DNA of 59,213 nucleotides, filler included, from Dugesia japonica (lineage: Eukaryota): the NCBI GenBank assembly GCA_001938525.1. It is 5 parts of 5 records of this genome, joined end to end, with 100 filler letters (N's around TTAATTAATTAA, not from the genome) between each part and the next. Parts side by side here need not be neighbours in the genome. Positions count along the whole stretch, not along the records: positions 24,944 to 35,266 come from MQRL01605079.1; 4 more parts are not named here. One strand, 5' to 3'. The translations under genes were made by a program, and so were the position numbers. Below, one piece after another: positions 1 through 59,213 of the stretch (positions within the stretch are counted from its first letter, which is position 1; each line of letters opens with the position of its first letter). The notes under the pieces were generated by a model, which saw nothing but the letters and a program-made list of their open reading frames with translations, was not told the DNA's origin and made no database searches.

Positions 1-1899
1 GATCTCGGCAAATGACTCTACCTGTGCTTTCCACGTTCTTTCTTGGTCATGTGTAGCTTCCATCTCTTTGCGAATACTAACACATTTATTCTTATAACGC
101 TTGACTTTGGCGTTGGCGTTGGCTATTTCTGCTTCAAATCGACGTTCTGCTAGTCGATATAAGTCGCAGAACATTTCGGTGTCCTCGCTAGATTCTCTCA
201 TTTGTTTATTAGGGGCGGATGGATGATTTAATGACGAATGCACTATAATATAACATAATAACATTTAAGAACTCTAAATAAGACTGCTTATAGTTTGAAA
301 CAAAACAAAGTAGTATGGGATTTTAACTATTCAGACAATAAAAGTCAGAGAAAAACAATTTCCTATCTAAAACTTTATTTCTAAACAGCTGGTTTATACT
401 AGCACATCGGTGATTTCTTCTTCCGAATTTTCGTTATTATTACTAGTCATTTCATTTTGCGCACTCCATAAATAATTTTGCACTAAAGAAGACAGTTGCG
501 ATGTAGAGGGCAAGCGGTTTGTGGTGAGACCGACCAAAGATGGGCCATCATGCCATACCCGTTCTACCTGTGGTACCTCGGTGGATCGTTCAAAGGAAAT
601 TGGTGCTGGTGGAAAGGCGACTCAATCTCTCCTCGGGCCACACCAACTGTAATAGGCTGCCCGCTCGTTTGCGTCCCATTGTCGATCTGCTGTACGTTGT
701 TCAATAGGAACGTTGGAACGATCTAATAATACACCGGCATTACGATCATAGGGATTTTGATATCGTCGGAACACAGTGCGGCCTGAGCGGGTGTCTACAC
801 TCACTTCCCATTTATATTCCATGATGATGATTCTACAATTAATAACCGTTAACTTTATGTTTAGTAAAAATGTGTAATTAGTTAATATCTAAATTTTTAT
901 TGGTGGAGAATAATTTACAATTACAATTAGACATATAGTTTATTTTATTAAAATTTCATAAGAGACAACACGACAACGAATTGTATTTTATGCGAGTGAT
1001 TCCATCATGGATTAGAGCAATTGGTTATTCCTCATCTATATCAACTCGGTTCTGGGACGGAAACATCTCAACGAAACACTCGAGATCCGTTTCGTNGGGA
1101 TGTTCCACCCAGCCCCTCGTTAAATAGTGGGCTATTAATTGTTTTAAGCGAGTAGCTCTTCGTTGCTTCTTTATTTGACGAAGGGTGTCCCGTAGTCTTG
1201 CTGGCATTATCTAGGGTAATAAAAAAATAAAATTTCTAATCAAATCACGATGCTTATTTCAATCTCTTCCACAAGAAAAGTTTTGCTGCTTCTGCACACT
1301 ATCAATGAGAAGAATCGTTCCCATACCAAGATATTAATCCATTAAATTAATTATAATTTAAAACACGTCGTTATATGTTAATATCCCTATTCTTTCTAAT
1401 AAAAGTTTTGGACTGACTACACCCTTCTTTGATTCTAATAATTATAATGATAGTCAGGATAATTATAATTTTAACGAGAATAACAATAATATCATTAGCA
1501 ATAATTTTAAGGATAATAGGGACAATATTCGTATGGATGATATCAGTAGCGCTGATAAAAAAAATATTAATCAAGTAACTATAAGATAGTGAATATTCCA
1601 TGCGCATAACTTATTAGCAATAACCATTGATAATATTACTCAAAACAATAATGATGGGAACGATTTTAAAGATACTCATAATAACAATAGTATTAATAAT
1701 AATACTAATAAATACAATGCATAAATTCATGATTTGATTCTTCTGAACCAAGTAAAAAGGGGTTTTACTGGTGATATCTCTTGCTATAATATCGGATTCT
1801 ACACGTAATTTTGTTAACTGTATCTGTGGATTCACTTAGTAATGGGGATAATGTTAGTAAAAGACAGGATCAATGCCAATAAGGACAACAATGACCACA

Positions 1900-1977
1900 C
1901 GAATATTAATAATAATAATCTTGATAATAACAATAATAATAATCAGATTAATGATGATACTAATAGAAATAATAATG

Positions 1978-2019
<42 letters not shown>

Positions 2020-2390
2020 NNNNNNNNNNNNNNNNNNNNNNNNNNNNNNNNNNNNNNNNNNNNNNNNNNNNNNNNNNNNNNNNNNNNNNNNNNNNNNNNN
2101 NNNNNNNNNNNNNNNNNNNNNNNNNNNNNNNNNNNNNNNNNNNNNNNNNNNNNNNNNNNNNNNNNNNNNNNNNNNNNNNNNNNNNNNNNNNNNNNNNNNN
2201 NNNNNNNNNNNNNNNNNNNNNNNNNNNNNNNNNNNNNNNNNNNNNNNNNNNNNNNNNNNNNNNNNNNNNNNNNNNNNNNNNNNNNNNNNNNNNNNNNNNN
2301 NNNNNNNNNNNNNNNNNNNNNNNNNNNNNNNNNNNNNNNAACAATAATAATAACAGTAATGATAAAAATAACAATAAGAATAATAGAATA
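1900..2390. repeat. (AAT)n microsatellite / Asn-rich low-complexity tract spanning an N gap
   Basis: aat repeats on both sides of the gap at 2020-2339. Confidence 0.9.
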
Positions 2391-4480
2391 ACATCAATGA
2401 GAATAAGGAGGGCGGCAAAATCGGCAATACTCAATTTAAGTATAAGATAGAAAATAACTCATAAGTATACCTCCACAGCAATGATGATAATAATGTTAAG
2501 TAATAACTAGGTTTGAATAGTAATGATTTGAATACTAGAAATAATATTAGTAGAATTAGTAGTAGTAACAATATTTAACGGCATAGTTGCAATACCACTA
2601 ACATCAAGAACGATCTCGGGGATACTCCAAGATCAATAATTATTATGTTGCCGTTGAGATATATTTAAAATTCCACATTTCATATGAAATACACACCTAT
2701 TATGAATCGGACACCGATATTATTCAGAGGGAATCCGTCACACTACAACTCTGCCTAAATAAATAATATCTAACAATGAGCGTGTATAGCATAAATTCTC
2801 AGTGCCAGACTAGTAGCAGATGAGTGGAAATTATTTTACTCAATTATCGCAAATAACATTCTTTCCGATATTAATAGAATTATGAATTTTAAACACAATC
2901 TCGTCGTATTAATCATTTCAATAAAGGAAAAGTTGGTTCATGGACATTTTCTCAAGGGCTGGAATTGATGCGCTTATGGATTCACGATGTTTTGGGATCA
3001 TGCAAGCTATGGTGGGAGAAGAGTGAGTCAATTTGTTGGAAATTAAATAAAATTGGTTGTGATTTCTTGATTTTAATTTATTAGTTAATTCATTTTATGT
3101 TTTCTGTTTAATGTAAAATAGTTCATTTTTATGTCTGAATAACATTTATTATCAAATAATAGACACGACATTATAATATAAAATATACACCAAAATTTAC
3201 TTTTCTAATCAAAAACTTTTATCTGCAACGGGTAAATATTGGGAACCGATAATAGAATATTTTGGTAGATAATATACTCTTCATCTTTTTGTCTCACTGG
3301 AATGATCGGTTTTCTGTCCTACCAACACTATATCAGCGATGGTAAATTAACCGAGGGATTTTCTAAAGCAAATTGTTTAAGGTGAAAATGTTTTAGTCTC
3401 AAACTAACTGCTTAATAGTGGCTGTTTATAGTGGTAGTTTTTCTGAACTTGATTTAGTATTAATACGTAGTGGTGCTAATTTAGCTAAAGGCGCAACTTG
3501 TATTTTTTATTATTTTATTCTGCTAAAGTCAGGGGTCCTTTTATAGGATTTGCCTTACACCCCAACTTCTTCTAGATTTGCTGATTATTTTTGGATCAGT
3601 CTTTTCTGATTTCTATTGGTTTCAGCGCCAATTTTCTAAATTTTTCTCCACGTTTTGGTGCTGCAATTGGCGGCTATTTTTATCATGACACCTGAAAATT
3701 GTATCTTTGTTATATTTTTATTTTTAGGTATCTGATTGGTTCAATTTTGGAAACCCTACGGCACCCTTCTGGGTGATGGTAAGTTTTTCTTCCTGATAAT
3801 TCTTAATGACCCTTGTTTTTCTCTTCTGAAATTTTCTTGTGCCGTAGTTCTGTGATGTTCCGAAGCNAAGTTATTCGCATAAAACGAATTTCGACCTCGT
3901 TTTATTTCATTTTGAAATTAAATTAATTAATATTTCTCTTCTATTAATTGATTGTTTTTATTCTGATTTTCTTGGTTTTTATTATTATTTAGATAATTCT
4001 TCCTAATGCTGATACCTACATGGGTGACTTTGTAACACCGAGTTTGTTGAACCCGACTTCGATGGTATTTTTATTTTTTTTTACTGGTTATTTTCCGTTA
4101 CAAACTTCTCAAATATAATTGCTTCCTTCTTTGAATTCCATTATACGTGAGTTTATGGGTTTTACTGTTCATCTTTCCGGATTCCGAATTTTTTGGTCTT
4201 ATTAATTTTCTTCACAGGTGTTTCACCCCAAAAAATTTATCAATTTATTACTCAAGGTTAATAAATAATAAAAATTTTATTCAAGGTTATAAAATAATTT
4301 TCTTTTCTTAAATAAATTTCTTAAAATAGTCACGTACATTTTTATTTATTTTACATTATTTATTTTACTTCTAGAAAATTTCAAATTTCTAAATAAAGTA
4401 AATAGAAATGACCATTTCTAGTAAACGTTTTGTTTAATCAAGAAATCTGTTAAATTAATTGTAAAACAAAAATTTGGTTG

Positions 4481-5236
4481 ATGAAAAAGGTTAAGCGGAT
4501 TCTCGAGGAGGCGATCATGAGGCGACATTGTTGAAATACGAGATGGGATTGAGCAAATCAATGGTGGAGGATTTCCTGTTGCAAGTGAGGATGCAGCAGC
4601 AGCAGACGAGCCCGAGCACGAGTGCCGGTGCATGTGGACTGGTGCGCGCGCTGTAGGAGTGGATCGTGTTCCTCGGCGTGGAGATTGCTGCTGGTGAAAA
4701 ACACAAGGGAGAAATACAAGAAACGCGGTCGAGAGACAAATTGTACTTGCTGTGGGAACTGCTGCATGCCCTGGCTGGAGCGCGGGACTCGTTCAAACTG
4801 GGAACGATCTTGAACTGGCAGTGACCGCCCTCCCGATGCTCCTGGGCTCGAGGAAACATCGGGAGGAGTTCCTGTATGAGTGGAATCTGAGTTTGAACAG
4901 CAGTAATGACGAGTCGGCCTGGGTGTTGGTGGACTCAGAGGGCAAGGACGATGAAGCTGTTGGATTGAGCTGGTCGCTGCTACGCGAGAGCGATCCGATA
5001 GCGTTTTTTGGACAGATTCCATTAGCTAATGTGTTCAAATGGATCCTCTCGGTGGACAGCAACTGCATCAGCAACAGCAACGAATACGACCCCACGAATG
5101 GATGCGATCCTGCAAACTGCTTCAAGTGATGTCGTTCTGCATGCAGCTAATGCTGACGCTTGATGCTGGCCTCAACATTTACAATCGCATAAGATACAAA
5201 GCTTTGAACAAACGCATCAGTCGATTGATGAAGTAA
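4481..5236 (+). pseudogene. GC-rich, intronless, frameshifted coding remnant of unknown family
   Basis: GC clearly above flanks; protein-like segments in alternating + frames (LLKYEMGLSKSMVEDFLLQV..., EEFLYEWNLSL..., LDAGLNIYNRIRYKALNKRISRLMK*). Confidence 0.4.
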
Positions 5237-5304
5237 TTCATTCAATTTGATTTTGATTTTTACTGCTTTGTTCACGTCTTATCAACTTTCTTTCAACTTT
5301 GCAT

Positions 5305-5520
5305 CTTTATTTTATCTATTTTTATATTTAACTATTTCTTTATCATTACATCTTTCTTTATTTTCATTTCTTTCTTTATCTTTTTCTTTATCTTTATCTT
5401 TATCTCTTTCTTTATTTTCATTTCTTTCTTTGTCTTTTTTTATCTTTATCTTTTTCTTTATCTTTATGTCTTTCTTTATCTTCATATCTTTCTTTATCTT
5501 CATATATTTATCTTGTTATA
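5305..5520. repeat. Low-complexity (TTTATC/TTTTTC)n tract
   Basis: Degenerate hexamer repeats, reading KDKDKE on the minus strand. Confidence 0.8.
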
Positions 5521-5812
5521 TTTGTTTCTAAACTATTATAATTAAACTATTAAATAGTGAAAAATTATTACGCGAAACAGGTCGGGAAATAAAATGATAA
5601 AAATAAAATATGCAATTAGAAACAAACCTTATTGTAGATTTAGCCAAAGAATTGCAGAGAATAGCAAATTTACACGATGAAAATAAAGGTGGAAAAAAGA
5701 TAGACTTGAATTATATTATATTCATAATATTCATAATATTTATTTTATCCTTTAGAAAATAATTATTTAATACGTTTGGTTTTATCCAAAGTACTTTAAT
5801 TTTAGATTTAAT

Positions 5813-6153
5813 CTAATTAGACTTTTCATTTAAATCAGGATTTGAATTTTTATTACTTTTCATGTGAGTTCGAATTGCTTTTATTATTTCATTTATTTCT
5901 TTTTCACTATAATTGCCATGTGTTTTTGATATCTTTATTAATTCCTCATTTTCTGTATTTAAACTATCATTTTCTTTACCTAAATCATAAATAGTGTCAC
6001 CCAAAGTTTTTACAGTTATGTAAAGTTATGTAAATTTCAGGAGTTAAAACAGATTTACTAACTACAGATCATTTTTTAATTCTATTATATTCGTCTTGAA
6101 TTTATTATGAAATTCAGCACTATTATCAATTTCTTCAATTATATCATCAATCA
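5813..6153 (-). pseudogene. Small Polinton-associated coiled-coil ORF (MIDDIIEEI...GDTIYDLGKEND)
   Basis: Homologous to 20930-21170; internal stops. Confidence 0.6.
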
Positions 6154-6199
6154 TTTTTTATAATTTAATTTAATTTTTAATTTAATACAATTTAAACAA

Positions 6200-6915
6200 T
6201 TATAACCTATTTCTAATTTATTTTCTTTGGGCTTTGCCCCAAGACATTCGTCTGTCGTACCTTCGGCACAGGTCGTTTTATTAAAGATTCCATTTCCTTT
6301 AGCTTTGTTAATAAAAAAGTATTATCTTTTTTTGTTTCTTTATTATCTTCATTTATACTATNTGTTTTAATCTTTAATATTTTAATTTTGATTTCACTAA
6401 CAATTGTTTTACTAGTGTTTATTTCTTCATCTGTTAATATATTATCATGTAAACATTATTGATGATATAAAAATAATTTATTTTTTACTAATTTCTAATT
6501 CTTTAATTAAATCATTAAATTTCTTCTTTCTTCTTTTAATTAAACCAATATTTAATAAACCATGAATAATTCAATTAGTTAAAGGAAATGTACCAAGTAT
6601 AATAACAGGTAAAGTTAAAATAACTATACCACTTGTAGCTAAAACGTTATTGCTATACCTGCTGCACCAAATAAACTTCCTATTAAAATATCAATATATC
6701 ATACACTCGTATCAAACATTTTCCATCTTCTATATAATTTATTATAATGATTTATTTTATCAGTTAGGAATGTTAAATCATTTTCAAAATCTTTAATTCT
6801 TAATGTTTTAAATTTTGATTTATAATCAGCTAAAGATGGTGTTCTTACTGGTTGATCTAAATCATTTATCTTCTTCATTTAAATCAAGATAAATACGATC
6901 ATATTCTTTCTCAAT
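6200..6915 (-). pseudogene. Polinton membrane protein, decayed
   Basis: Homologous to 21230-21909 and 34076-34684 (IKDFENDL, KINHY, NILTDEEI motifs); frameshifts. Confidence 0.75.
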
Positions 6916-7099
6916 TTTTAATAAAATTAATATTTTATATTTTAATAAAATAAAGATGTTATGTTTTTAATAAAAATAAGATTTTATGTTTTTCATAAAA
7001 TTTTGATTTTATAATTGTTTCATTATTATTATTATTATTATCAACATCACAAGTTACTCTGATTTGTAAACTATAAAGGGAAAATAATTGCTTAAACAT

Positions 7100-8060
7100 A
7101 CCACGTGTTTCGCTACCACTAGTTTCATAGCATAAACACTCATAAATAAATCCGCTCGTATTTTTTATCTCCTATAACTAGTTTACCAAATTCAAAATCT
7201 TTTTTTATAGTATTGTATTGTTTATTTTGATAATTATTTTGAATTAGAATAATTTGATTTCCTTTTTTTTCAATATATAATAAATTAGGTCGAGGTTTAG
7301 GATAATTAGTCATTAAAGTTAAATCTAAATTAAATTTTTGATCGTGATATAATTCTTCGTTATTTAATTGTATATAAGTTGTATATCCTTTATATTCTCC
7401 TATTTTATTTTTATTTGATTCTCCTCCTTTAATAAACGCGTTTTTTGAATCAGAATAACTTTCTCTATCAAAAGGAATCATAAAAACAAAGTCTTTTTTA
7501 AATTCATAATTAGAAATAAATTGATCACCTTTATTTAAATAAAAACATTTATTATAACTATATGAAGTAGTATTTCTTAATGACTTATTTCTCAAACTTA
7601 ATTCAGGTTTTCCTTTTATAATTAAACCACAACCACTTTAATCTTCAAAATAAAAATTATTACTTATTTTACCTAAGCCAAAAGAAAAATTAGATGATAA
7701 CCAAAACTCAATTTTTAAATTATGTTCTTTTTCATATTCTCTTATATTATTAATGAATGATAATAAATGTTCATTAAAAGTATTATTGTATAAATGTTTA
7801 AAGAATGGTAATCGTAAATCAATATTATTATTTAATTTATCGAGTTGTTTTGGTTTAAAAGTATTAAATGTAACTTGATTAACTTTATCATTTGCTTTTA
7901 ACTCAACTTGTTTCACACTATCTTTTAAAGATTTCATTTCTTCGTCCTGCTTTTGTTTAAAAGAATTAAATGTAACTTGATTAACTTTATCATTTGATTT
8001 TAACTCGATTTCTTTCATTGTATCCTTTAAATCTTTAATTTATTTATCTAATTTTGATAT
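7100..8060 (-). pseudogene. Fibre/spike-like coiled-coil protein, 3' part
   Basis: ORFs 7638-8018 and 7140-7595 are homologous to 22160-23143; duplicated ELKxNDKVNQVTFNxFK repeat. Confidence 0.6.
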
Positions 8061-8069
8061 TTTAGGTTC

Positions 8070-9010
8070 AAGGCTTCCTCTTCCGTAAGGCTTCATCTAA
8101 TCTTGATATCTGGTCATCGTATGTATTAAGCATTTTCTGCCAGTCTTCTGGTACTGTCTGGTAATTATCTTGTTCTACATGTGACATTAATTGGTTTCCA
8201 TTCAAAAATATCAGGCTTTTGCACTATTTCATTTTCCTTGGTTACTTGTAACATACACAACTTGTTGGATCTTTCTATTATTATAGCTAAGTCTTCACTA
8301 CCTGCTTTAAATCAGCACCTTCTCATGGTGTGTCCGGTTCTACCACAGTTGAAACATCTAGGGATACCCCATTGCTCTGCTAGATGTCCTCTTCCTTACA
8401 CTTGGTACATTGTCCGGTTGGCATACTATTTCAGTATGTCCTTTGTAGCCACATGTTTTGCATTTTAACCCGCATGAAGCTATCGTGTGGTCTCCTTTTC
8501 TACATCTCGTGCAACCCTCCCCTCTAAAGATAGGTTCGATATCCGATTTTTTTTTACATTTTTTCTTTGTATGTTTTAATTTGCCACATAATTTGCATGG
8601 TTTTTTCTAACATAGTTTCTTTGGGTGATCTGATTCCCCACAATATTCACATAATCTATTTTTCCAACATTAGGTTGCCAGATGACCAAATTTACCACAT
8701 TCACTACACTTATAGTTTTCTTTTTGTTTAGTCACCGTGGGTTTCATTGTTACTTCTTCTGTTTCATTATAAGTTTTTAACAACAATTGCATTGTGAATT
8801 TCGTCCTTTTTTCTTGTTTTCTGAATTTCGATAGCCTTGACTTTAGGACATTTTCTACTATTNCTTCTACCGATAATTTCTGTACTGCATTAATTACCTC
8901 TTCCAACTCCTTTAGTTGTAACGTTAATACCCATAACAGTTCTTCCATCTGATCAGTAAGATCGTTGTTTGACGATAATTCCGACTCTTGATTTGAGTTC
9001 GACCTTGTTT
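8070..9010 (-). pseudogene. Gag-like remnant with about seven CCHC zinc knuckles, inserted into the Polinton
   Basis: CSECGKFGHLAT*C, CEYCGESDHPKKLC, CKLCGKLKHTKKKC, CTRCRKGDHTIASC, CKTCGYKGHTEIVC, a frameshifted CTKC..GH, CFNCGRTGHTMRRC. Confidence 0.7.
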
Positions 9011-9597
9011 TTATCTCTAATTTATCGTCTTGTGCTGACGTATCAATACAAAATATGGGATATAATTTATTGAAATCTTGTAAACTAAGTTGTGGCTTGA
9101 CTTTGAATTCTTTATAAAAATTTACATATGAACTCAAAGGAAATAACATTTCGTTATTTGCTACATAAAACTCCATTCTGTTGACTGGATAATATGTATT
9201 ATTTAACTATATTTGTATTGATTTAAAACAATTTGTCCCGCTTTGAACTATAAATAAATTATTATTCTTTTGAAAAGGAATATCTTTATCCTTAAAACCA
9301 ATCAAAATATATATAGGTCTATGAGCTAAATTTGCTAATTTAACAGAATAGGTTGATACATCACCCACATCAATAACAGAACAAATTCTATTTAAATAAT
9401 TTGCATATATAGATTTATTTGAATTTAGTCTTTCTAATAGACTTACTTCTGATCTTGGATTAAGCGTCCATTCAGGTATATGTAATTCTATTGATACTAG
9501 CTTTAATTTAGCTGTTAATGTGGCTGCTCTATAAAAGAGTAATTTGTCTTCTGCTTGTCTGTTGCATATTAATTCGATAAATACATTATGTAAAACT
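9010..9597 (-). pseudogene. Polinton major capsid protein (PY/hexon, double jelly-roll), C-terminal fragment
   Basis: IELHIPEW, RPIYILIGF, IQI*LNNTYYP and YPIFCIDTSAQ match Polinton MCP C-terminal motifs; one in-frame stop at 9207-9209. Confidence 0.8.
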
Positions 9598-9660
9598 AGT
9601 AGGTGGATAGTAGCGCATCGCGCCACTTTGATTTAAAAGACAAACCCCCCCGGGGGGGCT
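9598..9660 (+). repeat. Putative Polinton terminus (AGTAGGTGGATAGTAGCG)
   Basis: Shares AGTAGGTRGATAGYRGCG with 14161 (+) and 37193 (-); Polinton TIRs start 5'-AG(T). Confidence 0.6.
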
Positions 9661-10043
9661 CAGAAATACATTACGCTTGAGATGCGTTTTTTTAACCATC
9701 ATTTTTGGGTTGGTTTTTTTTTCTAAAATTTTTGGGATCAAAAAAATTTTGATCGGATCAAATTTTTTTTGATTCTGGAGGTGTGTGTATTTTTAAATTT
9801 TAAAATTTGTGTGTGTTTGGGTTGTTAAGGTGGTTTTTAAAAAGTTGGTCAAGTTGAGTTTGTGTGTGTGGTTGTGTGTGTGTGAAAGAGTGGACAAAAT
9901 GAGGAGGAGGAGCTAGAGATCTTGGAAATAATTTTTTTTGGAGTTTTTAAGATTTAGTTGATGTTGGATAAAAATTTGGTCTATATATTGTCTAAAGGAA
10001 TTATGAGATTGGATGGATGGTTTGTCCTACAACTATGGTGGCG

Positions 10044-10143
10044 NNNNNNNNNNNNNNNNNNNNNNNNNNNNNNNNNNNNNNNNNNNNTTAATTAATTAAN
10101 NNNNNNNNNNNNNNNNNNNNNNNNNNNNNNNNNNNNNNNNNNN
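10044..10143. other. Artificial contig spacer
   Basis: N44-TTAATTAATTAA-N44 (six-frame stop linker). Confidence 0.95.
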
Positions 10144-12599
10144 TACTCGCGCGCATCATTTTCACTTTTCAAAACATCGATAGCATACACACAGTAACCT
10201 AGAAATACTTTTGAAAAAATTTTAAAATTTGAAAAAAAAAAAATTTTCTTAAAGATTTTTTCTTAACAAAAAATATTTTCAAAAAAAATTTTTGTCAAAA
10301 AAAAAATTTTGTCAAAAAAAAATTTTTGTCAAAAAAACTTTGTCGCGAAAAAAGTTTGACGAAAAAAATTTTTCTGGCTGGGGTGGGGGTGCGGCAGTGC
10401 GGACATATCTCACTACTTTCAAACAAATCATCTGAGACCTTTTAATAAAATATATTTCTTAAAAATATCGTTTTTCCTCTTTAAAATATTTTATTTATGA
10501 TAATTTTATAAAACAATTTTTATAATTTAATACTTTTACCTAATATAAAATATCCCTTTTGATTTTAAAATAAATTTAATTTCATAAAACACTTTATAAT
10601 TTTTAAAAATTTATGTTCAGTTTTTTCAAAATATTTGAAAGTTTCAGAAATAAATTTTTTAATAATATATATGTATTCATTTAATATAAAAGCTTTGATC
10701 AATAAAAGAAACCCAAATTTTGATCAAAGATTTTATATTAAATGAATTCTATAAAACGATCAATGGTTATGTCCAACAATTATTCTTTCAATAATTGTAA
10801 TTGTAAAAATATATATGTAATATATATATATAAAAATTAAAAAATCTCAGACATTTGAAATCCATGAACCAACCTTACAGACAATATAGAATATAAATCG
10901 ATATATATGTATATATATCAAACATCCGAAAGCATCTTATAAAAAAATATACAAATGTTGATGCGTCAAAAAAAAATAAAAACTCAAACAATGCAATTTA
11001 TTGAATAAAGAAAATGATGTTGAAAATAATAAAATGACGCAAGATAACAATTAATTCCGGAAGATTAGGAAAACTTTTATTCTATGTTTTACAGGAAAAT
11101 TCGTTGATGATAAATTAAAACTTTACATATAATTAAAGATTTAGACTTTTATGGTAACAATTTATTGGGTTATCTTAGAATGTAAGTTTTAGTGTAAGTT
11201 CAACCTCTTGTAATATCTAATCTTCTATACATTTTATATTTTAGGCATTGTCTTTCAATTTCACATTTCACTACATGATGGAATGGACTAGTAAAATCCA
11301 TGTTACATAGTCACTTCATAATTTCGNNNNNNNNNNNNNNNNNNNNNNNNNNNNNNNNNNNNNNNNNNNNGCCATAATTTAAAATCCATTGATTTATTAA
11401 AGTATTGAAGCTGTGATTATTGGTTGCATGTAATGATAAACATTTATCATATTGATCAATACTAGTAAATATTAAAGATTGTTTTTGAGAATTTCAGAAA
11501 AAAAAACAATGAAAATTTATTCTATATTTCCCATATTTTCCTTCATTTAATTAATGAATTAGATAAATTAATATTGTCCCACCATGAAAATTAATTACAA
11601 TTAATGATCAATTAATGGTACTGTATTTCAGCCATTTATAACTAAATTCATATTAATAAACATGCAAATGTTTGTATGAATTATTATCATATTTTCAATA
11701 TCGGATGTCTGATTATTAATCTTAGAAAATTTACTTAAATTAAATTCGTTAATCTTTATTTAACAAATCAGTTTTTATTTAATTCTTTAGTTTCAGTATC
11801 AAAAATAAATTTAGAAAGACTTGACAAACTTTAATAATATGTAAACATAACAATAAAAAAAGAATTTTCATTTAACCGTCATGGTAAAGAGAGATTAAAT
11901 TTTGATTTATATATTAATAGATTTTATTTTAAATAGATTGTGTCAATTATATTCAATAAGTTTTATTGATTACATAAATATATATTTACAATACAATGAT
12001 AGAACCCTATCAATTTAAATGACCAATTACTCCAATAAATCTGAAATTAATTGAAATGAATGATTGATTAAATAAATTGATTTTAATAACTAAGCCAGAA
12101 TTTCATGGAAATTATTCATAGATAAAATCCCATCTCATTTCAACAGTGCTCTACTCTGGTGTTTCGTTAAGTTCATTTATATAAAATGCATGTTAAATCT
12201 ATTTTTAAAATTTTATTTTTTAACCATTGATCTGTCAATAAATAAATTCGTTTTTAACAACAAAAGTTTTGTTTTATTAAATTGAATGATTTCAAGTGTT
12301 GAATGTGTAATATTTAATTAATGACTTTTTAAAGTTGATTGTGTGTGTGTTGATTTCGCCAATGCTTATGTGTATTTAATGGATAGAGTTGTATTTGGTT
12401 GTATTTGAATGAAGTGTATTTCGATGTATTGGATTTATTTTGTTTATTATATATATTTAAGTTTATTTGTTACACTAAGTATAATGGGATTTTGGAATGT
12501 ATTGATTGAATTGATAGGTTTAGGTATATTAGAAATATTGAGTTCTCACATCGAATGCTGATCATGCAATAAGATCAGTCTTACTAAAGAAATTTGTTA

Positions 12600-13150
12600 T
12601 AAAAAAGTTTGTCGAGTTTTCCAAATGATGAACCAAAAGAATACTTGGTTGGACATAGAGCAGGAGAGTGTTGCACCAATTTGAAAATGAAAAGAAAAAC
12701 TGAAACAGTTGTGACTGCTGAAAACCATGAAACCAATATAATCGAATTCATACGATTTTAGATGAAGAAACCATGGATATGAAGAATTATATGAAAGTGA
12801 TTCTGAAAAGTAGGGCCCAAAAGGCGGGACTCCAACAGTAGAGGACTTGGTTGTAGACATTCGTTGTTAATTCGTTATCACAGAGACGTAAAGAAAGAAA
12901 AAGTTGTTGCCTATGGATCACACTCAATGACTGATTATGCATCAAGTAAAAAGGTTTATTGGCTGGTTATTATATGAGAGAAAATACATTGTTAAAAATT
13001 TGTGAAGACTCATCAAGTTAGAAACAAGAGATTAAATCCAACACATATTTTAAGGTCCTTTTAGAAAAATTGAGAACATTTACAAAAGACGGCATGCTAT
13101 AGAAGGAGAAAATGGAAAGCGATTGGAGAAAAATATGGAAAACCTAGANA
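12600..13150 (+). mobile_element. Highly decayed Ty3/Gypsy fragments
   Basis: VVAYGSH RNase H piece at ~12903-12922, identical in sequence to ~56522-56541. Confidence 0.5.
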
Positions 13151-13479
13151 TTTTCCTAAGAAGGAAGATATAGGTATATAAATAATTATGAAACCCAATT
13201 AATTGAAATAATTTTAATTAATTATTATTGTGTATTAGAAAATATTTATCTTTGATTATTGAGAATAACAATTTCTCAAATCATAAGTTCTGTTAAAACA
13301 TGCTTTGTTACGGTGCTATTTATATGAAAAATATTCATACAATTTTAGTAACGAAAGAGTTAAATATATCAAATAAAGTACTAATAAATTATAAGATTTA
13401 ATTTTATATCATAGTAGAGTAAAAGAAAATTTTTTGAATAATTTTTCATGAATTATGATTAAAAAAATTCATTTTATAG

Positions 13480-13667
13480 AAAATATTTATATTGAAAATC
13501 TGTCTTCAATTATGGATTGGAGGAGCCGTAAATTATCTATAAGTTGGCATATTAACAGTTCATTCAATGGTACCATCTCATATTATATCATAAAGATTAT
13601 AAATGGAACCAGTAATTGTTTAAATGCAATCTTTTATATTATTAAACCAAGTATTGCTGAATCACAG
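13480..13667 (+). CDS. Possible isolated host exon, fibronectin type III-like
   Basis: ttttatag acceptor, cag|gtaaac donor; LSISW...FNGTISYYIIK pattern; no partner exons established. Confidence 0.3.
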
Positions 13668-14359
13668 GTAAACATTTAAAATTTTTTTTAATCAAACTAC
13701 CTATGTAAATATTCAGATGTTGTCTTTATTTAAATAAAAATATAACGAAAAAATTTAATATTCGAGGAAATTGTCAATTTTTTTTCTTCAAATAGTAACG
13801 ACATGGTGCCCCTACAACAATAAGATTAAAATTACGATAATCAACTACAGTAGATAAATAATTCAGTACAGCACAGTAACCNNNNNNNNNCCCCCCCCCA
13901 AGATATTTTTTAGGTAAACTTTGTCTAATTTTGAGCGTTTTGATTAGTCACACACATGTTTCCAGCGTTTTGATTGGTCGATTTTCTTTGTTTAAATGAG
14001 GTCGAATTATTTATTTTCCGTTTAAATTAATTGAATTTATTTATTTTTGGTTTAAATTAAGCAAAATTAATTACTTTTTTAAAAGTAATTTTCTATCGGA
14101 GCATGTTAACATTAATAGTGCAATACAATATGTACCCCTGGCAATATTAACATTAACATTAGTAGGTAGATAGTAGCGGTCTGTACCAACACACATTCAG
14201 TAACCCCACGTGTGTAAAAACTATTACGTTACTTTTCCAATGCAAATACCCGAAGACACACATTAGTGTGTATTACATAATTATTACATAATGGTATAGA
14301 ATTTATGTTATTTAAGCGGCGACACACATTTGTGTGTATTGCATAACTTTTGCTCGTAT

Positions 14360-14990
14360 ATTGGAATAGTTTACAGAATTATTTGAAAAGTTTACCGAAT
14401 TATTTGAATAGTTCACCGAATCATTCCACTAGTTTACCGAATTATTTGATTAGTTTACCTATTTATTTGAATTTTAAAATTTTAGATTTTTGTATGATTT
14501 TAGGCAATTATTTCCTCGGGGTTGGTCACTTTGGAAAAACTTGATCGGTTTTAGGTCATTTTTAAACGATTTGGTTAGGAATTTACTCGGTGTGGTCAAA
14601 TAACGCAGATTTTTGATTGGTTCATGTTAATTTGGTTGAAAAGTAACTCAGTGAGGTTGAATGAGGTCGGGTTCAGGTAAATTGGTTCAATATTTCCTTC
14701 GGATTGCTCGGTTTGGGTAATTTTTGGTTGACTTAGTCAATTATTTCCTCGGGAATGGTTGATTTAGGTCAGTTTTGGACAATTTGGTAAATTATTTACT
14801 CGGTATGGGCAAAAACGTGGTCAGTTTTAGGTACTTCTTGGGAGTTTTGGTCAATTATTTACTCGAGAATGGTTACTTTGGTTCATTTTTAAGAGATTTG
14901 ACTGAAACTTTCCTCGGGATTGGTCAGTTTAAGTAATTTTTCGGCGTTTTGGTGAATTATTTCCTCGAGTTGGTCAGTTTAGGATAAATT
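14360..14990. repeat. Subterminal tandem repeats (~22-bp agtttaccgaattatttg units, then ~42-bp aattatttcctcgg...tggtcagttt units)
   Basis: Direct inspection. Confidence 0.8.
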
Positions 14991-17419
14991 TTTACGGAAA
15001 TTCATGGAAAAAGTCGAATTTGTTTAAACTCAAAATTTTTTAAAATTATTTTAAACTTTTGTGATAAATTAGTGAAATTAGATCAGTTTTGTTCAAATTT
15101 TCAGATTTTTCAAAATTTTAAATAAAATGTTTATGGGAACTTGGGAAAACATCTGAAATTTCGAAATTTTTTGAAAAACATTTTTGTCGAGATTTGTACA
15201 TCAATCGATGGAGAATTCGATGGAGATTATTATTCACAAATAAATCTTTTTCGAAACAATTATTTCTCATTTTTATATTAAATAATCATCTCTATTATAT
15301 AGAAAATTATTTGCTGATTCCAAATATATAAACTTAAAATCGCGAAAGTTTATCCGGTATGAAATATTTATGGTTTTGCAGTAAAATATTCTCAAATTTT
15401 AAATTTTGGTGCTCAATTTTCTCTGCGTACATAACTCGTATGTTTTCAAAGTTGGTATTATTTTAATCAGAAGAAAAAAGTGACTGTACAAAGTTAAATT
15501 ATCGTTTCGGGAAAAATGCTTCCTAACGAAGATATTCAGCTACCCTCTCGGATTTGATAACGTTTTTCGAAAATTGAAAAAATATCGTAAATTCGCCACG
15601 AATATATCTATTCGATAAAAACTCTTTCACTGATTCCAAATATGTAAACATAAAATTATCAAACCTTATAGATAAAAAGCTATATAGAAAAAACCAGTAC
15701 TTCATTTTTGGAGTCCCGTAGGAAATTATGAATTTTGGAAAGAGTAACTGGAACTTGAACATCAAAGTATCTATCCCACAGAGAATGATATTTTGAGTAA
15801 GAAAAACATGATTACAAATCGTCAAACCTTATAAATAAAAAGTTATAAAGAAAAAATCAAGTTTAAAATAAGTTGACAATGATAGGAATCGAACCACCAC
15901 TGATGAACTGTAAAATAATGCTATTACCGCTGGACCATAAAGTAATTGCATAATTTTGAAATATCATTATTAATACGGATTAAAAAATCATCAAACTTTA
16001 TTATTGATGAAATAAATTAAAAACAAATACTTATGAACCACAAATACTATCATGAACCATGAAATCTTGAAAAAGTATAAAAAGAACTTAAATTTGAACA
16101 TCAAAGTAATTATTAGATAGAGAATGTTTTACTGATTCTGAATATCATCATCTTAAATCATCTAACTTTTTATGAAACTGGCAAAATCCGAAAAACAAAG
16201 TGTAAAATAAGTTGACAATCATAGGAATCGAACCCATCACTGTTGAATTGTAAGACAATTACCAACAGACTATAAAGTCAACAAACTTTTCTTTAAGTAT
16301 CAGTATTAATACGGATAAAAAACGTCAACATTATCCTTCATTAAATAAATTGAAAAAGCAAGTACTTCATAGTAGTTCGTTCCTAAGAAAATTTATAAGT
16401 ATGAAATTTAAAACAAGTTAAATTAAGTGTAAAGTATACATTTTTAATAATAATTAAAATAAAAGTTGAACATTTAATAAAATCAACAAATCCCACTTGA
16501 TTTCATTACACTTTTCATATAATTCTTAAACTCTGGAGCATAATTCATGTTATTTATTGACCCAGTTGGATGGTTTGTAAAAATAATTTGAAATCCAAGA
16601 CATGTTATGGAAATTAGTATATTTATTAAACTTTTATATAAATTTATTAAATTTCTAAGTAACTTAAAAAACATTTACACATATTTTAAAACTTATTCTA
16701 TATTTTGTATTTGTAATTTCTAAACCAAGTCAAATTCAATTTTGAAATTTGAAAAGTTTACATTTAATTCAAACAATGAATTTAAACAAGATTTATTAAA
16801 AATGTTAATACAATTAACTATTAATTTAATTAATTAATATGCATCATTCATATTATTTGAACCTTAATCTAAATTAAAATCATACGTCAGTAACACATTA
16901 AATAACATATTACCAAAATCAATTAAAATTTTAAATTTAACCGAACTAACAGGATTTAACTTTCATAATTCAATAATTTTCAATCTTCATCATAAAATTT
17001 GGATAAATATTTACTTTTTTCTAAACATTTAAATTAAAGGTCTATTAAAAAATTATAGAAGTCAATTATTGTTTATCTGAATTTTAAAATTATGACGAAA
17101 TAAAACGTGCTCATATAAAATGATTACACATGTTTTTTTAAAATTAATTTGATGCGATTAAACAAACATAAAATTCATTAATATTAGTATAATAATTGTA
17201 AAACCTTATCTTTAATGAAATAAATCAAAAAGCAAGTACTTCATATAGTTTGTTTTGTAGTAATATTAAATGATGGATGATTCCAAACAGTATTAATGCA
17301 AAAATTAGATGCTCTCAGTCAAATTAATATCAAATCAGGTCTAATTATTCACTCCTTTAAATAAAAATTTACTCTTCATTGGTCTCTTCCCACACTTATT
17401 GGTTTTCTCACTGTTTGAT

Positions 17420-17580
17420 GGTCTTCAGCGATCAGTGCTCTGAACTCTTTTAACTGGTTCTCAGACGTCACAAATCTGTTCACAGTGCACCGGATTTCAG
17501 TGTTCTGATCATAGCGCACTAGATTTCCGTCTGTAGTTCTCTGATCACTGTGCACTAGTCTTCAGTTATCGATGCTTTTT
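17420..17580. repeat. Degenerate ~30-bp tandem repeat (tctgatcactgtgcactag)
   Basis: Direct inspection. Confidence 0.55.
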
Positions 17581-17874
17581 TCGTTCTTCATCCTTTACTA
17601 GTTTTCTCATTCTTTGACAGTCTCACTTTTCATTGGTGGTAAATTTACTGCTTGATTAAGGGTTAAGTTTATACCTGACTAAAAATAAGCGATAAATAGA
17701 TTAAAACATTAACTGATAGCGAATATTATGTATATTAAGACTTGATGATAGCGAGAGTTGTGTACTATAACTTAAACCTTATGATAACGAATATTATACT
17801 AAGTATGGTTAATAGGTGAATAATACATATTAATTGGAAGAAACCTTTATTTTCAAAGAATTTTAGAAGCATAA

Positions 17875-19561
17875 ATAAATTAGATCCGGATTATTTTATC
17901 TCTATTTCTGCTTTAACATGGAAAAATGATTTAAAACATACAGGAATTTCATTAGACATGTTACAAACGCAGGAACTTATCGAATTTTTTGAAAGTGGAA
18001 TAAGAGGAGGAATTTCTACGGTATTAGGATATAAATATGTTAAACCAAATAATAAATATACTAATGAGGATTTTGAATATTATAAATATCCCGATGAAAT
18101 AGAATTTCAAAATATATTAAATGATTTTAAGATAAAAGGAGAAAATGCGAATAATAAAAAATTAGATTCTAACTTATCTTTTAATAAGTTAGAATCTAAT
18201 TTTTTGTTATATATCGATTCAAATAATTTATATGGTCATTCAATGAGTCAACCTTTACCTTATAGTAATTTTGAACATGCTGAAAAAAAAGCAATTGATA
18301 AAATGAACCAAAATCCGATTCAAGCATTACAATTCATGTTTAATAAAGCAAAAGAAATACATAATAACAATTTTAACGTCGGTTATGCTTTTCAAGTTGA
18401 TTTACAATACAAAGATGACGCAGCTAAAGTGGCTAATATGAAATATCTATTAGCTCCAGAAAAAAGAAAGAAAAAGAAAGAACTATAAATTATCAAAGAA
18501 ATTTATTAAATCAATCAAAACAAAAGTTTGTTGAAACTGATAAATTAGTTTTAGATTTAAATCCGAAAAAGAATTATGTAGTATATTGGAAAAATCTAGA
18601 ATATTATCTTCAAAGAGGAATGGTTGTAACAAAAATACATGAAGTATTTTCATTTAGAGAAAAACCATGGTTGAAAGATTGTATAGATTATAATACAAGA
18701 AAAAGAACTGTGGCAACAAACAATTTTGAGAAAGATTTGTGGAAATTAATGAATAACGGTTTTTTTGGTAAAACAATGGAGAATATAAGATTAAGACAAA
18801 ATATAGAATTATTTAATACATCAAAACAATTTATAAAAAGAGCTTCTAAACCAACTTTTAAAAGTTTAAAACAATTTGATGAAAATCTATTTGCTTGGCA
18901 CTTTACAAAGAAGTAAATACAAATGAATAAACCAATTTACATTGGATTTGTTATATTAGAATTATCCAAGTTACTTATGTATAAAACATTTTATGAAGAA
19001 TTAAATCCTAAATTAAATATTACACCAATACATTCTGATACTGATTCTTTGGTATTAAATATTAAATCAAATGATTTATATAAAGAAATAAGAGAAAAGA
19101 ATTTAAAAGAAATATTCGACTTTAGTAATTATAAAATAGATAGAGCTGTTGCAAGAGAATTAGAATTAACTCGAAAGGATTTAACTAAACATAAAAAATT
19201 AATTGGTTATTTTACAGAAGAATTAGGAGGACAAATGATGTTAGAGTTCTGTGCTTTAAAATCTAAATCATATTGTTTTATAAATAAAGATAAGAAAGAG
19301 GAATCGATAATTAAAGAGACAAAGAAGAATAAAGGAACAAGTAAAAGTGTTGTTGATAAAGAAATAAATATGAGTAATTATAAAGATGCGATAAAGAATG
19401 GTAATTTACAATATAATATCAATTATAATATTAGAACGAAATTACATAATGTTTATACAATAAAACAAAATAAAATATCTTTNNNNNNATATGATGATAA
19501 AAGATATTATTACAATAGTATAAATAACGGACCAGATTGCAATGGAAGTTATTTACCATAA
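17875..19561 (+). pseudogene. polB: Protein-primed family B DNA polymerase (Polinton pPolB), 5'-deleted, intein-free
   Basis: LDPDYF, GIRGG, YIDSNNLYG (motif A), KLMNNGFFGK (B), KPIYIGF, HSDTDS (C), KSKSY, KNKG, DDKR; frameshift near 18488 and stop at 18914. Confidence 0.93.
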
Positions 19562-20089
19562 ATATTAATTTCACTTTTTAATGAATATTTAAAAAAATGG
19601 ATGAAAATTATTGCAATAAAGATAATGAAAATTATTATATTTGAAATAAAGAAGAATTTCAAGATATAATGAATGATTTTAAAATAAATGGTGAGAAAAC
19701 AATCAAAGATTCAAGAATATATAATTTTAAAGTCTAATCAAAATAATAAGTTAAATTATAAATAATATTTTTATAAAAAAGGCATGCTAGAAAATATTAT
19801 TATGAAATTTTTATAACTATCCAGAAATGATTTATATTTCACTTGAATTATATGAATAATCCAGAAAATAAAATAAAACATCAATATTCATCAATTATTA
19901 AATTTATTTATGATTGAAACGGGAATATCTATTAAACAAAGAACATATCAATATTATATGTGTTATTTAAAGTCTAGTATTATATTATTAAAAGAATTAT
20001 ATTTTAAAGAAGAATTAAAACCTTTTATTAGTTATATTGAAGAGAGTAATTGCAAAATAATCGAATATGATGAATTATTTGAGAAATAA

Positions 20090-20540
20090 TTGTTTAATGA
20101 CAAAGAGATAGCATGTTTAATCGGTGGGATAGAGAATATGAAGAATGCAATGCAAGCAATTGAACAGTTAAATGTACAGCTAAATGCCATGACAAAGCAA
20201 ATTACACAGTTAAATGCACAGCAAACTACAAAGCAAAGTGCAAAGCAAACTACCGTGCAAAATTCAAAGCAAAATATGACACAGCAAAATACAAAGCAAA
20301 AAACGGCACAGCAAAATTCCGTGCAAATTCATAATGACATGAAAAATGACACCGTAAGTAGCAATAAGACTGAAAAACAAATAGTTGAAGATAAAATATC
20401 AGATTTCACTACAAAATACATCGTTGATAATCGAGATGATTACTATTACNTTTTAATTAACAAAGAAGCATTTAAATCTATTTTAAAATATGGTTGTGAT
20501 GATGTAATAGATCATTTTGTAAAACTAAAGAATGATATCA
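20090..20540 (+). CDS. Gln-rich coiled-coil hypothetical protein, 3' end disrupted by an inverted duplication
   Basis: ORF 20090-20587 with xKQ/AQQ repeats. Confidence 0.45.
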
Positions 20541-21229
20541 TCATCTTTATATTTCTTAATATATTCTATTATTTTATCATTCTTTAGTTTTACAAAATGA
20601 TCTATTACATCATCNNNNNNNNNNNNNNNNNNNNNNNNNNNNNNNNNNNNNNNNNNNNNNNNNNTTAAAATAGATTTAAATGCTTCTTTGTTAATTAAAA
20701 AGTAATAGTAATCATCTCGATTATCAACGATGTATTTTTTAGTGAAATCTGATATTAAGAAATATAAAGATGATGAAGAATTATTGTGATTAATAGTAAA
20801 ATTTGGGAAAAATATCCCCTGGCTATATATGTTAATGAAATAAATTGATCTTCCAAGTAAATTAAAATATTTTTCAGAACATAGAAATGATAAAGGCCTA
20901 ATAGATGCTTATTCTATTGCACCAGTGTTTAATTGATCAGTTAATCTTTTATTTTCTTTAATTAATTTATCGTTTTCTTTACCTATATCATAAATAGTAT
21001 CACCCATTATTTCAATACAATGCATATATTTTTCTTGTTTTATAAATTATTCTAAGGTTAAAGCAGCTTTATTAACTACAGATAGTTGATTTATTGCATT
21101 ATAGCTATCTTTAATTTTATTTTTTAAATTCAGGAATGTTACTTATTTCTTCAATTATATCATCAATCATTTTTTTAAATCTTAATTTAATTTTTATAAT
21201 TAATTTTTAATTTTATACAATTTAAAATA

Positions 21230-21909
21230 ATTATAATCTATTTCTAATTTACTTTCTTTCGTACTTTTGGTGTAGGTTGATTCATTAAAGATTCCATTTT
21301 CTTTAGCTTTGTTAATAAAAAAGTATTATCTTTATCTATTTCATTTTCTTCTTTAACTTCAATATTAGTTTTCATTTTTAATATTTTATTTTTGATTTAA
21401 TTAACAATAGTTTTGCTAGTATTTATTTCTTCATCAGTTAATATATTATCATGTAAACATTTCTGATGATAAAGAAATAATTTANNNNNNNNNNNNNNNN
21501 NNNNNNNNNNNNNNNNNNNNNNNNNNNNNNNNNNNNTTTTAATTAAATCAATGTTTAATAAACCATGAACAATTGAATTTGTTAAAGGAAATGTGCCTAG
21601 AATAATAACAGGTAAAGATACCAGGTAAACTATAAAACTTGTAGATAAAACAGTTATTGTTATTCCTGCAGCACCAAATAAAAATCCAATTAAAATATCA
21701 GTATATCTTATGCCTGTATCAAACATTTCCCATCTTCTATATAACTTATTATAATGATTTATTTTATCAGTTAAAAATGTTAGGTCATTTTCAAAATCTT
21801 TAATTCTTAATGTTTTTAATTTTGATTTTTAATCAGCTATAGATACAGTTCAATTAAATTGATCTTCTTCATTTATATCAGGATAAATACGATCATATTA
21901 TTTCTCCAT
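21230..21909 (-). pseudogene. Polinton membrane protein
   Basis: Two hydrophobic segments; RIYPD, DTGIRY, KLFLY, ILTDEE shared with 34076-34684. Confidence 0.75.
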
Positions 21910-22099
21910 TTTTAAAAAAAATAAGATTTTATGCTTTAAATGTAATATTTTTTTAACTTAATAACACTTGGATTTTATAATTGTTTCATTATTATTATTA
22001 TTATTAACATCGCGACCTACTCTTGTTTGTGAACTATAAAGGGCAAAACATTGTTGATATATATCACAGTTATTTGTTTTACTGCCACTAGTTTCTTAA

Positions 22100-23143
22100 C
22101 ATAAACACTCATAAATAAATCCACTCGGATTTTTATCTCCTATAACTAGTTTTCCAAATTCAAAATCTTTTTTTTATAGTCATGATTTGTTTATTTTTTG
22201 GATTATTTTGATTGAGAATAATTCGTTTTCCTTTCTTTTCAATATATAATAAATTAGGATAAGGTTTAGAAACGCCCATGAGAGTTAAATTAACTTTTTG
22301 ATCGTGATATAATTCTTCATTATTTAATCGTACACAATTTGTATATCCTTTATATTCTCCTATTATATTTTTATTTGATTCTCCTCCTTGAATAAANNNN
22401 NNNNNNNNNNNNNNNNNNNNNNNNNNNNNNNNNNNNNNNNNNNNNNNNNNNNNNNNNNNNNNNNNNNNNNNNNNNNNNNNNNNNNNNNNNNNNNNNNNNN
22501 NNNNNNNNNNNNNNNNNNNNNNNNNNAGGTATTTCCTACTGACGCATTTCTCAATCTTAATTCTGGTTTTCCTTTTATAGTTAAACCACCACCACATAAA
22601 TCTTCTTTTTACACTATCTTTTAAAGATTTCATCTCTTTATCTTGATCTTGTTTAAAAGTATTAAATGTTACTTGATTAACTTTATTATTTGATTTTAAC
22701 TCGATTTGGCCCACTTTACCCTTTAAAGATGATATTTCTTTATCTATTAGATCTTTAACTTTTTTATCTAATTTAGTTTTAAATTTTAATATTTTAGTTT
22801 CAATCGTTGCATTTACTCTACTAATAAGTGAGTCTATTCTAAACGTTGTTTTATAATCTATATCCTTATTAATTTGATTAGTATATTTCTTTAAATATTT
22901 ATTATTTACAACATAATTATCACTTTTAGGTTCTTGAATAACTTCTAGTTTTTCTATTTCATCACCCAATTCATTTACAAAAACTTTATCAAGATTATTT
23001 ATTTCACTAGTAATTTTATTATTTAACTTGTATTCTAAAGGTTTAGCTAGTTTAGCTTCAGTATGTTTATTTACATCTTCTAAATTAAAATCACTTGATT
23101 GAATTGTTGAACCAGATTTGCTTGTAGGAATAAAAGTACTCAT
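22100..23143 (-). pseudogene. Fibre/spike-like protein
   Basis: N-terminal FVNELGD...EPKSDNYVVNNKY corresponds to YVNETGD...DPKDLQDAVNLKY of ORF 32298; coiled coil; deletion and frameshift near 22600. Confidence 0.6.
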
Positions 23144-23604
23144 TTTTTCAAAAGTGTTTCTAAATCTGAGTAAATAGGATCAATAATTTTCTGAAAAGAA
23201 ATATATGTATTATTTAACATAAATAAAACATAAAGGCATAATATAACACATATATTTGTATTATTAGGCTGTACTTGTATTTTGTTATAAACCAACCCTC
23301 AGCTTAAGGCATTCGCTTGATAATCTTTATTTAAAAAAGCTTCAACTTCATCCATAGGTTTAATTCCATATGAATCAAAATTAATAAGTTTGTCTTTAAA
23401 ACAAACCCAATGAGAATCGTTTTTATCAGAGCTTTGATAATTAATAATAACGTTACATTTTTTAGTTGTCTTTAATTTATAAAGCTCGTCGTTCATTAAT
23501 ATTTTAATAGGTAAATTTAATTTAATAGAATATTCTTTTAAATCAAAATTTGTTTTAGTATTAATTTCAAATGTTTTTAAGAAATCAAGTATCGAATAAT
23601 TCAT
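23140..23604 (-). pseudogene. Adenain-like cysteine maturation protease
   Basis: SHWV, FDSYG, then QVQPNNTNIC after a premature TGA at 23299-23301. Confidence 0.88.
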
Positions 23605-23613
23605 TTTATTTTA

Positions 23614-24349
23614 TTAAACCTGTTTTAAATGTAAAATTATACTAATAGTTTCGCCGTTAAAATCTATTAAATAATTATATTCATCAACAACAGAAATCCT
23701 TATTGATTCAATTAACTTTTTAGTTTTATATAAATAGGAATATAAATAGGATTAGACATTCTTTCAACAAGTTTAAAACCAACAGTTACAGTGTTTATAG
23801 TGAAAGAATATAAAACATTTTCTTCTTTTCCATTAACATAACTACCTTTAATTAAATCACAAGTAATATTTATCGTTGTAATATTTATTATTTGAATATT
23901 ATTACTACTTGTATATTTCCCGCATTATTATAAATCCCTGGATTAAATCCAAGAAATGTATGAAAGAAAGATGTGTTTTCAAAGAGTAATATTTGATCTT
24001 TAAGAATAGTTAATTCGCATTTAGATGTAGATAAATCAAGTTTAATTTCTTTTTAAAATATTCTAAGCTTTTCATTTAATTCTTTAATTTAATAGGCGCC
24101 ATGAGTAATCACAATTACTTTATCATTTAATTGAAATGTATTATTTGAATAATTAATATTAAAAATAGTATTATAACAACTAAACCATAATAATCCTAAT
24201 TCCTAATTAAAATCTTTATTTAATTCTATAGGTGTAGGAAAATCAATTTTAAATGGTTTTTTAAATTATGATGGTTTTGATTGTGCAGAGATAGTTGTTG
24301 AGAATTTTGAACTCATTAAATTAATTAGCTTTTTGATTTCTTTTTCCAT
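23614..24349 (-). pseudogene. Penton / minor capsid protein (PX)
   Basis: PIEL..ELGLLWFSCYNTIFNI and VDEYNNLIDFNGETISIILHLK; stops and frameshifts; homologous to 30969-31730. Confidence 0.85.
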
Positions 24350-24380
24350 TTTATTTGCTTAAAAAATTGAAAATCTTTTA

Positions 24381-24843
24381 TTATTTAATTTTCTTTAAAA
24401 GATAATTATATTTATCTGTTGAAATCAAATGATAAGTTCTTAATTTACTAAGAATACTTTTAATTTGTAGATAAACATTATTATGTCCAGCTTTTTGTGC
24501 AGCAAATAATTTATTTAATTCAATAAATAGATTAATAGGATTTTCGTCATCATCTTCATCACTAATTGAATTTAAATGACTTATTGGGCTTCGCAGGCTT
24601 TGCCTTAAGACATTCGTCTGTATTCCAGTTCTTTCTTGAATTATTGGTTCGTCATTAGATAAAGCATAATTTAAATATTTCTTAATTTCATCTTTATTAT
24701 TTGAGTTTTTACCTAAAATTAAATTCTCTAAATCATTTGTAAATATAATTTCTAAGTTATGTGTTTTAGAATAAAAATATGACATTCCGTTTCTTTTATA
24801 AAGAATAAAGGAATGATCATTAATAGTTATAATTCTATAATTA
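24381..24843 (-). CDS. Polinton PZ-like protein, C-terminal part
   Basis: NPINLFIELNKLFAAQKAGHNNVYLQIKSILSKL matches the PZ C-terminal motif. Confidence 0.75.
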
Positions 24844-24943
24844 NNNNNNNNNNNNNNNNNNNNNNNNNNNNNNNNNNNNNNNNNNNNTTAATTAATTAAN
24901 NNNNNNNNNNNNNNNNNNNNNNNNNNNNNNNNNNNNNNNNNNN
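24844..24943. other. Artificial contig spacer
   Basis: N44-TTAATTAATTAA-N44. Confidence 0.95.
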
Positions 24944-27900
24944 CAAGAACCAATAAGTCTTGGAATATTTATAAAATCTGAATATCCAGAATTAATTCCA
25001 AGTAAATATTATTATTCTACAGGTGAAAATGTAGTTAATGAATTTATACAATTTCTTGATAATATTAATATTAAATTTGATAATATAGATAAAGACTACA
25101 TCGGAAAAATTCCAAAGTTTATTAAAAATTCAAATTGTTATTATTGTGAAAAACCAATCACAAAAGATGAAGTTTTTGATTATAATTATTACACACAAGA
25201 ACCTCGAGGTTATTCACATAAAGAATGTAAACAATCAAAAGAATATTTATTTATCCCATGTTATTTTCACAATGCAATGGGTTATGATAATCATTTATTC
25301 TTTAAACAACTTATATGTAATGATCCAGAAAATGTAAAAAATATAATTCCACATTCTGAAGATCAATATATCGCATTTAATTATGGAAATATTAGATTCT
25401 TAGATTCATTTAAAATATGTAAAACATCCGTCGAGAAAATGGGTGAAACATTAGCTAAATCCAATAATCATGAAATATTATCAACTTATAAATTAAAGCC
25501 AAAGAAAATCTTTTTCCCATATGACTATGTAAAAGCTAACAGTCCTAAAGAAATCATGGTATTATTAAAATCTTCTAGAATTCCAGAGAAACAAGATTTC
25601 TTTTCTAAATTAAGACAAAAAGGTATATCTGACCAAGAATATCAAGAATTTTTAAATGATTATAAAATACATGGAAATCTCTGGAATTACATGTTACATT
25701 ATATGAAACTAGATGTTTTAATCTTATCAGACTACGTAGAAAACTTTAGAGTAATATGCTTAGAATTCTATAAAATAGATCCATGTTATTGTTATACAGC
25801 ATCTGGTTTAACATGGCAAGCTGGAATGCGATTCACACAAATAAAACTTAAATTTGCAAAACCAGATACCTATGATCTATTCCTGAAATTTGAACGTGGA
25901 GTTAGAGGTGGTTATTCTGGTGAAGAAGGTGAACGTCAGGTCTTTGCATATAATAAATCACGAGATCCATCTAGACAATTAAATAAAGCTCAAAAAGAAG
26001 ATTTAAGAAATGTAATTTTAAATGGTAATCTTCAGGAATTAGATGAACCTCTTAATAATTTAATAAGACCTACTTATATTAAATATCTAGATGCAAATTC
26101 TTTATATGCAAGTTGTATGACAAAACCTCTTCCAACAGGTGAATTCTATAACTGTGAAAATCTAGAATATGAAACCTCAAATGAAGAAATGAATTATCTT
26201 TATGAAGTTGATCTAGATTATCCTAAAGAAATACATGATAAAACAAAATATTTCCCATTAGCACCAGAAAGTTTACTTGTTAGAACTGATATGTTAAGTA
26301 ATTATCAATTAAGTTTTAACAAGAAATTATCAAATAAAAATATTAAACTTACAATGAATCAATTAGATAAGAAAAATTATATCATCCTAGGTTCAACATT
26401 AGATCTATATCTACAACTTGGAATGTCTTTAAAAAAGATTCATACTAAATATAAAATACCAGTAAAACCATGGTTAAAAGAATATATAGATTTTAATATC
26501 GCACAAAGAACTTTAGCTAAAAAAAATAAAGATGAATTTGGTGTAAGTTTCTTTAAAGATATGAATAATTCATTCTATGGTAAAACCCTCGAAAATATTA
26601 GAAACCGTTGCAATGTTCAAATTGTAGGTACTGATGAAGCATTTCAAAATCTAGTATCTAAACCAACATATTTAAGTTCTAAAACTTTTAAAATAGAACC
26701 AGGAATTGTATCTAAAATAGCAGCAGTTCACATGACAAAAACAAAATTAAATTATAACAAATTTCCATATCTTGGTTTCACAATTCTAGAATATGCTAAA
26801 GAAGTAATGTATAATTTTGTATATAACCAGTTAGAACCTGCTGTCGGACAAGATTATAAAATTCACTATTCTGACAGTGTTACCCATGACACTCCAGTGA
26901 TCTTAAAAAAAAATAATAAAGTAATAATTAAATTGATCTCTGAGATCTCTCAAAATTATATAAAGAATCGCTATGATAATAAATATTATTCTTATCCTGA
27001 AAATTATAAAATTTGGACTACATTAGGTTGGACAAAATTACGCAAAGTAATTAAACATACAACTTCTAAAAAGATTTATAGAGTAAGAACACATCTTGGA
27101 ATTGTTGATGTAACAGAAGACCATTCATTATTAAATTTTAAATATGAACATATTAAACCAACAGAATTAACACTTAATACTAAATTATTACATAAAAAAA
27201 TATTTGAACCAAATAATAATGATTTTCCTACAACTAGACAAATATTTAAAGATAAAATATCTTTAGCTAAAGCTTATTATAAAGGTACATCTTTAGGAAT
27301 GAATTTAATTATTATACCATTAAAAAATAATTGTTTTAGTNNNNNNNNNNNNNNNNNNNNNNNNNNNNNNNNNNNNNNNNNNNNNNNNNNTATAAAGGTA
27401 CATCTTTAGGAATGAATTTAATTATTATACCATTAAAAAATAATTGTTTTAGTTTTTTACAATTTGATGAAGAAATCCCATATAACGTTCAATCTGTAAA
27501 ATTCTTAAGAGAAAATATAGAAGATGTATATGACATTGAAACCCAAGATGGAACATTCAACTGCGGATTTCCGTTGATAATAAAAAACACGGATTCCATA
27601 TTCGTAGAGATAACAGGAGATAACAACCTTAAAATTCTAAATTCATTAACTGGTGATAATCTATTCCAAATGAAAGATGAATTACCAAATTCTGAAATTT
27701 TAAAATGTGTATTTATAAAACCTAAATCTTATGCATATGAATATGAATCTAACAATAAAATCTCTTTTCAGAAGAAACATAAAGGTGTTCAAAGTTACAA
27801 TCCTATTAGAATGAAAGAATTTGAATCAATATTAGAAGATTCAAAGAAAATAATCTACGGAACAAATTACTCTTTAAAATCAGAACTACATGTAATTCAA

Positions 27901-28068
27901 TTAACAGAACAAAAGAAAATAGCATTAACAGCCTTCAGTGACAAAAGAATTATCGAAGACAACGGAACAAGAACATGGCCACATGGAAATCAATATAAAT
28001 GTGAAAAATGTCAAGACTGGCATTTAAGATTAGATAAGATAAATCGTAATTTAAAATGTTTGACTTAA
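24944..28068 (+). CDS. polB: Protein-primed family B DNA polymerase with intein; 5' end beyond the contig edge
   Basis: Frame open from 24944; FHNAMGYD, FLDS, FFPYDY, YMKLDV, GVRGG, YLDANSLY, KDMNNSFYGK, YSD|intein|TDS, KPKSY, KHKG, DKR. The gap at 27341-27390 is flanked by a 63-bp exact duplication; collapsing it joins the two ORFs in frame. Confidence 0.95.
26876..27588 (+). other. Mini-intein (200 aa after gap collapse) in pPolB motif C
   Basis: Block A SVTHDTPV, block B VTEDHSLL (TxxH), block F VYDIET, block G IIKN followed by +1 Thr (TDS). Confidence 0.93.
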
Positions 28069-28630
28069 AATGTTAGATTTAAAATGTTAATGTAAATGTT
28101 TGATTTAAATGTTTGACTTAAATGTTTGACTTAAAATGTTTGACTTAAAATGTTAATGTAAATGTTAGATTTAAATTGTTTGACTTAAAATGTTAGATTT
28201 AAAATGTTTGACTTAAAATGTTAGATTTAAAATGTTTGACTTAAAATGTTAGATTTAAATGTTTGATTTAAAATGTTTGACTTAAAATGTTTGATTTAAA
28301 ATGTTAGATTTAAAATGTTTGATTTAAATGTTAGATTTAAAATGTTAGATTTAAATTGTTTGACTTAAAATGTTTGACTTAAAATGTTAGATTTAAAATG
28401 TTAGACTTAAAATGTTTGATTTAAAATGTTAGATTTAAAATGTTTGACTTAAAATGTTTGATTTAAATGTTTGATTTAAAATGTTTGATTTAAATGTTTG
28501 ATTTAAATGTTTGATTTAAAATGTTTGATTTAAATGTTTGACTTAAATGTTTGATTTAAAATGTTTGATTTAAAATGTTTGACTTAAATGTTAGATTTAA
28601 AATGTTTGATTTAAATGTTTGACTTAATGT
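28052..28630. repeat. Tandem array of 13-14-bp units AAATGTTWGAYTTA(A), about 40 copies
   Basis: Direct inspection; starts within the last polB codons. Confidence 0.95.
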
Positions 28631-28643
28631 AAATTACTAAATA

Positions 28644-29354
28644 ATGATATTAGAAAATAGCGATAGCCACATAATGTCAGAAGCAACAGAAGAAGAATTA
28701 ATTAAAATTATAAATTCTAAAAAATGTAAATCTGTAAAAATAAACGGTAAAAATTATTATATTTCTAAAAAAGTTAAAGATGAAGCTGTAAAGAAACATA
28801 ACGAAGGTGGATTTGCATTCTTAGCCGCCATTCCAGCAGTAATTGCAGCATTAGCAACATCAACTGGAATAGCATCTGGTATTGCAAAAACAGTTTCAGA
28901 TTCTAGAGATGCTATTAATAAACAAAAACAAGGTGAATTAATTGATATACAAAAACAAGTTGAAGCTAAAAAACTATCCGAGAACAAACTAACTACAACT
29001 GTAGAAAGTGGTCCAACAGGATCTGGAATTAAAAACCAAAACCATAAAGGAAGACATAAAGTAAGTAAGAAAGGACAGGGTATTTATCTAAATCCTTATC
29101 AAGGTTCAGCAATACATAAATATTTAAAAAATATTGATCCTAAATTTAAAAATTTAACTAAAAAATTTAAATCCGGAACTCGCATAATTAAACATGGCCA
29201 TGGTATATATTTAAATCCTTATAATACACAACCACAAGGGCAACAAGGAAAAGGTATTAATTATGAAACCGAAGATGAAACTGAAACTGAAACTGAAACT
29301 GAAGATGAAAACCCCATAAAGGAAGAAACTGAAACTGAAACCGATGAATATTAA
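28644..29354 (+). CDS. Adenovirus pX-like core/membrane-active precursor
   Basis: EGGFAFLAAIPAVIAALA hydrophobic segment, repeated GxG|IYLNPY, basic middle, acidic (ET)n tail. Confidence 0.65.
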   Translation: MILENSDSHIMSEATEEELIKIINSKKCKSVKINGKNYYISKKVKDEAVKKHNEGGFAFLAAIPAVIAALATSTGIASGIAKTVSDSRDAINKQKQGELIDIQKQVEAKKLSENKLTTTVESGPTGSGIKNQNHKGRHKVSKKGQGIYLNPYQGSAIHKYLKNIDPKFKNLTKKFKSGTRIIKHGHGIYLNPYNTQPQGQQGKGINYETEDETETETETEDENPIKEETETETDEY

Positions 29355-29399
29355 AATTAAATCTTTATAAAAGAGCTGCGCGAAGACATAAAGGAGATA

Positions 29400-30819
29400 A
29401 TGGATGCAAAACAAATGGATGAAAAAATTAAAGAATTAAGAGCTCAAATTGCTGCTCAAGAGAAATATAATAACTTTTTTTGTACTAAAGTTCAAGATTA
29501 TAATACTTTACAAACTAACTTATCCACTTTACAATTACCAACTATCACCGCAATTGAAAAACTTGCAACTAAACCAGAAATAATACAAACGGGTGATTTA
29601 ACAAAATTTTTATCAAATGAAAAAATCTCACCATTTATTCCAGAATACTCCATTGAAAATATTAATCCCCTTGGAAAATTAACTCAAACAATTATCCCTA
29701 GATTTGCTAAAATAGATATTGTAGCAAATGATAAAATTAAAAGTTTTCTGGAAATAACTTTAAAAGAAAATAAAATTTATTTATTCTCCGAGGATAATAA
29801 ACCAAATTTCTTATTTAAATCTGAAATTATACCATACTCCGATGGAATATTTAGGATGATCCTCGGAAATACTGATTATAAAGAAGCACCTAATGAAATT
29901 GAGTCTTATTTAAAATTAATATCCCCTTTACTAACTAATTCTGATTATGTTAATAATTTAAAATCAAAATTTAGAAAAGTAGAACTACCCAAACCTAAAA
30001 GAAAAGCTATTCCAGCTGAAAAAACAGAAAGATCCATAGAGGACGGAAAAATATCTAAACTAGAACCAGAATCTGAACCAGATTATAATAAAACTGATTA
30101 TGAAACTGATGAAGAAAAACCATTACATAAAAAACATGAAATATTTATGAAAGATAATATACATCCAATTTTAGAAATTAATTCTTTTAATTTAACAACA
30201 GAATTAACAAAATTAACAACACCAAAAATTTATTATACAACTGTTAATAATAAAAATTTCGTGACATTAAAATTTCCTAATAATGATAAAGAGATATTTT
30301 TTTATAAAAGGAATGATACTAGTTATGTTACAGAAGATATAAAAACCCATTCATATAATAATATTTTAATAGATATAATTTCAGGAAATAAAGAAAAAAT
30401 AAAAACAATGACCACAGAAATGAAAAAAAAATATATTCCAATATATCTAGATTTAGTAAAACCAACTAAAGATGATTCATATTGTAATTATTTAAAGAAA
30501 ACGGGTGGAAAGATAAAACAACATAAAAATAAGAACCCAATTGCATTATTTGAAAAGTTAACATTATTAATTTCAGCTGTAAAATCTGGACATAATAATC
30601 TCTCATCTGANNNNNNNNNNNNNNNNNNNNNNNNNNNNNNNNNNNNNNNNNNNNNNNNNNATTGCATTATTTGAAAAGTTAACATTATTAATTTCAGCTG
30701 TAAAATCTGGACATAATAATCTCTCATCTGAAATAAAATCTATATGTAAACAATTAAAATCTAAAGGTTTATTATCCGATATTATTTATAAAATGTATAA
30801 GTCTAAATATTTCAATTAA
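29400..30819 (+). CDS. Polinton PZ-like protein
   Basis: The gap at 30611-30660 is flanked by a 71-bp duplication; the collapsed frame ends NPIALFEKLTLLISAVKSGHNNLSSEIKSICKQLKSKGLL...SKYFN*. Confidence 0.8.
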
Positions 30820-30960
30820 ATCCGCGTTTTACATGCTACATTTCACACTAAATATTTCAATTAAATATTTCACATGTCACATTTTACACTAAATATTTCA
30901 ATTAAATATTTCACACTAAATATTTCACACTAAATATTTCACACTAAATATTTCAACTAA
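30800..30960. repeat. Tandem 14-bp repeat (actaaatatttcac)
   Basis: Direct inspection. Confidence 0.85.
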
Positions 30961-30968
30961 TAAATAGC

Positions 30969-31730
30969 ATGTCTCATCAATTCTTAATAGTTGGTAAAGA
31001 ACAAGATTTAAAAATTAATCTAGATTATCCGATAAAACTAGATTCGGAATATGAACTTGGATTGTTATATTTTTCATGTTACAATATTATTTTTAACATC
31101 ACCAATTTAAATAATAAATTCACAACCGCTGAAGGAAAATATATCAAACCCATAAAACAAGAAAAACAACAACAACAAAAACAACCAACACAACCACAAC
31201 AAGAATATGAAGTTATAAAACAAGGAGAAAAATCCCTAGAACCAGGATCATATGAAATAAAAGAAATGTCAAATCGTTTAGAGAAATATCTAGAAATTAC
31301 ACCTGACACTGCAACATCTAAATGTAACATTAAAATTAAAATCACATTAGAATTTGATTCTAAGTCATTCTTACATACATTACTAGGATTTAAACCTGGA
31401 AAATACGAACCTGGAGATTATTATTCTTCTGATAAAATTGACATTTCAAATATTAACGCGATAAATGTAACATGTAACATTGTCAAGGGTAATTATTTAA
31501 CCAATGAAAGAAAGACAGAAAAAATTAATTTATTATATTCATTTCCAATTAACACAGTTGCATTTGGATATAAAATTCTAGAACGACCATCACCAGCTAT
31601 TTATTCTAAAATTAACACAGATTACATTGACGGTTTTAAATTAAACATCATAGATGAAAACTTTAACACCATCGACTTTAACCAAGAAACAATTACAATT
31701 TTAGTTCATCTTCGTAAATATCGACTTTAA
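30969..31730 (+). CDS. Penton / minor capsid protein (PX, single jelly-roll)
   Basis: PIKL..YELGL, PGSYEI, INVTCNIVKG, GYKILERP, IDENFNTIDFNQETITILVHLR. Confidence 0.9.
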   Translation: MSHQFLIVGKEQDLKINLDYPIKLDSEYELGLLYFSCYNIIFNITNLNNKFTTAEGKYIKPIKQEKQQQQKQPTQPQQEYEVIKQGEKSLEPGSYEIKEMSNRLEKYLEITPDTATSKCNIKIKITLEFDSKSFLHTLLGFKPGKYEPGDYYSSDKIDISNINAINVTCNIVKGNYLTNERKTEKINLLYSFPINTVAFGYKILERPSPAIYSKINTDYIDGFKLNIIDENFNTIDFNQETITILVHLRKYRL

Positions 31731-31852
31731 CCAGTAGCATGTTAAATATCGCTTGTGACATGTTACATAGAAAATATTGATTATAACCAGTAACATTTTA
31801 ATATTTTAAATATTGATTATAACCAGTAGCATTCAATATTTAAGTTTAAGAA

Positions 31853-32305
31853 ATGTACAATTTATTAGATTTTCTAAAAACATTTGGAATCAACACAACA
31901 ACAAATTTTGATTTATATTCAATCTCTGAATTTTTAAATCTACCATTAGAGATTTACATGAAAAATGAGATCGCTTCGCTGGCCTCCGGACAAATCGCTA
32001 CACTTAACCCGAAAACATGTTACATTTTTAATTATCAAAATTCAAATCAAAATGGTACACATTGGGTTGCTTACAATAAAGGATATTATTTTGATTCTTT
32101 TGGTTTAAAACCTTTAGATCAACTTGAAAATTTTACAAAGAAATATAATAAAATTCAAGTGCAACATTTTGGAACTGAAATATGTGGTATTTTATGTATT
32201 TATTTTTTATATTCGCTGAAAAAACATGTTAAATTCGACATGATAATATCTGAAATGTTAGATCTTTATAATTCAATATTAAAAAATAGCACGAATAATG
32301 AATAA
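31853..32305 (+). CDS. Adenain-like cysteine maturation protease
   Basis: GTHWVA (His), YFDSFG (Asp), QVQ...ICG (Gln/Cys) all intact. Confidence 0.92.
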   Translation: MYNLLDFLKTFGINTTTNFDLYSISEFLNLPLEIYMKNEIASLASGQIATLNPKTCYIFNYQNSNQNGTHWVAYNKGYYFDSFGLKPLDQLENFTKKYNKIQVQHFGTEICGILCIYFLYSLKKHVKFDMIISEMLDLYNSILKNSTNNE

Positions 32306-34072
32306 GTTTGGTGCTACAGTTGCTGGCAATTCAACAGAAATATTGAAAAATGTTGATGCAAAAATTAGAACTTTAGATGCAACAAATGAAAATAAATATG
32401 TAAATGAAACAGGTGACATGATTACATTTCTAAAAATAACAGATGATCCTAAGGATCTTCAAGATGCAGTTAATCTAAAATATATTAAGTCTCTTGAAGA
32501 AGTTAATCTAAAATATATTAAGTTTCTTGAAGATAAATTAGAAAGACATGAAATAATTTTCAATAGATTATTAAAAGTTGATAGTTTTACAGCTAACAAA
32601 TTATATTTAGAATCTAAAATCAATGAATTAAAAACATTGAACATCGATATTTCCGGATTGAATAATAAAATTCAGAGATTAACAAAATCTTGTAATCAAG
32701 AAACATTTGACAAAATCTACACTGAAATTAGAAGATTAAGACAAGAATTATTTCCATTTAAAAGAAGTGATCTATTGATTATTTTAGAAAAATTAGATTC
32801 TCTTGATTCATCTAAAATTAAAAAAGAAATTAACATCTTAAATATTAGAATTAACAAATTACATGAAGATATAAACAAGAAAACATATGACATTTATATA
32901 ATTTCCATTGACAATCTTAAAATTTATATAGAAAAATTTAAACCTATAATTTTAAAATTAACTTCTGATATAAAAAAAGTAAATCCACGACAACATAAAA
33001 TATATTCTGATAAAATTAATCTTTCATTTAAAAAATATAAAGAAACANNNNNNNNNNNNNNNNNNNNNNNNNNNNNNNNNNNNNNNNNNNNNNNNNNNNN
33101 NNNNNNNNNNNNNNNNNNNNNNNNNNNNNNNNNNNNNNNNNNNNNNNNNNNNNNNNNNNNNNNNNNNNNNNNNNNNNNNNNNNNNNNNNNNNNNNNNNNN
33201 NNNNNNNNNNNNNNNNNNNNNNNNNNNNNNNNNCTGGAATGTTTAGTTTTAATCAACCTTTAGAAATCCATTTATATACAAAAGTAAATGAAAAAATTAG
33301 TATAAATGTTACTGGAAAATGTGTCGCAAAATTTACATATGTCATTAGAATTAATAAAATTGCAGTGTCATTTTCATATGTAAAACCAAAAACTCAAAGT
33401 GATTCAATTAATGATTTTAATATTTATCGTGAAAGTACTGATATTACTAATGTTACTAATATAAATTATATTGTAATAATTTTACCTGAAAATATTTATC
33501 TGACAGAAATAAGTGTTAATTCATATAAATTAGAAACACTTGAAAAATTAAAAGAAGAATATGAAAAGATAAAATCTAATCTTCACATATCACACATTAA
33601 AAGAATTGATACTTTAATGAAAACTTATGATGAGTTATCACTTAAAAGTATAAAAGAAATAATTGATAATTACTTACCATTTATTAGTAATGGAGGTGTT
33701 AATACAAATTTTTTATTTATTTGGACAAGTATTGAGAAAGATCTTCTTTGTTATTATATTACTGAAAAAGTGGAAAGAATAGATTTCAAAAGAAAAATTA
33801 AAAAGGTGACACTAGAAANNNNNNNNNNNNNNNNNNNNNNNNNNNNNNNNNNNNNNNNNNNNNNNNNNNNNNNNNNNNNNNNNNNTATTCTAAAATGTTA
33901 TTCTAGCAAAAGTTTTAAATATTACATTAAATATAATAATAATGAAATAAAAGAATATATTGGGAATCCTAATCATGAATTATTTACAATAGCATATCTA
34001 AATAAAAATGCAAGTTTTATAGAATTAACTTTACCAAAAGGAATTTATATTAAATCTATTTTATTAGAATAA
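32298..34072 (+). CDS. Fibre/spike-like protein, probably one ORF across N gaps
   Basis: PxxxxDAVNxKY fibre-type motif, long coiled coil, beta-rich C-terminus; continuity across the 33048-33233 gap is inferred. Confidence 0.55.
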
Positions 34073-34075
34073 GAA

Positions 34076-34684
34076 ATGGATCCTGATAATACAAATATTT
34101 ATCCTAGTTTGCGTGAAAGTAGTGATAATTATACAATCTTAGATTTAAAAAATAAACTTGCTTTATCTAGAATTAAAGATTTTGATAATGATCTTTATTA
34201 TATTAAAGATAAAATTAAACATTATAAGAAACTAGAGAAAAGATGGAATAGAATTGATACTGGTATTAAATATACACAGATATTATTAAGTGCTGGAATT
34301 GGCATAGCAGGAATAATATTTATAACTCCAGTTGGAGTAGCTATTACTACGATAGGAATACCGGTTATAACAGGGGCTATTTCAGTTCTGCCTGTAATTG
34401 GAACAATGAACACTTCATTTGTTAAATCTAGGAAGGAAAGATATTCAAAATTAATATCTAAACTTGAATGTGTTAAAAATAAATTATTCTTATTTCAACA
34501 GAAAGCAGTTAATGATGAGATTTTAACAGACGATGAACTAATGATCTCGAAAAAGATGGTATCTGATGTTCACGATCTGATCTCAGGACATAAACATGAT
34601 AAAACTGATAATAATAATATAAAACTGTTACTTGAAAATCAAAATAAAGTTATTTCAGAAATGCGTAGTAAACTTGGAATTTAA
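34076..34684 (+). CDS. Conserved Polinton membrane protein with a central hydrophobic hairpin
   Basis: IYPSL N-terminus, Gly-rich hydrophobic region, homologues in contigs 1 and 2. Confidence 0.8.
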   Translation: MDPDNTNIYPSLRESSDNYTILDLKNKLALSRIKDFDNDLYYIKDKIKHYKKLEKRWNRIDTGIKYTQILLSAGIGIAGIIFITPVGVAITTIGIPVITGAISVLPVIGTMNTSFVKSRKERYSKLISKLECVKNKLFLFQQKAVNDEILTDDELMISKKMVSDVHDLISGHKHDKTDNNNIKLLLENQNKVISEMRSKLGI

Positions 34685-34869
34685 TTGCATGTTGTACTCG
34701 TTAGTTTGAATGTAACATGTTGCATGTTGCATGTTGCATGTTAATTTTAACCGTGACGAAAAACCAAAACCATAAAGGAAGACATAAAGGACGAAAAAAA
34801 CCACAAGGGCGAAAAAAACTAAAAAAAATGTTCAAAAGTTATATCTACGATTAAAAATTTTATCCTAAA

Positions 34870-35172
34870 ATGGAGAAGATTACAGAAGAAATTGGAATAT
34901 TAATATCTCATCAACTTTTTAAAGAAACTGATATTATTGAAGAATTTCGCGATAAGCCTGTAGATATTTTAGCATGGGAATGGTTAAATAAATGCCATAA
35001 AGGAAGAAAATCTCGTCAGGAACAAGATAAAACTATTCCATTTAGAAAAGGATCTGAAATTTATCATTATATAATTAGAGAAAGACCTAGGAAAATTACA
35101 AGAGATAAATTAGAACAGAAACGTGTTTTATATGAAATTGAACGTGAAAAAAGACAGAAAGAACCATATTAG
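34870..35172 (+). CDS. Hypothetical basic protein
   Basis: 100-aa ATG ORF co-oriented with the module. Confidence 0.5.
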   Translation: MEKITEEIGILISHQLFKETDIIEEFRDKPVDILAWEWLNKCHKGRKSRQEQDKTIPFRKGSEIYHYIIRERPRKITRDKLEQKRVLYEIEREKRQKEPY

Positions 35173-35266
35173 ACCAACGACCCAGAGGGACCCATATTTA
35201 GAATAAATCATCTAAAAGTTCATCAGTTTCCTTGTTAAGATAAAAATAATTATATTTAGTTTTCCA

Positions 35267-35366
35267 NNNNNNNNNNNNNNNNNNNNNNNNNNNNNNNNNN
35301 NNNNNNNNNNTTAATTAATTAANNNNNNNNNNNNNNNNNNNNNNNNNNNNNNNNNNNNNNNNNNNN
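35267..35366. other. Artificial contig spacer
   Basis: N44-TTAATTAATTAA-N44. Confidence 0.95.
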
Positions 35367-36034
35367 AGTTAATGAAAAATGTAAAAAATGTTTTTAAACG
35401 ACGAAAATTGTAAGCATAGTCATTAATTACTCACCTTACAGGTGTAATGATGTCAATTAGGTTTTGGAAATACTAAAGAAAAGGGTATTATAAAGAAAAG
35501 TATGCATATTGTTCAACATTTATTAAATTACAAATAATGATATCGAATTATAGGTAAAATAAAAAATAAACGGTAATGGTAAATTTTATCTTCATTAACG
35601 ATAAACATAAATATGAAACTTTATTTATACTAGTGTTGTACAATTTTTTTNNNNNNNNNNNNNNNNNNNNNNNNNNNTTTTTGCGAATAAAGCAAATTTT
35701 ATATTCAAATAATTTTTATTACAAAATTAATTTTGGTATTTTATAGTTAATATTTGCACTGAACTTAGAAAATAATATTAATGTGAAGATAAGTCTTTCT
35801 GATCAAATTATTTCTATACGTGACCTTATTATTATTATTACTCGTATTTATTCATTTATCTTCTCTCAATGCTCTTGTTTTTTGATTTGATTTCTCTTAG
35901 GCTAAAATCTCTCCCCAGACATCATTAACATTAGTTGCACCGGACAATATTAACGTTAACATCAATTGCTCCCGGGCAATATTAATGTTTGTCGCTCACT
36001 GGTTTAAATTAAATATTAATTTTATTTATTGTTA

Positions 36035-36098
<64 letters not shown>

Positions 36099-36148
36099 NN
36101 NNNNNNNNNNNNNNNNNNNNNNNNNNNNNNNNNNNNNNNNNNNNNNNN

Positions 36149-36215
<67 letters not shown>
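36035..36215. repeat. (ATT)n microsatellite
   Basis: Direct inspection. Confidence 0.95.
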
Positions 36216-36216
<1 letters not shown>

Positions 36217-36748
36217 TTTCGTGATTGCCGATTTTACGGGTGTTTTAGATAGATTCATTGAGAAATTTTTTTTGACATTCAATATACTTTCAATGAAATT
36301 ATTAATTAACCTCGAGACTAATACAAATTAATGCTGATTCCAAATAAAAAAAACTATACATTATTATGTGTGTTTAATTATATAAATTTAAATATAAATA
36401 ATAATATGATAGTAACTATAATTGTGACTAATTTATTGAATTTCTCACTAATCAAGCAAATCATCACTTAAAATCATCAAGTATATATTGATGATTCGTN
36501 NAATTTAATTGGTTGTGTTACAACAAATTTGTATATAAACAATTTATTTACCGTTTACATAAAATTTCAAAACGATTTTAAGAAATGGTGAAGAAATATC
36601 AGAAAGAGGTAATGTTTTATTATTAGTTATTTATTTATTCGTTTTTTCCAGATCTTGCAAGAAGAATAATAAATGAAATGTATCCAGAATGCGAAAGAAA
36701 ATCCAAACTGTTGGAAGAAGAAGAATATTGGGACTACGTTCTGGGGGA

Positions 36749-37193
36749 ATGAGTCAGCCTGATCTAGAGAANNNNTGATCTAGAGAAATGATGAGTCACC
36801 CTGATCTAGAGAAACAATGAGTCACCCTGATTTAGAAAAACGATGAGTCAGCCTGATCTAGAGAAACGATGAGTCAGCCTGATCTAGAGAAACGATGACT
36901 CACCCTGATCTATAAAAACGATGAGTGAGCCTGATCTAGAGAAACGATGACTCATCCTGATCTAGAGAAACGATGACTCATCATTATGACTCATTCTTAG
37001 GACTTATTTCCTTTGTTTCAGGCATCGATGAGTCATACTTATGACTCATACTGATCTAGGAAAGCGATGACTCATCATTATGACTCATCGTCTTTGTTTC
37101 ATTCATCTATGAGTCATAATTATGGCTCATCGTCTTTGTTATAAATGTTCTTTGTCTAAGGGGGGTAATCCAGTGCGCCGCTATCTACCTACT
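36749..37193 (-). mobile_element. Putative Polinton terminus with 26-bp subterminal tandem repeats
   Basis: Ends in ctatctacctact (reverse complement AGTAGGTAGATAG); units gatgagtcagcctgatctagagaaac. Confidence 0.6.
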
Positions 37194-39529
37194 TAAAATT
37201 ACTTTATAGTTCAATAAATTTTTCATAACATTGATATTAATTTATTTTAATTTAGTTATAGTAGTATAAAATCATTGTTTACTTAAGAAATTCATGTCTA
37301 AGACTGACTAAAATTGATATGTTGGTTATGAAATTGAATTATTTTTGTAAATGGCTTACTGAAAATAGTATGCAGTAATGCAATTAATGTCTTTTATTGA
37401 AGTTTGGTTATATTTGTATGAAATTAGTGCATGCTTATGAAAATAGTACATATGATGTTTCAATTTGATGAGTTNNNNNNNNNNNNNNNNNNNNNNNNNN
37501 NNNNNNNNNNNNNNNNNNNNNNNNNNNNNNNNNNNNNNNNNNNNNNNNNNNNNNNNNNNNNNNNNNNNNNNNNNNNNNNNNNNNNNNNNNNNNNNNNNNN
37601 NNNNNNNAACCACTTTCATTATATAATGTAATTTTGTAATTCAACTTTATTTTTATGACTTTTAAAATCTCTTTACAAATTCATATTTATAATGTTTTAT
37701 ATTTATAATAATTTTCTAATAATAATATTAAGTGTTTGAGTAGAACTCCTCAAAATCAACAAAGGAAAATCAATAAATATCTCAAGAAAAGAAATGAAAA
37801 TAAAGACCCAGGAGTAGAAGGTGCGGAGCAAGAAGTGAGCTAAAGAGATTAATTTGAGAATAAAGTGAAATTAACGATGAAAATCCATGAATAAATGTAA
37901 GGAAAAAAGTAAAAAATAGAATAAAGATACAGAGACAGAGAAGAATTTACTAGGAAGTAGGGCAAACATAAATAAGAACAGACTTTAAATAACAAAAAAG
38001 GAACAGAGTATTAAGAAGTAACAATTGTGCCAAATCATTCAATAAAAATAATTAAAAATGCTAGATTAAATTAATAAATACCAACAAAAGAAATAAATAC
38101 GATGAATTACTTACGAAACAGAAAACTAAAATTATTTGAAGATATAATTAGTCATGGAACTATTTCTCCGGAGTTATTATAAAATGGATGGATAAATAAA
38201 ATGTTGGTATGCTCAGTTTATATTGATAAATCGTAGTTTGCTCAGAATGATATACATAAATACACAGTAATCCTGCTCCGATGAATTCCTACGCTCATGT
38301 GAGTTAATAATTATTAATATAATTACCCAGTTCACTCACTGACTCACTATGGAACGATTCAGTTAAACAAACAATTTAAACTTTGTAATTTTATTAAGCT
38401 TAAAAATTTTAAGTTTGTATATCTTAAGCTTTTAAATCTTAATTTATTTTCCTAAATCTTTCTAGTAATCTTAGCATTCTCTATGACCATTAATAAGGCC
38501 TAAGACAAATAATTTGATAAATTTGACATGTTTTTGCTAAATCCAATTTGGACATTAAATTGACATTTCACTTAATTTACTGCAAAAATCATGAGTGTTT
38601 AGCAACGAATTACTTTAAAAAGGAAAAATGGTTAATGATCACCGCACATTTACGAAAAATTCGATTCATGACTGACTTACTCGGAAAATCTAATATTTAA
38701 GTTGACACATTTAAGATAAACTAGATATTCACTCACTTACTCAATCTGGAATGTTTGCACTCGAGTTAAAAGTCAATAATAATTTGAATAAGTGTTGGAA
38801 TTAGCAAACTAATATAATATAACGGTTAACGGATATTTGAATTAGTTTTGGTAGATTCGATTAACCGTTGCTTTTTGTGTGAATTACTAGGACCGTTACT
38901 AAATTGTGCAAGACAATTTACTCGGAATCTAGTGTATATCGAAATAATTCATTAAATAAATACTAACGCTTCATTGCATTAACATTTAATTTTACTCCTT
39001 TTTTGTAATACAAACCAAAGGAAATTCGCAAAATATTATCATGTTTAGATTGAAAATTAAAAATAAATTCAAAAGTTACGAACGCTACGGGCGCCTGAAA
39101 ATAAACTATGTATTATAGTTTCGTAAACGATTGAATAGAATCAATAAGTTAATCATTAATCTGTAATTATGATCAGTAATATCCTTTTCAAGATTAAATA
39201 AGTTTTTCTTAATTAATAATTATTTGTAATATTTCCTGAATAGACAATCACCCAAACAACCATATCAAAATATTTGAATAAATATTCTAAACAACTCTTG
39301 CAATCAATCAAATCAATAACCGAGTATTTAACCAAAATCAACCTGTATACATCTGATCAACCAAACCAACAACAAGTCATATTTTGACCATTTTTACGTA
39401 CATATTTCATTTTATTTTTATTTTATTTTTTTAAATGAATAATAAAATTTTTTAATTCAAACTCTTTGTTGATTCTCTTTGTCAGTTATTATGCAAAATA
39501 ATTTGAGACACAACATTGGTGTTAAAGGT

Positions 39530-41470
39530 GGGATTTCAGAAAACAATCAAGTCTCAATAAGGCTTCCGAATTATTTTGAAAATCCTTATGTATGGTTCAT
39601 ACAAATTGAAGAAATTTTAAATTATCAAATATCACAAGGCCAAGGATAATATTTTCTGCACTAGTTCCTGCACTGGATATAAAATGCTCCTGATAAATTG
39701 CAAGAATATCTGGACTTCCAATTGTAATATGGCGTATGAAAATTTGATAGAAACCATAGTTCAGAGCAAAACGAAATTAACTTCAAATTACATGCATATA
39801 TTTGAAAACTCAATGCACTAGTGTGATCAATAACCATCAGAGATTCTAAAGTTAATGTCTAGGTACTTTAAACTGATTGATGCACAAACAGATATCAGCA
39901 ACCATGTAGTGCTCCGTGGCGCATTCATTCAATCTTTTTGTAACCCAGTGGCGCAACATCTAATCTTAGAAGACACCAAATTCATAAAAGATCTGAGTCT
40001 GATAGCTGGCAAATTAGTGAATGTTAACACTGGCCTCGGTTTTCAATAAATCTCTCAAATCTCAGGCAACTATACAGAAATCGTAGCACTGATCATTGAT
40101 CGACACAAATCAAATGAAGCAGACATGACAATAGGCTAAGATGACATCTGTTATTTTCACATTTGATTCGAAATAAAGGCAAAGAAATGCCAATATCCTT
40201 GCAAATTTTCTTCAAAAATACATTAGACATCTCAGTGGTACTGGTATCTGCAATTCCAAAATTCTAATTGTTAACATTCATATTCACAGTGTCATTCAAA
40301 ATCTTCAGCAAAAACGTTTTATTTTATTGACACAAGAGCAGTTATCAGTGTTCTTTCGTTAAAACTATTTATTCCAGATATAAAACCTGCAGTCGCAAAT
40401 TTAATTGCAGTAAACAACATCCCGATCTGCTCTTTTATAACACGAAAATTGACATTTTGTATCAAAGGTTTCAATGAAACATTTACAAGGACATTCAGAG
40501 TTGTTGACGTCCGTCAACCAATATTAGGCTTTGATTTCTTAGAGCATTTGGGGATCACTGTATATTGCAACAAAAACCAAATTTGCATTAACCGTAGCAT
40601 TTCAGACATCTAGTTGAAGGCAATCAGTGCAAATTGCGCAAACCACAAACCATTAATGTACATAAAAACAATGAAAAATCTATCAAAATAAACAATGGCG
40701 ATTGATCGATTTCAGCTTGAGATACAATAACTGAAAAAAAGCTGCAGGTTTTTTGTTAAGAATAACAAAAGATGACAATGAATTAAAAACTTTAAATTTC
40801 TCAAGAACATCTGATTGATGGACAAAATACATGATAGCTCGATTCCAAACTTGAAACAAAAAACCTCTCTAATCATAAAACACCATAACAATGTTATGAT
40901 TGATGTCTCTAATGACCTAGAAAGAATAATATTAATAAGTTCCACAGCATTTGACATCCCGGGGCTAACAACTCTTTAAGGATGATAAAACAACATTATT
41001 TATGGCCCAACATAAAATTGGACATCAGAAGATGAACATAAAAACAAATTTTCATGACACAAAATAAACCTTAAGATCAATAATAAACCTGAAGAAATTT
41101 AACATCGTCCACGTTGACAATGTGGTAAGTTGCTAAGCGACATTAATTAAGATTGACAGTCACACATCGTAAACAGAATCAATGCCATCGGGTGAGATCA
41201 CAACTAAAAATGTTGCTGTGGCTTTAGAAAGAGAATTGTTCAGCAGATTTGGTAGTCTTGAAATATTAATTACAGATCACCTTATCACCATTACAAGAAA
41301 TTTATAATAAAAATGGTAACGATCACAAGACTACAACAGCATATCATCCACAATCTAATGGAAAAGTCGAGAATTTCACAGATATTTTAACTTACTAAGA
41401 GCGCACTGGGTCTTTGCCGAGAAAACATAAAACAAAGACATTCCTAAAATAATACTGGGATTACGCCACT
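39530..41470 (+). mobile_element. Decayed Ty3/Gypsy LTR retrotransposon (gag, protease, integrase pieces)
   Basis: RLPNYFENPYVWFIQIEE (gag), FIDTRAVISV and ILGFDFL (protease), FGSLEILITD and TTAYHPQSNGKVE (integrase). Confidence 0.85.
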
Positions 41471-42173
41471 GATTTTACCTATATTAAATACGAATTTATA
41501 GCTGGTGTAATCAGTATTGATATCTTTTAACTTCGAGCCATAAATTAATTTTTAAAAATCTTTTATTGAATAAAATAACGAAAATATTGATTATCTCTAT
41601 TAAAATCAACTAAACTGATAATTAATTAATTAGATAAATTTTTCTGAATATCTAAATTTGATTAGTTTGATAAATGTTAATTTGATATGTACCGATTGAG
41701 TCTGAGAATCAAGAAATAAAAATATTTTCTCATGAAATTACTTTCAAAATAAATTGAAACAAATTCGTAACAATTGGTATTATTGATATTTTATGTTTAC
41801 TGAATTTTATTTTTTTTTATATAACACTTTGTTTTACTGAATCGGTAACTGATTCCCATATAATAAAGTTACATTTTAATTACTGAATTTATTCACCCGT
41901 TAATTGTTTTATAGCTTAAATATTTATTATTATAAAGAAGAAGAATTTAACTCTTTGGCTGAAACAGAAAAGCAGAAACGTTGACTGCAAAATATTTTAA
42001 TTGTAAATTAAACGTCACAATGAATATTGAATTTACTAAGATTTATTTGTAATTACTGAATTTACTGAACAATAGTTCCTGAAGAAGGCTATGCCTAAAT
42101 ATTGAAAATAAAAGAAGATCAGCAACTTTTTTTGTTAAAAATATTCCTAGTTCTAATTAATAATTGAAGAGAT

Positions 42174-43210
42174 CAGTGTCGTAGGCAATGGGGGGTTAGG
42201 GGGTTAAACCCCCCTCCCATTGGCTTACGTAAAAAAGTCATTTTTTTATGCGACTTAGAGATTCCAAAATGAATATTCGAATACTTGATATTCTAATATA
42301 TTCGTATTTTTATTGATTATTTGATATTCGAATATTTGGCAAAAATAAAATTGGTGAAGCCACATGTGATACCTCCTATGATTAATCATTTGATGTTACG
42401 ACACAACATATTTATATCTAAATCTGTATCAAGTGAACATTATGAATAAAATAATGTTCAGCAAAAAAAGCCAAAAATTGAAACAAGTACTATTTTGAAC
42501 TTTGTAAACAGACAGTCTTTAAATGAAATATTGTCAAAGTCGCAGCAGTTGATGGTATGTGCAACAAAAAGTTATAAAATGTCAAAAAGTCCAACAACTA
42601 TTTCAAAATGCATCATCAGGTTTTATAAAGAAAAATGTATTGAACTGCGAAATAAATTTGAAAAATATAAAAAATTAAATCGTAAATTTGCTATTACTGT
42701 GGATGAATGGACAGATTGCACTATCTTACGTTATTTAAACGTAACAGTTCTTGTAGTTTGAATGGAATCAAATAAAGTTGAATGCTATGTACTGGGTTTA
42801 ACAGAAATATTTATGCAAGAAATGAAGAAACTATTAAACCATTTGGCCGTAATGGACTCTTTTTATATACCAATAATCTCTACTTCTAATGAAGCTTTGA
42901 ACTTGGTCGATATCGAAAATTTGGTTGATGATAAAATTTTGTTGATTTAGAAGAAGATTTCAGAGTAGATCTGTATTCGGATAACAATTTGGAATTAGTT
43001 GTAGAAATACTGTGACACTTGTCTGTACTCTCAGTACACTATAATTTTTTTTTCTGATGTTCCTTACGTTGTCCTCATACTGTAAAGAGTCAGCTAATGG
43101 CTTCATTATTTATAACTTGGCGTCTTTGTTGTTCTATGTTAGTAAACAAAAACAAAAATTTTGAAAAAAATTTAAAACCCCCTATTTATACATTCCTGGC
43201 AGCGCTAATG
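42174..43210 (+). mobile_element. hAT deletion derivative
   Basis: Perfect 8-bp TSD GAAGAGAT (42166-42173, 43211-43218), degenerate CAGTG-type TIRs, transposase piece FAITVDEWTD. Confidence 0.88.
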
Positions 43211-43329
43211 GAAGAGATACCTTATAGTAATTATTGATTCAAAACACATCAAACGTTAAGTATGGTTTCCACATTCTAGTTCTTTAAAGTTTGATTTTTA
43301 TCAACATTTAATAATTTAAATATTTAAAA

Positions 43330-44140
43330 ATTTCTTATAGAAACTGAAATCACCAAATTCCATTCTTTTTCTGTCAAAGATATTAAACTAATTTTGTATT
43401 TTTTAACGTTTGAAGATCCATGGGCTTCAATGAAACTTTGATTATAGAAAGTTAATTTTCCAAATTAGCATTATCTTTTATATTGGCTTGCATACATCTT
43501 TCATCAAAAGTCCTTCAGGTAATATATAAATTATATTAAGGTCTTGTCTTATTCATATCATTATTCGTTCAAAACAATTTACAGTGGTGTTGAGATTTAA
43601 AAGTTTTTTGTGCGAATATCGACTAGCAAATTTGGCACATTAAAATGAAAGTAGCACCGAAATACGAGCCAAAATTAAATAAACCTAATAAAATCGATAA
43701 AATTAATTAAGTGTTAAAAAGTCCTTATTCTGAGGGTTTTTAATATTTTAAAAATGATTTGCTAAAATAATCAATAAATCTCGCAAACTTTAAAATTATG
43801 TCTTGGTCTTTTAAAACTATTGATGCGTTCAGTAATAAAGTTAAGATTACTTATGGATTGGTTCTTAATCTTATTTATAAATATGAGTATAATGGGTGTG
43901 TTGCCACATACATTGGAGACACTTCCCGTCTTCTTAGTAAAATAATTCAGGAACGCACTCGGTTAGGTAGTCACAGTAATATTACAGAACCGAAAATTCA
44001 GTGTAAGCAGTTCATATTCATATTTATAATTTCAAATTTTGTGCAGAAACTTTATAGATTATTTGGCGAGATTCGTGTGCGAAGCTTTAATGATTATATC
44101 TTATGATTCAAAATTAATGTTCAAATGTGTCTTTTTAAGT
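43330..44140 (+). mobile_element. Penelope-like element remnant (GIY-YIG endonuclease)
   Basis: LIYKYEYNGCVATYIGDTSRLL motif. Confidence 0.7.
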
Positions 44141-44639
44141 AATTATTGAACTTGCAATATCTTTCTGACATAGTTTGTGCACTAACTTTTTGATTACTTT
44201 ATTTAAATATTTTCCATTAACAGCAGCATGTTCTATCATAGAATTGTAAAGTACTTTTAAAGGAAAAATACTATCAACCATCTAGTTTATTCGCATCATT
44301 TACTTGTTTATTATCCAAATCAAGTATCAATTTATTTTTAGTATATTTTATAACTTCATTTATATTTTCTGTTTAATAGCACAATGTATGAATATCTGAA
44401 TAGATCTTGTACATGCATACTATTTTTGACAAGATTATTCTAATTATAACACAACTATTAATAAAATCATAAACATATTATCCATTATTTCTTAATAATT
44501 ATAATTTGGATCTTTAGGCATTGTAAGAATAAAAAGACACATTGTACCACATACATTTGTAATAGAAGGTTGTACCTGAAATATATTAAACCCTTTGAGG
44601 ATAATCAATAAATTTATTTAACAATAGATAGCTCCAATC

Positions 44640-45610
44640 AACTTCTCTGCTGGTGCAGCCCTGTCTTCATCATCTCACTTCTTCATCTGCAATCGAATGT
44701 ATTCAATTCTATTGATTTCCTGGTTCTCTAGTAGTCACAAATTTCTCAGTTGTTCTTTTCATTTTCAAATTGATGTAGCACTCTTCTGTCCTATGACCAC
44801 CNTTTCCATATCGTTTACACCTCACGTCTTGACATAAACTTCTAATGTGTCAAACCTTTCCACAACCAAAGAACTTTGTTAGTTTCTTATCTAGATAAAC
44901 TCAACTTAAATGTCTATTTTTGTGAACAATTCAATACTTTGCAACTTTTATATCGGAAAATTTTTTTTAGTATGATTGATCTTATGACATAGCCAGAATT
45001 TAATTAGCTTTTCTCTCCTTTGACCTACATGTCTACTTACTGTATGATTTACCGGTTTTTGATGATTTCGACTTGCAAATCTCTCGTAACTTTAAGCGGC
45101 ATCAACTTGATCTTTTTCTTATCTATTTAATATACTAACGTCGTTTGTTCTTCAATTTCTTCTATATTATAATGTTTACACAAAGTCACTTCTTCAACAT
45201 TTTTACTATGTGACAATGTACTAACATCTTTGATATCATTTGTTTCTCTGTAAAATCTTCATTTGTAAACATTCTTTTTACTAAATCCTTTACATTTTTA
45301 ACATAAACTTTAATCTCTTCATTTCCACACTTGTAGTTAATCAAATTTTGAAAATCATTGACACTTTTCTCTTTCCCAAATGCCAACGTAAAGAGCCTGA
45401 AAGCATTCAAACTTTTTTAACGTCTTTGCATATTCTTCCAGCAAATCTTCATCTAACAAATAAGAAACTACTTTTCCTATTTTTACTTTTCGGCAATGAT
45501 TTAGCATTAAAATACAATACAAATCAATTTTTCAATGTCATCTGATCTACAGAACACATTTGACAATAACTTATCAGTGCTTGAATCGGTATTTACCGCT
45601 GCCATCATGT
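44640..45610 (-). mobile_element. Decayed LTR-retrotransposon gag region, related to the element at 49.6 kb
   Basis: MMAAVNTD start with PBS-like TGGCAGCGGT; YKCGNEEI vs YQCGDEEL; CCHC remnants at ~44780-44870. Confidence 0.75.
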
Positions 45611-46993
45611 TAAGTAAATTTTACAAAGATAATTTATTTTCAAAATCAAAATTATTCATTTGAAATATATGTTTTTATTCACAATAAACAAAAATAAATA
45701 ATTAAATAAATATATGACAATAGAACCAGTTATACATTAATAATTATTTCACTCCAGTTCTATTAGTTGNAATTCTTCATAATTATTTATGTAATTGTTT
45801 ATTTCACTATCTAAAATGTTTTGATCACCTCTTTAAATGTCATGGGTTTATAATCTAGATTCATCTGAATATTCTTTACATGAATTATCTGTTATGAATG
45901 TGTTTAAAATGATAGAAGATGGCTCGGGATAATTTATAAACCCTATTACTGTTGATCCCGGTTTTAATATTCTTTAATTAAGCGGATTTAGTAAGAAATT
46001 CTTTACTAGAATTATTTTGTCACTTACACCTATATCTATTTTATGACATAATTTAGCGTTACCTTTATGAAATGAGTTAGAATATTGTTGCAACTGAAAC
46101 ACAATATCATACGATTTTATGAAATTAAACATAGTTTCCGATCATGATCTCATTTTACCATATAATTTGGAATATCACATTACATTTTAATCAAGAAAGT
46201 TATTATCAAGCTCTAGTTTTGTTACGGTTTTATTTATAATTGGTTTTAAGTATCTATAAATTCCTTATCCGGTTTATATGTAATATATCATTTTGGTATT
46301 ATAGGATTCAACATTCAAATTGTTATGAAATGTACATTAAGAATCTATTATCCTAAAAGATAGGTTTGAAGTTCAAGATTCATATTTGATATGTATTAAC
46401 TTGTTAATCATTAAGTTTAAATGTAAAAGTCCTTTTCGTATTACAGAAGTCTAGTATTCTATTTCAAATCTGCTAACATAATTGAAATAGCATCTGAAAT
46501 ATTATAATTAAAAAAAATATAATAATCTTTAACAAAGTAAACTATTAATATATATAATAAAATTTTCATTTAATTGAATCAAGCAAAGGAATATAATTTG
46601 GACTTATATTTTTTCCACTCTTTTAACAGTCTTATCAGTTCTTTTTCAGAGTTTTAATCCACCAAGACAGTTGCCAGTACATTATTTTTACTTTGAAATA
46701 AATTGTAAAAAAAATTTTTACATCATTTTTGATTTTATCAAATATATATGAAATATTTACAGTTATATTTACAAATAATTATATATTACATTTAAAGTTC
46801 ATTCAGTAATGTATTATAACTAATTTCTTATAAATATTAATTCTTGAGTATCTACTTTATATCAAATCTTAAAATTGATAGGTTTAATATTCTGTTTAAA
46901 TACATTATTTTACTATTAGAAATTACAATGTAAGTCATGTTTAATATAAAAGATTTATTTTATTCGACCATTATTTTCAGTTTTCAATACAGT

Positions 46994-47553
46994 ATGTCTC
47001 AAATCCGTCAAAATTTTCACGAGGAATGTGAAGCCAGTATTAATAGGCAAATAAATCTTGAACTATATGCTCATTATACATATCTAAGTATGGCTAATTT
47101 TTTTGAACGAGACGATATTGCTCTTAAAGGATTTGCGAAATTTTTTCATAAATCCTCTTTGGAAGAAAGGGAACACGCACAAAAATTAATGTCTTATCAA
47201 AATCAACGCGGTGGAAGCGTTGTTTTGCAAGATATTGAGAAACCTAGTAAAAACGATTGGGGCAATGGTCTAAATGCTATGGAAGCCGCTTTGGAATTAG
47301 AAAAACAAGTTAATAATGCATTACTTGAGTTGCATAAAGTTGCTTCGAAGCATGTTGATCCTCATCTAACTGATTTTATTGAAGGTATTTTGAAAATGCT
47401 TAATAATGTCGGTATATGACTACTTTAGAAAATTACCTGAAAGAACAAGTTGAATCTATTAAAGAATTGGGAGATTATATTACAAATCTTAAAAGAGTTG
47501 GACCTGGATTGGGTGAATATATATTCGATAAAGAAAGCTTAGACGACGATTAG
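46994..47553 (+). CDS. FTH: Ferritin, heavy-chain/soma type, 171 aa; exons 46994-47384 and 47429-47553
   Basis: [48 protein letters not shown]; 44-nt GT-AG intron restores the C-terminus. Confidence 0.96.
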
Positions 47554-48002
47554 AATGCACATTGTTTATGNNNNNNNNNNNNNNNNNNNNNNNNNNNNNN
47601 NNNTGAGGCTAACTCATCTTTTTTGATATGCTGAATGAATATTTTAAGTAGTTATGAATAGAATTACTCTTGTAATGTAATATACCATTTTTGTTTCGTG
47701 TGACAATCATTTGAATTAACCTGTAAAATATATTGTCTGTCTTGGATTTTTTCCAAACTGTCAAAATTGTTGCGCATGAAATTATTTTATCTTGGCTATG
47801 TTCAATTTTGATACAAAGTTTTAAGCATTTTCTATAATCGTTTTTATGAGCTAAATTTTAAAGATAATTAGCATTTAATTGTGTTATATTGATATATTTT
47901 GTTTAATTTGAATCATTATTGCTTAATAATTTAAAATTATTGATTTTCAATGGCGTTATTTAATTCTAAGGTTTTCAATTAGAATGTTTTGATTTTTATT
48001 AC

Positions 48003-48139
48003 TTAACTTTTGTCCATTGGACGCATTCTATTACATACAAAAGTTAATTTATGTGCGTTTAAAATAAGGAAAGCTCTACGCTGTGTCCAATATGGACACG
48101 CGAATCTTTTATGAAGCTTAAAGGACCGGATAAGGGTTA
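48003..48139. mobile_element. Possible piggyBac-type MITE
   Basis: Right end ...ataagggTTAA; weakly matching left end TTAActtttgtcc. Confidence 0.3.
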
Positions 48140-48659
48140 AAGAAGTACAATCATCTTTTAAAATTTAAATTGAGCAAAATTTTAAATCCTACGTATTACC
48201 CTACTGTTTTTAAATTCACGAAAGGTTAGTTATATTAGTTTCTAATTAATTTTTCTAATCTTTATCAAAAAAACTTAATTTTATGTAAACCTCCATGAAA
48301 TCGAACTATTAAAACTACCGATTTATTGTGCAGTTATTATTATTCTTTTTAAATGAAGCTAACAATTTGGGTGAAAGTCATTAAATTTAGCAATTGCGTA
48401 ATTATTTTTTTCAATTTGAACTGCTGCAACATTGGTTTCTAGATTAAGCTCCTTTTTGATTATATCTATTTTGTAATAATTTCCTTTGTTAACACTCGAA
48501 TTATAATTTTTGCATCTTTAGTAGCTAGCTACGAGCGCACTAGAACAGTCCCCGTCACGCCGACAGTGTTCTAGAAAATTTGGCGATTTTAGTTTTGTAG
48601 GATTTTGTTTAGAAATGTTTTTTCGAATCTTGTCGGTCGAAAAACAGAACTATACGGTA

Positions 48660-50432
48660 TCTGATTAATGCAACGCTTAAAGAAAGGAAAACCTCAGATT
48701 GGGCAGATGTATTGACAGAGATATAATTTACTTTCAACGCTACAAAACAGAAAACTATCGCGAAATGCCCGACCGAAATCGTATTTGGGAAGAGAATAAG
48801 CAGAGAAAAATGGTATGAAACAAATACTCAAAGAGTGCACAAAGAACAAGAGGAAGAAATATTAACCAAAAGTCAATTCGAGGTTGGTGATGAAGTCTTA
48901 GTGAAAGCTGAAACAAGAACCAAGGTCGTTATGAAGGACCTTATAATATCTAGAGGAAGGTTCATGACAGACGTTGCATCCTAGAGAATACAAACGGATA
49001 AAGTCTCGAAAGAAACGTAGAGAAGATCAAAAAATTTCTTAAAAGGGGGAATGTGAGTAGTTTAGAAGCGAGTTAAAATTTTTGTGCTCTGGTTGGAGAT
49101 TATGTTTTAAAAATCTTTTTTTAAAAAATCACAAATTAATTAAGAAATTAAAATTTTTGGAAATGTCAATTTTGTTTTGAAAGTTCAGAAAATTTTGTAA
49201 GATATATTATTACAAATGATCATTTTTTGTTTTGAAATTTTATGAAATTTTCTTAACAAATAATCAGTTTTTTTTGGTTTTAAAATTTTGTAAAAATTTT
49301 TATATGTTAATTTTAATATGTTCGTATTTTTATATGTTAATACGAATGATTATTTGTTTTTGTTTGAAAAGTTTATGAAAATTTTCAAATGATGTGTTAT
49401 TAAAAAATAATTATTTTCTGTAAAATTATCAAATTAGTTTAAATCTTAATTTTTTAAAAATAATTTCCGATTAGAGCATGAAGTTTTAATTTGTTTGTTT
49501 AAACGAATAATGATAGACATAGTTTTTATTTTAATAAATTTATGGAGTTTCATTCCGAAGTCAATGATTCGAGGAGTTTTCAAAACCCAACTAACATGGT
49601 GGCAGCGGTAAACACCGATGCAATCACAGTAAGATTGTTACCAAAAATATTTTGCAGAGGCGATGATCTAGAAAAGTTTATTAAACGGTGTGAAATATAC
49701 TTTGATGCAAAGAACATCGTTGTTAAGAAAGATCAGAAACGTTTGGTAACATGTATGCTTCATGAGGATTTAATGAAAGCATATGTAAGGACTTTGAAGA
49801 AAACGGATGGATATCGAGATTTCGATTAGCTTTTGAGAGCAAGAGAGATATAATAAAAGATTTACAGAATCTTGTTAGCTATCAATGTGGTGATGAAGAA
49901 CTTGAGGTGTTTTTTAAAAAAGTGAAAGATTTGGTCGATAAACTTTTATTTAGCAATATTAGAAAAGTGGATATTAAAGTTCGGGTATCCGAAAGAAATT
50001 CGAGTTGATTGTGGAAAAGCATTTGAGTCTAAATCAATGAAAGATTTCGCAGCTTAGCATGGAATTACCCTCAAATTTTAGAGTCCATATCATCATAATA
50101 CAAATTGGGAAATCGAGAGTCAGTTAAGAACTATTAATTTGATTAATGCAACGCTTAAAGAAAGGAAAACCTCAGATTGAGCGGATTTATTGCCAGAGAT
50201 ATAATTTACTTTCAACGCTACAAAACAGAAAGCTCTCGAGAAAAGCCCTGCTGATATTGTATTTGGGAAGAGAATAAGCAGATAAAAAATAGTATGAAAC
50301 AAATACTCAAAGAGTGCACAAAGAACAAGAGGAAGAAATATTAACCAAAAGACAATTTGAGGTTGGTGATGAAGTCTTAGTGAAAGCTGAAACAAGAACC
50401 AAGGTCGTTATGAAGGACCTTATGATATGAAG
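48660..50432 (+). mobile_element. Tandem internally deleted Ty3/Gypsy units sharing an LTR
   Basis: Integrase 3' end, PPT aaaaggggga (49041-49050), LTR, PBS, gag start, then integrase 3' end repeated from ~50141. Confidence 0.8.
49052..49596 (+). repeat. LTR (TG...CA)
   Basis: Directly after the PPT and directly before PBS TGGTGGCAGCGGT (complementary to a tRNA-Leu 3' end). Confidence 0.8.
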
Positions 50433-50532
50433 NNNNNNNNNNNNNNNNNNNNNNNNNNNNNNNNNNNNNNNNNNNNTTAATTAATTAANNNNNNNNNNNN
50501 NNNNNNNNNNNNNNNNNNNNNNNNNNNNNNNN
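50433..50532. other. Artificial contig spacer
   Basis: N44-TTAATTAATTAA-N44. Confidence 0.95.
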
Positions 50533-50909
50533 AAATAATTTTCATTAACCTTTCAATAATAGAGATTTAAATTTATGTAATTTAATGAGGTGTTTAGTTG
50601 AATTTCTCATAGATATTTTGCTAAATTTAAAGATTTATATTGATACTCATATATTTTTATAATAAATAACTTTTTAAAGATTTTAATAATCTTTGTACTT
50701 AGATATTATTTAAAAATTAAATGCGTTTTATCTTTTAAAATAAACTCAATATAAGTTATTATTTTGAAAATTAAAATTGGATTGTTATAACTATGTACTT
50801 TTTTAAATAAAATTAATTTTAAAAATTTAACAATGGCGTGAGTACATAAAAATTTTAAACGCTTGGATTGATTTAATTACTTTGTGAATCTAAAAAGAAT
50901 ACACTTTTA

Positions 50910-53900
50910 ATGAGCTTTTTATTTAAACTTATTTTAATTTATAACTTTGTATTATTTTCTGAAGAAAATAGACTTAACCATTTGATGACCGTGGATAGTT
51001 TTAATATTTGTATGCTAGGTAAAAAGCATAAACTATTGCCATCACCTGAGCATAATCTGAACGGAACGGTTAGCATTTTATAATATAACTTTAATGGTAA
51101 ATTTAAGCAGTGTCAGATATGGAAGGACAATAGTTGCTGTTTTCATAATGTATCAGATGAATATAATGCTCGTAGAACTGCTCATGGATTTACTTACGAT
51201 CATTGTGACCAACGCAAAATGTCTGATAAATGTCGTAATATTTTTCTTGAAGAGTTATGCTTTTTTGAATGCTCACCGAATTTGGGTCCTTGGATTGTTA
51301 AAGTTAGATTTAAATTTTAAAATTATAACAAAATCAAGTACTATAATCTATTTTTTCCCTAATTTAATTTTATAATATTTATATTATTATTCAAATATGT
51401 ACTAAATTTAAAATTGGCATTAACAAATACAAAATTTAGTTCTAAATTAACAAACATTGAATTTTTACTTATAAATTCAATTAATTAAGTAACTATCTTT
51501 TTTTATTTTGTGATGTTAAACAACTAATGTACAAAAAATCAATGTACAATATATTATTATGTCATAACAAGTGATCACGAAATACTTACGTAATAAAATG
51601 AAAGTTATATAAAAACAGTTACGCGATGAAACCTTAAAGAATACCGGACAAAATTTTAAAATGAAACTTTTTTGAATAAAACTAAATCTAAATAGTTTTT
51701 CATCATGGCTAATTTTACTGTCATGCCAAAAAACTCGGTTCTCATGTTATTTTTCAACGACTCTCGAAATTTTACAAATATTAAAGAAACATAACTTGCA
51801 AGAGTTGTATGAGTTTCTAGAATTAGTGAATTTTTTTGTAAAAGAATACATTAGTCAGTGAACTAAATTTATATAAATTTCGGAAGTTGCAAGTTCATAT
51901 AGTGGAGACATTTCGTTTTCTTGATCAGGTATTATTGTCCATATCGGTCTTGAACATTCATCTTCATCCAAAGCTAAAGAATAATATTATTTGAGTGGCT
52001 GCCAGCTCAGTAGCAAGCGATCAACTGCTTTAAATAAAGATAGCCATCTAGTAGAACTATTTCGAACGTTTTTTGTCACTGTGCTTGCCGTACATGATGT
52101 GCTCGAGTTGCTTGCTAGGTTTGCTAGAGCTAATACAAGCTTCAATGTCAAAGTCGATCGGATCTGTGACCTTGTTAATAGGACTGGTCGCTGTTGATTT
52201 ACAGCTTATTAATGTTAGGAAGAAGCATATTTTCCTACTGGATGTGAAAACCCCTTACGTAAGTTCCTCCAGTAATCTAAAATTAGTGAGGGACTCGAAC
52301 ATACATAAATACACACCACTGAAGGAGGACATTCAAACAAAAACCTTCCAAATTGGAAAGTTCTCCTTGAGACGATCTCAGTTGGGTTTCTGGGATCGTG
52401 GTGTGTTGAAAATGAACCAGTGCTAAAACAGGTTGGGTTACGTGCTAATGTGATTAGAAAATTTGCTCTTGTGTCGACGAGGAAATGCATAGTCTGGTCG
52501 ATTAAGAATTGGAGTTTCCATAGCGGACAGGCTGGCACTCTTGAGTATGAAGGGATTCAATGTGGGTAGCGCCAGATGTGCTGATGTAAAAGATTTCAAT
52601 TAGGGTTTCCAAACTTTCCCTCCATTTCCTTGCGACTTCTTATTTCTTCTCTTTTTGTTTTGTTTGACAGCTTTACGCTGGCTGAATCAGGACATGATTA
52701 AACGTTTTGAGGATTTTATAGTATTTAAGATGGCGGAAAACCGAATTGTTTACACCGTAATTCACGCTAGCGTTATCAGCTTCATATGCAGTTATATTGT
52801 TCCAAATTAATCCGTTCTCATTTTATACTCGACAGAACTGAATTTTGATCGATCTTGAATCTTCGAAATGTATCTTCATAGAAATCTAATATTTTACAAC
52901 TGAAACCATTCTGTAAACCAGTGGTTCTCAAACTTTTGTAGGATTTTCTGCTTGGCGGTCTTTTAAATTTTTTTTTGATGCCTCACGGACCCTTTTAAAA
53001 TGGATAATTTAAATTAACTTCGGAAATCGCCTATTTTTTATTCTGTATTTTGAGCGAAATCCTGACAAATAATCGCTGAATTTAAGCTCTACCAGATCGT
53101 TGAACTTCATAGTCTAACGAAAAGTAAAGATTATACATAAGCGCGCAATCCGGTAAATGAATGAATATTTCGGAATAGCCGATTTGGTAAAATATCTCAG
53201 GAAACTAATCCCTTCACGGTCCGTCTGAAACCGCGTGGCGGTTCCCCATAGGACCGCGGACCACATTTTGACAACCACTGCTGTAGAGAACAAAATCGAA
53301 TGGCTACAGGAAATAGTTTACGATTACCTTGATTCGACGCGTCAGTACGAATAGAAAACGGTAGGTTATTTTTCAAATCTTCTATCACAAGTTCAATTGA
53401 AAACGGGTAGAAAACATTTTGTACAACTGCCGAATCTTTAGTATGTCCAGCTGTATACTCATTTATTTTCATTTTTGTCTGATGATGACACCAGATTGAT
53501 CAATGGAAATATCAATAACAATAAGTTTCATTTTAAATGGCGTTATTTATTTTTTATGAAACATTTTCTATCGTTTTTTGCATATTTATATTACAAAGTT
53601 TGTATCTTGCTTTGCTGTTTGATGTTTCATTTCCAACATAACCTCCGCTGACCCAATTATATTTCTGTTGCCAATCTGCATTGTAATTGCACTTCCTTCT
53701 CTTTGTTGTGGAATCACCTCCTACCTCACGCATTTATTAACTAGAATTACTTTAAATTATTAGGCTATTAAAGTTACACTGACTAAATTTGATTGGTTAT
53801 AAAAGAACAAATTTAATATTTAATTTATTACTTTACCACACCAACAGAAACCTTTAAATAATACTTTAATATTTTGCATATTAAACTATAATTTTTATAA

Positions 53901-55685
53901 AATAGAATTTTCCACAATTTACTCAGGTAAAAAATATTTAAAATTAAAATTTTTCAAACGTCGGAAGGAATATCGGACAAATGTATGTCCGGTCCTTCTA
54001 TTTTTTCCCCACCGGACAAGCAGTTCAATTAAATGAATGTCCGGTTCAAAACCGGATATCTGGCACTCGTAAAGTCCGATATTATGTAGTAACAATTATT
54101 ACGCAATACTTATATAATAGTCACATAATAACCCGGAAATCAATATCAGTAATGATTACGCCACAATGAAATATTAGTTACGCAATAACTCCGGAATTAA
54201 TAACATTTACGATTACGTCATAATTATATAATAGTCACATAATAACCCGGAAATCAATATCAGTAATGATTACGCCACAATGAAATATTAGTTATGCAAT
54301 AACTCCGGAATTAATAACATTTACGATTACGTCATAATTATACAATAGTCACATAATAACTCGGAAATCCATATCAATGATGATTACGTCACAGTGAAAT
54401 AATAGTTACGCAATAACATCGGATTTAATAACATTTATGATTACGTCATAATTATATAATAGTTACGCAATAACATCGGATTTAATAACATTTAGGATTA
54501 CATCATAATTATACAATAGTCATGTATTAACTCGGAAATCCATATCAGTGATGATTACTTCACAATGAAATAATAGTTACGTAATAACTCCGGAATTAAT
54601 AACATTTAAGATTACGTCATAATTATATAATAGTTACGTAATAACTCCTTAATTACTGAACAGTAATTATTATTGTTCCTATGATATTTTTGTGGATTTA
54701 TAATTTGACCGAGGGCCGGAAAAACACTTTGGGCCGCGGATTGTGCACTTGTGATACATATATAACCTGAATAAGAATTGAAAAGTAAAAAATTTATTAC
54801 CTGAGTCACTTATGTATGGAATTATTTTGATCTTTCAATATTAATTAAAAAATCTCAAAAAAATCATTAAACACAAAGAAAATTAACAATTTCTTTATTA
54901 GCATATTTAATAGAAAAATCTGTACAATTACAAGGATAATTGTTTGACCTCATCTTTGATCATTCATTTTTACAGTTTCGATAAGTTAAATAAAAGCGTA
55001 GATGACACAGAGCAAAAGAGAATCAAATGTGTACTGATCGAAATTTTATCAATAATTGAAAACTGAATTCCAAATAATTTATTTATGCTTTTCTTTTGTA
55101 TAAACGAATCGAACTTTAAGAATTTTATTTATCACATTTATGTTCTCCGTGTTCACATTTTAAGGTTTCAAAAATGAAATCAAGACGAGAAAGGTTTTAT
55201 GGTGCTCCGCTTTGCCGATCTGACTGCGAAAGATGGTGGAATAATTGCCGTGAGGATCTCACTTGTGCTGCTAATTGGTATTATGGTTTCACATGGATAA
55301 ATGGTGGGTCGCTCGAGCAAGTCATCACGGATATAATAATAAAATTACTTTGACTTATTTTCTGATTTCCCCTAATATGAATTTTTAATTTCCAGGCAGT
55401 AACACTTGTTCACGCTCGCAATGTCGCACTTTTTCTGAGATTTATGGAAGTGCGACGTATTTCTGTGAAACAATCTGGGATAATTCATGGAAAGTGTCAC
55501 CGAATGATGATAATTGTTTAAGCATTACAAATAGTGATGTTCATGCAATTAGACGGAATCGTCATGTTTCTCAGCTGGAAACTCGTATTATTATTAGTAG
55601 GCTACTCGGCAATTCTGGCTCGTTTTTCTCAATCAATTTTGATTTTATTTGTCTAACTTTTCTATTTTTTTTTATCAATTTATAA
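50910..55685 (+). CDS. FOLR: Folate receptor family protein, 259 aa; exons 50910-51068, 51111-51302, 55165-55303, 55396-55685
   Basis: Signal peptide, CQIWKDNSCC, ECSPNLGPWI, PLCRSDCERWWNNCR, FCETIWDNSWK, hydrophobic GPI-like tail; all introns GT-AG and frame-consistent. Confidence 0.92.
51990..52600 (+). mobile_element. 3' end of an RLE-type non-LTR retrotransposon (NeSL/R2/R4-like), decayed
   Basis: DLQLINVRKKHIFLLDVKTPY...KYTPL restriction-like endonuclease motif; VGFLGSW...IVWS. Confidence 0.75.
52715..54070 (-). mobile_element. hAT (Blackjack-like) transposase remnant interrupted by a MITE
   Basis: FSIRTDASNQGNRKLFPVAIRF and ADNASVNYG; terminal-like gtgccagatatccgg. Confidence 0.7.
52919..53280. 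mobile_element. hAT (Charlie/Buster-like) MITE
   Basis: TIRs CAGTGGTTCTCAAA / TTTGACAACCACTG; 8-bp flanks ctgtaaac / ctgtagag. Confidence 0.85.
54085..54650. repeat. Minisatellite, 114-bp period built from two ~57-bp subunits
   Basis: Unit starts at 54111, 54225 and 54339. Confidence 0.9.
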
Positions 55686-56399
55686 CCTTTATGTAGTTTT
55701 TGTAAAAAAAATTATTTAGTTTTGCCTTTTTCGATAAATACNNNNNNNNNNNNNNNNNNNNNNNNNNNNNNNNNNNNNNNNNNNNNNNNNNNNNNNNNNN
55801 NNNNNNNNNNNNNNNNNNNNNNNNNNNNNNNNNNNNNNNNNNNNNNNNNNNNNNNNNNNNTTTTTTAAATTTTTATACCAGTTTTTTAAAAATTCCTTCA
55901 GCATCATTTTCGATAAATTTTCGTTTTTCTTAAAAATTTTGACTATGGTCTGTTTATTTTGCTGATAAAACTATTTTTGTTGGGTGTTAATAATCTTTAA
56001 GCCTTATCTCTTGAAAAATAAATTTTAGAAACCAAGAAGTACGGATTTTAAGTGTTGTTTTTTTGACAGCACACAATAGAACCAATTATGCAACGTAATC
56101 AGCAAATAACCTCTGAAGTCCATAGATACTTTAGCAAAGCTGCAGTCAAAAATAGTTAACCAACAGTAAAAATTAATGGAGCATTAGTCAAAATTTATGA
56201 ACCATCAGTCAAAAGTGACATGCAGTAAAAATAAGCAGTCAAAACCTTTAAAAGTTGGTTAAAATGGTGCTATACTAGTCATAAATGGTAACATCAGTCA
56301 AAAATCTTAAAAACCCAGTCAATAATAATGAACCAAGCAGTTAGCTAAAAGGAGCTGACCGCAGTGTGGGGTACCAGTCAGTTATTGTTCGATGCGCTA

Positions 56400-57370
56400 G
56401 TTTTCCCTTACCAATATTTGGCTTATTAGACATAAACAAAAAATTTATATTAGATACAGATGCCAGTTTTTATACGATCTGAGCAGTATTGTCACAGAGA
56501 TAAAGAAGGAAGAGAAAGATTTGTTGCCTATGGATCACACTTTGTGACGAGTCATGAAAGGATACTGCATTACACGAAAATAGTTATTCGCTGTTTATTA
56601 TTTCTGTATGCATTTCAAACAACACTTGTGTGGTAGAAGATTTACTCTTAGAATAGATTATAAAGCTCTAACTTTTATGATGACGGCAAAGAAACAAATT
56701 ACGTTCCAATTTCAGACATGGATTAATTATCTGAGTAGTTTAGATATAGTTATGGAATATAGAAAAGGAATTCAACATTCTCATGCAGGTATGTTATCTA
56801 TGTATACAATGTTAAATGTCACATAAAGAAGCTAAGAAAAGGAAGATTAAAACGAGAATACTGAACATAATCGAAGAGAAAACAGAAGATAATTTAAAAA
56901 TATCTGAGGAAACAGATTTGATCAAGAAAATGAAAATTCCAGTTGACAAACTACATGAAACAATAGAAGAAATACATAAAGTAAACATGTTTGCTAATAT
57001 ATGAGAAAGAAATAAATCGCGAAGAATTTGTGGAGCCAAATACAGAAAATAGTTCGTATTTGTAAAATTTGTCAGAAGACCAAAGTAATGACGACAGCAA
57101 CCAAAGAGAAGACAAAGAGTTAGAAGCTACCAATTTATTTAAAGTTAAATTCACAGAAATATGTGTGCCAATGCGGGAAACAACTGGACGGAAAAAATAC
57201 ATTCTTAGAATAATCGACCAGTACAGTAAATATATGGTTCTTATATCATTGCTTAGACAAGACAAAGAAACAATACGAAAAGCTATTTTTGTAAAGTGGA
57301 TATTGTGATTTGGATGTCCGAGAGAGATAAGATTAGATTGTGGAATAGCTTTTGAATTTAGAGTTATGGT
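56400..57370 (+). mobile_element. Decayed Ty3/Gypsy pol (RNase H and integrase)
   Basis: FILDTDAS, VAYGSH, HFKQHLCGRRFTLRIDYKAL, IIDQYSKY, FGCPREIRLDCG. Confidence 0.88.
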
Positions 57371-58079
57371 TCTGCGAATAAAATATCAAAAATTATAAGA
57401 TATTTCGACATCTGTGACAAACATTAACGAAATCATAAACTAACTGGGCTGTACCAGATCCTTGTAATTTCATATTTCTATCGTAAGGTTGACATTTATC
57501 AATTAAAGTTCCTTTTTTCTGCAAATGCTTTTCCAAACTCAGAATTTCTTTTTAAAAAGATTAAAGACTAGAAATTAATAAAATGAAGAAAATAAGTTTT
57601 GAATCGCCCAAATCATTCAATTTGACAAGATAAAATAAATTTTAAAAATAAAATTAAATCCCTGGTTTACATATTTATTTAATAAATTTAATTTACTTTA
57701 CTTTTTCCATCATCATTTATATATAATTAAAATAAGTCAAATTAGTTTAAAAATTTAATTACTTTGAAAAAATTTGAAATAAAAAAGTATTTAACATAGT
57801 AAACTCCCACCACATTACATTTATAATATAATAAATTGAATAACAAAAGAAAATCACAAACTAATTAGAATTATGACAATCTTGATATGAGTTAATTCCG
57901 TATTTTTAATGTTATTCCCCAGGAAATAGGAAATAATGTAGCATAAATTCGTGTATTAAAGTTATATTGTTGACAGTGTTTTTTATTGATTGAGAATTGG
58001 ATTGATTTATTATTTAATAATGAACAGAAATTAGAAAATATTTATAAATTATTAACTGATTGCAACTTTGATGTGACTA

Positions 58080-59213
58080 AAAATGTTCTAAAAATGAATT
58101 AAAATGCGGGGAATGTAAGAAATTATTGATTGAAGCATGTCAAACCAAATGTGGATGTAGATTTTGTCGGAGTTGTGTTGATGAAATGATGAAAAATGGA
58201 TGCCAATTTTGTCCTGGAATCACAAATGATTCTAAAATTGAATTATTATCCACTGTTGTGATTGATTACAGAGCATATAAACAAATATCGAAGCTAATAA
58301 TAAAATTTCCAGAAGAAATGTGTTCATATGAATGTGAATTAATAGAAATGCGTGAACATTTGAGAATTTGTGGAAAGAAAAAAATGGAATGTCCATTTTA
58401 CAAGTTGGGCTGTGATATGAAGAATTGATTGAACATTTTTAATTAGAAAATTATACTCACAACAAAACATTTATCGACACAATCGACAATATTAAAAATG
58501 AATTTGAAGAATTGAGGGAAAAAGAATTGAAATATCGAAAAATCATTAAATTAAAAGTAAATTTGATGTAAGTTATTGTTTATTTATGAAATCGTTTATT
58601 TAGGTCGAAAAATAAGAATCAGAACACGAGAAAGAAATGCAATCAATAAAGGTAAAAAAATGAAATTTGATTTAATTTTTATGGTTTATACGGAGAAGAA
58701 AGGAGTTGATGATAAAATGCAAATTCCCTTGGGAAATATTTGGCATAGAATTAATACTGTCGAATTGGAATTGAAGAAACCATATAAACTTGGCGAAAAT
58801 GATTCGATTATCGTAAACAATTAATGTAATTATTTTGATTTATTTGAGAAATAAATTTAGTCGGAGTTAATTATGAATATTGAAATTTTACAAAGAAATT
58901 TTGCTGATTGAATCTACAAACAAAAAGAAAATCATATCTATAAGCGATGAGATTAGAACAGAAATGATCGTAAAATTAATTGATGGATTTTTTTAGGAAT
59001 ATTGTTCATGATATTTCAGGAGATGTGCAAACAAACAATTGGTAAATCAATATTTCAAATGGGAATTGAACAGAAAATGAATCAGCTAGAAAGAAATCTT
59101 GAAAATAAAATGAAGGAAATATTTGAATTGACATCCTTAATAATAATAAAAACAATAATTTAAATTGCGAAAATATTATCAAAGACCCAAATAAGATGGA
59201 TAAGTTTAATTAC
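58080..59213 (+). pseudogene. TRAF-like gene (RING, TRAF-type zinc finger, coiled coil), apparently disrupted
   Basis: CGEC...QTKCGCRFCRSC...CP RING; HLRIC...CPFYKLGC; stops downstream; no MATH domain seen in the window. Confidence 0.7.

What the first reader, a model, noticed from the sequence alone, without database searches (positions are those of the whole stretch)
26876..27588. Mini-intein in the catalytic motif C of a Polinton protein-primed DNA polymerase in an animal assembly
Seen: YSDTDS is split as YSD|SVTHDTPV...VTEDHSLL...VYDIETQDGTFNCGFPLIIKN|TDS. It has Ser1, block B TxxH, block F Asp, terminal Asn and +1 Thr. The insert is 200 aa after collapsing the gap duplication, with no LAGLIDADG motif. 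Established: this is the pol-c intein site of archaeal and giant-virus PolBs, and inteins are essentially unknown from animal nuclear genes. From memory, the Mimivirus PolB intein also starts SVTxDTP, has VTEDHSLL and ends KN rather than HN. Inference: an intein crossed from an NCLDV-type RNA-primed PolB into a protein-primed PolB of an integrating virus, so replication of this element depends on protein splicing. I know of no description of this, but cannot verify novelty.
Basis: partly seen in the sequence, partly recalled or inferred. Interest (0 to 1): 0.93.

Follow-up and report, generated by a model that had tools for sequence, protein, structure and literature searches.

The report
Giant-virus-type intein splitting a Polinton-like polymerase
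A self-splicing protein insert (intein) of a family otherwise found in giant-virus genes sits exactly inside the catalytic YxDTDS motif of the protein-primed DNA polymerase of a small Polinton-like virus element. This is a rare and apparently undescribed host for such an insert, but nothing here shows that the contig belongs to an animal.

Summary
The pPolB reading frame runs YSD | SVTHDTP… then …IIKN | TDS, with the junctions at 26875/26876 and 27588/27589.

- **Precise insertion:** in an intein-free homologue (L002) the two exteins abut with no gap or overlap.
- **Intein family:** the insert is 38-51% identical (E down to 4e-22) to inteins at the same YGD|TDS site of giant-virus family-B polymerases, and to giant-virus topoisomerase II inteins. 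It keeps nearly all family-invariant residues: Ser1, TxxH, block F Asp, terminal Asn and +1 Thr.
- **Fold:** a model of the left piece matches solved inteins.
- **Assembly gap:** the two frames do not connect as written. An exact 63-nt overlap, read in the same codon phase on both sides, points to an unmerged contig overlap. I built no joined sequence.
- **Host gene and element:** the host gene is pPolB (PF03175). A penton-like protein and an adenovirus-type protease lie downstream. No integrase, major capsid protein or host flank was found in the piece.
- **Rarity:** none of the 120 closest pPolBs has an intein, but three other pPolB-like fragments in public data carry one at this site.
- **Unresolved:** animal origin, integration and actual splicing are untested, and the donor gene (PolB or topo II) is unresolved.

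Verdict: a real feature, and a new member of a known kind.

The parts
24944..28068 (+). [quoted passage not shown] Its N-terminus is cut off by the piece's edge, and it contains the intein and one assembly gap. There are no stops or frameshifts in the sequenced parts.
   Evidence: The frame is open from the edge. PF03175 DNA_pol_B_2 scores 1.2e-16. 599 pPolB homologues were found at 31-47% identity. The Exo II, Exo III, A, B and KxY motifs are readable.
24944..26875 (+). N-extein, ending ...KIHYSD (the first half of motif C).
   Evidence: It aligns to L002 up to nucleotide 3382, immediately followed by the C-extein match at 3383.
26876..27340 (+). Intein, left piece (155 aa): Ser1, block A, and block B with T80-x-x-H83.
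   Evidence: Homology. It matches 32 of 34 family-conserved columns. The AF2 model has pLDDT 84.6 and matches NeqN, TFIIB, RadA and PolB inteins in the PDB.
27341..27390 (.). Assembly gap (50 N) inside the intein.
   Evidence: It is flanked by an exact 63-nt overlap.
27278..27340 (+). Left copy of the 63-nt duplication that flanks the gap.
   Evidence: 100% identical to 27391-27453 and read in the same codon phase.
27391..27453 (+). Right copy of the 63-nt duplication that flanks the gap.
27391..27588 (+). Intein, right piece (66 aa): block F (VYD..T) and block G ending KN.
   Evidence: It aligns to the very C-terminal end of the relatives' inteins. It matches 9 of 10 conserved columns, including the terminal Asn.
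27589..28068 (+). C-extein, beginning TDSIFVE (the second half of motif C, +1 Thr), with the KxY motif and the stop codon.
   Evidence: It is 34% identical to the C-terminus of the intein-free P0059, contiguous with the N-extein match.
30969..31730 (+). Penton-like minor capsid protein.
   Evidence: 47 homologues were found. One lies in a Polinton-like locus with an A32-type ATPase, an rve integrase and a pPolB (L003). The AF2 model (pLDDT 70) matches minor capsid or penton proteins of Catovirus, TVS1, MELD virus, Mavirus and adomavirus LO5.
31853..32305 (+). Adenovirus-type cysteine protease.
   Evidence: PF00770 Peptidase_C5 scores 8.1e-5, 22.8 bits, above the 21.3-bit cut-off. There is weak similarity to a gene in L003.

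Best explanation
The insert is a genuine class-1 intein of about 200 residues without a homing endonuclease. It belongs to a large intein family that lives mainly in giant-virus (Nucleocytoviricota) replication genes. It is inserted precisely between the Asp and the Thr of motif C (Y-S-D | T-D-S) of the protein-primed DNA polymerase of a Polinton-like virus element.

Because the two catalytic aspartates of motif C lie on different exteins, the precursor should be inactive as a polymerase. Activity should appear only after protein splicing. By the established intein mechanism, Ser1 makes the N-O acyl shift, helped by the block B Thr/His. The +1 Thr then attacks, the terminal Asn cyclises to release the intein, and the YSDTDS peptide is formed.

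The intein was most probably acquired horizontally from the giant-virus gene pool. The route would be the short DNA target that the shared YxDTDS coding constraint creates in otherwise unrelated polymerases. Having lost any endonuclease, or never having had one, it now persists because only a precise deletion could remove it.

Shown here: the precise insertion, the homology, the conserved splice residues, the fold of the N-lobe and the identity of the host gene. Inferred: splicing competence, the direction of transfer, and continuity across the gap.
For: - **Precise insertion:** the N- and C-extein matches in the intein-free homologue L002 meet at adjacent nucleotides in one frame. All 120 closest pPolBs that reach motif C have it unsplit.
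- **Homology:** the left piece is 38-51% identical (E 4e-22 and weaker) to proteins with PF14890/PF14528 domains. In 49 of these 57 proteins my pattern found both junctions, and all 49 are YGD|S...N|TDS. The left piece aligns from their residue 1, and the right piece aligns to their last residue.
- **Conserved residues:** S1, T80, H83, block F Asp and the terminal Asn are shared with 49 of 49 relatives. Overall 41 of 44 strongly conserved columns are kept.
- **KN ending:** this is the family norm, 34 of 49.
- **Solved structures:** a PDB sequence search gives the Nanoarchaeum PolB split intein N-part at E 0.0097 with the single sequence and 1.2e-6 with a family profile, plus TFIIB inteins.
- **Fold:** the 25 best PDB matches of the model are all inteins. 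NeqN is best, with TM 0.79 on the target and rmsd 2.2 A.
- **Named viral matches:** Megavirus, Pithovirus, Marseillevirus, Klosneuvirus and HaV PolB, and an iridovirus topo II.
- **Giant-virus context of relatives:**
- **Composition:** the intein's GC3 (10-18%) equals that of its host gene (13-19%), so it is not a recent chimera.
- **Independent junctions:** each extein-intein junction lies in uninterrupted sequence, on opposite sides of the gap.
- **Other pPolB hosts:** P0310 and P0258 have exteins that hit 119 of 120 pPolBs and 0 of 201 classical PolB/topo II proteins.
- **Shared DNA target:** the 18-nt site is 9-15/18 identical to intein-bearing giant-virus PolB sites.
Against: - Pfam's own intein models do not reach E<=1 on either piece of the window's intein. 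Membership rests on homology to family members that do pass the models and on the fold.
- The penultimate residue is Lys, not the usual His, although that is the family rule.
- The gap sits inside the intein, so continuity, total length and the absence of an endonuclease are inferred rather than read.
- Splicing itself is untested.
- The window's intein does not group with the other pPolB inteins, and its donor gene is unresolved.
Confidence: 0.8

Rival explanations
1. The element is not part of an animal genome. It would be a free or protist-associated Polinton-like virus, possibly one that replicates alongside a giant virus, or a contaminant scaffold in whatever assembly it came from. The intein would still be real, but the 'first animal intein' reading would fail.
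For: - The piece is a 10.3-kb scaffold at about 24% GC. It starts inside the polymerase gene and shows no host flank, integrase or terminal repeat.
- Its two closest pPolBs (47% and 38% identity) sit on a 2.7-kb contig and on a 3.9-kb metagenome contig of 25% GC. Named animal pPolBs are only 31-33% identical.
- Relatives of the intein live in giant viruses of protists, so the transfer needs a shared cell.
- A published census found no inteins in metazoan genomes (PMC5784728).
Against: - Hundreds of pPolB homologues lie on megabase contigs, and two of them are named as animal proteins, from Actinostola and Leptopilina.
- One other pPolB-intein fragment comes from an NCBI genome assembly with millions of contigs (L005).
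- I could not identify the source organism of the window or of L001 and L005.
Confidence: 0.5
2. The insert is a decayed intein relic that no longer splices, so this pPolB copy is dead.
For: - No endonuclease was detected.
- There is no Pfam hit on the pieces.
- The penultimate residue is Lys.
- One related copy (L006) is interrupted by several frame changes, on a contig of 2x coverage.
Against: - 41 of 44 family-conserved columns are kept, including every residue of the splicing chemistry.
- Both frames are open in a sequence where the off-frames have a stop about every ten codons.
- The polymerase motifs Exo II, Exo III, A, B and KxY are all intact.
- Lys is the normal penultimate residue of this family.
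Confidence: 0.1
3. It is an assembly chimera: a giant-virus intein stitched into a pPolB scaffold through the shared motif.
For: - There is a gap inside the intein.
- Motif C coding sequences of the two polymerase classes are similar, 9-15 of 18 nt.
Against: - Each junction lies within uninterrupted sequence, on separate contigs either side of the gap. Two independent in-frame misjoins exactly at D|S and N|T would be needed.
- The composition of the intein equals that of the host gene.
- The same architecture is seen in independent data sets (L005, L006).
Confidence: 0.03

Closest known systems
pol-c allele inteins of giant-virus family-B DNA polymerases (Mimivirus PolB intein, Ogata et al. 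2005, PMC549080; Megavirus, Klosneuvirus, HaV-01 and GVMAG PolBs returned by the searches)
   Same: - Same insertion point, YxD|TDS in motif C.
- Same N-terminal SVTxDTP-type start, the same TEDHSL block B, and the same VYD block F.
- Same Lys-Asn ending and +1 Thr.
- 38-51% identity.
- Many family members are in the same 200-260 aa size class.
   Different: The host here is a protein-primed polymerase (PF03175), not the RNA-primed delta-like PolB (PF00136/PF03104). The host element is a small Polinton-like virus rather than a giant virus. No LAGLIDADG domain was detected.
Giant-virus topoisomerase IIA inteins at the Toprim DxD motif (for example P0260, which is Pfam-confirmed)
   Same: They belong to the same intein family. 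They are the window intein's nearest neighbours over the N-terminal 86 columns, with up to 60% identity, and are nearest in 57% of column resamplings. They too split an acidic metal-binding motif after an Asp.
   Different: The host protein and the insertion site differ. P0260 carries a weak, sub-threshold LAGLIDADG match.
Nanoarchaeum equitans PolB split intein (NeqN/NeqC; PDB 5OXX, 5OXZ, 5OXW) and archaeal PolB pol-c inteins
   Same: It is the best solved-structure match by both sequence and fold, and it is also an intein of a family-B polymerase.
   Different: The Neq intein is naturally split and archaeal. Identity is only about 22%. I did not check its insertion site here.
HNH and VSR nuclease domains inserted in Polinton pPolB2 (Jeong et al. 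2023, PMC10748475). Krupovic et al. 2024 (PMC11161782) interpreted these as possible traces of intein invasions.
   Same: These are also mobile-element-derived insertions in Polinton pPolBs. Most of the listed pPolB relatives (84 of 120) carry a precomputed PF02945 (Endonuclease_7) hit.
   Different: Those are nuclease domains without a Hint splicing domain, at other positions. Here the situation is reversed: a complete Hint-type splicing domain with no nuclease, in motif C.

Membership tests
Intein (Hint-fold protein-splicing element, class 1) | In-frame insertion whose flanks are contiguous in intein-free homologues | tested here: met
   The N- and C-extein matches in L002 abut at 3382|3383 in one frame. 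Motif C is unsplit in all close pPolBs that reach it.
Intein (Hint-fold protein-splicing element, class 1) | Nucleophile (Ser/Cys) at residue 1 and block B TxxH | tested here: met
   S1, T80 and H83 are each shared with 49 of 49 relatives.
Intein (Hint-fold protein-splicing element, class 1) | Block F Asp, C-terminal Asn, and +1 Ser/Thr/Cys | tested here: met
   VYD..T and the terminal N are conserved in 49 of 49. The +1 residue is Thr, from TDS.
Intein (Hint-fold protein-splicing element, class 1) | Penultimate His (common, not universal) | tested here: not met
   The residue is Lys here, and Lys in 34 of 49 relatives.
Intein (Hint-fold protein-splicing element, class 1) | Match to curated intein or Hint profile HMMs | tested here: not met
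   No Pfam family reaches E<=1 on either piece. Family members do pass PF14890 (P0260 40.5 bits and P0234 42.4 bits against a 35.8-bit cut-off).
Intein (Hint-fold protein-splicing element, class 1) | Hint fold | tested here: inconclusive
   Only the left 155 aa were modelled (pLDDT 84.6). The top 25 PDB matches are all inteins. The C-lobe was not modelled because the pieces were not joined.
Intein (Hint-fold protein-splicing element, class 1) | Protein splicing actually occurs | not testable with these tools
   No expression or proteomic data are available.
pol-c allele of family-B polymerase inteins | Insertion between D and T of YxDTDS (motif C) | tested here: met
   The window has YSD|TDS. 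Relatives have YGD|TDS. The site is defined in PMC549080.
pol-c allele of family-B polymerase inteins | Closer in sequence to pol-c inteins than to inteins at other sites | tested here: inconclusive
   The nearest neighbour is a topo II intein in 57% of resamplings, a pol-c intein in 27%, and another pPolB intein in 4%.
Mini-intein (no homing endonuclease) | No endonuclease domain between blocks B and F | tested here: inconclusive
   There is no LAGLIDADG or HNH Pfam hit. The model shows only a loop, one helix and short strands after block B. However, an assembly gap lies in this region.
Polinton/Maverick (Polintoviricetes-like element) | Protein-primed PolB | tested here: met
   PF03175 scores 1.2e-16. 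There are 599 homologues, many on megabase contigs.
Polinton/Maverick (Polintoviricetes-like element) | Adenovirus-type (Ulp1-like) cysteine protease | tested here: met
   PF00770 scores 8.1e-5, above its cut-off.
Polinton/Maverick (Polintoviricetes-like element) | Minor (penton) and major double-jelly-roll capsid proteins | tested here: inconclusive
   The penton-like fold is supported for ORF 30969-31730. No major capsid protein was identified among the remaining ORFs, and two of those are cut by gaps.
Polinton/Maverick (Polintoviricetes-like element) | rve-family integrase and FtsK/A32 packaging ATPase | tested here: inconclusive
   Neither is present in the 10.3 kb held, but the element is cut at both ends. 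Both are present in the related locus L003.
Polinton/Maverick (Polintoviricetes-like element) | Terminal inverted repeats, target-site duplication, host flanks | not testable with these tools
   The piece begins inside the polymerase gene and ends without any recognisable terminus.

The most novel reading that the evidence does not exclude
The scaffold is a resident Polinton/Maverick of an animal genome. That would make this the first bona fide intein carried in a metazoan genome. Its giant-virus ancestry would then record a past co-infection of one cell by a giant virus and a Polinton-like virus. It would also give direct support to the published suggestion that pPolBs have been invaded by inteins.
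Probability: 0.2. Interest if true: 0.8.

Novelty: new member of a known kind. Interest (0 to 1): 0.55.

Why it matters
Inteins at the pol-c site of RNA-primed family-B polymerases are textbook cases. I found no description of a complete splicing domain in a protein-primed polymerase of a Polinton-like virus in the papers I could search. The 2018 census of eukaryotic inteins lists only delta-like viral polymerases, never mentions transposons, and states that inteins are absent from metazoan genomes (PMC5784728). Krupovic et al. 2024 only infer 'intein invasions' of pPolB from nuclease domains.

This case shows three things. First, the six-residue catalytic motif shared by two very distant polymerase classes is enough of a common target for an intein family to cross between them. 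Second, it ties Polinton-like elements ecologically to giant viruses. Third, it marks a replication enzyme whose activity should depend on protein splicing.

Novelty is limited in two ways. I recall, but could not check, that Kapitonov and Jurka 2006 may mention an intein in a Polinton polymerase; that paper is not held. In addition, the animal context is unproven.

Tried and rejected
- **Pfam on the intein pieces:** no hit on either piece or on the C-extein.
- **PDB search with the N-extein alone:** nothing found.
- **Exact look-ups of two window ORFs:** not on record, so the source assembly stays unknown.
- **Close-relative scan of IMG/VR with the junction:** none found.
- **Junction-alignment scans of JGI metagenomes and IMG/VR:** these returned 27 loci. 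All have the intein in classical PolB or other genes, and none in a pPolB.
- **Accession numbers of related contigs:** not found in any paper.
- **Kapitonov and Jurka 2006:** not held.
- **NJ tree of 182 intein N-parts:** too short (86 columns) to resolve the origin. It shows only that the window intein does not sit with the other three pPolB inteins.
- **Chimera and dead-relic readings:** considered and rejected; see the rival explanations.
- **Steps I did not take:** I did not collapse the duplication, join the two frames, or excise the intein to model the mature polymerase.
Full report
**1. What is in the sequence**

The usable piece is 24944-35266. It is about 24% GC and has four internal N runs. 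One reading frame is open from the piece's left edge to 27340, and a second is open from 27391 to the stop at 28066-28068.

The first frame reads pPolB motifs in order:
- an Exo II-like FHNAMGYDNHLF,
- an Exo III-like YMKLD,
- motif A, DANSLYA,
- motif B, KDMNNSFYGK,
- then ...KIHYSD, followed directly by SVTHDTPVILKK....

The second frame ends the insert with ...GFPLIIKN. It continues TDSIFVE... and contains a KxY motif (KPKSYAY). There are no stops or frameshifts in the sequenced parts of the gene. The N-terminus is missing only because the contig starts there.

**2. The gap (tested first)**

As written, the frames on the two sides do not connect, because 50 N is not a multiple of three. However, 27278-27340 and 27391-27453 are identical (63 nt). 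Each ORF reads them in the same codon phase, giving the same 21 residues.

The other 50-N gap in the piece (30611-30660) is flanked by a 71-nt exact overlap. The 186-N and 67-N gaps are not flanked this way. This pattern fits contig ends that overlap but were scaffolded with a placeholder gap.

If so, nothing is missing and the intein is 155 + 66 - 21 = 200 residues. This is arithmetic only. I built no merged sequence, and relatives cannot settle the length because their middle regions range from 152 to 634 aa. Extra sequence hidden in the gap cannot be excluded without reads.

**3. It is an intein**

Pfam's intein models do not reach E<=1 on either piece, so I tested homology directly.

*Sequence homology.* The 155-aa left piece finds 57 proteins at E 4e-22 to 3e-7 with 33-55% identity. 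Almost all are classical family-B polymerases (PF00136/PF03104), many with precomputed PF14890 (Intein_splicing) and PF14528 (LAGLIDADG) domains.

In 49 of the 57 my pattern found both junctions, and in all 49 the matching segment lies between YGD and TDS. The window's left piece aligns from their residue 1, and the right piece aligns to their last residue.

*Conserved residues.* At columns where the relatives are at least 80% invariant, the window agrees at 32 of 34 N-part positions and 9 of 10 C-part positions. S1, T80, E81, D82, H83, the block F Asp and the terminal Asn each agree with 49 of 49 relatives. The Lys-Asn ending is the family norm, at 34 of 49.

*Solved structures.* A PDB sequence search puts the Nanoarchaeum PolB split intein N-part first. 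It scores E 0.0097 in register with the single sequence, and 1.2e-6 with a family profile that also finds TFIIB inteins.

*Fold.* An AlphaFold2 model of the left piece alone (pLDDT 84.6) matches inteins in all of its top 25 PDB hits: NeqN, the Pho PolII, TFIIB, RadA, Aes123 PolB1 and PolB16 inteins, and others.

*Family membership in Pfam.* Family members pass Pfam's intein model above its cut-off.

**4. The insertion is precise and lies in motif C of a pPolB**

The N-extein matches PF03175 (1.2e-16) and no other polymerase family. It has 599 homologues at E<=1e-3, of which the best 120 are 31-47% identical.

Among those 120, none has a split motif C. Every one that reaches the motif reads xxDTDx unsplit, as DTDS in all but five, which read DTDC.

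In the intein-free homologue P0059 (L002), the N-extein match ends at nucleotide 3382. The C-extein match begins at 3383 in the same frame. The insert therefore has exact boundaries.

The position, YxD|TDS, is the one that Ogata et al. describe as the pol-c allele for Mimivirus PolB (YGD/TDS; PMC549080). That the two aspartates of this motif bind the catalytic metals is established knowledge for family-B polymerases. The inactivity of the unspliced precursor is my inference from that.

**5. Where the intein family lives**

An exhaustive HMMER search used the last 100 extein residues plus the left intein piece. It gave 2365 hits at E<=1e-3 and 895 at E<=1e-10.

Junction census over the inteins extracted from the listed hits:

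| Host site | Inteins counted |
|---|---|
| YGD\|S, classical PolB pol-c | 136 |
| DQD, DSD or DAD\|S, Toprim motif of topoisomerase IIA | 24 |
| SAN\|S, PolB motif B | 5 |
| Other sites | a few |

The topo IIA assignment was Pfam-confirmed for P0260.

Contexts are typical of giant viruses:
- ankyrin and F-box neighbours for P0002;
- a dense mix of eukaryote-like genes around P0260;
- IMG/VR contigs named GVMAG;
- named structural matches to Megavirus, Klosneuvirus, Pithovirus, Marseillevirus, Pandoravirus and HaV-01 PolBs and to an iridovirus topo II.

Mimivirus itself did not come back by name.

**6. Other pPolB hosts**

Three hits have pPolB-like exteins with an intein at the same site:

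| Protein | Locus and source | Junction |
|---|---|---|
| P0310 | L005, a 710-bp contig of NCBI assembly GCA_044232415.1 | YFD\|S |
| P0258 | L006, an 8.2-kb ENA metagenome contig | YMD\|S |
| P0290 | L007, an ENA metagenome contig | YTD\|S |

.

The extein parts of P0310 and P0258 hit 119 of 120 pPolBs at E<=1e-3 and 0 of 201 classical PolB or topo II proteins. P0310 is 71% identical over 69 residues to the intein-free P0062, whose motif C is intact. P0290 has too little extein for a firm call.

The L006 copy is interrupted by several frame changes. It comes from a contig of 2x coverage, so sequencing error and decay cannot be told apart.

The window is therefore not a singleton, but pPolB hosts are rare. 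Scans of JGI metagenomes and IMG/VR with a junction alignment found 27 more loci, none of them pPolB.

**7. Origin of the window's intein**

Over 86 N-terminal columns, the three other pPolB inteins cluster together, but the window's intein does not join them.

Its nearest neighbour across 1000 column resamplings was a topo II intein in 569, a pol-c PolB intein in 271, and another pPolB intein in 43. The alignment is short, so I treat the donor gene as unresolved within the giant-virus pool.

Repeated independent invasions of pPolB are possible but not shown.

The 18-nt target in the window (TATTCTGAC/ACGGATTCC) is 9-15/18 identical to intein-bearing giant-virus PolB sites, and 14/18 identical to the empty pPolB site in L002. 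The coding constraint of the motif thus provides a common DNA target.

The intein's composition matches its host gene (GC3 10-18% against 13-19%). It is therefore either old in this lineage or came from an equally AT-rich donor.

**8. The element**

Two recognisable genes lie downstream of the polymerase.
- **ORF 30969-31730:** it has 47 homologues. One lies in a locus with an A32-type ATPase, an rve integrase and a pPolB. Its model matches minor capsid or penton proteins of giant viruses, TVS1, MELD virus, Mavirus and adomaviruses.
- **ORF 31853-32305:** an adenovirus-type protease.

No integrase, packaging ATPase, major capsid protein, terminal repeat or host flank is present in the 10.3 kb, and both ends are cut. 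'Polinton-like virus element' is supported; 'integrating' and 'animal' are not testable here.

The closest pPolBs come from unidentified sources. The two listed homologues that carry animal names (Actinostola, Leptopilina) are 31-33% identical.

**9. Literature**

In the searchable library I found no report of a Hint-type intein in a pPolB.

- Jeong et al. 2023 describe HNH and VSR nuclease domains in pPolB2 and never use the word intein.
- Krupovic et al. 2024 suggest that such insertions reflect intein invasions.
- Green et al. 2018 list viral polymerase inteins only in delta-like PolBs and state that inteins are absent from metazoan genomes.

From memory only, Kapitonov and Jurka 2006 may mention an intein in a Polinton polymerase. 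That paper is not held, so novelty is probable, not certain.

**10. Verdict**

The feature is real and correctly read. Mechanistically it is an ordinary class-1 intein of a known giant-virus family, sitting in an unusual host gene and host element. The animal claim is unproven. Interest is moderate to high for intein and Polinton specialists.

Noticed in passing
window 30540-30731 (gap 30611-30660): The second 50-N gap, inside ORF 29400-30674, is flanked by an exact 71-nt overlap. This is the same unmerged-overlap signature as the gap in the intein. The 186-N and 67-N gaps have no such overlap.
   Followed up: partly
L001:1986-2690 (GCA_043755215.1, JAYUTI010000412.1): The contig holding the closest pPolB relative (48% identity) continues into an FtsH-like AAA protease gene. 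That gene appears to carry its own intein-like insert right after the Walker A GPPGTGK (it reads ...GTGK then CITGDSLIL...). The contig also starts with an inverted partial copy of the pPolB segment.
   Followed up: no
P0260 (L035:10001-14680), P0232, P0234, P0243-P0245 and others: The same intein family occupies at least three sites in giant-virus genes: PolB motif C, PolB motif B (SAN|S) and the Toprim DxD of topoisomerase IIA. The top hits of the exhaustive search carry two or three matching stretches in one protein.
   Followed up: partly
window about 25136-25228: A Cys/His-rich stretch (CxxC ... HxxC) sits in the pPolB just upstream of the Exo II motif. The 38%-identical relative P0059 has weak zinc-finger Pfam hits (zf-C2H2_jaz, zf-met).
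   Followed up: no
window 28644-29354: This ORF has a hydrophobic, probably membrane-spanning segment, a duplicated G(Q/H)GIYLNPY motif and an acidic (Thr-Glu)n tail. It has no family match and its function is unknown.
   Followed up: no
L003:8748-11068: The Polinton-like locus in a 349-kb ENA contig carries two tandem paralogues of the penton-like gene. Its pPolB has an intact YGDTDS, the same six residues as the giant-virus target site.
   Followed up: no
pPolB relatives P0060-P0177: Most of the pPolB relatives carry a precomputed PF02945 (Endonuclease_7) hit and some carry PF07498 (Rho_N). This fits the published nuclease-domain insertions in Polinton pPolBs. The window's N-extein gave no such hit.
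   Followed up: no
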